A stretch of DNA of 64,000 bases from Marsupella aquatica (GCA_973895155.1 OZ316897.1:11183832-11247831), one strand, 5' to 3'; positions 1-64,000 are shown, counted from the first letter of the stretch. Notes: generated from the letters alone by a model not told the origin. Numbers and translations: made by a program.

Positions 1-266
1 TTTTGCAAGTTATTTATACCAAAGATCACAGCAGAGCAAGGGAGGCAAGAAAATACATCTCTATACGGAGGTAGGCATGCACCTAGCCGTAGGACTCGCG
101 AGAGTTACCCGTCTGCTATATATAACATTTCATTGTAGACATTTCGTTGTGTTATATGGTCCTTAAGAAATAAGAACAAACTCGTTGCACCTCGTGGAAT
201 GTCCTGGATTTTATCCTGGTATTAGTCAGGCTTTCCAAATCTGATCGTGGGTTGTGGTGCTGACAG

Positions 267-2861
267 AGGAAGCCCAGAGCACTTGAGTTCAATCATAAGA
301 TCACAAGGAAAGCACTTTGGGTGGATGTATGGTCAACTCCAGCATGGGTGAAGGCAAGGGCGAATTTAATCACTAAATGCAGATTGCAATCTCGTGTTAG
401 TTATGGCACGAGAGATTGGTCTGAAGTCACTGCACAAGGGAATGGCAGTCGGCACATGCATGATGCTGGTTCCACAAGTGAAACAATGGCTGTTTTGAAG
501 GATCTTCTACAACGAGGCATTACTATAGACTCGTACACATATATTGAAGTTCTGCAAATGTGCTCGAAACACAAAAACCTTTTAGCGGCCACGCAGGTGC
601 ATGACCACATCATCCAGAGTCAAATGGATAAGAATCTATATGTGGCGGTAACCCTTCTGAATGTATATATCAAATGTGGGGCATTGTTGGATGCACGTCG
701 AGTTTTTGATCAAATTGAGGAGAAGAGTGTTATTACTTGGACCAACATGATCGTAGGATATGCCAGGAGTGGTCATTCTGAATCTGCACTAGAACTTTTC
801 AATCAAATGCGCCAAGAAGGTGTGCAGCCTAATGAGATCACATATCTGAGCATCCTCAAGGCATGTGCCAACCCATTAGCTCTAAAATTGGGAAAGGAAG
901 CTCACTTGTATATTCGACATGCTGGCTTTGAGTCAGATGTGCGTGTGGGTTCTGCCCTCCTACAGATGTATGCAAGATGTGGGTGCATCACCGAGGCAAG
1001 GAAAGTTTTTGAACAATTGACCAATCGAAATGTCATTACTTGGACTGTTATGATTCGAGCATATGCAGAACGTGGTCATAGTGTGGAAGCATATCGACTG
1101 TTTCTCCAGATGAGACGGGAAGGCTTCGAACCAGATGCAATCACTTATAGGAGCATCCTGAATGCATCTGGAAGTGCAGGGGCTTTGGACTGGGTGAGGG
1201 AGGTTCACGGCCATGCTAGCAAGGGACTGGACTCAGATTTGCGTGTGGGCAATGCACTGGTTCACATGTATGCAAAAAGTGGCAGTATAGATGATGCCAG
1301 ACTGGCTTTTGACAAAATGCAGGAACGCGACGTAGTCACATGGAATGTGATGATCGGTGGACTTGCACAACATGGATGTGGGCATGAAGCATATCAACTG
1401 TTTCTCCAAATGAGACGTGAGGGCTTCCAACCAGATGCATTCACTTACTCTAGTATTCTCAATGCATTTGCCAGTGAGGGGGCTTTGGAATGGGTGAAGG
1501 AAGTTCATGGCCACGCTAGCAAGGCGGGACTGGAGACAGATTTGCGTGTAGGCAATGCACTGGTTCACATGTATGCGCAGAATGGCATCATAGACGACGC
1601 CCGACTGGTTTTTGACAGAATGAACAGACGCGATGTAGTCACATGGAATGTAATGATCGGTGGACTTGCACAACAGGGATGTGGGAATGAAGCATATCAA
1701 CTGTTTCTCCAGATGCGACGGGAAGGCTTCGAACCAGATGCAATCACGTACATGAGCATCCTGGATGCATCTGCAAGTGCGGGGGCTTTGGAGTGGGTGA
1801 AGGAGGTTCACGGCCATGCTAGAAAAGTAGGACTGGAATCAGATTTGCGTGTGGGCAGTGCACTAGTTCACATGTATGCAGAGAGTGGCTGTATAGACGA
1901 CGCCCGTCTTGTTTTTGACAGAATGGAGAAACGCGATGTAGTTACATGGAATGTAATGATCGGTGGACTTGCACAACATGGATGTGGGAATGAAGCCCTG
2001 GAACTATTCAGGAAAATGATCGCAGACGGTGTGAAGCCAAGCAGTCATTCATTCAAGGCAGTGTTGTCAGCCTGTTGTCACGGGGGCCTTGTTGATGATG
2101 GCCGCAGACTCTTTTCAGCTATGACGCAAGATTTTGGTATCGAGCCTCACATTGTGCATTATACCTGCATGGTGGATCTTCTTGGGCGGGCTGGGTTATT
2201 GGAGGAAGCAAAGCGCTTCATTAGTGATATGGCAGTTGAACCTGATGCAATAACTTGGACAGCCTTGCTTGGCGCTTGTAGAACTTACGGTAATGTGGAG
2301 TTGGGCGAACTTGCCGCTAACGAGATTTTCAAGTTGGAACCCAGTAAGGCCTCTCCGTATGTGCTTCTCTCCAACATATATGCTGCAGCTCGCAAATGGG
2401 AGAAAGTTTCATTGGTGCGCACTATGATGCAAAAGAGAGGTGTGCGGAAGGAGCCAGGGCGTAGCTGGATTGAAGTTGATAAGAAGATTCATAAATTTGT
2501 TTCAGGGGATACATCTCACCCAGAAGCGAAGACGATATATACTGAGCTCAACAAGTTGAATGAAATACTTAAGGCTGAAGGCTACATTCCGGATACCCGG
2601 CTTGTATTGCATGATGTCAATGAAAAGGATAAAGAACTAGCTCTTTGCTCTCATAGTGAGAAGTTGGCCATTGCTTACGCACTAATTCACATACCTCGGG
2701 AAGAACCAATTCGTGTATATAAAAACCTTCGGGTGTGTGCAGATTGCCACACAGCGACCAAGTTTATCTCTCAGGTGACTGGACGCGAGATTATAGCGAG
2801 GGATGCAAGTCGCTTTCACCATTTTAAAGATGGCATGTGTTCTTGTGGAGATTACTGGTGA
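267..2861 (+). CDS. PLS-class pentatricopeptide repeat protein with E1/E2 and DYW cytidine-deaminase domain (organellar C-to-U RNA editing factor)
   Basis: The 846-aa ORF is made of alternating P/L/S PPR motifs. It has a PG box (PGRSWIEV), the HSEKLA and CADCH zinc-binding motifs, and the terminus RFHHFKDGMCSCGDYW. The frame stays open back to an acceptor-like tgacag at 266. A donor (gag|gtaggc) at 70/71 follows an open in-phase stretch at 2-70, so the true start is probably upstream of the window. Confidence 0.96.
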   Translation, partial: RKPRALEFNHKITRKALWVDVWSTPAWVKARANLITKCRLQSRVSYGTRDWSEVTAQGNGSRHMHDAGSTSETMAVLKDLLQRGITIDSYTYIEVLQMCSKHKNLLAATQVHDHIIQSQMDKNLYVAVTLLNVYIKCGALLDARRVFDQIEEKSVITWTNMIVGYARSGHSESALELFNQMRQEGVQPNEITYLSILKACANPLALKLGKEAHLYIRHAGFESDVRVGSALLQMYARCGCITEARKVFEQLTNRNVITWTVMIRAYAERGHSVEAYRLFLQMRREGFEPDAITYRSILNASGSAGALDWVREVHGHASKGLDSDLRVGNALVHMYAKSGSIDDARLAFDKMQERDVVTWNVMIGGLAQHGCGHEAYQLFLQMRREGFQPDAFTYSSILNAFASEGALEWVKEVHGHASKAGLETDLRVGNALVHMYAQNGIIDDARLVFDRMNRRDVVTWNVMIGGLAQQGCGNEAYQLFLQMRREGFEPDAITYMSILDASASAGALEWVKEVHGHARKVGLESDLRVGSALVHMYAESGCIDDARLVFDRMEKRDVVTWNVMIGGLAQHGCGNEALELFRKMIADGVKPSSHSFKAVLSACCHGGLVDDGRRLFSAMTQDFGIEPHIVHYTCMVDLLGRAGLLEEAKRFISDMAVEPDAITWTALLGACRTYGNVELGELAANEIFKLEPSKASPYVLLSNIYAAARKWEKVSLVRTMMQKRGVRKEPGRSWIEVDKKIHKFVSGDTSHPEAKTIYTELNKLNEILKAEGYIPDTRLVLHDVNEKDKELALCSHSEKLAIAYALIHIPREEPIRVYKNLRVCADCHTATKFISQVTGREIIARDASRFHHFKDGMCSCGDYW

Positions 2862-3175
2862 CCAGATTGAAAGTTGTGTCCAAAAGTGACTCGAAAGCAG
2901 AAATCACTCATCCCCATTTATTTTTCTGTCCCAATATGCCAATTTATCTTTGTGTTCCAATCTGCCCAAGAGTTGACTGATGTCTGATGCTTCAATATAC
3001 AGATTGGCCAAACGGAATTTATCCCTCTAACGCGAATTCACACTATATAGAAGCCCAATAAGAACAATTTGAAGCACATGTATTCAATTTTGAAAAGATT
3101 CTGAAGTGCAGATTGGAAAGGGGGTACATGAGAAGTGGCTAGTGTCTAATTCTACCCTGCCATCCATTTCCTAAG

Positions 3176-3419
3176 AATGTCGAGAGTGACAGTAGCATTT
3201 GTGGAGAGCTTCCTGTGTGCTGTTTTCTGGCCAGTGTTCCTAATCTGAACGCGTTGTAAGAACGGAGTTTCTTCCTAGAACTGTGATAATTATTTCCCAA
3301 AAATGTCGAGAGTGGCAGTAGTATTTATGAAGAGCTTCCCGTGTGTCTGTTCGTTCTGGCCAGTGGTCCTAACTTGACGGTATCGTAACAACTGAATTCT
3401 TCCTAGAACTGTGATGATT
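3176..3419. repeat. Diverged tandem duplication (~126 bp x2) downstream of the PPR gene
   Basis: aatgtcgagagtgRcagtag...ttcctagaactgtgat occurs at ~3176 and ~3302. Confidence 0.85.
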
Positions 3420-3888
3420 GGAAACTTCTAGATTATAGCTTAGTTCATATTCATGATCCTATTTGGAAACTGAAGCTGGAACGGAATGGATCGAGATATT
3501 GTCTGTTAAGGCCGCGATGGACTGGCAAAGCTTGGATGGACTTGCTCAGAATGTTGAACTCGACTTGGATATGTTTACACTTGACTGAAATGGGACCTGT
3601 AAAGAGTTTCCTTAACTTAACCTCAGCACCCTAGCCCACCCTTGTACAGGGGGATGGTGGACTGGGACAGCCAACTACAGTAGCTGAGGGCAGAGCGGGT
3701 TGGGGAGGGAACAAAGTAAGACACCCAACCCAATGTTGAGGGTTGGAAAGTGTGTTATGATTAGGCTAAAAATGACATGGATGATCATACTATGGGGGTG
3801 AAACCTGGCTGGATGTTGACGGTCAGATCAAGTTACCCGGAGTTACTTTGCTGAATCAACAGCAGATAAAGATGGCAAAGTAATAATA

Positions 3889-4145
3889 AAAGTAGGCAAA
3901 GTAGTAATTAGCCTAAAATGTCTGGGAAAGTATATATTTGAGCAAAAAAGAGTGACAATGTAGAAAATCTCAGTTTTCAACTTGGCAAGGGCGTTGAGTG
4001 AAAAAGTGACTCAGTCTAAAGTAGGCAAAGTAGTAATTAGCCAAAATGTCTGGGAAAGTATATATTTGAGCAAAAATGAGTGACAATGTAGAAAATATCA
4101 GTTTTCAACTTGGCAAGGGCGTTGAGTGAAAAAGTGACTCAGTCA
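3889..4145. repeat. Near-perfect tandem duplication (~128 bp x2)
   Basis: aaagtaggcaaagtagtaattagcc...aaaagtgactcagtc is repeated head-to-tail with only a few differences. Confidence 0.92.
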
Positions 4146-5232
4146 GGTCAGCTAAGTGGAACTTATCCAACTTGGGGATCTTGAGAGAAAGAGCTGACCG
4201 CCTAAATGATGTTTGAGTTTGGTGTGCCTCAGTCTGAGCTTTGCTAATGTGGGTGATGCGTGTGAGAGAATCTCCTGGACTTTAGACGCGAAGCCGGCGA
4301 AAGAGAAGGACCAATTTAACCAACTTTCCTAAACTGTCGTGCAACCAACTTTCCTCGTCAGTTATCAATCGCCTGTATCAGGCATTAGCCAATCCCATCC
4401 ATAGTTTGCATAAAGTAAAGTTTATACTTTGTTTATATCGTGTGGATATTGAAAAACATGTCCTCATATTTGTATTTAATCATCTGCTGACTCTTGACTT
4501 ATTTTCTTCAACTCATTTCCAGAGTCACTGTAAATCTGCACACCTGATAATATAAACGCACTTACAATATGGACACAACAACCACATGGCAACAACAACA
4601 CATAGATATCATAACAATTTCTTTGACTCATTTCCTTGCCTCACCTACATTTATTTGTCTTGCCTCCACATCTTGTATGCAATGTACTGATATGGGACTT
4701 TATAACTATTGCCACTAAAGATGCTCTAATACACAAATATTGTCATTGTTTTCATAGATCAACCATCTTGGGTAGGTTGTTTAACTTGTCATCCATATAC
4801 TATACTAAAGCTTGGCATATTCATAAAAAAAAAAATTGTCATCATATCCAAAACCATGGCATATTATATATACAAAAATTAATGTGACGCACTTTTATCG
4901 ATTGGAACATCTGCAATGGCTTAGCCAAGTGTGTATTTCCCTGGCGAGTCACAGTTGACCTCAGTTTTAGTAAATGTTCAGTAAATGGAGTGACCGAGTT
5001 GCGTGATGTCGAAGGAGTGCGGCAGGAGGAGGGAGTGAATTGAAGAAACTGGTGCAGTGGTGCTGCTGCGAAAGCTTAATTAGCCAAAGGAATTTGGCAT
5101 TTTGTGTTGCATGAGCTGAAGATCAGTACGCCAGCTGCCTTCCCTTCCTCTCTGCAGTCTTGGTGTTGAAGCTTGCTGGCGGATTACATTTTGGTGGACG
5201 GAATTCTTGCTTCTTCTGTGCATATCGAAAGA

Positions 5233-5681
5233 AATATCTTCGGAGCAGAGTGGAATCGAGAACCGGTATTGAGCAATTCCATCGTGCGCCGTTATGGTGT
5301 CGACTTGACGGAGCGTTGATTTTGGAGATTGCGAAATTGAGTGACGAGTTCTTTCAGGGCATCCTAGTGTTGAATATCTCCGCAGCAGAGTGGAATCGAG
5401 AACCGGTATTGAGCAATTTTATCGTGCGTCTTAATGGTGTCGACTTGACGGAGCGTTGATTTGGAGATTGAGTGATGAGTTCTTTCGGGGCATCGCAGTT
5501 TTGTTCGTGGCTTCTTACCTAGCGGGATTGGAGAAATTAGGTCAACACAGGAGCTGGGCGGATAATTCGGTTTGGAGTTTCATTGGAGAATTCTTTCGTG
5601 GCGTCCCAATTTTGTTCGTGGGTTCATATTGAGCGACGTTGAGGAAATTAGGTCAGTAGAGGAGCTGGACGGACAATTCGT
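5233..5681. repeat. Duplicated segments in the 5' leader/promoter of PRP6/STA1
   Basis: A ~140-bp unit (gcagagtggaatcgagaaccggtattgagcaatt...gtcgacttgacggagcgttgat) occurs at ~5233 and ~5373. A second diverged pair lies at ~5499 and ~5610. Confidence 0.8.
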
Positions 5682-5841
5682 CGCCGAGGACGGTGAGACC
5701 AGCATCGATTGAGGTACGAGGTGGGGAACGAATTCTGAAACATCGGTGCGACTTGAACTCTTCTGAGCTCGCAGCTGGGGTCGGGATTGAGGACTAGGGT
5801 AATTTTGGTTTCGTTCCAAGGCAGCAGGAGGAGCACCGAAA

Positions 5842-8667
5842 ATGCAGGCCCCCGTGCTTCCGAAGCCACGGCTGGATTTTTTCAACACCAGACCGCCCGC
5901 CAATTATGTGGCCGGATTGGGAAGAGGAGCAACAGGATTTACCACTCGTTCTGATATCGGTCCTGCCCGAGCGGCACCCGACCTGCCTGATCGAGCAGCA
6001 ACCACCATCGGAGGGGCTGGACCACCGCCCACAGGTGTTGGAAGAGGCAAAGGCAGAGACGAAGAAGAGGAGGAAGAGGAGGCAGAGGAGAAGGGATACG
6101 ATGAAAATCAGAAGTTTGATGAATTCGAGGGAAACGACGTGGGTTTGTTCGCAACAGGAGAGTACGATGAAGACGATAAGGAGGCCGATGCTGTTTGGGA
6201 GAGTATTGACAAGCGTATGGATCTTCGACGAAAAGATCGTAGAGAAGCTCGTCTGAAGAAGGAGATTGAAAAATACCGAGCTTCAAACCCCAAAATCACT
6301 GAGCAATTCGCTGACTTGAAGAGAAAACTCGTAACCTTGTCCACCCAAGAGTGGGAAAGCATTCCCGAGATTGGTGACTACTCTTTGCGGAATAAGAAGA
6401 AACGCTTTGAGAGTTTCATCCCAGTGCCTGATACCTTGCTTGAAAGGGCCAAACAGGAAAAGGAGCATGTCACTGCTTTAGATCCTAGAAGTAGAGCTGC
6501 AAATGGAGCTGAGACTCCTTATGGTCAGACTCCGGTGACAGATCTCACGGCAGTGGGTGAGGGAAGGGGAACTGTGCTATCGTTGAAACTCGACCGCTTA
6601 TCTGATTCTGTGAGTGGATTAACAGTTGTCGATCCGAAAGGTTACCTCACCGATTTGAAGAGCATGAAAATTACTAGTGATGCTGAGATTTCTGACATTA
6701 AGAAAGCTCGTCTGCTGTTGAAATCGGTCATTCAAACTAATCCCAAACATGCGCCTGGTTGGATTGCTGCTGCGAGACTGGAAGAGGTTGCCGGTAAGAT
6801 TGGAGCAGCAAGGGATTTCATCCAGAAGGGATGTGAGGAGTGTCCTAAAAATGAGGATGTGTGGTTGGAAGCCTGTAGATTGGCTACACCTGACAATGCC
6901 AAGGGTGTTCTGGCAAGAGGTGTCAAAGCTATTCCAAATTCTGTGAAGCTTTGGATGCAGGCTGCCAGATTAGAGCATGATGACATTGCGAAAAGTAGGG
7001 TTTTACGAAAAGCTTTGGAGCACATTCCAGATTCGGTTAGGCTGTGGAAAGCTGTAGTAGAACTTGCAAACGAGGATGATGCCAGAGTGCTTTTATCTCG
7101 AGCAGTGGAATGTTGTCCGCTTCATACCGAGTTGTGGCTGGCGCTGGCTCGTCTGGAGACTTATGAAAACGCCAAGCGAGTCCTGAACAAAGCTCGAGAG
7201 ACGATCCCAACTGAACCCACTATCTGGATCACTGCTGCCAAGTTGGAAGAGGCAAACGGGAATGCATCCATGGTGGTGAAGATCGTGGACAGGGCTATTC
7301 GATCTCTGCAGGCTCAGGGAGTTGTAATTGATAGGGAGGCTTGGATGAAGGAGGCCGAGGCGGCAGAGAGAGCAGGGTCTGTAGCTACATGTCGGGCAAT
7401 CATCCGTTCGACTGTAGGAATTGGAGTAGAGGAGGAGGACAGGAAGAGGACGTGGGTTGCAGATGCGGATGAAACCAAAAAGAGAGGATCAATTGAGACA
7501 GCCAGAGCGATTTATGCTCACGCCTTGAGTGTTTTCCCGGGCAAGAAGAGTGTGTGGTTAAAAGCTGCCCAGCTGGAAAAAAGCCATGGAACGAGGGAGT
7601 CCCTGGATTTGCTGCTGAAAAAGGCTGTTGGCTATTGCCCTCAGGCCGAAGTGTTGTGGTTGATGGGTGCCAAGGAAAAATGGCTTGCGGGAGATGTTCC
7701 CTCTGCTCGGGTGATTCTGAAGGAGGCTAATGTTGCCATTCCCAACTCTGAGGAGATTTGGCTGGCTGCCTTTAAGTTGGAGTTTGAGAACCATGAGCCT
7801 GAGAGAGCAAGGATGCTTCTTGGCAAGGCAAGAGAGAGGGGTGGCACAGAACGAGTGTGGATGAAGTCTGCCATCGTGGAGCGAGAGTTGGGTAACACAC
7901 AAGAGGAGAAGGGACTATTAGTGGAGGGATTGCAACGATTCCCAGGCTTCCACAAGCTGTGGTTAATGCTTGGGCAATTGGAGGACAGAAATGGCCGTTC
8001 AGAGAAAGCAAGGGACGTGTATGACAGGGCCCTCAAACACTGTCCAAATAGTACTCCTCTATGGCTGTGTGCAGCCAGTTTAGAGGAGACGCTCGGTGGC
8101 TTGAGCAAAGCAAGAGCGGTCCTCACCAAGGCGAGACTGAAAAATCCGCAAAACCCTGAACTGTGGCTTGCGGCTATTAGAGCAGAAGCCCGAGCAGGGA
8201 ACAAGAAGGAGTCAGAAGTGCTCATGGCCAAGGCTCTCCAAGAATGTCCATCTAGTGGTCTCCTTTGGGCTGAGTCCATTGAAATGGCGCCTAGACAGCA
8301 GAGGAAAACGAAAAGTGTTGATGCTTTGAAGAAATGTGATCATGATCCCTTCGTAATTGCAACAGTTGCAAAGCTCTTCTGGCACGATCGCAAGGTAGAC
8401 AAAGCACGGAACTGGCTCAATCGAGCTGTTACATTGGCACCAGATGTCGGGGACTTTTGGGCACAGTTGTACAAATTTGAGCTGCAACATGGGGCAGAAG
8501 AACAGCAGCATGAGATTTTGCAACGATGTGCAGCTGCAGAGCCAAGGCACGGGGAACGCTGGACCAGGGTTTCAAAAGCTGTTGAAAACGCACACCAACC
8601 GGTGGAGGCTCTGCTAAAGAAGGTTGTGATAGCACTTGGGAAAGAAGAAGGTGTTGTAGGTGGGTAA
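5842..8667 (+). CDS. PRP6: Pre-mRNA processing factor 6 / STABILIZED1 (U5 snRNP 102-kDa HAT-repeat protein), intronless CDS
   Basis: The 941-aa ORF has the PRP1_N motif ([23 protein letters not shown]), [25 protein letters not shown], many HAT/TPR repeats and a C-terminal EPRHGERW. Confidence 0.97.
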
Positions 8668-9841
8668 ATAGACAGATTCAGCTTCTCAATAAAGTCTTAA
8701 CATTTATACATCTTTGAATTCTTTTGGTAGGTGACATTCATATCTTAATCTGACCATCGTCAAAGTAGAATCTGCGGATTCACAAGGGCAGAGAATCCCT
8801 GTATGGTTCTGCAACTAAACCAGAACGTGTCATTTTGGGGGTGGACTCTGTTACTGGGTTTCTTGAATGTTCCCATCACAAATCGAATACCCTTTGCAAA
8901 ACAAGGGTCGTGCAAATCGTAGAGATCCATCGTGAAAGTTTTGGAACTGTATATTCTGGAGTTTATATTAGATTGAAACCTTTTTGGCCTTGTATATGAA
9001 TCTTGAATAGTAAGTTTTGGCAGGGAACGAATGGGGCCTTGTGTTTGAGAAAGGGCTTTTGAATTGAGTCCAGGTCTGGTTTGTCTCGTAAGATCAGAGA
9101 TAAAGATTGCGTATTGGAACCTCCAACAAATTGCTTTCAAACACAAGGTTCAATTTTCTAAAAACGAATCTCATCATCTTGTCAAGCATTGCGATTTTGA
9201 GAACTTCGGCTTCCAAGAATCACTAATAGATTTCATCATTGTAGAGAAAGGTGTGAGCTAGTAATTTAGTTCTAAATGATGGTATTCTAATGACTTCTTA
9301 TCGTGTTTAGGGGCAGATTGCAAAATGACAACTGCGAAATTGTTGCGAGAATTTTTCTTACACAAGTTTCCAAGGTTCCATGGATTATATTACCTGCACA
9401 TGGCTTCATCTCTACATGGCTTTTGGATCTTTTGATCTTCTAGCATTCTTTATTGAGTCTCGTTGGATGTCCCTTCAGGGCGATAGGCGCTTGAAACCAA
9501 AGAATTGTAGTATTCTCCTTGTAAAGCAAATGGTCCAATTGATGCTAAAAGCCGTGGCCGCTCGTCTCCCAAAACATTTTCAAGTACAGTCTACCTTGCA
9601 TTAGTGCACTTCATACAAGTGCATGTGGGTAAACTGCAGGCCGGCTTTCTAGCCGTCTAATATTAATGCACTTTCGTTTTTAAAATGCACTGTATAAGCG
9701 TGTACAAGTGCAGGTTGACCCTCACTAAAAAACAGATATATAAGTGTACACATTGCCTTTACCATTTACTCCAATGCATACATAAGAAGCATTAATTGAT
9801 AAGTGCACCAGACAATTTCATAAACTAGTGTCAAACACTTA

Positions 9842-9990
9842 GAGTTATTTGCTTGATCGACCCCCATAACGAAACTTGTTATTTGATCAACCCCCTGAGG
9901 TCTATCAAGGGTCCAGATCTGAGGTCAAAAGGTCCATCACCAGTCCAGATTGGGGAAAAGTATCGAGGGGGTTGATTAAATCACAACTTC
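9842..9990 (+). mobile_element. Short (~150 bp) MITE-like element, copy 1
   Basis: It has imperfect terminal inverted repeats (gagttatttgcttgatcgaccccc / gggggttgattaaatcacaacttc). A reverse-complement copy lies at 46262-46411. Confidence 0.6.
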
Positions 9991-10514
9991 CCCTATATAA
10001 GGGGAAGGGTCCAAGACTTCCTCCTTTTTCCACATTTCAATCATTGTTCTCCTCTAGCATGCCAGTTTACTTCACAATTTCAGGAAAAATCTCTTTTTAA
10101 TGGTAACTACGGGCCATCAGGTTTGAGACTCCCTACTCCAGACCATTAGCTTCACATTGTAGCTTTGGATAGTGAATTATTGCTTAGATTTATTTTAAAC
10201 CAGATAATGGCACCTTAAACCACCACCGACATATAAAAAGAGAAATCTTCAAGACTTCTTCCATTTTCACATTAATCTCCTCTAGGGTGAGACTTTACTC
10301 CACAATTCAGGAAAATTTATTAAAAATGGTGAAACCTACAGTAGTGGATCCAGGTTTAATCATAGACAGGGGTGCTTTTAAAGAAAAGAAGTGAATGGAA
10401 TGTGGAAGGAATGAGTAGTGGACACTTCCCCATCATATATGGGTGGTAAGTGGTTTAACGATAGTGACAAAATGTCATCTCATTCTTGTGTTCGTCTAGA
10501 ACCCCTAACCCACG

Positions 10515-10563
10515 ACCTAACCTAACCTAATCTGACTTGACCTGACCTGACCTGACCTGACCT
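10515..10563. repeat. Pentamer microsatellite (CCTAA)n grading into (CCTGA)n upstream of DRG
   Basis: Seen directly: acctaacctaacctaatctgacttgacctgacctgacctgacctgacctag. Confidence 0.85.
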
Positions 10564-11442
10564 AGTGCGTTGTGGCCTCTCGAATGAGCCCTCTCTTCCT
10601 AAACAGTGAGGTGAGAACCAGAACAGGGAATTTGATGGCAATGGAGACGCAGCTGATTTACTCCTCCTCGCCTTGGATTTGAGTTCTGCCTCCGTCCTGC
10701 CTCCGTCCTGCCCTTTGCTTTGTATTTGGGCCCGTGAATCTGAGTTCCGCCTCCAGTTGTGAACATTTTTTTTTTAGCGTGTTTGCCCCATCATCCACAA
10801 CACGCGGACGCTTAGTTTGAGTTCGTGCCGGGGGATCGAGCTGCTTTGTATTTTTGCTTTGCCGCTGTTCGGAGCTCCTGGACTTGGATCGAGTGAATTG
10901 AAGGGTTGGGGATTCATGATGTGAGATTGGCAATTCCTGTGGGACGGATTCAATTGATCTCTGTTGCGGGTAAGTTCGATCTTTTCCCATGGAATTGCTC
11001 CCGAATTTTGTACCCAGACTCGGATGTGGGGCAGCAATTTATAAGAAGGGCAGAACGAGCTGCCTGCTTAGGGAACGAATTGCTCGGTTTGAAGTGGAGT
11101 CCGGAAATTTCCTTTTCCATCCTCATATGAAATATCAAGGGTAGGAACGTATGCCAAGGATTAAGCCTTCCACCCCTGAGAGTATACGCGGTGGAAGAAA
11201 ATAATAAGTCTATCTGTGTATACTCTCAGGAGTAGTTAATGTTTTCTTGCTCCAACGAGGGACCCTTGCTCCGTGTTATTCTGACTCGATTGCCATCCTC
11301 GGCTGAATGCGCCTTTTTCGGTCGGATTTACATTAGGTTCAGTTTGGTGCCACGTTCTGTCTCATTCCTGTAAAGTTTCTTATATGACTGAATTGCAGTT
11401 TCTGTTTGCAGGTTGTGTTTGTTGTTTTGAAGATTATCCAAA

Positions 11443-14400
11443 ATGGGGATCATAGAAAAGATCAAGGAGATAGAGTTCGAGATGGCTCGGACTCAGAAAA
11501 ACAAGGCCACAGGTTAGTGTGCTACACGTATTGTCGTCCATTTCTTCCGACTGCCATATCAACACGAGAATAGTCTCGGTTGCATCCAGAGGTGTTCCAC
11601 TCCTTTAAGCTAAAGACAATAAGGGTAACAATCCTCCAATGCGCCATCCTGTGATTATTCAATCTTCTCATGAAAGTGTGCCCTGTTGAACAGAGTACCA
11701 TCTGGGCCAGCTCAAAGCTAAGATTGCAAAGCTTCGGACTCAACTTCTCGAACCTCCAAAGGTACTCATCTGTTAAACTGCGATGTCAACTGTTACTTGC
11801 TAGACTCTCCAGGCAATTCGAATTCTTATGTAGTGGAAGGGACCAGGTCGATTGCGCTGCGAGTGCTCATCTGGCAATAACATGATCATCTTGTACTTGT
11901 GCCAGGGTGCCAGTGCTGCAGGTGATGGGTTTGAAGTCACTAAGTTTGGGCATGGGCGTGTTGCTTTGATTGGATTCCCCAGGTATTTTTCTCTGGATTT
12001 TTGGATACTTTTCTCCTAAGCTGTGCAGTATGTAGAAGGATGTGTGACCTTTCAATCGAATGGATGACTATTTTTTTACTAAGTATCAATCAGATTCGTC
12101 AGCTTTGATCAAATGTATACTTCCTCTGTGCTTTTGTAAAGGTACTTTTTGAGCTCAGATATGATTGGCTTTCACAATCTGTGCGCCGTCTGCTTTTCTG
12201 TAGTAACAAGTGATTGGGTTCGTGCTTATGTGCCATTTGCAGTGTGGGAAAGTCAACTCTATTGACTATGCTCACAGGGACGCACTCAGAAGCAGCGTCA
12301 TATGAGTTTACTACTCTTACATGCATTCCGGGTATTATCCACTATAATGATGCTAAGATTCAGCTCCTCGATCTTCCTGGTATCATTGAGGGGGCATCTG
12401 AAGGAAAGGGCCGTGGTCGACAGGTACATGCAGCAGCCAGTTTTGGAAATTTTACAATTGGACCATCCATGTGTTGGTGCTCTTTATACTATACGATCAA
12501 TTTCTGCTGTGTTCCGCTCAGACAATCTTTAGATTCTGGTCTGGAATTTGTAGTATGGTGAGTGTGCAGGTTATTGCTGTGGCCAAGTCGTCCGACCTTG
12601 TATTGATGGTTCTTGATGCTTCAAAGGTACGTTGATTGAGGAATCTTTGCATTTGCTTGCCTTGCTATTTTCCCGGCATCGTGCATATGAGAGTTGTCAT
12701 CCTTCTAGTGACCTTACGAAAAAGGAAGTAGTTTCTCAAACTTGTGGGAGTTTCAGCTACTGTTGCTGACAACCTCTTGAAGGCAACTGTTCGGTTGTTT
12801 AATAGTTTTCCTCAATTTCAGAGTGAAGGCCACAGACAAATTCTAACAGCAGAGCTAGAGGCAGTTGGATTGCGACTTAACAAGAGACCACCACAGGTAT
12901 GTTAGCTAGAGACCATTACTGTGTCTTGCAGTTAGGCTAGTGCTCTACATTGGGTTTAGGCAAGATATAGCTCTTGAAATCTACATTATGGCCTCGTTGC
13001 TAGCGTTATTAAACGTCTTCATCACAGATACTGACATTGTAATTCAAAAATTCCGGCTGAAATGGCCTTCGTGAATGAGTGGTTTACTTGACCAGCACAA
13101 GTCTTTGTGTGTAGATATACTTTAAAAGGAAGAAGACGGGTGGAATTTCTTTCAACAGCACTGCGCAGTTGTCGCACGTGGATGAGAAGCTTTGTTATCA
13201 AATTTTACACGAGTATAAGATTCACAATGCTGAGGTGCTCTTCATTTCAATTCTGTTCATAATTTTTCTCTTATTTGCAATGCTCAGGTCATTATGAGTG
13301 CCCCTTTTGTAAAAACGTTTTTCTTTATTTGTCAAACAGCACGTGCGGACACTCCTCGTGGGACACTTCCAACGTTGATTCCCTGCCTTTATCTCGCTGT
13401 CTGATAATATTGTGCAGATATTGTTCAGAGAAGATGCTACAGTGGATGACCTGATTGATGTTATCGAGGGCAACCGGAAGTATATCAAGTGTGTGTATGT
13501 GTACAATAAGATTGATGTGGTTGGTATTGACGACGTTGACAGATTAGCTCGCCAACCAAACTCTATTGTCATCAGCTGTAATCTTAAGGTAACTGTGAGA
13601 CATTTATATTTGAGTAGTGAGGTGCCTCTTTTGCCGTTACGGGTAGGGAGGCAATGGATTGTTTAGTATCGGAGAGAGAGATGGACATAAACAACAATCT
13701 GAGGTGGATGTTGGTTTGCGCGAACATCTGCTTAATGCGAAATGTTGTGCTTTTTAGGAAGAAGGGACAGCATGCGATTGCTTTTGGGAAGCTCACTTTT
13801 AGATATATGGATAAACTAAACCTGATTTTGGAATGTCACAGTTGAATTTGGATAGACTACTTGCAAAAATGTGGGATGAGATGGGCCTTGTTCGGGTCTA
13901 CACAAAGCCTCAAGGGCAGCAGCCAGATTTCTCCGAACCTGTTGTCTTATCCACGGTCAGTATTCCAAACCAATCTTTACGCGAGGAAGGACTTTGAAGC
14001 TGTTTACGGAGTCCAACGGGGCTTGTCATATTTTTAAAATATTCTTATACCTCAACTTAGCTTTTCATACTCATACATGATGGGTCTCGAAATTTTTCAG
14101 GATAGAGGTGGCTGTTCTGTAGAAGATTTCTGCAATCATATACATCGCAGTCTCTTGAAGGATATCAAGTACGTACTTGTTTGGGGAGCCAGCGCAAAGC
14201 ATTATCCACAACGATGTGGCACCCAACAAGTGCTTGCTGATGAAGATGTTGTTCAGATCGTGAAGAAAAAGGTGTGTGCGGCTTTTGAATAAATTGTGGA
14301 GATGCAACCAGATAGTTGTAATTGTGTCCTTCATTCACATGCAGGGCAAATTCCGATTCATGTGATGTGCAAGGTTGACGACATGTGCGCTATGACCAAA

Positions 14401-14532
14401 ATTGAACACTGGCGGCTTGATGTCTTTTTTCAGGAAAAAGAAGAAGATGGTGGGAGGGGCCGATTCAAATCACATACTAATGCTCCAGATAGGATTTCAG
14501 ATAGAGTAAAGAAGGCACCTCTAAAGACATAA
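11443..14532 (+). CDS. DRG: Developmentally regulated GTP-binding protein (DRG2-type OBG-family GTPase), 11 coding exons, 400 aa
   Basis: Exons 11443-11512, 11694-11761, 11906-11982, 12243-12423, 12570-12626, 12822-12896, 13115-13234, 13418-13588, 13842-13955, 14101-14271 and 14434-14532 are all GT-AG and in phase (1203 nt). Motifs: [41 protein letters not shown] (G1), YEFTTL (G2), DLPG (G3), NKID (G4) and a TGS domain. Confidence 0.96.
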
Positions 14533-16769
14533 AGCTTCTTGGGGCAACTGGTAATTTGTCAGGTATGTACCATGGCTTCTCGAAATGTAGTTGTTTATAG
14601 CAAGTTTAAGGCCGCAGGAATGAGTGAGTTTTGCTTACTCGACAAGTCCTTGTTACTGTCTTTATGTTTTCTTACTACAAAATGTTGGTGAATATGTAAT
14701 TGATATGCGCAGGGAAGGAGAGATATAAGGAGAATTGAGGATACTAGGAAGGAAGACTTTAGGACGAGCATGAGCAGGTAGAAGATCAGTAAGGAGATGC
14801 TGGCTTGCTACATCTGTGATCAACAAGGTTCTCTGTCAGTACTCTTGATCTTCTTTCAATGCCATTGACGAGTAAGAGCCAAGATGAGAATGTTGTGAGG
14901 TCTCAAAACCCAGCAAGAATTAAGGTGTGACAGTTGCCCTTTGGAAGATCTATGTGTCATTTCCCACTTGAAGAGGGAATTTTGCGATTGCTTTTTTCGC
15001 CTTGTTTGGTGACAAGATTTTCCACGACGAAAATGGTGAATTTCAAGCTTACCTTTAGATGTGGTAAGCTGACCGTAACCACTCCCCATCTCGTTGTCAG
15101 ACCAATAATCTGGTACTACCCCGTTCAGGTTCGTTATTTTCTTTGTCCTTATTGCAAAGCATTTGGTCAGCCGCAGTTTACCAAATTGTTCAATTGGTGG
15201 GAATGCACTTAGTCTTGTTTTCAGGCAGCATGTTATTCCGAGGGAGGGACTAAATCTCAAATCTCACAATCTAGTCTCCAGTATTGTTCCTGAGGTGTGT
15301 CTGCTCTTAGTCTACAGAAGTTCCATTCTTACTGTAGGCGGGGGGAGTACGGACTAGATTCAAATGCGCTTACTTGGTCCTATAGCTCGATCACTGGAAA
15401 GTTTATACCAGTTGGACTGGTAGTTTCAATAGGTAGAACCTGGACCTGAGAGTTTCAGCAGGTAGAAGTTGGCCAGAGCAACACAACTTAGCAGCAGAAG
15501 TTTTTCCCCTATATTTGATATGTACTCTAGTTAAATTATGTCAAGCTCAAACAGTGTTATTTGAACACCGTAGCCTTCAACATTAAACTATTGAATATGG
15601 GAAAGTGATTAGGGGACTAGATCTTCAGATCTGAGAGAAAGGACCTTATTATAGGTGGGGATGCTCTCGGACCCGGAGACTTGCATACAACTAACTAGGA
15701 GCTAAATCTAGCTGGTGTTATAAAAGTAGCCCTCTAGCGACACAGGAATAGCTGCACTCTTTCCATAATAGTAAATGCCAAAGTAAATGCTTACCGCTTC
15801 TGTATGCTGTTCAACTTAATGGAATTTTGTTGGATGTTCAGGCTAAAGGCCAACATGTAGGAATCGAAAGGGTAAACCACATATCAAAATATCAGATCGT
15901 TGCATTTTTACTCACACCGTGAAGTCTCACTCTTTCTGCAGTGAGCACACTAGCTTCATAACTTGAGAGACTAGTCGTCTGCAAGTGCAGATACATGGGG
16001 GATCTGGTGGGTCTGAGTTGCCCACCAAACACAGAACAAGACAAGGCGCAGTTTATGCATCTCGAGCACAGTTCTAAGCACGTCCCCACCTGTTTTCATT
16101 TCCAATGAGTTACTATCAACTTGTCTACCACATTTTTCTTGTGTGTTGTCTGTTTCACTTTTTTCAGAGCACCTATGGCCAAGTATCAAACATGTCGTTT
16201 AGTGCCCACAATACAGTGACACCCTATTGAAGTCCGTTCCAGCACAACAGTGGCTCTCTTAGCGGTCTGAAACGTCCCCAAGTGCTATGGGGAATGGCAT
16301 GCAAATAGAACTGGAAAGCACTAGCCCTGAAGGCCACAATGATGCCATTGCACATTTCATTTTTCAGTTAGATGAGTGGGGCACTCAACAAGCTTTTATT
16401 CCTTTTTAGAAATCAAAGAAAGTTTCACCCTTTATTCCTATCCACAAGCTTTATAGGTCGACAAGATATTCCAAACAGGCCTAGGAAAGGCAAGCCCTAG
16501 TCATCGTCAAGCACTTGAGGTTCAAAGCCTTCTTTTGTCAGTGGGTGTGGGGGAAGGTTGGTGGGTGTGTGGCTTGGGGAAAGTTCCATACAAACTTCAG
16601 GCTGGAAGACTCCTTTTCTCAGTGGGTGTGAGCAGGGTTGGTGTGTGTGTGTGTGTGTGTATGTGGGTTGGGGCAAGTGCCATACAAATCTCTTGAGTAT
16701 AAAGCATTCCGTAAGCAACACTCCCTATCATTACAAACCAATCCGCGCAACTCTATATGTCAAACAGCT

Positions 16770-17810
16770 AAAGAACAAAAGGCAGCAAACCGGGAGAAAA
16801 GATCCCAAGACAGAAGACCCAGTAAAGGGAGCAAAGAGAACGAAAAGCACTGAAAGGCACCAAACTGGGAGAAATGACCCCCAAAGAGAGAAGACCCAGT
16901 AAAGGAAGCAAAGAGAACGAGGGAGGCGTGATCCCAAAGACAGGAGACCCACTAAAGGGGAGCAAACAAGGGAAAACCCCTGGAAGACCAAAGAGCCCAA
17001 ACCCCTGTCAGCTCCCACTACGGCAAAGGAATTTAAGACCTTGCAAATCTGTCCTATTGAGCAGTAAAGTGGAAGACCTTGCAAAGCTCCGGAGTAAACC
17101 GGATTGGAGGGGCGTGGAGAGAAATATGTCTACAGGTCATGAAACCAACAGCCTAGGCCCTCTGAAGAACAGTGAATGTCTGAGCCCTTTGCAATGCAAT
17201 ACGCCTGCTGTCTAGAAAAGGTACTGAGAACAAAAAGGAATTTAAGTCCTATTGAGCAATAAAGTGGAAGATGCAAAGCTGTCCTATTGAGCAATAAAGT
17301 GGAAGACGTTGCAAAGCTCCGGAGTAAACCGGATTGGAGGGGCGTGGAGAGAAATATGTCTACAGGTCATAAAACCAACAGTCTAGGCCCTCTGAAGAAC
17401 AGTGAATGTCTGAGCCCTTTGCAATGCAATACACCTGCTATCTAGAAAAGGTACTGAGAACAAAAACTGGGGGATAAGCTCTTGCTCTACACAAAAGATC
17501 GCACATGCTTGTAATAAACAGTCAAAGATAGGGCGCAACTAAAATTTTCATTGATTGGTTTTCAGCGAGAAGGGAGGGGAGATCCCATGCAACACATTAT
17601 GCACTATTGAAAGTCAAAATCCAGGCCTTTTGAGAGTGTGATATACAACTAGAGAAGGCTCCACCTGCAGTTGAGATTCCCAACAATCCAGATCTGCTTT
17701 CACACTTTAGCTCACAATGAACCAACCAGTATCATTACTTTAGTAACACAGTAACCTGATTGAGGGTACCTGGGTCCGCTATTGGGCATGGGAGTGTCAG
17801 GCCCTCACTA
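16770..17810 (-). mobile_element. Degenerate 3' fragment of a CRE/RLE-type non-LTR retrotransposon with internal duplication
   Basis: The minus strand reads RAYPPVFVLSTFSR*..IALQRAQTFTVLQRA. This matches the C-terminus of the relic at 30.8-31 kb and the typical RLE-element end (SVALQRAQA). A ~190-bp block is duplicated (17050-17240 / 17280-17465), and repeated 3'UTR-like units lie at 16790-16990. Confidence 0.6.
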
Positions 17811-18959
17811 TCCTCTTGAGTAATAAGGAGTGTAGTATAAAGTTCGCTTCTTGTGTTGTACCAAACATGTTGAAGCATATCTAATATACTTCTTTAGGTG
17901 ATAATTTTTCATCATGGAGAAGTTATTTGAACTTGTAACTCAACTTGAAAGTTCCATTTGTAATTAGGATGACCTTACCCTGTGAAATGATCCAATGTGG
18001 GGCACACAGGAGTTCTGCTAGGAGAGAACCATCTAGGCAGCCCGGCAATACAGGGTTTAAAAATAAACAAATAATTAATTTTTGGGGAAAGGTTGGGTTT
18101 CTTCTTGTGCAACTTTTCCAAAGTCCCTGAAAGAAATCTATCCATAACATCTTTGACCAGGCATGAGTGATGCCTGATTGTTCTTTAACGTTGCATCAAA
18201 AGGAAGATTGGAGCATAAATATTTTTTGGAAATGAAACTCTTAGAGTTGTTTTTCTGATGAAATAGGCTCTATAAACTTTTCCAAAAGCAGGTACCAGAC
18301 ATGCACCACTCTGGAGTTTTACAAACAGGTCTATTGCACCTCCCTCGCTGTCATAAGTTCTTATAAATAAAACAAGCTGCTTCACAACTCAAGCTGTTTG
18401 TTGCTAGTGCTATGCTTGCATGGGGACTGAAGTTGATATTTGTTATCTTTTGTTTAAATATTTATTGTGGAAAAAGAAGCCTAGGCGGACCGCAATCTTC
18501 ACATAATTCTTGGATGGACTTTTTCAATCAGATAGGCTGCATTCAAAGATTCACACATGATAGAATAGCACATTTTACACCAAAATGCAAAACTGACCTG
18601 TAAACCAAAATATGACCAGTGCCTAAAATACCTGTAAACCAAAATATTAATAATTTTGGGTGAGATCTGTCAGTTTCCTGGGGCATCCCCAGTTGTGCAG
18701 TGTTCTTTGTAGATGGCAAATCCACCTGACCTGCTCAGAGCTCTCATATTCTTTGGTGATGACTCAATTTTTGGTTACTTTTGCTCCTTTGTTTTTCACT
18801 CTTGAAATTAGGAACAACAGCCTTTAACTTATTTATTTAGAGATTCTATTTTCACAATTTCCAATCACCCCCTTATTTTTAGATCTAATTTCATTTACCT
18901 ATTTTGGTAGTGGGATCATTTTTCAGAATGCTATATTTGTTAAGTCTTCAAACCTTGTA

Positions 18960-19023
18960 TCTGGCAAGGGTCGAACCCAGGACCTCCTGTTCCCACACCA
19001 GAGTGCCAACTGGTGGACTGGAC
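18960..19023 (-). mobile_element. tRNA-derived SINE head remnant
   Basis: The minus strand reads ...ggaggtcctgggttcgacccttgccag (B-box/T-arm-like). No complete cloverleaf is present. Confidence 0.4.
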
Positions 19024-20781
19024 TTAAAGTCTACCTATCAATGCATACTTTCTCATTATGAGCAGAAGTTTTAACTTTGTACCCCTTGGTTCCAACTACG
19101 AGAACAATAAAAAATGTAATCTTCCTCGATCATAGCAAAGGCAGGCTTTGGAGGAAAGACAATCCCTGTTCTTGGTCGAATTTTTGTTGCGAACTGGCCT
19201 TCTTTATGGAGAAACAAACCTTGATAGCTAAAATCTGTGTCTCAATCCCAATTTGAGCTTCAAACATTGATTTTTAGTTATTGGATAAAGCCTACATTAT
19301 TCTTTACTAGACGATAGAAAATATCTCAAAAGTCATGTTGGAAACGGAAAAGCAACCGTATAGGAGAAATAACGGACAAATGTTATTTTCCCAAATTTTG
19401 CGAATCACAAGTCTCCATGACTTGGTCCACCAACCAATCGCCTTGCCTCTCAACTTAATCTAGTGGAGTCAAACCAACCCATACACGAAATGGACGTCAA
19501 ATCTAAAATTAAATTAGTTTTGGGGGGGCATACCAGTCCCTTTAGGATAGTAAAAAAATGGTAAATGGCAGGCGTAAGGAGTGGGACCCAAAGTGGTGCC
19601 CAAATGAGTGGTTATAAATGTTTTTTCCTTCCCCTCAGGGAAGTGCTAAATTTCACGAAACTCGTCTGAGAACTTCCTCAGATAAGGTCGTAGTACCCTA
19701 CCAAGAAGAGTAGAGTATACCGTAATTTATGATATTTCGCCACTTTGCGTACAGTACGGTGGATTGACCGAGTTATGGATTTGACCATAGTGGAGGAGCA
19801 CTAAATTAAACGTATCCTCTGTTCTCCATCATTCTACGGAAGCAGAGCCTCTGCTTCTCGACATTTCCTCGTGCTCGTGTTTTTTTTCTCTGCGTTGCTT
19901 TGCGATGCGTTCTGTTTCGATGCCTGTCGTTGAGGTTTGTTCCCTCGCGTCGAGCTCAGTCGAGGAGAGCCGCGTCGAGTGAGTCGATGTGATTGATGTT
20001 GGGATGCGAGCGCAGGAAAGAAAGAGGACCCTGAGCAGACGCGAGAACTGTATCTCGCTTTTGACGCAAAGTGGAGGCTTCGTCATCGTCGAATTAGTGT
20101 CGAATCGAAGCTACACGAGAAGAAGAATGAAATCACTGAATCGCAATTAGTCGAATTATCAGAGGGACCCAAGTTGTAGCGTTGCGTGTGCTGCTGCTGC
20201 TGCTGGCCCTGCTGCTGAAGACTCGGTTGGCGACGCTCTCGTTGGCGTTGAAGCATTGCACGGTTGAAGGAAGGGAGGGAGGGAGGAGGAAGGAAGGAAG
20301 GAAGCGGGAGAGATGAAGAGACCGGAATTATGAGGAGCATGATTTTGCTGCGCTGCGAGGTTTTGAGATAAGGATTGGGATGGTGAGCGGGAATAATTGA
20401 CGGTCTTTCTTTGGTCGTGTGCCCTGACTTGTTTTCTCGTTCTTGGATTTGTACTTGGTTGGCCCTTGCTTAGTGAAGTGGTTTGGTTTTGGGGTTTCGA
20501 TTGACGGAAGTGTGAAATCGGAGGCGGGGAGAGAGGAAGAGGAGCAGGGTTTGGAAGAGGCAGTATACGAGAGGGACGGTGGATATTTTATGGCTATGGA
20601 GAAGCTGGAGGAGGACCAAGCTCGAGCTTGGAATTAGGGTTTAGGGGTGGGCAGGCAGGCGTTGGACAAGTCAACAGGGGCTCGAGGACGGTCATCTCCG
20701 AGTGTGCGTGTGCGTTTGTGTGTGGCAACGCGCCTTCGTCTTTGTTCTTCGACGGCAGGGGCGGCTCGCGCATAGGAACAC

Positions 20782-23156
20782 ATGGGTACGGAGTCAGGGT
20801 GCGGCGTCCCGTCTCGCGGCGTGTTTTGTTTGGGGTGTTTGGCCGTCGTGTGCAGCGCCAATGCTGTGGCAGCAGGATCGTTGTCAACCGGCGGGGATTC
20901 AACCGCTAATGTTTTTTTCCCCTACCTCCTTCACGAGTACCTGCCGACGTATCATATGTTTGCCTTTCTCGCAACTGTTCTATGCTGCGCGGGAGCGGTT
21001 TGGGGCGTGAGCGCGATGCGCGTCGGCAGGTTGAATGGGAGTCGATCAAGTAGTGTCTACCGGACGTGGTCGAGGAAGAAGCTGGATGTCGCATCGAAGC
21101 TTTCATCAGCAGCCTCAGGTGGCATCATGAATTCCTCCCATCCCCTGTTTTCGTCTGCAATTACGAATGGATTAGGGGGCCAACAGCACTCCGAGAAATA
21201 TTCTTCGATGGTGGAAGACCTCGTGCCCGAGATAACGCAGCACGCGTTGAGCTACTTGGACTACAAAAGCCTATGCCAGGTATCGAAGACGAACTCTGCT
21301 ATGAGAAGAGTTGCCGACGATGACAGTGCTTGGCGGGCTTTGTATCGGAAGGTTTGTGCCCCGCTCCACTTACGTCAATTTCCGTCGACGGTCCTTAAGT
21401 AACGTCCAACAAATTTCCTCTCCCGACTGACCTTGCACTTCAAATTTGAGGTGAATTTCGACGTCACCGTTTCTCCTGCACTTGGATTAGCTGTCGATTG
21501 CCCCATTCAACCGAATCCACTTCCAAGGCAATTTTCTCCAATGTCAATTCCTTTCTAGTAAGCCTTGACATGTGAGCAAGACGACCGAAATGATTTACTT
21601 GCCTTTCATTACGACTCTAATTTTAGGTCCTCTTCACGGTGTTCAGCTTGTCGAGTAATGAGGCTTACTTCAATTTGAAACCTTCTCCCAATCTTGACAT
21701 TGCGTTAGCGGTATTTACCCGCAACGCAGAGGTTTAATTGGCTTGCTTCAGTACTTGCAAATATGCGTTCGTAAGTTTCGTTAGGTCACGTAGTGTTGTG
21801 AGTTCCTACACCGTAAGCTGTATCCAGTCCAGAATTTTCTGTATCAGGCAAACATAAGGTCTACCTAAGATGTAGCATGGAGCAAACTGATTTTACCAAT
21901 CCAGACGAATTTCCGTCAGTCCAGTCCAATTTCTGCCAATCCACAATAATTTCATAGACCAAATGTCCGTAGACTTTTACTTGGTGCGTGATGTGATATC
22001 ATCTTATGATCAAAACTGTTCATTTCTGAATAGTCCCTCGGTGTCCCACCGATGGTACTCAAATTGCATCGTCTGCTGTAAATATTCCGAGGATGTGCTG
22101 TATAAAGCGCTGTTGTTGAGAAGGAAATCCCTTAGGTTGGACGTACTAGCCTGGTGCGTCAATGAGATACCTGTTGTTGAAGGTGTTCTGTATGAGATTG
22201 ACGGCATCAAATATTCACCTTGGAAATACACCAATGTTGGGTTTTCCACCCCATAGGTGTGCCAGACAATGAATCCATATGCACTTCTGTGTGTTTTCAA
22301 CACAGAAATCTGACAAGAAAATGCAACAACAACATTTGATGCGCGGACGGTCGGATAGGAACCTACTGGACGAGTAATAGATGAGATGTTTATGCGAGCT
22401 GATTAATCCAGGACCTCGTGTGTTAAAGTTTTCATCGGATGAAATGACTGACACATGTGCACCTTGGAAATGGCAGGATTTTTCCTCCGAGCAGGACTCG
22501 TTCGTACCGAGGAATGGATGGAAGGCCCACTATGCAGTGACTAAAGCTGTTTCCAGGGCCAACAAGAATTTCTACCAGAAATTTAAAACCAAGTCGTTGA
22601 GAGGGATGATGACTTTGTGGTTGAAAGCTGACTATGTAAAATGCGTTCACCCAGGCGGCGAGCTGTTAACAGGGTAAGTGGTCTGTTCAAATTCCGATTT
22701 TAGAGATCGTAAGGTTTCATTGTGCCCTGAGTGCCATGGATTTCTTGGAGCCATAAAAGGTGGTATTTACTCTAATGAAATCTGTGCGTGCAAAGCAGCG
22801 AACCTGAATGGGTCTTCATTTACAACTGAATGCAGGATGAAATCCGTTGTTAGTCGAGAGAGAACCTGATATCTGATTGGAATGTGTCCCGACTCTCCAG
22901 ATATGACCTGATCATGGAGAATTGGCGGATAGTTTTCAACTGGAGTCAATGCTATGACTTCGAGCTGGAAGAGGTTCGAATTAGAGTATTAGGTGACGTA
23001 GCGTGGGTCACTGCAAAGGAGTTCGTCAATTCATCAAGACATCCCCTCCTGGTAACAAATTGTTACGAGTTCCATGATGACAATTGGTATATTGTTCACC
23101 ATCATAGCTCACTGCAAATGGAAGGTGGAGTTCCTGATTATGGCCTGTTTGTATGA
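20782..23156 (+). CDS. SKIP8: F-box protein with SnoaL/NTF2-like C-terminal domain (SKIP8-like), 3 exons
   Basis: Exons 20782-21351, 22477-22673 and 22901-23156 are in phase (1023 nt). Motifs: F-box SMVEDLVPEITQHALSYLDYKSLCQVS...DDDSAWRALYRKDF, GWKAHYA, LWLKADYVKCVHPGGE and WYIVHHHSS. The start codon is uncertain because downstream ATGs exist. Confidence 0.92.
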
Positions 23157-23938
23157 TAATATTACCTTGGTAACTGTCTCCCTAGTCATGTAAAGGGTGA
23201 TTATGGTACTACCAAGTTGGCCTCTGAAAGATCTCCGATCTCCGATAGCGAAAGAAGTGGGAGTGGCCATACCTTGATTGTCAATGCAAATGGTTTTACT
23301 CTGTCGATTCTGTATATTCCTGTCTGTCTTGAGACTGTCTTTTTAATTTTTGCAAAGGCGTAGCCAACTAGTGGGACTAAGACGGTCATCTTTTCACGGA
23401 GCTCCTTCATGGCTTAGGCGACTGTCACCAGCAGAGGCTTTTATACAAGCTTCATCAAAGATCGATTTTACCATGTCACTTTTGAATAATTGGGTCTTCA
23501 GACAAGCAGATTATGACTGATCTTTGTACGATAGTTCCGTCTGTGGATTTGAACTGGGCCGACTGTATGGCATTGCTAAGTCTCAACCTTGCAGCACTTT
23601 CATCATCTGGGAAAAAGGCTTTGCGTCTGAGAACAGTTCGATCAAATGTTTAGTTCTGTGTAAAACTACTTAGATCGAAAAATGCAGTCGAAGATTTGCA
23701 GTTGCTATTGTCGGCTGTTCTAGTGATGTCTCATGACAAATTATTTTGGAACACATTCTTGCTCTAGAGAGAGAAGGGCTCCCTGTAAATTTCTGACTTA
23801 GAGGCACCCAACCAGAACTACTGTAGAAAGTCCCCCCCCCCCCTTTTCTTTCCCTGGGACCAGTTGCTTGAGTGAAGTCGTGGGCAGAGTGGAGTTCAGT
23901 GACAAATCACACAAATACTCTTGTGACCAGCGTTCTTT

Positions 23939-24097
23939 TTTAGTGGCGAAAATTCACAATATTCTACCTCTCTCAAAGTCTTCGCCACTTTTCTTTTGGC
24001 TAAAAAATCAGCTACCCTATTTAGTGGCGAAAATTCACAATATTCTGCCTCTCGCAAAGTCTTCGCCACTCTTTTCTTTTCGCTAAAAAATCAGCTA
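23939..24097. repeat. Tandem duplication (~81 bp x2)
   Basis: tttagtggcgaaaattcacaatattct...ctaaaaaatcagctac occurs twice. Each unit has an internal agtggcgaa/ttcgccact inverted repeat. Confidence 0.85.
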
Positions 24098-24110
24098 CAG
24101 TAGGTTTTCT

Positions 24111-24436
24111 TTTTTGTCTTGAATGGAAATGGGGAGTAAATACAATTAGACTCCCCCATCCCAATGTGACAGTTTTTCTGTAGGGAACCCAGACCAGGGT
24201 GAGCCCCAACTGATCCGACAGGGACCCGCACCAAGAAGGAGAGAGGATTAAATCAGGGCCACAAAGTGGACGACCAGGAGCCGATCAGATAATCATAAGT
24301 CCAATCCACTACCCACAAAACCCATCCCACCCACACACATATACCCTCCACACCCCAGTGTGTGGAGGGGGGATTGAACCCGGGAACCGGGATTGGCCAG
24401 GCAAATCCCCTAGCCAATTGACCTAAGCCAATTGGT
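24111..24436 (-). mobile_element. tRNA-derived SINE (~325 bp) with 15-bp target-site duplication
   Basis: The flanking direct repeat tacagtaggttttct occurs at 24096-24110 and 24437-24451. The minus strand has an A-box-like tggcttaggtcaattgg, B-box ggttcaatccc, a GT-rich body, a 3' hairpin (24125-24162) and a short A-rich tail. Confidence 0.85.
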
Positions 24437-24450
24437 TACAGTAGGTTTTC

Positions 24451-24666
24451 TGGCATCAATTAGCGAGTCACGCTTGTAGACTTAGACCCAATCATGCTTA
24501 AACATAGGGAGATGTCAGGGTCTGGCATCAATTAGCGAGTCACGCTTGTAGACTTAGACCCAATCATGCTTAAACATAGGGAGATGTCAGGGTCTGGCAT
24601 CAATTAGCGAGTCACACTTGTAGACTTAGACCCAATCATGCTTAAACATAGGGAGATGTTAGGGTC
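24451..24666. repeat. 72-bp minisatellite x3
   Basis: tggcatcaattagcgagtcac...gatgtcagggtc starts at 24451, 24523 and 24595. Only two substitutions are present, both in the third copy. Confidence 0.95.
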
Positions 24667-25079
24667 ACAAAGTAATCTCTGACAACTAATAAGGAAACTT
24701 CCTGGCATTTTCTCTCCTTATGAAGGAAAACTTCCTAGTAGCTTCTTCTTTACCAAAGGAGACATTAACTACACTCTTGAAAAAGAAAAAACCTTCAAAA
24801 TTGACCGTGCTCCTGATGAATTTTCAACTCCATGTGCGAGGAAAAACCTTGAAATATATATTGCTAGTGACCCTTCTTTTGCTGAGTTTCCAACTGAGCC
24901 TGTTGAAAACACGACTTGGGTTGCAATTTATGGTTGATCTTAGCCATTGGTAGAGGGCTATGGGTTTGATATGGTCCCCTGTACTTATATTCTACCCAGG
25001 TGCTAAGAAAATGCAAACACGATAATATGCAATCATTCTTGTTCTTCTCGTTGTCTCTTTACCAATCCTCATTCTGGCA

Positions 25080-25347
25080 GGAAGCCTCCCTGGCCACTCG
25101 ATTAGGTGTCATTTTTTCCTATCCGTGCAACACCTAAAAGTGCCACTATGCACCCTTTCCACACCCAAGCCCTCACTCTTTCCACAACTCATAAACTTGT
25201 TGAAATCCAGCAGGCTCAAGCCTCCCTGGCAGTCCTATTCAGTGACATTTTATCCTAACTATGCAACATCCTAAGAATGTCACTGTACACCATTTCCACA
25301 CCCAGACCCTCACTCTTCCCACAACTCATACACTCCTTGAAATCCAG
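25080..25347. repeat. Diverged tandem duplication (~135 bp x2)
   Basis: aagcctccctggc...ttccacaccc..ccctcactct..cacaactcata..ttgaaatccag occurs twice. Confidence 0.75.
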
Positions 25348-27105
25348 TTGCCTGGTCATCTCCCACTCTTAACAACCCTTCTGTCCAAATTCACTTACTG
25401 CTGACAGTGTTGTGCATGAACAGACATTGGACTAGTCGGGACATATTAATCAATTTTTTAGTTGGACACATTTGTGATTTCTCCTCATTTCCATGGAAAC
25501 ATAAATCTCTACATTTTCTTGTGGGTTTGTATGGTAGTCTCTACACGTTGCTTCCCTATTTCTATTTGCAGGGCCAAATTTCCTCCCTTGTCCTTAATTA
25601 AATCACTAGTGTCTAACTGGGGTGTGAGTTGGCAGTTACTATTTGACCGGTTTTGCACTCATTGGCAATGGAGGAATGATCTCCAAAAAATCTCAAGCTT
25701 TTTCAGGTAATAGATTAGACACATACAACATGCTGGGAAAATTTGAGCTTAAATAGAGATCAAAAAGTTGTCTAACTAAATGCACAAGTCTACGATAAAT
25801 CACCTGATTTTTACAGTTGTTCAGGGTGCTTCTCAAGGAGTCCTTCCCAAAAGTGAAACAGCCTTCCTAAAGCAGTCAGTCAGTGTCAATGTCAGGTGTA
25901 AAAGTGAAGTAGCGTGTTACACAGTCCTTGGGGATGGGCAAAACAAACCCCTTAGTCCACCCATGCTTCATATTTGGGTTCAGTGACACTCATGGTTTAA
26001 GTTAGTACCTGTTATTGTCACTAACGGCCATGACACTACATATGAAGGTGCCTTTACAAGACTTTGGGGGCCTTGTGATTCTTTTTCACGAAAGTAGACT
26101 GGAGTTTTTTGCATTTGGTACACTGTCATGGTTTTACAATATGGATAACCAAAGACAGAGGTTAACCATGGGTCAGACTCCATCCTGTATGACACACATG
26201 CCAGCATGTGGTCTCTGCAGTCAGCGTTGTCTGACACCAGACTGCTCTAGAAAATTTCAACAACAGCATCAGAAAGCTGCCCGGACAGAAATTCCACACA
26301 AACGTGGGAGTCGAGTTAACTAACGCAAGTAACCACAGATGAAACCTACCAGTTAACAGATACAAAAAAAAACAGTGGCTGCTTGATACATTGGTCACTC
26401 TGTTATGGTCTATTTTTTAAAAACAAATTTAAAAAAAACAATGAAAACCGTGACAGTTTATAAGAAAATGATGCTCCCATGGACCATAGACAGAAACTAT
26501 ACAATTGGGATGGACTAATTGAGAATATTCCCTGTCACATTGTGAGAACAATGGGGTCCATCTGAGTTACAAAAATCCATGGGAGCATTTTGACAAACCT
26601 AGAGGTCTATCCGGGCTTCATTTTCCACTTTATAATATACACACATCTTTATTGGCATTGTAATTGAAAGCTAAGCCCTCAACCCTGACACTATTGTAAC
26701 ACAGCACATCTTTAGTGGCATGCAGAATTGTGAATAGGCACATCGTTAGTGGCATGCAGAATTGGGAATAGGCACATCTTTAGTGGCATTGTATTTAAAA
26801 GCTGTTTCCCCAAAAGCTTGAGTTGACATGTGCCACTGGCTAGTCCCTCAAAACCATAAAAAGTTCATTGGGTGGAAGCTGTGGGTCGAGGAACCCAGTT
26901 GGGCAGTGTCAATCTTCTCAAAGAAAAAGGATGTTGTTCAAGAATGATGTTGTTGTTCAAGGAATCAGTGAGGAAGGAACGCTTTCAGTCAAACAATTCC
27001 CACACGAATTCGGTGGTGATTGATTGATGAATTTTACAAAGCTCCTGAGAAGAGAAGAAGAGCAGAGAAGAAGAAGAAGAAGGGGCAAAAGAGAGGAAGG
27101 CATCA

Positions 27106-29321
27106 ATGTTTGTTTTGACGAAGCTCACGAAGGAGCTGCGAATTGCTCCGCAGAAGCTCTCGCTGCCTTTATTGGATGCCGTCACCGGCGAGATTCAGAC
27201 ACTGTTCTTCGACAAGGTAGAGAAGTCACTGCGAAAGAAGAGGAACTTCTTTTGGGAGCTGTCTCAAAGATGCTGGCAGAGTGTGCATTTCTGTGAATAG
27301 TCTGGTCCGGTTCGGAAACATGTGCCCGGTGCTCCAGTGATTAAAACACAGCCGGGTTCGGTGACCTAGGCGGTTTAAATCATCGTACCTTGGAGCTGGC
27401 CAACGGAAAATATCTATCAAGAGTGTGGCTTAATTTTAATTGGCAGAGTATGGAATTTAGTTGAGATTATTGACATGCACCACTTCCTTCTAACAGTCAG
27501 CACTATGGCAGGTGTTGAAGGATTTAGGTCTGTGCGTGACGCTTTATGATGTCAGATCGGTGGAAGGCGGCTTCGTGTTCCCCGGAGATGGAGCTCCCCG
27601 CTTTACGGTATTTCTCGTTTGTTCCTTGGAAACATTTTGCCGAGCATATTGTTTATTACAATGCTCACTGTACACTGACGATTTCAGCAGCATGAAGTGG
27701 AATTTGATCACTGTGTATTGTCTCCATGGGCATCACTTCTTATTCTTCTAGATTAAGATGGAATGAATCGCTTCTCTATGGATAATAAGGGGAAAGCAGG
27801 AAATTTTCATCTCCCTGCAATTAGGAATACTCATCTATTCACCGTTGCTTTGCTTCAATTGAAGACGATGAGAAAGTGTTAAACCTTGGACTTGACTTTG
27901 GTCTCTTGAAAAGAAAATTATTGTATCTGTGTAATGGATGCAACTACAGGTAGAATTCAACCTGGTTATGTTCCGGCCATTTGTTGGAGAAGTCTTGACA
28001 GGCAAGCTGAAGAAGTGTGATAAATCTGGACTTTACAGTACGTCTTCTAAACCTTTGGCTCCAAGAAGAGTCCGTAGGAAGTCTCATAACATGTAGTCTC
28101 TTCTTCCAGTTGTCCTAGTTGTTGCTGCAGATTCCCACTCTTTCTCGACTGATAAGTCTCGACTGATAAGTCTCGACTGATAAGTCTCGTCTACATTTGA
28201 AATCGCGTGCCTAAACTTCTGTACGCAAATCAAAACGAATTCCACCTTTTGTGGACTGGGAATATAGTGCAAATATCTCATAGAATGGAAAGGCATCATG
28301 GTCCAGACTCCCTCAACTTGAACCTTGCTACTATCGTCCAGTCACGATTTCTTTCTATTCCAGCTGTCCACGATTATCACTTGTCGTTCCTTCCTTGCGT
28401 TGGCAGTCTCATTGCAATTTTTTGAGGACATTCATATACCAGAGCATCTTCTACAACAGCCTTCTGTTTTGTAAGAATTCTGGACCTACTCGTTCGTATC
28501 AATATCTGCTAAGCCGTTGCTACCAATGTTTTTGTAAATGATTAATAATGTTGATATTGTGGGGTACAAGGCCCAGTCCTGCGACAAGGTCATTGCTTGA
28601 CTGTCGTTTGGAGTACGAGACTTCACTTTCCAGTACCTGTTTCAGTTCGGGTGGGCATACTTATGAGGCTCTTGTCTGAGTCTGTTTCCTGGTTTTCTCA
28701 ATTACTTTGTTCAGTTACACAGAAATCAATCTTTGTTCGATGCAGTGATGAAGGCGAGAAGTTATGGATCTGGAACTTCAATGGCAATGATATGTTCATG
28801 GATCTTGATGAAGAGGTAAGACTCATCACTCATTCTTGCTATTTCCTTCATGTGGCCTCTGTCACAAACAATTCGTACACTATTCTCTGGCATCCTAACC
28901 TTTGAACGACAGAGGCTTGGAAAGCTTGATCTCACACTCAACACTAGCAGAACTATTTAGTTTGTATTGATGTACAGGCTTGCGTTCTTGTTACTCTTTC
29001 GCTGAATGGTGGATTTTGGCTACTTTCTTGCATCCAGGTCCGCTTCCGAGTGGTGCAAGTGAAGTACCCTGCCATTATTACGGATCAAGAAAAAGGCTCC
29101 AAACCATTTGCTCCAATGGAAATCATTGTAAGGCCTTGGTACCTTCAGAAAAGTTTCTTCACGTTGTGATTCATTGAAATACTTGACAACCTGCACAAAA
29201 GATCAGTGCGACAGAGCTGAATTTTCCATGCCTCTCAAGCAATTGTATCACTGATCTGTTCTTTGTGTTGTGTCAGGGAGATATCAATGCTGATGGTCTA
29301 GGGCTGGTTTCTTGGTGGTAA
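27106..29321 (+). CDS. RPC8: DNA-directed RNA polymerase III subunit RPC8 (RPC25/NRPC7, Rpb7 family), 7 exons, 187 aa
   Basis: Exons 27106-27216, 27512-27607, 27950-28037, 28407-28470, 28746-28815, 29038-29127 and 29277-29321 are in phase (564 nt). Motifs: DKVLKDLGLCVTLYDV, GFVFPGDGA, FNLVMFRPFVGEVLTGK, FFEDIHIP and the terminal DINADGLGLVSWW. Confidence 0.95.
28143..28188. repeat. 14-bp tandem repeat (tctcgactgataag x3) in an RPC8 intron
   Basis: Seen directly in the sequence. Confidence 0.9.
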
Positions 29322-29499
29322 GCTACCAACCATAGATCTCCCCGGTTAACTAGGAATCATTAGCGGCAACTGGGTCTCCATCTCCTTGTAATAACCAGCT
29401 CGAGAGGCACCTCAGTTATGGATACTACCCTAACTACTCATTCAATTGATCACAAATATAGGTGAGGAACCAGAGCTAAACAAAATCTTGGAAGGGAAA

Positions 29500-30420
29500 G
29501 ATTCTTTATTATTGATACTCATTTTATAATTTGTACCCATTCTTAATACCCCTCAAAGTTAAGGGTGAGTAAAGAAAAACCTTGTAAGAAAAAAAATCTT
29601 TATTAGTGACACCCATCTATGATTTGTCCCCATTCTTTGCACCCCAAAGTCTCAATTATTTATTTTATTATTGACCCTCATTTATGATTTGTCCTTATTG
29701 TCTGCACCCCAAAGTCCCAAAGTTAAATGCTTTATTGTTGGCATTCATTTATGATTTGTCCCCATTCTTGTCATGTTAGTAATTTACTCGAGTTCCCGGG
29801 TTGAGTTACTTTACTCTTACTAGGGTTAGTTAACCTTTGATTACACTAAAATGAGATCCGCTTAGTTTGGGTCCACATATCCTTCTCTCCCCCCACCTCC
29901 CCCCCCCCCCCCCCCCACGTCCCGTGCGGGGATATAGGTTAGAAGAAGAGCATTTTGTGTCTCATTCTTCACATGTATACTCATATATATTCATTGATAC
30001 TTCAAGAGTTTTTAAGCTGGTGATATCTTGTTTGTGTAGTTCATTGAGTGTTCTTGTGTTTTGCATTTGCTCTCTAGTCTAACCTTACGTGTTGATACAA
30101 TTCACCCCAATGTCAACCCTGCACTAAAATCTCAAATTAAAACTCTTCATTATAGAGAGTCATATATGATTTGTCCCCATTAAACTCTTCATTATAGAGA
30201 GTCATATATGATTTGTCCCCATTCCCTAATCCGTGGACCAAAGTCCCAAACTTAAATTCTTTATTATGGACACATTTATGATTTGTCCCCATTTCTTGCA
30301 CCTTAAAGTTAAGACACAAGGGCAAAGGTAATGAATAAAAGCCATCACATGTCAGGTCTTCCTTAAAGTTAAGAGACACAAGGGCAAAGGTAATGAATAA
30401 AAGCCATCGCATGTCAGGTC
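29500..30420. repeat. Degenerate array of ~60-70 bp units (catttatgatttgtccccattcttgcaccccaaagt) plus 43-bp and 60-bp tandem duplications, interrupted by an LTR-like insert
   Basis: The motif recurs about seven times between 29520 and 30300. Near-exact duplications lie at 30137-30220 and 30302-30420. Confidence 0.75.
29774..30099 (+). mobile_element. Probable solo LTR
   Basis: The element is bounded by TG...CA (tgttag...gataca) and splits a unit of the surrounding repeat. Its 5' end (tgttagtaatttactcgag) resembles the LTR at 45949 (tgttaggtatttactcaag). The TSD is only partial (tgtca/attca). Confidence 0.45.
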
Positions 30421-30479
30421 TTCTACTCTGATCCTTCTTATTAATTTTGACCGCTTGGTGAGATGGGTTTAATCAAGAC

Positions 30480-32340
30480 ACAATTTTGAACATGATGTCA
30501 TTTGATGGTAGGAACAAAAAATTATATATATCACACTGCAAATGAACAAGAAACACCCAAACAGGAGACAGGGTCCCCATAGGCAAAAGTCCCAATGAAG
30601 GGGAGACCATCAAAAAATGGTAGGAACAAAAAATTATATATATCACAGTGCAATTGAACAAGAAACACCCAAACAGGAGACAGGGTCCCTTAGGCAAAAG
30701 TCACAATGAAAGGGAGACCTCAAACAACCAACAAAGGAAAAAGGTCATTGGCAAACTATAGAGCCTGCTGGAGCTCTAAAGTGAACTGGATAGGGGGGTC
30801 TAACAACTGAACCTGACTACTGTAGCTGCCCAACCCTTACAAAGAATGGCGAATGCTTAAGCCCACTGGAGTGCGACTCACACCCACTGTTGGGAAAAGG
30901 TCGTGATAACAGGCAGTGGTGGATAAGGTCTCTGCTTGACATTAAGAAGCGCACAAGACCATAGGAAGAGGTCAAAGGCCGGGCGAAGTGCCCCAAAAAC
31001 TTCAACAGAGAAAAGATTGTCCGGTAACGAATAGTGTAGACCTCCTCCAGATGTGTGGCCCTAGCAGTTGTGTGAACAGGTACATTAGCTGTCGTGGCAA
31101 CATTGGCCCTATTAGTACGGTCGATAACCACCACATCCACAAGGGCCCAAAGTCCAGCACGCAAAAAGACGAGGTCAGCATGGCGGCAATCAGGAACACT
31201 GTCCCAAGAAGGTAAAACATGTCTTTGCTCCATGAAGACATGGTATCCTCATTCACATGCAATGGCACTCTGCAGACACATGTGGGCTAGCACAACAGGC
31301 AAGGGTGGGGGAGACCAAGGCTAAGGCGTGTGGAAATAGTAAAGATGAAAGAGCTCATACGAAAGGGAGCTCACAATGGACTACATGAAAACCAAGCCTC
31401 TGAACTTATGTCTGAATCAAATCCAATGGTGCATCAGAAAGCATGCTAGCAAGGCTGTGTTGATGCATGTAGTCTGAAATCAATTGTTGGATTTTGTCTG
31501 CACTGTCCAAAATAACTCCCTCAACAGCATGTAGTCTGAAATCAATTGTTGGATTTTGTCTCCACTGTCCAAAATAACTCCCTCAACAGTAGGAACCGCG
31601 GTCCACACCTCCTTGACCAATAGGGCCCATTCATGGCAAAACAGGAGTGTTCCATTCTCCACTCCCATGACATAGTCTCAGAGGATAGGCCCAAAAGAAA
31701 ACTAGGGCATGAGCAACCTGCGCCCCAACAACCAAGAAACACACAAGGGGCAATGGCTGCAGCAGAAAACACCCCCATGCCTCCCTGAGAAAGCAGCAGC
31801 GCAGTCAGCCGAGCAATACAAACACCAACCTCTCCATCAAAGGCTCCAGTACCAATAGGGTGACCAAAGACCCCATGACTGGTATCAAATGCAGAGAGCA
31901 AACATAACACCATTGGCATGGGGGGACGGTCCAAAGAAGATAGGCAAGGAGATGGACAACGCACATGACCAAAATAAGGAAGGCAATCTGAGCATCACCT
32001 AAAGCCACCCACTCAATGTACCAAACATTCAGGATGAGAATAACCTGTAAAAAGTCTTGCCCAAAGGTAAGTCCACCCAATAGCACCCCACGAATCTTGA
32101 TGCAATCGATCCAAATGGGTATGTCCACCGGGGGAGAAAAGTAGCCTCAAGGTGGGGACCAGACTGTACACTTCCTGGGTTGAACAGACTAACCCAGATG
32201 GGCCAGGTGGTCGACAAAGTGGATGCAAACACGTCCCACCACAAGGAATGTCATCTGAATGTCATCAGCCTGTCATCAGCCACTGTGAATGTCATCAGCC
32301 TGTCATCAGCCACTCACACTAACGTCTGCGTATAGTGGAA
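30480..32340 (-). mobile_element. Degenerate, 5'-truncated CRE/R2-superfamily (RT + restriction-like endonuclease) non-LTR retrotransposon
   Basis: Frame-broken minus-strand motifs appear in the expected order: ADDI (RT YxDD region), LAHLG*SVQPRKCTVWSP, LSQGGMGVFSAAAIAPCVFLGCW (the GGLG post-thumb motif), RHADLVF..G...LVDVVVID (RLE core) and EVFGALRPAFD...QQWV*VALQWA*AFAIL. A duplicated ~112-bp 3'UTR unit lies at 30505-30720. Confidence 0.72.
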
Positions 32341-32978
32341 CCATAATCTATCAGGAGTGTCCCAAAAATCTTTTGCATAGCCTGAAATCCCACCAGTGTA
32401 GTTTTGACAAATCACAGTTTATAGTTTCAAGTCTCGGGCGTTGGGTGAATCCACCAGGCGTTGGGTGAATCCACCAGAATTTGTTTTTCGAGCTCTCTAC
32501 GGAGTGTCGAGCAAAGTTTAGCTTAGTGAGGCTGAGCAGGTGAGGATCGAGCAGGTGAGGATCGTGTGAGCCCAAGGAATACACATTGACAGGACCCACA
32601 GGAGCAGGCATGATAACCAAGCTCCCCAGGTAAATTTCAGAATGCCTTGAAAAGCAATTTATATGCTCCCGACGAGACATGTGCTGAACACTGTCCACAA
32701 CTTCATTGACAAAAAGTAGGATTGCCTTACAGGGACTTCTTCAGAGCTCCTTTCCAAAACGTGAAGGATAATTTGTGGGATTTCCCCACCTCAAAGACAG
32801 ACTGTACTTCAATGAGTGAGATTTGAAATCGAAAATTTCTGATCACCATTGAAGCCGGACTAGAAAATCTCACTCATTGAAGTCGCACTAGAAATGAGTG
32901 AAATGCGTGGTCAAAATTGCTATTTTACACAAGAGTAGTAACGCACAGGTATGGCATGTTTCCACCGATAAACAACAC

Positions 32979-35900
32979 TCAGCGATAGAGAACAAGGTCC
33001 GGATTCGCGTCCATTTTCTTCTCCTCCTGAGCATGCCTCTGAAACATAACTCGGGTCTGCTTCAGATGCTCACTAAACACTCGTTGTCGCTTCCTTGCTG
33101 CATTGTATTCTGAAAGCTGCCTCTTCGTCACAACTTTGAAGTTTTCTGAAGAGAGTGCATTACCATCCAGGACATCGCCCATCAAATCTGATTTCCTAAG
33201 AAGGTCAGGTTCTTGTTGACCTTGGGTCCTGACAACCCACGGTCTTCCTCTGGCGGAAACAATAATACATCTGGCCAGAACACCTGCCACAGTATCTGCT
33301 GTTTCTTTGTCCGAAAAAATCACATATCCCGTTGAGCTATTCAATTCTGGATGGGGGGGAGGAATCGTTACAGACTGAATCTTCTCTTCATTGCAGAACT
33401 TCAGAAGCTGCTCCCTCAAGTCGGATTCTGGCACACTTACCTCCAAGTTATCAATCATTAAGATGCATCCAGACCTTCCTAGGACATTCTTGGTGAAAGC
33501 AGACCTCCTATTTCTGGCCTGGTTGTTTCGTAAATGGACATTCCAGCCTTCCTGCTGATCATCTGGTAAGGCCTGATCAGATCCTGAGAGGTTGTCGCTA
33601 TTGGAATATTCCCTCGTGGATGATAAGGGTGGCATGCTGCTGCCGGCTATGACACCATCATCTTCTTCTTCGTCTGATAAGCAGATCACATTGTCTAAGG
33701 CTGAACCGAGCCCTGTGCGGGACTTAGCATTCACCAGCTCTTGTTTATTGCCGGAGCGTGCCGTAGAACTTGAATGCATTGCAAATTTCAAGTCGTCTTC
33801 AACCTTTGGTTGAACAGATGGGTCCTTCTTTGGTTCTCCGAAACGTTCATCAACTGATCCCGGAAGCTCCTCCTCCCGTCCATTGTCACATCCTTTCTCC
33901 CTTGTGACAGAAACATGAAACAACTTCGCATCCTTTCGTTCTGAAGGGGCACAGTCTGTGGGACCCGATGGGGGAGCCTCAGGTTTAGGTTCAGCAGGCT
34001 TGCATGTCGTCGTCATTGCCTCGGATTTGCCACCAGAATCTAAAAGCTCCTCTTCGTAATTAGGTGAATATGAAGTCACCTTGGCTCCAGTAGGAAATGA
34101 TCTGCTGAGAGAAAGACCCTCGACAATAGACGCAGATTCATCTAATTCCATATCGAATTCGACTGTAATTCGTACTTTCTTCGACCGAAGCCCATCGCTT
34201 TTCGCAGCTACAATTTGTATCTTCTTCTGTGTTTTGTGAGCCTCCGATCTCACCTTATTTTCAACAGTTGCAGCTATACCGGCCCTCTCCTGCTTTAACA
34301 TATCAGCTTTCGCCTCCCACTCTGTCATATCAAAGACAGACCTCACAGTTAGAAGTCTATCGATCCCAAATCTGGAAGCTCACAAAAATGACATCACCAG
34401 AATGTCAGCTCATACAAACCTTTAATATCCAAATCACTCGGAAGCTTGGAAAACCCATCATTTCCGCCACTTTCATCTGCAAAAAATCAATGTCATGAGC
34501 AGCTTGTAAAGCAAACAAAAGCACCATACAGGGCAAGAAAGACATTCATTCCGCAATTTGCGTACACGATGGCAATGCTGCAATAAAAAACTAATGCGCT
34601 AGGAGTATTGGCACCCGTTGATTGCAGTACTCCTTGCCGCCGGTGTGCGCATGCCAACGAATGTCTTCCGATAGAATCTTAGAGATAAACAGCTACGTGA
34701 CTGACAGAAAAGTAGGATATTCAATACGAACACGATAAGAACAGAAACGACCAAATTCCATCAGTGACCCAGAAATTGGAATGGCAGGGGATACAGAAGG
34801 CCGCCTAACTGACTTCACCCAATAAAGTTAAATAAGACACGAGTTTGAAGGCTTCTTGTCAGGATGCTCGTACTTATTTTCCCCGAACCTCTGAAACAAT
34901 TAACCATGAGGTTCAGGGGTAAGGAAAGGGTCGAGGAAGCTAGAAGAACCAAGGCAACGGTTGCTAACAAGAACACATTGATATTACCCCTTAAGTGAAA
35001 GGCATGATGAAGGTAGAGTAGTTGCAATTTAGAAATGGACCAAGAAAACAGAAACTTAGAACGGAAAACAAAAGAAAAGATAAGATACGATAAGACAAGA
35101 AACAAATAAAGGAATCAACGTTGATACACAATCGTCGCACACGTCTTTACGAGTTCCCTATACCCTAGATTGTTTAAGATTGCATAGTTTTTGGAGGCCA
35201 TCCCTCCTGGACACATGCTAGCTATCATCCGATAATCTCCACACTAGAATTCTCGGCTACTGACTTTGTAGTCTGGCACAAAATCTGAAGAAAGGGCAGG
35301 TAACTGATTTTTAGTCTCAAGAACTTCTTTTATACGATTCACCCAAGAGGTCACCCTTTGTACAATACCTGGCGACTTGCTGCTCAAATCATAGTCTTCA
35401 AGAAAGTCAGCCTTACCCTTAACATCCTCCTCCTTCACCTGGACTTCGGAGGGCCTCCTGCCCAAGTGACGTTCTTCAAGAAATTTAGCCTTAGCCTTGA
35501 CATCCTCCTCCTTCGCCTGGACTTGGGAGGGCCTGCTCAAGTGATGTTCTTCTAGAGGATCAGCCTTAGCCTTGACAGTTTCCTTCTTCACTGGAAGTTC
35601 GCATTCTTCTTCCTCAGTAAGGTCAATAAAAACCTTCGTTTTTAGACGACGGTCTTCAACTGGCTTAGCATTTGGTGAGACTGTGGGCTTCTGCTGTATC
35701 CGACTATAGCCGACTCTGTCCAAAGACTTCGCATCCGTAGAAACTTTCTGTTGCTGTTCCTCCTCTTTGCAGACTCTTCCCGAAGACTTCGTTCCAAATA
35801 TACGTTCTCGTTGTTCGCTGAGATCTAAAGGAAAGGATTCTTCGCTCTCCGCTTGACCTCTCATTTTCTTCGTTGGTCTATTACTGCCACCACCAGCAGG

Positions 35901-37676
35901 AGAGGAAAGTGGAGGGACATCCTGTGTAGTCTCTACTGCCTGTTTTGACTGCTTCAAGAGCTCAACGCTCATTGTTTTCATTGGTGCACTACTGTCGGCA
36001 GCAGCAGGAGAGCAACGAGAAAGAACATCCTGTGTAGTCTCTACTGCCTGTTTTGACTGCTTCAAGTGATCAACGCTCCTTCCTTTTATTCGTTTATCCG
36101 TGTCAGGAGCAGCGAGAGAGGAAAGTGTAGGAGTATCCTGTGTTGCCTCGACTGCCTGATTCGACTGCTTCAAGTGATTAACGCCCGCGCAAATCTCTGC
36201 CGTGATCTCTCTAATGAGCTTAGCAGAATGAGATGCCAAAGAATTATCTCTAATCAGCTCAGCAGAACCAGATGACAAAGATGGAACATCCCGACATTCA
36301 CTGTGTGCCGAGGCAGTACCAGCATGGCGGTCATCAACCACCAATTCTGACTGATCTAAAGGGTCCTTGACCTGACTTACATCAGTGTTCGTGGGTTTCA
36401 ATCTCTTAAGACGACGAGTATATACCTGCTCTTGCGAAGAAACTGTGTCATCGTCAGTATCACCTTTGCTTCTCCTCACTCCGCGTCCACTACTGCTTGG
36501 TCCTTCTTTCTCCTGATCCATGCCTCTCCCATCGCCACTGGCGTGGCGCAACATGTCCACTACGAGAGGATGGGTTTCTACGTTTTTGGTTGAGAGCAAA
36601 CAAATCTCCGCACATGTCAAATTTCTCTCGGTTAGACCCTTGGCAGGACCATCTCGCCAGGTAACAGTAAACGAGCAGGTGCAGGTCTCACCCTCATCTC
36701 CAAACGTGTGCGGCCGTTTCCTCATCTGGCATCACAATAAACGATAAATTTAAAATCACACAGCGTCACACAGGCTCAACTTCAAATGCAAAGACGTGCC
36801 GAGCAGAAGAATCGTTTCCATAGCCCAGCTCCCAGAGCCAAAAAGGCGACCCAGCTGCCGTTTACAGCTTAGACGGTAAGATGCACCGCGATGCGGTATA
36901 TTCAAATGACATCAACAATTCCACCTGTAGAAAGGGAGACACAAAATCCCCTAAGTCTTAAAACCTTCCCGACAAGAGGAAAGGTTGAGTACTTGTCAGT
37001 GAAGACGTTACAGAGGGAGCCAAGGGAGGTATATAATCGGATGCTTGCCCAACCACACCACGTCCAAGAGATTTAATCAAAAGCTACAGCCGATGGACTG
37101 AACATAACCATCTCTCTCCAAGATGAAAGCACAGCGACTCCAGAAAGAATGTCCGGGAGCTGCTAAGACAAGCTTTTGGTCCTTTCGTAAAGGCTTTCTA
37201 TTCAGCGTCAAACAATACTAAACCGTGGACATAAGATAGCGATTTACAAGACAATTTATTCTTCTGCAGCCTAGAGGTAAATTTACAACCTCTATCACGA
37301 CCGCATCATGCCAACCATCCTTATCCTGGGCCCTTCTCAGCGCGCACACGATTTTGTTCACTTTAACAATGTCGCATTCCTCATCTTGCAATTGTTCTGA
37401 AACCACCCTGATGTGCTTATTAATCGGGTTTAAGCTCTTGATTTTCTCCGCATCCCAGTGCTCGTCTTCGTCAACTGAAAAACCATCGAAGTGGACATTC
37501 GTAGTGCCATCCTCCCTCAAGCTCAGCTCTGCGGCGAACCAAGCTCCATCGGATAGAATTTCCAGCTTGTCATCCCTCCCTGCGGATTCCGTTGCAACGT
37601 TTGCTTGGTCTCCTACCACCGCCTGCCCATCATTCGCGTTCTCCGGGTTCGGTGGCCGCCATATCATTTTGGCCAT
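32979..37676 (-). CDS. SAWADEE-domain protein with long repetitive linker and C-terminal ASI1-like RRM (~1085-1108 aa)
   Basis: Exon 1 is 37676-37290 and exon 2 is 36725-35265. A short linking exon (34890-34874 or 34700-34615, both phase-compatible) leads to the last exon 34371-32979. SAWADEE: LEILSDGAWF..VHFDGFSVDEDEHW..SEQLQDEEC..VCA..HDAVVIE-MRKRPH..CTCSFTVTWRDGP..EICLL. RRM: ILMIDNL..STGYVIFSDKETA..IIVSARGRPWVV. Joining the two halves into one gene is an inference. Confidence 0.8.
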
Positions 37677-39844
37677 GAAACTAATAGCAATTCAGGAAGT
37701 CTAGTCTAGCTGAAAGAAAACTACCAGAACGAAAGCTAAGATTTCCCTGTGGAAAGAATGTCAGTGGTGGCTTAGACCGGGAGGCGAACTGTCTCTCTGG
37801 CAACTAGCGCAGGGAAGCAGACGGTCTTTGTGTGCGGTATTTGCTCCTGCAGCCGTTTTTTACACAAATTACTGATGCCGATTAATATCGTCGAAAAGAG
37901 CTCTGCCAACTTTCCATACAGGTTGGTGAATAATCAGAGTATGATGAGAATCCTTCGGATCCGCCACAAAAACTGAGGATCGAGCGAGCTAATTAGATGA
38001 CGCATCATTTCAAGAGTGAAGACCGAACACGGAATTCTTTCCGCGGAATTGAAGAGGACACGTCCTTAGCTCTTCTCTGGGACAGCTGATTACTAATCAA
38101 TGCAATCTGATTTACAAGACACTGGAATGACAGTCAGCAAAACCCGCCAAGAATACCTTGTGAGATTCGGTTTCATCTGCCGCACTCACGTCATTCGGTT
38201 TCATCTGCCACTTCTGCACCGATCTTCTTGTGGAATTTCTCGAAACGAAGTTCAGCAGACCGTCCACCTCCTGATAGCTTTCAAGCAAACCAAGGGTGCC
38301 TTCAAATCATCAGAAGCTGTGTAGCTCCTTAACTGCGAGACATCTTGCTGCCTCCAACTCAACAACAACACCCAGAGCGAGAATCTCACCTTTCCTCCCG
38401 CTTTGAACGGGACAGATGCCATCGAATGTCGGCAGATTCACCGGAAGCAATGTATGGCAGATTCACCGGAAGCAATGATTGTATGATCCGACAGATGAAA
38501 TGCAACGACTAGCACTGCCGAGTGTACAACCCCCTGCGTCCTCCGTAACCCGCCGAGAACGCTTCGTCGAGCCCTCGATCCCTACTTCGTAAAACATCAG
38601 TTCCAAAGCATGGACTATTCTAATTAAGCGCGGCACCTTAATCAACCGCCCTTCGGAAAGGAGAATGGTCCCATAGCGTTTCCCGAGCAAAAGATGCTCA
38701 CTCATTCACTCTTCTGAATCCACCCAGTCCACTCAATTTTCCATCAATCCCGTAAAGTAGCGTTCCAACGCCACGAAAAAGGACAACTACAACAATCGCA
38801 GAGTTGTTCCCACGATCCGGTTCCCATTGCGATGGGCGTCAAGAACGATCACAAAGGACAGTACCACCATGCCGTTTCTCTTTCCGCTCCTTTCCATGCA
38901 TCTGCCTGCTCGAATTCATCCACAAATCTGCTACATCTGCTGCTCCCAAAGCCCTCGTCATTCATCTTCGAACCCGCGGCCGAATCATCATCCGTATCCC
39001 GAACATTCTTCTCTCGCGCTCGCCGCTGAGCGGCTGCGATGGATCGATTGATTCACGACTGTCCCGAAAGCGCACATCTGCGGTGCGGCAGAAGAGGTGC
39101 AGCGATCCCTGCACTCCTGCAGGCAACGGAAGAAGCCACAGCGAATGACTGACGCTCGTCTTCGATCGTTCCAAAGCTCCTCCAGTAAGTACTATGCTAC
39201 AATTCCCGACTCATCAGCGTATCTGCCACTCTTGACTCTTGTCATTTGCCTCACTTTCGAATTCGGCGCGGCCCCAAATTCTCCCGCGCCTCCCGATCTG
39301 GGAGCGTTCAGCGTTCCCTCCGGTAGTGCGGTCCTTGAAATAGGGACCGGTCCTCCAAATAATAAACACTGCTAAACGGCGGCTTTGTCAGGCGCCATCC
39401 CCCAAAACTGAAGCCCCAACGTGCGCCTTAATTTTTAATTCCTTTTCGCCAAGTGGCGAATCTGGCCAGGTGGCCAACGTCACTTTGTGCTGAAAAATAG
39501 ATGCTAGGAACTAATTACCAACCTACTATCTTACTATAAAAACTCCAAAATCTACTTTTAAGGGCCTAGGTATAGAGCAAGTCTCTAGACCCTAACTCCC
39601 AATGTTAGTATGAAATGGCCAACTGAAATTTACTTTTGAGGGCCTAGGTCACTAGGTCTAGAGTGAAGTCTCTAAACAGTATCTCCAAATACAAACAAAA
39701 CTGATAATGAAGATCAAAATTTTAAATAAGGATGGGCAAAAGTGACATTGACTCTAAATAAAGAGAAAACTGAAATGAGGATGGACAGAAAACAAGCATG
39801 AGGCAAAGACTAACCAAGATAGAATTGTGCAATATTTTCCTTCA

Positions 39845-40990
39845 CTAACTCAATACATGTGCGTTGCGCAAAAGATGTCGTGAAGAAAAAAGATATTGTT
39901 AAGAGAAAAGATGTTGTGAAGACAAAATATGTCGTGTGGCCCAAGATGTTGTTAAGAGAAATGATGTCGCTAAGAGAAATTAAAGATGTCATTAAGAGAA
40001 AAGATGTTGTGTCACCCAAGATGTCGTTAAGAGAAAAGATGTTGTGTCTCCCAAAATGTAGTTAAGAGAAAAGATGTCATGTTGTCCAAGATTTCGTTAA
40101 GCAAAAAGATGTCGTGTCGCCCAAGATGTTGTTAAACCACACATGCCACTATAAAAGACTCATTCCATGTCTCACTACTCAACATAAAAGGTGGAACAGT
40201 AGCACCTTTTGTGGAATACTTGCCAAAAAAAGGTTTTACAATCAGCACCTTTTGTGGAGCTCAAAGTCCATTCTTGAACTTGTGTTCTTTACAATGAGAG
40301 CTATGGGTTACCCGTAGCCCTTTATAGTGGCAGGTGTTGTTTAAGAAGATAAGATTTTGTTTTGCCCAAGATGTTGTTAAGAGAAAAGATGTCGTTAAGG
40401 AAAGAGATGATGTTAAGTACAAAATGGTCGATAAGTAAAGGAATGTCGTCGGGCGAGGGCAGTCGGCGAGGCAAAGTGTGGGTCATGGTTGTTGGTGATG
40501 GAGCGGCCGTCGGGTTGTCACTCCCCCCCTCCTCATGAGTTGCTCCCTCCCCTCCTCGCTCCCTAGTCTGAGGAGAGAAAATATGTCTAGAAGGGATGTT
40601 GAAGTGAAAAAAAGAAGTTGAGGGGAGAAAAGATAGTGAGATGAAAAGAATATGTAAGGGTGAAAAAAATGCTGACTTGAAGAAAAGATGCAAGGGAGAG
40701 AAAAGATCTCAAGGATGAGACAAAGATGCAAAGACGGAAAAAAAATGGCAAGATGAGAAAATGATAAGATATCGACATAAAATGATGTCAAGGTGAGAAA
40801 AGAAGTCAAGGTGAGAAAACAATGTCATTGAAAGACAAAATGTCGAGGGTCAGAAAAATATGGCAAGATGAGAAAAAGATGATCAGGCAAGGAAAATGTG
40901 TTGAGGAGAAAAAACAACATGTCAAGAATAGAAAAACATGTCAAGGCAAGAAACTATGTCACCGCAAGGCAAGAAACGATGTCACCATCA
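39845..40990 (-). mobile_element. Non-autonomous Helitron-like element end with subterminal tandem arrays (left arm of mirror structure)
   Basis: The minus-strand terminus reads ttttgcgcaacgcacatgtattgagttag|t. It is followed by dense aagatgtcg/aagatgttg repeats (39870-40430) and aaggtgagaaaa/aagatgagaaaa repeats (40580-40990). Confidence 0.55.
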
Positions 40991-43900
40991 CAGACTCAAG
41001 AAATGCAACATCAGAAAATTCCCAACTCTCTTTCTTGATGAAGAGATGTCACAATCCCGTCACTATCATAAACTTAGCCGCTGCAAATTGATTTCTTTGA
41101 TTACGTCGCCATTGCTTGTCCACAACACTTGCTTCTGGGCTTGAATTGTTTGTGTCCCTCTAGGCTTCAATTGAAGCTCACTTTGAACATAGATTGATGC
41201 CAAATGTAGCCTCTATGTCAAAGAAACAATTGTTGGTCTCCCCCTGACTCACACCATAGCTTTCTTATATGAAAAAAAAACTACAAAACCTTCATGTGAA
41301 GTGATGGTTCGTCCATTTTGTGCGTTCTTCCCACCGAAATGACAAGCACTCTTCCGCCAATAGTTGAGAGTTGTCCTCTGGTCTGTCTTGTGGCCATAAT
41401 GATTAACATAACTCACAAAAAATAAATCACAAATGGTAGAAACGCAATTTCTCCAATGTGTAAGCAAAAACCATCAAAAAAACTCAATTCCTCCACATTC
41501 AACCTTCCGTTTGATAAACCAGAGAGATCATCTCAACCAAATCAATCTCCTCTATCTTTTGAGTATTCTCTTTGTACAAGCACACACCAAGACCATTGGT
41601 TATTGCCTTGCTGAAAATTGATTTCACTTCATCACACACACATTCCTTGGATGAACATGAGGTCCACCGATTAATTTACGATCTTCTAGATTTAAGGATA
41701 AGGAGTGGTAGTAGTAATTTAGGTGGGAACTAGCTAATTTTAGCCACTGGAAAAATGTTGTCATCGTGCCCATCACCAAAGTCCAGTGCAACAGTGATGA
41801 GTTCCATAAGTGGTAGACTATCATGATTGTGCCTGTAAGTAGATGAGGTTGGTTGTTGATGATGTTTGACCTTCCGTGGTTGTGTGCTGCCAAAAGGACT
41901 CAATTAGGCCATCTCAAAGCTTCTTTCCCATAGATGGTCTTCGTTCATCAAGAAGTGACCCTAATTTGTCACAGGGTTGTGCAAGAGATATGTCTTAGTT
42001 CTTTTCACTCACCTTTACAATGATTCACAGTCATGACGTAACATCATTTATATTTAACAAGAACTCATGGATTGTGAATCCAACAGTCCGTAACACTTGG
42101 GTGCCCGTCATCTTAAACAAGTAGTTGGTAGTAAATCAAGTTTTGAGGTTAGAGGCCCCCTAATGGCATGCATGTAGATTATGGGTGGGGACAAGTAGTT
42201 GGTACATCAAGTTTTGAGGTTATAGGCCCCCTAACGGCATGCATGTAGATTATGGGTGGGGAGCACAGTTCACTTCCCATAAGTCCTGGCGCCAAAGGAC
42301 CTGGTAGCCCATGCCAGATCTGAATGGACCATGGGTGGAATTGCTCGGGTGGCCTTACAAAAGGCCCTGGGCACTTGCACCTTCTTTTCACCAAAACAAA
42401 TTATTGGACTTCTTTTTACCAAAGCCAACTGGAGGGTAACTTCTTATAAGCATTGATCACATCGTGTTAAAACATTGTGACTAATTACAAGAAGTGGCAC
42501 TCCATGGGGCCCCTCCAGTTTGCTTTGCTGAAAAAGCCACCACTAAATCACCAGTAGCCAAAATATCAGTGGGTTTCCAGTCTCGATTAGTTGGCACAAG
42601 TGATGGGCAATTAAGAGAGATTTTTGGGTTGTGTAAAAAAAGGGGGGCTAGATTGAGAATAGCAGCTAGAGCTGTTCAAGTTCCTGATTTAATAATAGTT
42701 GTTCTCAAAAGCATGCAGATGCCTTAGCTGGATAGAATGTTTTGACCCCTATGTTTGTTTAGAAGTAGGGATCTTTTCGTTCACTAGGTAGTCTACATGG
42801 GCCAGCAGATCAGGTATTAATATTAAAACAATAGTGACCTGTCTTTACGGACCCCATGGGAAGTTCCTTGCAAAAACCTTGGAAGCACACGTATCCACAT
42901 CAAAATTGAGTAGTATAAAGTCACAAACAACAATGGTTATTTATGCAAGACTAACGAAAAATTCTGCAAAATAATCTCCTCCTTTTGTCCTCTCATCTCC
43001 ACATTCAAATCTATTTCAATATGTAACTCTTCATTGTTCCAACTTGGTGAATAACATCAAACTTACATGCATAACCAAGGGTCCTCAAACTCATTTTTCA
43101 CAGGAGGCATTCCAAATAGACTAGTGAGCCAAATGTAGTCATTAGCAAATTTTGAGGGGCTCAGTTATTGCCCATAATGCCCTGGTAACAAGCAAGGTTA
43201 CAAGGAGCTAATACACTTCAGTAGACAAAAAATCTAGTGATGGGCATTCTCATCCATAAGGTATCACGAAGAGAAAAGCCACCATGAGGGGCACAACCAA
43301 GGAGAGGGGCACAACCAAGGAGAGGGGCACAACCCACAGGTGACTTTAAAAGAAGTTAGGGCCCATTGCTTCTATTTAATCCCTTGAGTTAAATCTGGAC
43401 TGTAATATAGTAGATTAATTAGAATGATGAAAAATATTAAACTTTTTAGCATTTTTGTAATTGATAGGCATTCTCTAGTTGCAAGTTATGGCATCCTAAA
43501 CTATAATACAAGGTTGCGCTTTTTTATGAAGTGGTCCTCATTCAAATTTGCAGTGTCCAAAAAACATTAATCATGTCAAAGAGAAGGAATAAAAGTTATA
43601 TTAAATTTAGTGTGCACCCAAAAAATAATAAATACATTCCAAACAAAAGGGGAATCAAATGGGAGACACAAAAGTAAGGAGCCAATGCTAGAACCAATAG
43701 GCACACAAAACAAGAAAGTGAATGTACATGCATGAGTATCAAGGAGGTATACACATGAAATATAAAAGTACATAATATATATGATACTATATATTATTGC
43801 AAGTATTATAATATTGCAAAATATAATAATGATAATAATTTAATTAAAATAGGTTAATTAAAAATAGATTAGATTACAAAGACCATATCAAAAGCTATAA

Positions 43901-44364
43901 TAAAATGTTATTTTTTATTATAGTAGTCATTCAAATTTGCAATATCCCAAAAATGAAAAACATGAAAGAATGATTCTTTTGTGAATGAAAATGGAGAGCA
44001 ATGTTTCCAAGCAAAAAATGAATTTAATAGTACAAGAAAATAAGGAGGGTCTCTAGCAATGCAAGAGTATCAAGGAGACCTCTCTTTACCATGTACCACT
44101 GACTATAATCCTGATCCGGTCCCTTTACAAACTAAAAAAAGTGACAATCAATCTTGAATGTTCATCAAAACATACTTTTTTTCACACTTGAAGATCTATC
44201 CATACACCCCTTCTAAAAATAAGTTCCTGCCCAAGCTACCCTATAACATTCCCATACCTGCCACAATTGAAAAAATTAATCAAATTTTAATTAAATTTAT
44301 TAATATATAAATCATTCTATTTTTTTTGAAATAATTTCAAATATAAATAAAATATAGATAAAAT

Positions 44365-45508
44365 ATTTTCTCATCTTGACATCTTTTCTTCATATTAAGG
44401 TCTTCTCATCTCAAGATCTTTGCTCATCTTGACATATTTTTCTCACCTTGAGATCTTTTCTCACCTCAACATATATATTATATTTGTCTCATTTTGCCAT
44501 ATTTTTCTCACCTGGTAATCTTTATCTCACCACAACATCTTTCTTCATCCTCAACATTTTTTCCTCATATTGACATATTTTTCTCATCTCACCATCTTTT
44601 CTCTCCTTGACTTAATTTTGTCACCTCCGAATGTTTTTCTCTAATATGACATCTTTTTCTCACCTTGCTATGTTTTCTTTCCTTGACATATTTTTCTCAG
44701 CTCGAAATGTTTTTCTCTTATCGACATCTTTTCTCACCTTGATATATTTTCTCACCTCAACATTGCACACCTATGCCCGATCTTAAAGACATTTTAATAC
44801 TTAACGACATCTTAATACTTAACGACATCTTAATACTTAATGACATCTTTGGCATAACGACATCGTTGGCGACATGACATCTACTTACTTGACATAATTT
44901 TTTACTTGATGACCTTTTGGGCAACATGCCATCTTTGGAAAAATGACTTCTTTTTCTTAACAACATTTTTTTACTTCATGACATTTTTCACATAAGAACA
45001 TCATTCTTGGGAAACACAACATATAATTCTCTTAAGAGCATTTTGGGCGCCACAACACTTTCCTCTTAGTGACATCTTGGGGGACACTACATCTTGGGCG
45101 CCACAACATCTGTTTTCTTAACAATATCTTGGGTGGCATGATATCCTTATTTTAATGATATTTTGAGCGACACAACATTTTTTCTTAATGACATCTTTTG
45201 TGCAATGCATGGGTAATTTCCCTCAACGATGTCTTGGCCGACATGACATATTTTCTCTCAATGATGTCTTTGCTGACACGACATCTTTTTTTCAACGACA
45301 TCCTGGCCGACATGACAACTTTTTTTTCAAAGACCTCTTGGCCAACATGACATCTTTTTTTCTCAACGACTTTTTTTCTCTCAACCACCTCTTGGCCGAC
45401 ATGACATTTTTTCTCTTCACGACCTCTTGGCTGACACGACATCTTTTTTTCTCAACGACATCTTGGCCGACACGACTTCTTTTGTGCAACGCACGGGTAT
45501 TGAGCTCG
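44365..45508 (+). mobile_element. Non-autonomous Helitron-like element end with subterminal tandem arrays (right arm of mirror structure)
   Basis: Reverse-complement arrays (ttttctcaYcttgacat, then cgacatctt) end in ttttgtgcaacgcacgggtattgagctcg|t, which resembles the plant Helitron 3' hairpin plus CTRR. A second degenerate end lies at ~45197-45214. Confidence 0.58.
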
Positions 45509-45937
45509 TTTTAGCATAATTAAGAGCTTAACACTCTAGTTGGTTATCTCTAATAGTAAGTTAGCTATAATTAGAGTTAAAATAAATCTTTTTTAATGAA
45601 AAGTACAGACTTGTATTCATGGAGGCTAGTGAGATCAATATCACACACCATAAAAGATTGCTACATGTTCAAGAGAAGAAGAAACACTATAATCCTTGCC
45701 CTTTGCATGCTATTAAGAAAAAGAAATGGATGCTATGAGGGAGACAATGTAAACCAATTTCTATAGAAGTATTCAACAACTCAACTTCAAAGCTCTTCTT
45801 GAGCAACATTGAACTCTATGTGCATTTATGATGATCAGTCTCTCTCTACTATTCTAGATAAATAGGTATCAGGTTAAAAAAGTCTGAAACTTTTCCAAGA
45901 GATAGCCCTTATGTAGCAAAACATACCCACCAGAGTC

Positions 45938-46239
45938 AAGGGGGAGATTGTTAGGTATTTACTCAAGGTCTAGGGTTACGACATGTAACCATAGTTAGGT
46001 TAACTAGGATGCACACTATATGCCAAGCGGTGTTTGCTTGGATAAGTGGAACTTAGGCTCATTGTTATGGAGCCACTTGAGAGATGAGGAGAGCTTACAC
46101 TGTGGAGACTTGGTATGGGCGACGGGCTTAGAGTTCAGTAAAGCTCTCTTGTGTGTTCCCGCGGACGTAGCCTCGAGGAGGTGAACCACGTATCTCTTGT
46201 GTCGACTACTTGCGCGTTGGATGTGTCATGTGCTTACCA
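45938..46239 (+). mobile_element. Copia-type polypurine tract plus 3' LTR remnant
   Basis: The PPT aagggggaga is immediately followed by TGTTAG at 45949. The internal ggacgtagcc...gaaccacgta motif is typical of plant Copia LTRs, and the segment ends in ...ttacCA at 46239. Confidence 0.65.
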
Positions 46240-46261
46240 TTACGAGTGTCGTCTATGCTCT

Positions 46262-46411
46262 GGAAAATTTTTACTTAATCAACCCCCTCCATACTTTTCC
46301 CCAATCTGGGCCGTTGATGGACCTTTCTATCTCAGATCTGGACCATTGATAGACCTCAAGGGGTCGATCAAGTAACAAGTTTCAATTTGGGGGTCTATCA
46401 AGCAAATACCT
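46262..46411 (-). mobile_element. Short MITE-like element, copy 2 (inverted relative to 9842-9990)
   Basis: Its reverse complement aligns along the whole length with 9842-9990 (shared cagatctgag, ggtccatca, cagattggggaaaagtat). Confidence 0.65.
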
Positions 46412-48949
46412 CTCCATGGGAACTAATTCCAAGTTTTGGACCTTTAATGTTGATTTATGTCCCTAGTGTAATACTACATATACGGACCATACAATAAATG
46501 GAAACAATTACACTTGGCTTTACAAGAACTCATGGGCCCCACCTATACCACATGCAAGAAGTGGGCCCAATATATGCTCAATTAATTGGAGTGCTTATTT
46601 TGCTCTTTAATCTCTAAAGGTGGTTAAAACATTTCCATACTTTGGTTCCGTCTTTCAAGTGACTATGTACGGTCTTCCCCAAACACAACGTCATGGCTTT
46701 GTGTTCATAAATGGAAAAACATTTAATTGGGCTCTGGGCCTTAAAGGACACTTGAATTCAAACACAACCTCTGGCACCTTAAACTATTCTCCATTAAGCA
46801 CAAAAGGCACAAAAATACAATAATCAATGCCATTATCAGAACACAAAACCAATAGTTGAACCACCACGCCCATTTTCAAACACAATGTTGTGCAAGTATA
46901 AAAATTGAAAAGAAATGCAGCAGTGTAGAAACAATGTGGAGTCTCTCTTATATCTATAGGAGGAATTGATTGACGTGAAAAAATATGAATGTGGATGGCA
47001 AGATCGAGGGGTACCAAAGGACACAACTATCAACCTTTGAGTCCTTTTACAATGTATGGCCAGGATTGGAGGATCTTTATAGGACATTTGAATTTTGAAA
47101 GTACATAGAGACTGACTATAAAATTTCTTTGCAAGGTAAGAAGCACCCTGTTGCTTGAGCCACACATTGGTTTCCCCACTATCCTTAAGCACCAGTTTTA
47201 GAACGTCATTCAAATTCAGCCTTGAAACCTCTGTACATTGGTTTCCCCACTTGTCCTTGAGCTTTGTGTTCGGTTTGTGCATGTTACTTTACTTCAAAAT
47301 TTGAATTCTTTGGACCCCAATGTGTGGGCTTATCAATTGAAGCTAGTGGCGACTCTTTTGTGGAATCTACGTTTGAGTCCTTCAAGGCTGAATGAGGTTT
47401 GCTGATAGATTCTTGAGTTTTTCTGTGATTTATTGTGTGAAATGCAACTGGAGACCGTGATTCATTCGGAGCTTGGGCCGTTTGCTGCTCATAATGTCAA
47501 AGAGTTTGTGAAGTATTCATGAAGCTGGGCTTGTATGGGGAATCACTGGTGGAATCGAATTGGAGCTGGGCCGGTTGCTGTTTGTAGTGTTGCTGTTTGT
47601 AGTGTGGTTGAAGGCTTTTGTCAAGTTTTCCTGAAGCTCAACTGGTGATTGGGATTTGAGTGGAGGTGATTGGAGCTTGCAACGCTTGCTGATACTGGAA
47701 TGTTGAGACTAGTAAATATTGAGCCCATCACTCATGAACAGCTAGCAATAGGACAACAATGAGCCTAAAATTTGGGAAAATAAGGCCACTATCCAAATAC
47801 TTCCAAAATGCAAAAATGTCATTGACAACTATAGTTCATTGAGATGGCAAATGGCTCTTTGAGGCTTTATGTTCAAGAAAGACACCAGTTGAAGGAAATT
47901 GTCAATTGAAATGCAAACAAGTCCACGACTCATTTTATTGCCTAGGTTAGATCAAGCACAAAGAAAGCATTCAAGAAATCAGCCAAGATCAAAGTTGTTT
48001 AGGGTTACATAGACTTTTAAGTGAGCAAAATGAGCATGGTTGAGACTAGTGCTTTTACTAAAAAATGTGAGCTTACACAATTCCAATTGGTTTTATATTT
48101 GCTTCCCATACCCACATTAAGGATGGAAAACATGTTTACCAATGGGCATTTCACTCATGGCATCCTCATTCACTGTCAAGGATAAGATAAATTCTAAATC
48201 ATTCACATCCACGTCCATACTGTGAAGATAGGTGCTGCCAAAATTGGTTGTTGCTATCAGAATCCACTTCTGGTTCCTCCATTGTAACATCAACCTCACT
48301 ATAAACATTGCCAGAATTAGCCGATGGTGCAGATTCAACCATTGTCCCCTCTGTTGGAATGTGAGCACATTTCTCTACTGGAGCCAATGTGTTTGTTACT
48401 CTCTCTCCTCTGCTAGAAGGTGACCACATCTAGTCATCACACCCAGCCTCTTAACCCCTTGACTCCAAGCTAGTGTTGCATTGAATAATTCCAGGTTTTG
48501 GTAGTAATTCTTCATCACTGTCGGTTACCTCCCTAGGGAATCACTTAGAGTAAAACCTCTACAACACCCTAAAAACACGTGAGAACAAACCAATGAAATT
48601 TGATAATTAAAAATTAAAAAAAATTTCAATTAAAAAATCCTTGTACCCTTTATTGTACAACTTTAATGAATTATTATATACCTTGTTGAATGCAAAAATT
48701 ATTATTTTTACCAAAATTGGATTTTAAAATGGCTTTAGTATAGTTTTTAATGATTATTAGCTTGACAAGATTAAAAACAGCCTTCATTTGTTCACAGCCC
48801 CTTTCTTATAATTTAATGAGTGATTCCCCAAGGGTTACCTAAAAATCATGGATCAGACAATCATCAGTCTCATCACCATTAGAAAAGTGCCCAACATTGC
48901 TAGATGAAGCAAATGAATGGCACCTGGGTCAACAATCAACCCATCTAAG

Positions 48950-49760
48950 TGAAGAGATGGAAGCTAGGCCGTCTCAAAATCCCTCTTATACTTGTTGATA
49001 ATCTCTTGCAATCGCTTGAGGTGTCAATTGTTTCACCTCCCAATGCCCGTTCAAGTTGAGGCCAAGTCCACACCTGATCATTGCCTTATGAGCAGAGTTG
49101 ATTCCATGTTTTTGGTCCATTTGTTGATTCATGTCTTGCACATTGTCAGTTGCCAATGCAAAAACTTTTCCTAGGATCAATTTGCAGCATACCTCTTGTT
49201 CGGACTTCTCTTCCATTCCCTTGCCAGTGCCCCTCATGAATCATCTCCATCTTTGTGGCCTCCAAACGGCTAGTGCAAGCATCTTTCATCTTGCTTATGA
49301 CAAGTGAGTCACACGGTTGGACCAATGCGTAGCAATATCTAGAAATTTACAAATTTCAGTTTTATCCTTCCCAAAGCAAGCTCACAGTTTGGGGAGATTT
49401 TATGCCCTTGGTAATTATCCATCCATTGGATGTTGGTCAGCTCCAATCATGAACATTATTATAGTTTGGGGGAGGGTTGTAAAACACTCAGTTTGGGGAA
49501 CAATTGGGGGGTGCAATCTAGTAATTTATTTACAGCTTTTACATTGTCATTAAAGATGTCCCAGTTCACAATATTGTCATTATTTTTAGTGTATTTACAA
49601 ATATGCCACTGTTTTTGTGTATGATTATTGGGGTTACCGATCCCCACTGAAAGCTCATGGAAAGCTCCTTTAAAAATCTCTAGCACACCATTGAGCCACA
49701 TCATCAAGTTCAAGTCACAATCAGGACAATGAATGATGTTCGTTACAAGAAACAAATAGA
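48950..49760 (-). pseudogene. Decayed pogo/Tc1-mariner DDE_1-type transposase fragment
   Basis: The minus strand reads ATH[fs]LVQPCDSLVISKMKDA, the T-x-x-L-Q-P-x-D motif of DDE_1 transposases. It continues to KAMIRCGLGLNLNGHWEVKQL..RLQEIINKYK and is interrupted by frameshifts and stops. Confidence 0.55.
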
Positions 49761-50039
49761 ACTATTCAAGTTTGATGCAAGGCAAGGAAAAACAGTTATA
49801 CACAATAACACTAAAATGATCAAAATTTAGAACAAAAGTGAATTTTAGAACAACAAGCAATAGGGTAAAACTAAGCTAACATTTTGATGTATAGTCACTG
49901 ATATCTTAGTGTTTTACATCAAAATATGGGTCAAAATATTGGTATTAATTATTATTTTTGCAATTTTTTGAAGGAACCAACCAGCTGAAATATAAATAAT
50001 TAAAACCTTTTGGGTTTCAAAGTGCAAAGCAAAGTAAAT

Positions 50040-50750
50040 AATCATTCTTCTTAGTACTTGATAAAATTTGTCAATGTTAGATTGATTGGAAAGCTAATCA
50101 GAGAAACTTAGAAACTCATCACCCCTATAGTATTTGATAATATCTCCCAATGTCACACTCATTGAAAAGCTAGAGAACTTAGAAACTTATTATCTCCTTA
50201 GTACTCGACAAAATACATCAATGTTAAGTTTATCATAAAGCTAGAGAAACTCCAAAACTCGTATTCTCATTGGTACTTAACAAAATCTATAATGGTTAGG
50301 CTCATTGGAAAGCTAGAGAAATTTAGAAACTCATGATCTCTTTAGTATTTGACAAAAACTCTCAATATCACACTTTAGAAATCTAGAGAGATTGATGACC
50401 TCCTTAGTACTTGACAAAATCTAACATGAAAGTTGTCATTGTTTGACTCAATGTTGAAAAGCTAGAAGGATTCATGAACTAAAGATCTGTGTAGGACTTG
50501 ACAAAATATCCAAATGTCACTCATGAGAAAGGCAAAAAATTTCATAAACTTATTTGGTACTTTACTAAATCTACCAATGTGATGCTCATGGAAAACTAAG
50601 AAAAATTCAGTAAATCATGATCTCTTTTCTTACTCATCTCTCAATGAAAACACTTACAAGCATTTTAGAAAAATCAGAACATTGGCAGATTTTGTTTATT
50701 ACTAACAATATCATCGGCCCTCAACCCATTTAGTTTTCATGAGTTTGAGA
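50040..50750. repeat. Degenerate ~70-bp tandem array (~9 units), with an inverted unit at the end
   Basis: cattggaaagctagagaaacttagaaactcat..tctccttagtacttgacaaaatct..caatgt recurs through the interval. A reverse-complement-like copy lies near 50680-50750. Confidence 0.75.
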
Positions 50751-50799
50751 AATGGTTTGAGGGATTTGGACTCAAACTTCCAAATGATCTATTGTGAAA

Positions 50800-51398
50800 T
50801 GTTGAGAGGAATGAGAACCGGAGATGATGCTTTCCGCATTGGAATATTTGGGTTGGGTTCATAATTAGATACTGCTTTGGAAATGAGCAAGAGATAAATA
50901 ATGAATTGCAACATGGAAAGTATCCAAGATTGAAGTTGATCTAGACAATTATCATGAAGGTATAAACAATTAGCTTCAATGATCATGAAGGTATAATTAA
51001 TTAGCTTCAATGATCATGAAGGTACAGACAATTCAAAATAGGGGGAAGCAGGATGGACACCAATGTAGAGATGCTTCATTCCAAGTTGCTCAATGATTCA
51101 CATGCTTTGTTCACATAATCTAGGTAACCACATATGATTCATGAAACAAGGCACATAACTTGAATACAACATTTAATTTCTAAAGTTCTTATCTCTCATT
51201 GAATCTAAGAATAGGTATAGGAAGATGAGGTCCACAAACTAATTACGTTGGTGAAGTTATCATCCATATGCAAAAATTATGACATATTGTAGATTACAAA
51301 TATATTGTGGCTCCATTGTAGGTTAAGAATTAACTTGAGTTCCTGAGTATAATTAGTTTGCCCTTACTAGGATTAATAAAACCTTAATTAGGTTAACA
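50800..51398. mobile_element. Possible solo LTR
   Basis: It is bounded by tgttg...ttaaca and contains a 30-bp internal tandem repeat. No convincing TSD is visible. Confidence 0.3.
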
Positions 51399-52046
51399 TA
51401 AGATACATTCTATATTATTTAACTCTCTTGGAAATGTGGATTGGAGGGAGAACATTCTCTCCATTATTTTTCATATATATATATATATATATATATATTT
51501 TCTTATATAATTTAGACATTTCATGAATTTATCCACTTGTGATGTCTTGTTCTGTATTTGCCTAGGCCGAGTTAATGACTTCTTACATTGTCAATTGGAA
51601 CATTTGTAGTGAAAAAACAATTAAATGTAAAGGCTGAACTATGTTCAGCTATGTGATGGGGGCCCAAAAAAAGCCCCCTAGATACTTCTGTCAAAAATAA
51701 ATACCGACTGCAAAACTTGGAATATAATACTTGTTCTAAAGAGACCAAAACAAAATCAAATGTATTGCAAAACAATATTTGTATTCAGGCAAGATCTTAA
51801 CGGGCTTACTTAGGCAGAGGGAAGAGATGAGGGGAACATTTAATGATTTGTCTTTTGTGTTACTTCATTTTTAATTTTATTTTTTCACTTTGTTCAGCCT
51901 AATGTGACCAAACCCCCTTTGGTCACGGCCCGGGTTTATTAAGTTTTGCGGGAAACTAATTAACACTACGGTACCCCCCATTTGGACGGTGGCATACAGG
52001 TATGGTGATCTCGACAGTGCTGCGCTGTGTACTTCAAGCCTCCCAT

Positions 52047-52570
52047 CGCTTCTGCCTTCTGGGCTCATCGAGAAGTTGACAGCGGGTCGGATGGGGTTTT
52101 CTCATCAGTTACATTGAAGCGCTTCTGCCTTCTGGAGTTTTGGGCTCATCGAGAAGATGACAGTGGGTCGGATGGGGTTTTCTCATCAGTTACAGTAAAG
52201 CAGCTTCATCACACACGCTTTCGTACGCCGCCCTGCTCTGGCGCTCGCGTTGCCCGGAGCCGTGCCGGCTATAAATAGTGGAGAGTGTCCAGTTTGGTCC
52301 ATGTTGGATTCTCTGTTGTTGTCCTGTTGTTCAGCCGAGCGATTCACATCAAGTTTCTGCCTTGTGCAGTTCCTTTTTTTCCCCCTTCGTCATCTGAAGT
52401 TGCTTGTTTCCCTGGATGAGCTTGGTGGGTTCGGACTGATCTGTCTGTCGAGAATCGATTCATTCCTGATGAGTTTGGTGGGTTTTGACTGATCTGTCTG
52501 TCGAGAATCGATTCATTCCTGATGAGCTTGGTGGGTTTTGACTGATCTGTCTAGAGAATTGATTCAAGTC
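52047..52570. repeat. Tandem duplications (72 bp x2 at ~52050-52195; ~52 bp x3 at ~52410-52565)
   Basis: tgggctcatcgagaag..gacag.gggtcggatggggttttctcatcagttaca occurs twice. gatgag.ttggtgggtt..gactgatctgtct occurs three times. Confidence 0.85.
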
Positions 52571-52879
52571 AATTGTTTGCCTTGTGAAGCTGCATGTTTC
52601 CTGGTGAGCTTGGCTGGGTTGGGTGCCCTGGTATTGATCTGCTTCTGTTTTGAGTCTCTGTTTCTTGCGCCTGATGATACATCAGGGCTTGGGGCCATTT
52701 TTGCAACTGGTAACGAGATCAGTTGCTCTGTTTGCGAAACTGTGCTGTAGTTGTCGTCTGTAAGAGCTCTCTAGCCGATACTGCTGAATCCCCAGTCTGT
52801 GCTGTTGTCGGATTCCCAGTGACTTCTGTTTCGGGTCTGTTTCCTCAAGTATTTCGTTCTACTGCAAGCACGAAAGCTT

Positions 52880-53374
52880 GGCTCTCCTCGTGGGCATCGA
52901 GTCCGGGCAGTTTTTGATGGACTGTACGCGTTGTGGAAGGACTTCAGACCATGACCATGACCGTACTTCGAAGTAAGCAAGGCCAGCTCGAGATAGCTCA
53001 CATCAGAGGTCTGCTGAGTATGTCCTTGGAAATACCGCTGCACCTATTCAACTTGTACTTGCACATTGTTTCCACTGCCTTTGCCCAGCCACGTCTGAGC
53101 CATGGAGCCGATCCGCAACCTTTGGATGACAAAGTTTGATTAAGGGGAGTGGATTGCAAAGGATGTGTTGGAGTGGCTGGGCAAAGGCAGTAAGAACGAT
53201 GTGTACGTATGCCATGTGCAACACGGCACAATGAAGACAAGATTTGGATGTGTTTCTCTGACGGAAATGTTCGCGGTTTTGAAGGTACTGACAGGCCTGA
53301 AGCTATGTCTGGAATGGGGTTTTTTGCAACCCAAGGGGAAGCTGTTTTCTTTCAGGCCCGCAGTTTCTTCGTGA
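52880..53374 (+). pseudogene. Possible frame-broken protein-coding relic (unassigned; C-terminus reminiscent of F-box-associated/kelch proteins)
   Basis: Protein-like segments switch between frames (PIRNLWMTKFD*GEWIAKDVLEWLG, DKIWMCFSDGNVRG, LFSFRPAVSS*). A TATA-like ctataaata lies at ~52269. Confidence 0.25.
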
Positions 53375-54860
53375 TGTGTTTTTTTAATTTTGTACGACTT
53401 AGAAACGAGCTTGCAAAGAGCTTCGAGATACCTTTTTCATATTTTTACTCTGGACAGGGCCGAAGATGCAGTTCTATCATAAGGATGAAGTTTAAGGTTC
53501 AATGAAGGACAACTGGAGAGCGATGAACCGTGTTGGGATCCCGAAGTGTGATTTCCAAGGTACCTGCTTGGTACCCGCGTGTACAGTGTTCATAAAGATT
53601 TTAGGGTTGGTATTGCTTGGAACTCTGACCTTTTGCTATTCTTACCGCTCATAATGAGCTACTAGCTTTGGTGGATTGGTCCAAAGTGAGCCGAAAAGAT
53701 AGTGTCTGGTTCAAAGTAGCGGGCTTCTGTGCTTGGTTACTAGAACAGAGGACTTGTGGCAAAAATCAGTGTTTCCGCTTAGACTTTGACCTCGCATTGA
53801 CATATTTTGCTATGTTTTGCTTTGGAAAATTTGGCCACCAGTAATGGTGTCGAAGTCAGATACTTGTGCTACTTGCTTTTCTCGTGCAGGATTTGGCCTC
53901 TTGTCTTTGTGGATGCTAGATTGAACAAGAATTGCAGGATCGCTTCCTCAGCGTTTGTCAGGAATCTAAATCTAGAACGTAACGAAAGATCATAGCGCCT
54001 CAGCGTTGTCAGGAATCTAAAACTACAACGTAACGAAATTTCATAGCGATACCTTTCACCAGAGTCATCCTCGCTGCCCATGCTTTGCGGCGAGACTGAA
54101 ATGGCAGATTTGCCCTTTCCATCCTCCGACTAACTGTGAAGAGAGGGCAGACCATGGCAAACTAACGAAGACAATCGCAAACTAAGCAATTGTCTTAGAA
54201 TTTCTGTACAAAGTCCAGGGCCTCCGAATTTACATATGATTAAATTTGAATTCGTTTCCCCCCTTCGAATCTCAGAACCAGAGTAGTTCCTCAAAAAGAC
54301 AGTTGTCCTAAAGTTTGGGGTCTCCACCAGCAGGATTTTCAAAATCGAGGACCTCCGGCAATACAAACGAGATTGGATTTTTGGGATGAATTCCATCCGC
54401 CATTTTCATTCCCAGCTTAAGATCTTGTTCCAGAAAAATCCCAGGACAATTGTTCCCCACTTTAAGAAAACAAAGTGCATTGGTTGCCAAGTCCAAATGG
54501 ACAGTAGGACCCTTTTCTGTACTCTAAAGAATCAACTTCAAAAGAGAATACGTGGGCACTCGAGGCCCCATCAGATTCCCAAGAAGTCCCCATCAGAGAA
54601 TTATGAGAGGTGAATTCGAACTGGAAAATTTCGCATCCAGGGGAACTTTGAAAACTGAAAACTGAGCAGTGAGCGCTGCCATTCGGCGTTGCCATTCTCT
54701 ACCTCCACGATGTAGACTTGAGTATACATTCGTTAACCTTCAAAATGACGTTAGCATTCTCAAATCTTTCAAAGTTTATCCACGTCATTAACTGGTAAGA
54801 TCTATAACAATTCTAAACTTTGCAACATGTTCATTAGCACACTGGTTTGCAAGGTTTGTC

Positions 54861-57684
54861 CTACTGATCGTTATCATTAAACTCATCAAAGCTAGCCCAG
54901 GGCACGCCCCCAGAGTGAAATGAGGGTGAAAAACGCATGGACTGCTGCTCTACTGTCTTGATCTTCTCATGATCTTCATCAGTCAAAGTGAAGTCCCAAA
55001 TGCTCATGTTCTCGATCAGTCTCTCTTCACGGTAGCTCCTTGGAATGGAAATAACCCCCAACTCATGTATCCACCGAAGGACAATCTGCATGCCACAATT
55101 CCAAGCACGTATCTTCAGTTGCTGCCAGTTTTCCAGCTTTGTTTTGAGAGATGGGGACAAAATCAAATAAACACAGCTGTACTCAGAACTGAGCGAATCT
55201 GGGATGGGTTCCCAAAACTGTTGAAACTATGTCTAGGGCTGCACAAAAGAGTATAACCTGTCAAGAGTAATTTCACCGAAAGGATCTTCCCAAGGGATTG
55301 CTAATCAGCACCTCTCGGTTTTGTGGGTGGGGGGACGGGGGGATTGGTCTCTCATCACAACAACAGTGTCCTAGCCAAGCTGAAGCCATACATTCTATAA
55401 CTTAGAAGCAATGCAAACCTACTCTTTACCTGAGGAACAGTCTTTTGATGTTCGAGAGCAATTTGTATGAGAATCGGATTGTTTAACACATTCATTGAAC
55501 CGTACAATGATCCTGGTGCTCCCAATGGTGACCATGCACTCACTTGTATCCCGTTCTTCTGACAGAAGGCCCTCAACTTATGTTGCTGCCATTCCGGGTG
55601 GAGCTCTATCTGCAAAAATCAAGCACTCATTAACATTGTCCAGCAAATTGTGAACACTCGATCTGTCTTGCATTTAAGCGGCCAAGGAAGTCAATCCTTT
55701 CTAATGAGCACGTGAATACAGTCAGGCTTCCCAAAAACCCAGAGATATATTTTCAGAGTTTTTTTGCAGTTGAAGCAGTGTAGGGTTGTGCACTGACCAC
55801 GGAATATGGTTGCAAAACAACAAGATGAGATGTACCTTCATATCATCAGAGCTACAGTTCCTCACCCTGAATGTACTGAAAGAATGGTATACCTGATTAA
55901 CAGCAGGGACTATCTTTGCATGAGGTAACAGTTCCTGCAACATTTTGACACAAAAATTACTGACACCAATAGATTTTGTCAAACCCAATGCCACCAACTT
56001 CTCCATTTCCTCCCAAGTACCTTTCAGGTCCAATACGAGCCGATCATCAAGGTTTGATTTAAGAAAACTGGTCCCCTTCTTCAATCTGAGAGGCCAATGA
56101 ATCAAGAACATGTCCACGTATTCCACCTGCAGGTTGCTACACACCGATTTCGCGTAGTGAATACCTATTACATTGATCAAATCCTCCCATGAAAGCTTAT
56201 TGCTCGTATTACATGATATGAATCAAATGACTGTAGTGTTCGGATTAAGACGGGTCTGAAGTTCAAATACCAATGAAATGTCCCAACCTTTGCAACTATC
56301 TATTGCTTATTGAACATGCTCGAAGCCCACCAGCTCACCTCAAACTTCTTTTTATAGCAGGAAGAACTTCGTCAATGTGAAGGCTTTCTGGTGCAATCTT
56401 TGTGGTCAAGTACACCTCTTCACGCTTCACAAGGCCAGTTGCAAAGGCTTCCTGTAAGGCATTCCCAATAGCCACTTCCGTAGTGTAAGCTTCTGCCGTA
56501 TCAATATGCCTGTATCCAATCTACAACAAGGGCAACATTATTAGAAATGTTAAGGTTCTGAAGTTGTAATCCCCAGCTTGGAAATGAAACAAAGCTTTTG
56601 TATATGGTCAACAGCATGAACGTTTGGTATCTTTGCTGCATTGATTCAAAACAAAGGGTACATCTAATGAATGCGCACATAACAGTAAAACCAGAGGACT
56701 AAGTACTTCATCATCCTAAAAGCTGTCCGTGCTCAGTCGGAATATCTGATTGAAGTGGTGACCAAGATACTCCAGCTCAACTAAACAACTACGGCGAAAC
56801 TGAGCAGAGAAGTGGGTTCTTTGGCAATTTGATGCACATGGCTCACGACGGAGTGTTAGAAACAGAATAAAAGATTCTAGGCAGATGTTATTTTAGGAAC
56901 AAATCTATGGCAATTAGGGAAGTAGACGGTCAAAGTAATCCCCAATTTCGACCTTGTCATATTGACGATGATGGTACCAACTCATTTTAAGAGACATGGT
57001 GATTCCAGAATTAATATGATTGAGACTCATTCTTCAAACGCTACATTCCGTGCGTGACATCGTCGATGATTTTCCATAATACTTGGGAGAGTTCCCGAGG
57101 ATTGGAATAGTGACCTACATGGTGACCTACATGTGTTAGTACTCTGCGATACCGAACTGTAAACGTACAAACGACAGAAGCATAATGAGAACGAAGACGA
57201 TGAAGAAGAGAGATATCGTCAGTCTACTGGATCCCCACTCGTGATTTTCGTTCGGATTGATTATAATACTGCCCAACATTGGTAGGGGATCAATACTGTT
57301 TCAATCTTGCAAATCACAATCACCGTCGAAATTTGCTGCCGACAACCCTCAACGTTCCATTTCACAAGGGCAACCAAAGAAAACATTCAAGATAACATCC
57401 GAGCATAACCCTCAAATTTTCACCGAACCAACCCAGAATTGGAAGTGGGGTCAGTACCTTCGAAGATTCCTTGAGACACAATTCACGGTGCTGATTCCTT
57501 GAGACACTAATGAAGGAAGAAGTGAGAGAAGGCCGTGGCGATTGGTGGACGGGAATATTACCTCGAGAGCCTTTAGGACCACGGGACTTAACGATTCCGT
57601 GGGGAGGCCAACCCCCAAACCAACCGCAGGACTTGAAGTTGAGTCATTGAGCTTGAATGTCGGCACCTCCACCTTCTTCCCCAT
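54861..57684 (-). CDS. Aldo-keto reductase (AKR4-like, NADPH-dependent), 5 exons, 317 aa
   Basis: Exons 57684-57562, 56520-56339, 56136-55893, 55609-55430 and 55085-54861 are in phase (954 nt). The catalytic tetrad is intact (GYRHIDTAEAY, TTK, LIHWP). Other motifs: KSIGVSNF, PAVNQIELHP, AWSPLG, IPRS. Confidence 0.95.
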
Positions 57685-60679
57685 GATTAATGCCGCCCAC
57701 CTATTCAGGCTTCAGCTTCTCACTCCTGAACCTCCACCACGTTAAGATTCCAGTTCCTCTGTTTTTGCAAGCGAATTTTCCTAGTTGGAAGATGTTTTGG
57801 TCAGTATAGGGTGTGTCCAGCAGCTCCTTGAAAACAAGAAACACTCTGTTATCAAAAGTCACTTTAGCAGGTTTGGATGAGCCACAACGCAGCCTTTCTG
57901 GACAGGTGGGATTGTGGGAAGGATCAGGGCCTAGCAGTTTCAGGAAGTGACTACGAAAGTCCACGAGAGAAATGACCGTTCAAGAGTCATGGGGGACATG
58001 GCCATAATAGATTCTGTTATCAAAAGTAATCTTAGCGGGTTTGTGGCCAAATAAATCCAAAAGCCGCAAACGCAAGTCAGCTGCACAGGTGGGAAGGATG
58101 AGGTCATCAGAGCCTAGCAGTAGTAAGAAGGAAAGTTTATGAGAGCAATGGCCAGTCAGCATTCACGAGTAAATTTTGTGGGATGGCAAGACCAAAAGCT
58201 TTCGTCATATAATTAGTATCTTATGAGGCAATTGGTGCTTCGGCTTTCTTCCACACGTCGGCTCCCGCTCCCGCTCACTTTCACCTATGCCTAGACTCCG
58301 GCATGCAGCGGCACGAGGCAACCAGTTTTGCACTTGCAACCTCTCACTCGCATACGGTTTAGCACTGAGTGAGATAAGCATTGAACTTGTTTGGAACTCA
58401 GCCAGAATAGTAATAAATGGTCTACTACCCCAGGTTTGCTTTCAATTGTTCTCATCATTAGTTTCGCCCCAGGTTTCTATCACCCAAGTTATTTTGGATC
58501 GCCACGTGTGACCTGAGGACCACTATGTTGGACCATCTTCAAAGGTGTTGAAGCAGGGCTAGGTCCACCCGAAGTCGGCATTTTATTGAAGGCTATGGGA
58601 ATTATATATGAACTCGTTGACAGTATCTTTGACGAGTCGATCGTCTCAAGAGGCTACCCGTTTTGAATTGGTCGGTTACAGCACGATGCTTCTTCTGACA
58701 TGCAAAGTTCCTGAGAGTCCAAGACATTTAATTTATTATTCTCCCTCCTACGCGAGCTTGCAAAGTAGGCACTGTTCGAATACACCAAGGCCTTAGTGCC
58801 GGGATTGAAAAACAGTCGTATGGGACTTCATTGAAAAACGGTGGATGATTTTGGGACTCTTGCCCCAAAGTTCTTCTGGAGTCTCTATGCTTATTTATAG
58901 TTTATCTTTTCTTAGTAGAATGTGAAAGTGTTTTGTTTGAGAAGCTCCAAAGGTAGCAGCAGTGATTGAGGTACTCCAACGAGGACCATTCTGCGCAGTC
59001 GCCCAGATTTAAAAAAATTCTTTCCGCGATCACCTCCCAGAGGTGATTTAAATTCTCTTCCAGAAGAGTAATTAAATTTGACAAGCCAATTGTGAGGCTC
59101 CCTCTAAGTTGAGTCATCATGATTATCTTGGAGAGAAGGCAGTAATCAAGCGAATAAAGTTTTCGTGCCATCCCCTTTCTGCGATGAACGCGACTAAACC
59201 TGAACGCCAGACCTTGATTTGACCATATTCTCTCCCAAAGAAAACATGATCCGCAGCTGGGCCTACTTGAATGGCTCCCACTTCCTCACACAAGAAAAAC
59301 TATGGTGTAGTTACTGTAAAGAAAACCGATCGCAGTCATGAACCAAGAATCAAAAATTCATTTACACCTCAACAACAACGACTATGCATGACGCTGGCGG
59401 GATCTACTGCACTGTCTGCGTTGTCGATCTCTCCTAAAGAAGGTGGTGGCCTAGCTGCAGCGCGATCACAAAACTCACCCGGCAGCGGTCGAAACGGAGT
59501 TGGTCCAGCCATGCTTTGGAAAGACAGTCATGATCTATGTATGAACGTAGAACCTTTAATGAGTCACTCGACTAGCAGCAAACAGCAACTTACTGGCGAA
59601 AAAGCGACGATGATGGCCTCGAGGATTGGTCGTCCTCGATGGCACAAATGTTATCCTCGAGCCATCTCTGCACAAATGGGACAGTCATCTCTCTTCAAAT
59701 TTTGTGTCCCTGGCAGCATTTGTCACGTTGCTTTAGACAAACTAGAATCCGCCCAGTCCGCTACGTACAACGAAGTTAAGAGTTTTTGGCCGAGATGAAC
59801 AACTCTGCAAAGTCTTCAGCCACGAAGTCGCCATTCTATCTCCTTCTAGGAAAACCCGAGCCGACGCCGTGGAGTAAGCATTGAGGAAAGACAAGCAAAG
59901 ACCGGATTCGAAACGTCTTTGCTCAATTTGGTCGTTCGCAATTTGATCAAAATAAATCTCGCTTCCAATTCAGCTATATCTTCACAGGAGGGAACGTCCT
60001 CTCTCGTCAAACTTGGTGTCCGGCGGCGATTTGTCACTTTGCTCTTTGACTTCAGAATCTGCCCACTCTAGCGGACGAGGTGAAATTGACGGAGCGCGAA
60101 CGAGTTTGTATTCCCGAATCACTCAATTGTGCTCGAATCGAAGACCTTTCTTTCTTCTACGACGACTTCAATCACGAAGTCCAAATTCGTACCCCTTTCG
60201 AAAAATCAGAGCCGACGTGGCGGCTCTCGACAAGTGAAGGCCGGCAACGTGGCCTAGGAGCCACTTGGCGCCGGAAGCGTGTTAAGAATGTTCTTTTCCG
60301 AGAGGCTGCGGTCACCCGCCATCCCCTCGATCCTTGAACGGGATAGAGATCTACGGTACCAGACCCAACGATGACAGAGATAGGACTTCTGAGGCCGTCG
60401 ATTGAGAATCTACTTAACTGCAGTTAGAGGAGAGCCTCATCGGGAGCGTGTTTCGCGGGAGGGTGGCGGCTCGGAAAAGGATAACGAAGAGCGGAAGGTC
60501 TTCGGAAGCTACGTTACGGAAGCTAAGAAAAGAGAGACCCGAGGGAGACGGAGCGAGGTGCGCAACGGATTGCAGATTGTTTGCCAATTTCGGCACCTGC
60601 CTTGAGCGTTTAGTGGGAATACATATCGGGTGTGGAGCGAGAACTCGAGGCAGAACGATCGTGTCATTCGTGAGGATTT

Positions 60680-60740
60680 AGGAGAAGAGAAGAGGAGAGA
60701 AGAGAAGAGAAGAGAAGAGGAGAGGAGAGAAGAGAAGAGG
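60680..60740. repeat. (AGAAG)n purine microsatellite
   Basis: Seen directly in the sequence. Confidence 0.85.
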
Positions 60741-61045
60741 ATTGAGGTTGTGTTCTGCTGTCTTTGGCGTTTCTCTCGTGACGTGAGGGTGAGAGAAGGA
60801 GACGGCGTCTGATTTGATCGGAAGTTGAGTGGCTGGCTGGCTGGTGGGTCGGTAGGCGTGGGAATTGTGGTGTGTGCAGAGAATTTCGCGAAATTGAGAA
60901 GGGCTACTGGAGAATTACAAGATAGGAAGGGGAATTGTAGCTCTTGGTATGTTCAACCGACAAATTCGAGTAAGCGCTACTTCTCTGTGGAGATAACGGC
61001 TGCGGGTCTTGGTGGTCGGCTGAGCCGTCGGCAGGTACTAGGAGA

Positions 61046-61633
61046 AGAAGGTGCAGAAATATCAGGGATACTCAGTGAAGAACCGATTTTTGTGGGCAGC
61101 AACTCTTTCAGAAGGTGCAGAAATATCAGGCATAGCCAGCAGAGAAGAACCGATTTTCGTCTTCGGTAACTCTTTGAGAAGGTGCAGAAATATCAGCCAT
61201 ACCCAGAGAAGAACCGATTTTCGTGGGCAGTTACTCTTTCAGAAGGTGCAGAAATATCAGGCGTACTCAGCAGAGAAGAACAGATTTTCGTGGGCAGTCA
61301 CGCTTGGAGAAGGTGCAGAAACATCAGGCATACCCAGCAGAGAAGAACCGATTTTCGTGGGCAGTAATTCTTCAAGAAGGTGCAGAAATATCAGGCATAT
61401 CCAGAGAACCGATTTTCGTGGGCAGTTACTCTTTCAGAAGGTGTAGAAATACCAGGCGTACTCAGCAGAGAAGAACAGATTTTCGTGGGCAGTCACTCTT
61501 TGAGAAGGTGCAGAAATATCAGGCATCAACAGCAGAGACGAACCGATTTTCGTTGGCGGTAATTCTTTGAGAAGTTGCACAAATATCAGGCATACCCAGA
61601 GAAGAACCGATTTTCGTGGGCAGTGACTCTTTG
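61046..61633. repeat. Minisatellite, 9 units of 61-67 bp
   Basis: Units start with agaagKtgYa at 61046, 61110, 61177, 61241, 61308, 61375, 61436, 61503 and 61570. Confidence 0.95.
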
Positions 61634-61749
61634 ACAACAAATCTTGTTCAGTTGGAGTGCACGATTAGGCACAGGAACTCCCCCGAGGAAGTGAGAGACA
61701 GTTCTTGGGTCAAGAAACTGGATCGACAATTACCCCTCCAACAATCGTG

Positions 61750-62109
61750 ATGGCGCTCAAGACGATGGAAGCTGTAACTCTTGAAGTCCAATCTGCATGG
61801 GGCAAGATGGTAGTGGGGCCAATTCTCGACCGAGACATTCCTTTACGACCAGAGGACCGAGTGTGCAGAGTGCCTCAGGGCATCTTCTATGGTTCGATGT
61901 CAATTCCAGAATCTGAAGATGAGGAAACTGATGTCACCTCTAATTCCGAGAGCCCCTTGAATGGGGAAGTGAAGGGGAGCAGCTTCTACTTTGGGACGGC
62001 TGCTGTTGTGATGGAGCGAGACGAGAAGAGTGTGAAGTGCTGGGTTCGGCAGGGTAGTACTGTGAGAGATGAAGTGGGATGGCTTAAATATGAGCGCCTT
62101 CAGGATTAG
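61750..62109 (+). CDS. Hypothetical small protein (119 aa), no recognised family
   Basis: The ATG has good context (gtgATGG) and the composition is protein-like, with an acidic patch (ESEDEETD). A GC/GA-rich leader and a candidate intron (61035-61651) precede it, and AT-rich 3'UTR-like sequence follows it. Confidence 0.45.
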   Translation: MALKTMEAVTLEVQSAWGKMVVGPILDRDIPLRPEDRVCRVPQGIFYGSMSIPESEDEETDVTSNSESPLNGEVKGSSFYFGTAAVVMERDEKSVKCWVRQGSTVRDEVGWLKYERLQD

Positions 62110-62624
62110 TGTCTCGCTCGACATTTGCCTACAATTAATTTTTTTCTCACGTCCTAATCATGTAAATAGAGGACTGGCGTACAGTAATGTTTATAATTCT
62201 TCGGCATTTGGCACTGCTAATTTTAGCCACATCTTATTTGGGCACCTCGAGGAATTTTCGTAGCCTGAACAGTCATAATGATGTAAAATAGAATTGCTCG
62301 GACTGGTATATTCGATGGATCTTGAGAGACTATTATAAAAGGTGACATTCGTTTAATAGTTCTTTTGGATGTAATTCTCGCAATTAGCTGTTTTGTTGTG
62401 AGCTTAAGTTAACCCCTTATTCATGCTGCGAGTCTTCCTGTCTACTGTAGACCTGAGTGACGCTTTTGTATAGTAGTACTAACATGGACTCTATGGGGAG
62501 CATGTCCTAGAAATTGACTTTCATTTCATATGTAGTCTGGAGCGACCCTCACAAGCTTGTACTAGACACATTGCTTTGTGGGAAAAGTTTCATTGACAAA
62601 GTCATTCATTCAATGAGTCAGAGC

Positions 62625-62880
62625 ATGAATATATGCATGCCATGCTATGGATTTCCTTGGTCATCCAGGAGAAGGGTAAAGGTATGGTAACACCCAGTCA
62701 AGAGGGTGTTAACAAACTTAAATCGATCAATGAGGACATTTTCAAAAAGTTATGAATATATGCATGCCATGCTATGGATTTCCTTGGTCATCCAGGAGAA
62801 GGGTAAAGGTATGGTAACACCCAGTCAAGAGGGTGTTAACAAACTTAAATCGATCAATGAGGACATTTTCAAAAAGTTAT
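62625..62880. repeat. Perfect tandem duplication (127 bp x2)
   Basis: atgaatatatgcatgccatgc...ttttcaaaaagtt starts at 62625 and 62752. Confidence 0.95.
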
Positions 62881-64000
62881 TGCACGAGATTGACAATCTT
62901 ACATTTCTGCCTTCACTAGGAATCCTCATATATGACACAACCTGTAGCCCTAGCCTACGTCATTTATTCTCACAATTGACTCTTGTAAGTTGAAGCCCAG
63001 ATGGACCTCCATATTAGCCAAAATGCTGGGATGGAGTTTCTCAATGGGGATGGACCATAGCGAAACCCTCGTTATTGCTCAGATGATACATATTACAATG
63101 GAGAGTGAATTGTGACAGATAACTAAATAGTCAATCATCTTTGGAATTTGTAGTTCTTTGAATTGTCAATGACAGTAGGTAGTATTAGACTAGTTGGAAA
63201 GATCTTTCCAAGTCACTTCCAAAGAACCCAAGTACAAACCAGTTCCGCTGGCATATCAAGGGAGAAATGGAAAATAGAAAAGCGTACAGTGAGTGTAGGG
63301 GTAATCTTTGGAAATTCATATCTCTCTCAATTCAAAATGAAAGTTGACTACACTAGGCTTGATGGAAAGGTCTTCACATCCTGCTTCTAACCAATCCAAG
63401 AGCCTTCGGCTGCATATCAAGGGAGAAATTGAAAGTCAAACTTTAGAAACTATATTACTTTGAATAGTTTTTAGCATTGAATTCCACCTCGATCAGTCAG
63501 AATCATTTCCCACATTTTTGGCTAAAAATTGCCAGATATTCCAAGTCTCATTAGCCAGTTCCCACCAATCCATGATGTCCAATAGCAAGAATCTACAGCA
63601 ATCCTCACATCTAGGGAGATGCAAAGGTCAAAAATAAAGTTTATATAGAGAACATTCTTAGCATCTAGTTCTCACAGAAGATAATATTTCCACCCTGAAA
63701 ATTATAGAAAGTCCTTTAAAGGTATCCTGCTCATTTGTCGTTAGTCTCTTCATTTTACATTTCTTTGCTTTGACTGCACTTGCTGTCTTTACTTTCCTCT
63801 ATTTATTTTCCATTTCTTGGCTTTGACGTAATCTACTAACTTGATGTCACTTTATGCCCTCTGATTGTTTGGGGTTCTATAGGATCTTTCTGAGAGTAAG
63901 TGACTGGAAAAGCGGGTGGAAAAGATTCTAATTAATTATAACAAGGGGATGGCAGGGACAACGTAAGATGGTCCACATTCATTGATCCATCTCATCAAAA

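Follow-up and report, generated by a model that had tools for sequence, protein, structure and literature searches.

A predicted Marsupella aquatica gene joining a SAWADEE domain to a divergent RRM fold

Results

Gene structure

The window is a stretch of 64,000 nt of Marsupella aquatica DNA, and positions are counted from its first letter. The three unannotated ORFs claimed at 32979-37676 by the first-pass annotation were found at exactly those positions on the minus strand: 37218-37676 (152 aa), 35244-36725 (493 aa) and 32979-34346 (455 aa). Judged from the sequence, they are parts of one predicted three-exon nuclear protein-coding gene of ~1,043-1,048 codons. The locus is contained in four runs, all as DNA contigs, and the gene model was drawn from the genomic sequence and from relatives of the protein. 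Its parts are as follows (a slash marks the splice point).

37287..37676, minus strand: exon 1, 130 codons, start codon and the first three quarters of SAWADEE
36726..37286, minus strand: intron 1, 561 nt, GT..AG, phase 0, donor GTT/GTAAAT, acceptor ..GCCAG/ATG
35369..36725, minus strand: exon 2, the end of SAWADEE, then a low-complexity linker
34379..35368, minus strand: intron 2, 990 nt, predicted (preferred model; alternative 35376-34372)
32979..34378, minus strand: exon 3, what remains of the linker, the C-terminal module and the TGA stop (32979-32981)

The annotated protein CAM6098011.1 of Calypogeia fissa (P0001, 930 aa) is collinear with all three ORFs. Exon 1 corresponds to its residues 1-131 and exon 3 to residues 476-929 (55% identity), and homology breaks off and restarts exactly at in-frame canonical splice sites. 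Read-through of intron 1 meets a stop codon 22 codons past the donor. The boundaries of intron 2 are ambiguous, as two in-frame models fit; the 3' end of exon 2 is most likely 35369 (CAG/GTATTG, phase 1), with 35377 as the alternative, and P0001 homology in exon 2 stops at LSSKSP, exactly at the donor. When the gene was compared with that of a related organism (B), exon indels were triplets or summed to a triplet, whereas those in introns and UTRs were non-triplet, including 37016 and 37110 in intron 1 and 34874 and 35169 in intron 2.

SAWADEE domain

The Pfam SAWADEE profile (PF16719) matched residues 42-133 of ORF1 at profile positions 11-92 (E 3.3e-16, 59.9 bits, cut-off 28) and residues 3-42 of ORF2 at positions 91-125. 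The two halves abut in the profile, since the first ends at 92 and the second begins at 91. The GT..AG phase-0 intron between them bears out the proposal that exons 1 and 2 splice in phase into a complete domain, and together these exons cover the whole domain above the curated cut-off. The unsplit domain of the orthologue P0001 scored 79.7 bits over profile positions 9-125. Orthologues begin at the same Met, directly ahead of SAWADEE. A homeodomain, said earlier to be absent, gave no Pfam match in any exon piece.

37536-37550, minus strand: aromatic position, DGAWF (exon 1)
37479-37496, minus strand: aromatic position, VHFDGF (exon 1)
37374-37388, minus strand: first Zn-ligand Cys, QDEEC (exon 1)
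37302-37316, minus strand: aromatic position, GWHDA (exon 1)
36708-36719, minus strand: His ligand, KRPH (exon 2)
36675-36689, minus strand: CxC ligands, ETCTC (exon 2)
36600-36617, minus strand: TCAEIC (exon 2, SAWADEE end)

A profile search matched the solved maize SHH2 SAWADEE (PDB 7EF2) at E 2.5e-9. The predicted Zn ligands EEC, RPH and CTC were recovered, as QDEEC, KRPH and ETCTC align with the C/H/CxC of 7EF2, and these metal-ligand positions are nearly invariant among liverwort and fern members. The domain here has a tandem Tudor-like fold with a Zn site.

A passage of PMC12902148 that cites Law 2013 names Y140 and Y212 of SHH1 as H3K9me2-pocket residues. The candidate methyl-lysine pocket positions of the present protein are aromatic (F, F, F, W/H), the mapping of Y212 resting on spacing. 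The SHH1 pocket, to which F162/F165 reportedly also belong (Law 2013), was mapped tentatively onto DGAW-F, VH-F, DG-F and G-W-HDA from spacing and the SHH1 structure. The domain would thus be a putative reader of H3K9me. SHH1 Asp141, which follows the first cage Tyr, reportedly contacts unmodified K4. Its counterpart is Ala in this protein and Ser in P0001, so a histone specificity other than that of SHH1 is possible.

C-terminal module

Pfam gave no match on the last ~190 residues, with RRM_1 absent at E<=1. Among the relatives, RRM_1 (cut-off 20.7) reached 13.7 bits for P0001 and 16.5 bits for P0003, and the ferns gave no match. An MSA-based AlphaFold (AF2) model was obtained for the module (pLDDT 77, pTM 0.71). 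The parts of this C-terminal region are as follows.

33480..33554, minus strand: basic N-terminal flanking helix, pI 12 (predicted model)
33219..33473, minus strand: divergent RRM core, beta1-alpha1-beta2-beta3-alpha2-beta4, acidic, pI 5.0 (predicted model)
33444-33464, minus strand: RNP2-like ILMIDNL (RRM core)
33315-33338, minus strand: RNP1-like SSTGYVIF (RRM core)
33231-33248, minus strand: GRPWVV (RRM core)
33006..33143, minus strand: extra beta-strand (FKVV) and 37-residue basic helix, pI 10.7 (predicted; kept from liverworts to ferns)
32982..33005, minus strand: conserved liverwort C-terminal tail NPDLVLYR, NP[DEG]LxLY[RH] in paralogues

Block-mean pLDDT was 84-91 over the RRM core (residues 31-110 of the C-terminal piece). 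In the numbering of this piece, strands were placed at 33-40, 62-66, 77-83 and 100-103/110-113 and helices at 46-53 and 86-97. The extra strand 142-145 and the helix 150-186, which had been noticed earlier as a helix after the RRM, were predicted with confidence within one unit; the trailing helix block had pLDDT ~73-90 to residue 180 and ~59 beyond.

The AlphaFold and Foldseek check that had been suggested for this part returned an RRM fold. The top Foldseek matches were all RRMs (probability 1.00, TM up to 0.76). Two VIA-align searches gave Z up to 9.1 (rmsd 2.4 Å over 78 residues), and the best 50 of 48,161 chains were all RRMs, with Z scores tied across RRM families, RNA-binding and non-RNA-binding alike. 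A family profile searched against PDB sequences found U1A (E 0.008) in the correct RNP register, and language-model neighbours of the module also support an RRM. The earlier reading of a divergent RRM in the last exon agrees with all of these lines, and the module is modelled as a divergent RRM fold lying between two basic helices. A SAWADEE without a homeodomain, an RRM fold and a trailing helix are thereby supported in a single reading unit, as had been proposed.

In the register of the U1A alignment, RNP2 reads L-M-I-D-N-L, with Met at the aromatic position, and RNP1 reads S-S-T-G-Y-V-I-F, with Thr at position 3 and the Tyr of position 5 kept. One of the three canonical RNP aromatics is therefore retained. 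Among the nearest structures are the RRM2 of DBHS proteins and the RRM of UPF3, both of which serve protein contacts. RNA binding by the module is putative and doubtful, because two of the three RNP aromatics are lost, the core is acidic and the nearest structures include protein-contact RRMs.

Linker and short motifs

SAWADEE and the C-terminal module are separated by ~600 residues of low-complexity, repeat-bearing linker.

35894..36184, minus strand: in-frame tandem repeat, 108 nt (36 aa) x 2.7 copies
35598..35633, minus strand: hydrophobic-plus-acidic motif VFIDLTEEEECE, candidate SUMO-interaction type (motif pattern only)
35380..35595, minus strand: in-frame tandem repeat, 78 nt (26 aa) x 2.8 copies, K/E-rich 'VKAKADxLEE' units
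33657..33689, minus strand: conserved motif VICLSDEEEDD, candidate SUMO-interaction-type or partner-docking motif

K/E-rich units lie on both sides of intron 2, of VKAKADxLEE type in exon 2 and of EAKADMLKQE type in exon 3, and in P0001 their counterparts follow one another within a single unbroken stretch. VICLSDEEEDD, whose role as a docking or SUMO-interaction motif is putative, recurs in P0001 and in two stand-alone paralogues (P0002 and P0005); its fern form is I(N/Q/E)(L/I)DSDxEED. In comparison with organism B the linker evolves almost neutrally, and the C-terminal module carries ~8 synonymous and 8 non-synonymous changes by a rough count from a partial SNP list.

Relatives

P0001 carries SAWADEE at 42-172 and the C-terminal module at 746-929. 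In six fern proteins (P0015, P0016, P0017, P0019, P0020 and P0021) a full SAWADEE (E 1e-24) is combined with this C-terminal module. The P0017 reading frame comes from a contig of a transcript assembly, and P0015 and P0016 fill 3.3-kb contigs with an uninterrupted ORF of 2.8 kb. Adiantum capillus-veneris GOP47_0020791, named 'SAWADEE domain-containing protein', shows the same full architecture. The liverwort and fern modules were aligned by hhalign with 98.5% probability (E 1.5e-15, 180 columns). Liverwort P0001 and the fern proteins thus uphold the suggestion that the gene is one of a conserved family and no one-off. The relatives retrieved included no seed-plant member. Since the whole architecture is common to liverworts and ferns, the SAWADEE-plus-RRM family probably dates to early land plants. 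Stand-alone module paralogues in Calypogeia (P0002 and P0006) indicate that the module can function without SAWADEE.

Discussion

The architecture is real, conserved and undescribed, and the function put forward for it here is putative. On balance we consider it probable that the locus is one gene whose product anchors on H3 tails through SAWADEE and contacts RNA or an RNP partner through the RRM module. It is quite improbable that two genes lie here, a SAWADEE-plus-linker gene (exons 1-2, stop at 35244) and a separate gene for a P0002-like module (exon 3), although Calypogeia does have stand-alone modules of this kind (P0002, 349 aa; P0006, 229 aa). ORF2 continues for 41 codons beyond the proposed donor to its own stop, but this tail has no counterpart in P0001, and a strong donor marks the precise point where homology ends. 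The seventh codon of ORF3 is an in-frame Met (MTEWEAK; ~34328), yet the ~290 ORF3 residues before the module are collinear with the central part of P0001 and not with the N-terminus of P0002. The locus is known from DNA contigs and P0001 is itself a gene prediction; against this, the related linker units flanking intron 2 match one continuous P0001 stretch and the fused form is present in fern transcript-derived sequence. With a single gene accepted, a further alternative concerns what its module does. It could be a pseudo-RRM for protein interaction and not for RNA, the protein being a chromatin-anchored scaffold that recruits a partner or dimerises via the RRM plus helix. DBHS RRM2-NOPS-coiled coil, UPF3 RRM-UPF2 and UHM domains act likewise, and SFPQ/NONO RRM2 and the UPF3 RRM-like domain are among the top structural neighbours. 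The core is acidic (pI 5.0) and is flanked by basic helices, which could fold back onto it, and the extra strand and helix are predicted as one unit with it (pTM 0.71). However, structural Z scores are tied between RNA-binding and non-RNA-binding RRMs. The liverwort proteins have lost all but one of the three canonical RNP aromatics, but many genuine RNA-binding RRMs lack such residues too, fern P0015 and P0016 retain Phe at the RNP2 aromatic position, and little or no variation is seen at the Tyr of RNP1 position 5 or in the 'NL' of RNP2. We regard this alternative as the less likely one, albeit with an appreciable chance.

The DBHS proteins SFPQ/NONO/PSPC1 matched through RRM2 with Z 8.8-9.2 (rmsd 3.0 Å over 81-84 residues, ~21% identity), scores that are tied with many other RRMs. 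As in the module, an extension and a long helix come after their RRM (RRM2-NOPS-coiled coil), but the helices fail to superpose, with rmsd 18-19 Å when they are included.

It is unlikely that the C-terminal RRM and helix are of the ASI1/IBM2/SG1 type, closer to it than to generic RRMs, with SAWADEE taking the place of BAH in heterochromatic-intron polyadenylation. The domain logic is shared, as each of the two chains joins a reader-type domain associated with chromatin to an RRM that is poorly recognised. For the full-length fern protein P0019, the nearest non-SAWADEE family in ESM-Atlas was an 'ANTI-SILENCING 1-like' BAH cluster (0.81, 139/256 features) and a second BAH/RRM cluster scored 0.77, but 0.81 falls short of the ESM-Atlas reliability line (0.8 is reached by one in three shuffled proteins), and no BAH set was among those listed when the C-terminal module was searched by itself. 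The RRM of the ASI1-like cluster is similarly cryptic, because Pfam RRM_1 recognises only 14% of it. An exhaustive phmmer search of 1.84 billion representatives gave 10 matches and no BAH-RRM protein, so similarity to ASI1 at the sequence level was not detected. Unlike ASI1, this protein has no BAH domain; Pfam found none in it or in any relative. The 'GRPxV' motif behind the comparison with ASI1 sits at a turn ahead of the last strand that is commonly Gly-Arg/Lys in RRMs, so this likeness to ASI1 may be generic. ASI1, a member of the ASI1-AIPP1-EDM2 complex, binds RNA as well as heterochromatic introns (PMC3880313, PMC9910501). In its complex the partner EDM2 reads H3K9me2 and the ASI1 BAH binds SUVH6, and ASI1 is represented in the PDB by OsASI1-BAH only (PMC9910501).

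SHH1 and SHH2 bind H3K9me2 (PMC12902148; PMC9170682). With SHH1/DTF1 and SHH2 the present protein shares the same SAWADEE, including the C/H/CxC and the aromatics at DGAW[YF], V[RH]F, G[FY] and [YW][YH]DA. It differs from them in lacking a homeodomain, in being four times as long, and in carrying a long linker with repeats and an RRM module at the C-terminus. The SHH partners are Pol IV/CLSY for SHH1 and SWI/SNF for SHH2.

In the one-gene reading preferred here, SAWADEE would anchor the protein on H3 tails, and methylated H3K9 is the probable mark because aromatics are kept at the mapped methyl-lysine pocket positions. The RRM module would then contact nascent RNA or an RNP partner, and an RNA-level activity (processing, silencing or anti-silencing) would thereby be tethered to marked chromatin. 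Such logic would resemble that of the BAH-RRM protein ASI1 with EDM2, or of the chromodomain-RRM protein Chp1 in fission yeast. Chp1 of Schizosaccharomyces pombe (RITS) carries a chromodomain H3K9me reader and an RRM-type domain in one chain and ties an RNA-silencing complex both to heterochromatin and to nascent transcripts. It may offer the closest functional analogy for a reader plus RRM in a single protein, in mechanism only, as it has a chromodomain where this protein has SAWADEE, belongs to a different lineage and has no sequence relationship.

Homeodomain-less SAWADEE proteins were noted by Mukherjee et al. 2009 (PMC2775110). The present gene is a member of this loosely defined, uncharacterised group, for which the literature and Pfam annotate the SAWADEE half alone and leave the C-terminal RRM module unrecognised; no paper linking SAWADEE with RRM was found. 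A bolder proposal, to which we give slightly less credence than to the ASI1-type reading itself, is that non-homeodomain SAWADEE proteins are ancient land-plant reader-plus-RNA-binder adaptors, with a cryptic RRM of common ancestry with that of ASI1/IBM2, coupling H3K9-methylated chromatin to nascent-RNA processing or silencing. If true, plants would have in them a counterpart of fission-yeast Chp1 that runs in parallel with the ASI1-EDM2 pathway, and the adaptor family would have been missed so far because domain databases see the SAWADEE half only.

Gene structure and neighbourhood

The first-pass annotation had placed three long ORFs on the minus strand at this locus, and the ORF listing bore this out. 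The ORFs and the first proposed intron are as follows.

37218-37676, minus strand, ORF1, 152 aa
37286-36726, minus strand, intron 1, donor GTT/GTAAAT, acceptor GCCAG/ATG, phase 0
35244-36725, minus strand, ORF2, 493 aa
32979-34346, minus strand, ORF3, 455 aa

The surrounding sequence is ordinary gene-rich plant nuclear DNA. The GC content of the genome is ~45%, and the following neighbours were found in the window.

321-2861, plus strand, PPR-E/E+-DYW RNA-editing-factor gene, intronless, 846 aa
5842-8667, plus strand, PRP1/PRPF6 splicing-factor gene, intronless, 941 aa
20782-21402, plus strand, F-box-like exon (E 2e-8), part of another multi-exon gene
55722-56180, minus strand, aldo/keto-reductase exon (E 8e-15), part of another multi-exon gene

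P0001, a Calypogeia fissa protein of 930 aa (CAM6098011.1), came from an exhaustive phmmer search whose query was the 194 C-terminal residues. Calypogeia as the best match is in keeping with a leafy (jungermanniid-type) liverwort, and so is the DYW gene listed above. As shown by tblastn, P0001 was collinear with all three ORFs: residues 1-131 matched 37676-37287 with 67% identity, residues 130-456 matched 36728-35433, and residues 476-929 matched 34343-33015 with 55% identity. In ORF2 the match to P0001 ran up to LSSKSP and stopped precisely where a good phase-1 donor lies (35369, CAG/GTATTG), and the similarity picked up again in the ORF3 frame directly past a phase-1 acceptor at 34378. The 41 codons of ORF2 past this donor had no counterpart in P0001. 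An alternative phase-2 pair for intron 2 (35377 and 34371) is equally in frame, and the product comprises 1,048 or 1,043 codons depending on the pair. Intron 2 is flanked by K/E-rich units, VKAKADxLEE-type before and EAKADMLKQE-type after, which are related to each other and align one after the other with a single unbroken stretch of P0001. The locus is one conserved open reading unit in which a SAWADEE domain is followed by a long linker with repeats and, in the C-terminal ~190 residues, by an RRM-fold module.

In contigs of a close relative (organism B), the proposed exons differed by indels of +3 at 33824, -3 at 33867 and -2/-1 at 36374/36377; the two proposed introns differed by -1, +1, -1 and +2, and the UTRs by -2, +1 and -1. 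This pattern in the contigs lends independent support to the three-exon gene model. All four sequencing runs containing the locus gave DNA contigs. The splice junctions are models because no RNA run with the locus was found.

Three other candidate features were rejected. A joint from 34102 to 35558 with a 26-nt side, seen in one contig, was non-canonical (TG..AG) and was put down as an artefact, either of a repeat or of the assembly. A 57-nt in-phase mini-exon at ~34422-34478 had no counterpart in P0001, and there was no phase-0 acceptor into the ORF3 frame near the ORF3 start. The consensus-perfect donor-like sequence GAG/GTAAGT at ~33441 on the minus strand lies within the RRM exon, where ORF and homology continue uninterrupted; it was regarded as chance because splicing to the sole AG nearby would remove an 'intron' of just 13 nt.

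SAWADEE domain

Each exon was analysed by itself. ORF1 residues 42-133 matched positions 11-92 of the Pfam SAWADEE profile (E 3.3e-16, 59.9 bits), and ORF2 residues 3-42 matched positions 91-125. The two pieces adjoin and therefore represent one SAWADEE domain interrupted by an intron. The earlier view that exons 1 and 2 join in phase into a complete SAWADEE domain agrees with these pieces and with the phase-0 GT..AG intron, and its claim that a homeodomain is absent was matched by the lack of any homeodomain hit in Pfam. Exon 1 as a single-sequence query against PDB gave nothing useful and a profile search was needed; the family profile matched the solved maize SHH2 SAWADEE domain (7EF2, 7EF1, 7EEZ) with E 2.5e-9. 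Equivalents of C, H and CxC in the 7EF2-type maize structure are found by alignment in QDEEC (Cys), KRPH (His) and ETCTC (CxC), the four expected Zn ligands. These positions hardly vary between the liverwort and fern members.

In a passage of PMC12902148 that cites Law et al. 2013, Y140 and Y212 of SHH1 are given as H3K9me2-pocket residues. Mapped by spacing, they would fall in the DGAWY and [YW][YH]DA motifs. Aromatic residues were retained in DGAW-F, VH-F, DG-F and G-W-HDA. We take F162 and F165 to be further pocket positions of SHH1. The Asp that follows the first Tyr in SHH1 presumably contacts unmodified K4, whereas the liverwort protein has Ala at the same position. A pocket for some form of methyl-lysine is plausible from these alignments.

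Repeat linker

Exon 2 contains two in-frame coding tandem repeats with ~80% matches, one of 108 nt in 2.7 copies (35894-36184) and one of 78 nt in 2.8 copies (35380-35595). Contig depth roughly doubled over 35858-36219 in all four runs, as would be expected of a collapsed repeat or of similar copies at other sites. A hydrophobic-acidic motif is conserved in the linker, ICLSDEEE here and I-x-[LI]-DSD-x-EED in ferns. By its pattern it looks like a candidate docking motif of the SUMO-interaction type.

Differences from organism B were listed for positions 32998-33700 in runs X3 and X4. Among the 40 of 111 differences listed, the linker (ORF3 codons 46-261) had ~3 synonymous and ~14 non-synonymous changes and the module (ORF3 codons 277-455) had 8 of each; these counts, rough as they are, therefore point to constraint on the module, not on the linker.

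Fold of the C-terminal module

The last 194 residues (33563-32982) had no match in Pfam, nor in PDB by phmmer. P0001 as a single-sequence query against PDB gave nothing useful, and only profiles gave matches. A single-sequence AlphaFold2 model was poor (pLDDT 51). It was superseded by a model from a twelve-row alignment of the module and eleven relatives (liverwort orthologue, paralogues and ferns), with a mean pLDDT of 76.8 and a pTM of 0.71.

Elements of the AlphaFold2 model (module residues)
4-28, helix
33-40, 62-66, 77-83 and 100-103/110-113, strands
46-53 and 86-97, helices between the strands, together giving RRM topology
142-145, extra strand, separated from the RRM core by a low-confidence loop
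150-186, trailing helix

All Foldseek matches to the model were RRMs (probability 1.00, TM up to 0.76). The VIA-align top 50 consisted of RRMs only, both against the Foldseek list and against 48,161 representative chains, with Z from 9.1 (rmsd 2.4 A, 78 residues) down to 7.8. In PDB the family profile matched U1A (E 0.008), SRSF2 and RBM11 with the RNP register correct, and ESM-Atlas features of the module led to RRM clusters (0.90). The RRM fold is solid as a prediction. The divergent RRM with a trailing helix, read originally from the bare sequence, was thus recovered in the model and in its all-RRM neighbours.

RNA binding by the modelled domain is uncertain, and the main rival explanation is that the RRM serves as a protein-interaction domain. 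Several features bear on the choice. In the PDB-profile register, RNP2 is L-M-I-D-N-L and RNP1 is S-S-T-G-Y-V-I-F; liverworts keep one of the canonical trio of stacking aromatics, and some ferns keep two. The RRM core is acidic (pI 5.0) and lies between two strongly basic helices (pI 12.0 and 10.7). A homodimer prediction for the module scored 0.01, which gave no answer either way.

Distribution of the family

Exhaustive phmmer with the module returned ten proteins in all. A length-band protein search with the ORF3 C-terminal region (250-796 aa) found nothing, and a metagenome scan with the liverwort module alignment (A3) found no relative. Calypogeia has module paralogues without SAWADEE, P0002 (349 aa) and P0006 (229 aa). 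A further paralogue, P0003 (Calypogeia fissa CAM6114691.1, 500 aa), is annotated as fused to a Helicase_C_2 fragment; this fusion is probably not real and would come from the merging of gene models. The following fern proteins were reached via a distant match, P0010.

P0015 and P0016, 942 and 949 aa
P0017, transcript-assembly ORF from EukProt
P0019, Adiantum capillus-veneris GOP47_0020791, named 'SAWADEE domain-containing protein'
P0020 and P0021, SAWADEE plus module

All six carry a complete N-terminal SAWADEE domain (E ~1e-24) and the same module, and Pfam recognised SAWADEE alone in them. When A3, SAWADEE-less paralogues included, was compared profile to profile with the fern protein alignment (A4), the probability was 98.5% (E 1.5e-15, 180 columns), and the match extended across the basic N-helix, RRM, extra strand and C-helix. 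The fern and liverwort matches indicate that the fused architecture is common to two lineages that split near the land-plant base. Length- and word-limited searches retrieved no seed-plant, moss or hornwort members. In the ESM Atlas, P0019 was close to three large SAWADEE-only Streptophyta clusters (0.92-0.95; 308, 163 and 54 members). Our literature search found no paper for AT4G25330, nothing joining SAWADEE with RRM, and only passing mention of 'SAWADEE domain-containing' proteins.

The domain combination is real, conserved and so far undescribed, within a known but uncharacterised homeodomain-less SAWADEE group. The first-pass annotation was sound in its observation; of its interpretation, the architecture and the conserved family not unique to one species stood, and the gene's function and the ASI1 link are hypotheses.

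Relationship to ASI1 and possible function

The module had been likened to that of the BAH+RRM proteins ASI1/IBM2/SG1. ASI1 has a BAH domain, whereas none was found in the liverwort protein, and no BAH-RRM proteins were among the exhaustive phmmer matches. The ASI1 structures in PDB cover the rice ASI1 BAH domain only (PMC9910501). VIA-align structural scores did not discriminate among RRM families. GRPWVV is located at the turn before the last RRM strand, where Gly-Arg/Lys is common in RRMs. The sole positive hint came from language-model features, by which full-length P0019 was closest, among families other than SAWADEE, to an 'ANTI-SILENCING 1-like' BAH cluster at 0.81, a lead only by the tool's own rating. 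A specific kinship of the module with ASI1 seems unlikely.

It is possible to outline how such a protein might work. The SAWADEE domain would anchor it on H3 tails, probably at methylated K9, and the module would contact either nascent RNA or a partner, which may be an RNP or a protein. An activity at the RNA level would in this way be tethered to marked chromatin, for which the closest working analogies are the ASI1-EDM2 pair and Chp1 of fission yeast. To our knowledge, SAWADEE domains have only two functional contexts, RdDM, where SHH1 acts with Pol IV, and SWI/SNF, with which SHH2 acts. A third, older branch hitherto annotated 'SAWADEE' alone carries, as modelled, a conserved RRM-fold module, the second domain missed by Pfam-level annotation. 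The family offers plant epigenetics a new concrete candidate for a link between histone mark and RNA.

Additional sequence features

A C-terminal motif, NP[DEG]LxLY[RH], is kept in liverwort members (32982-33005 here; P0002, P0007 and P0009) and absent from ferns. It is loosely reminiscent of LxLxL-type short linear motifs.

Two gene models, P0018 from Adiantum nelumboides and P0005/P0007 from liverwort-type Logan contigs, stop after the 'GR' of GRPW and continue into unrelated sequence. For P0007, the C-terminal helix appears as a small ORF of its own, and the longest contig, at 2,126 nt, is exactly as long as that of P0005. These breaks suggest a putative intron after this 'GR' in ferns and a liverwort paralogue, whereas the gene studied here has no intron at the GRPW position.
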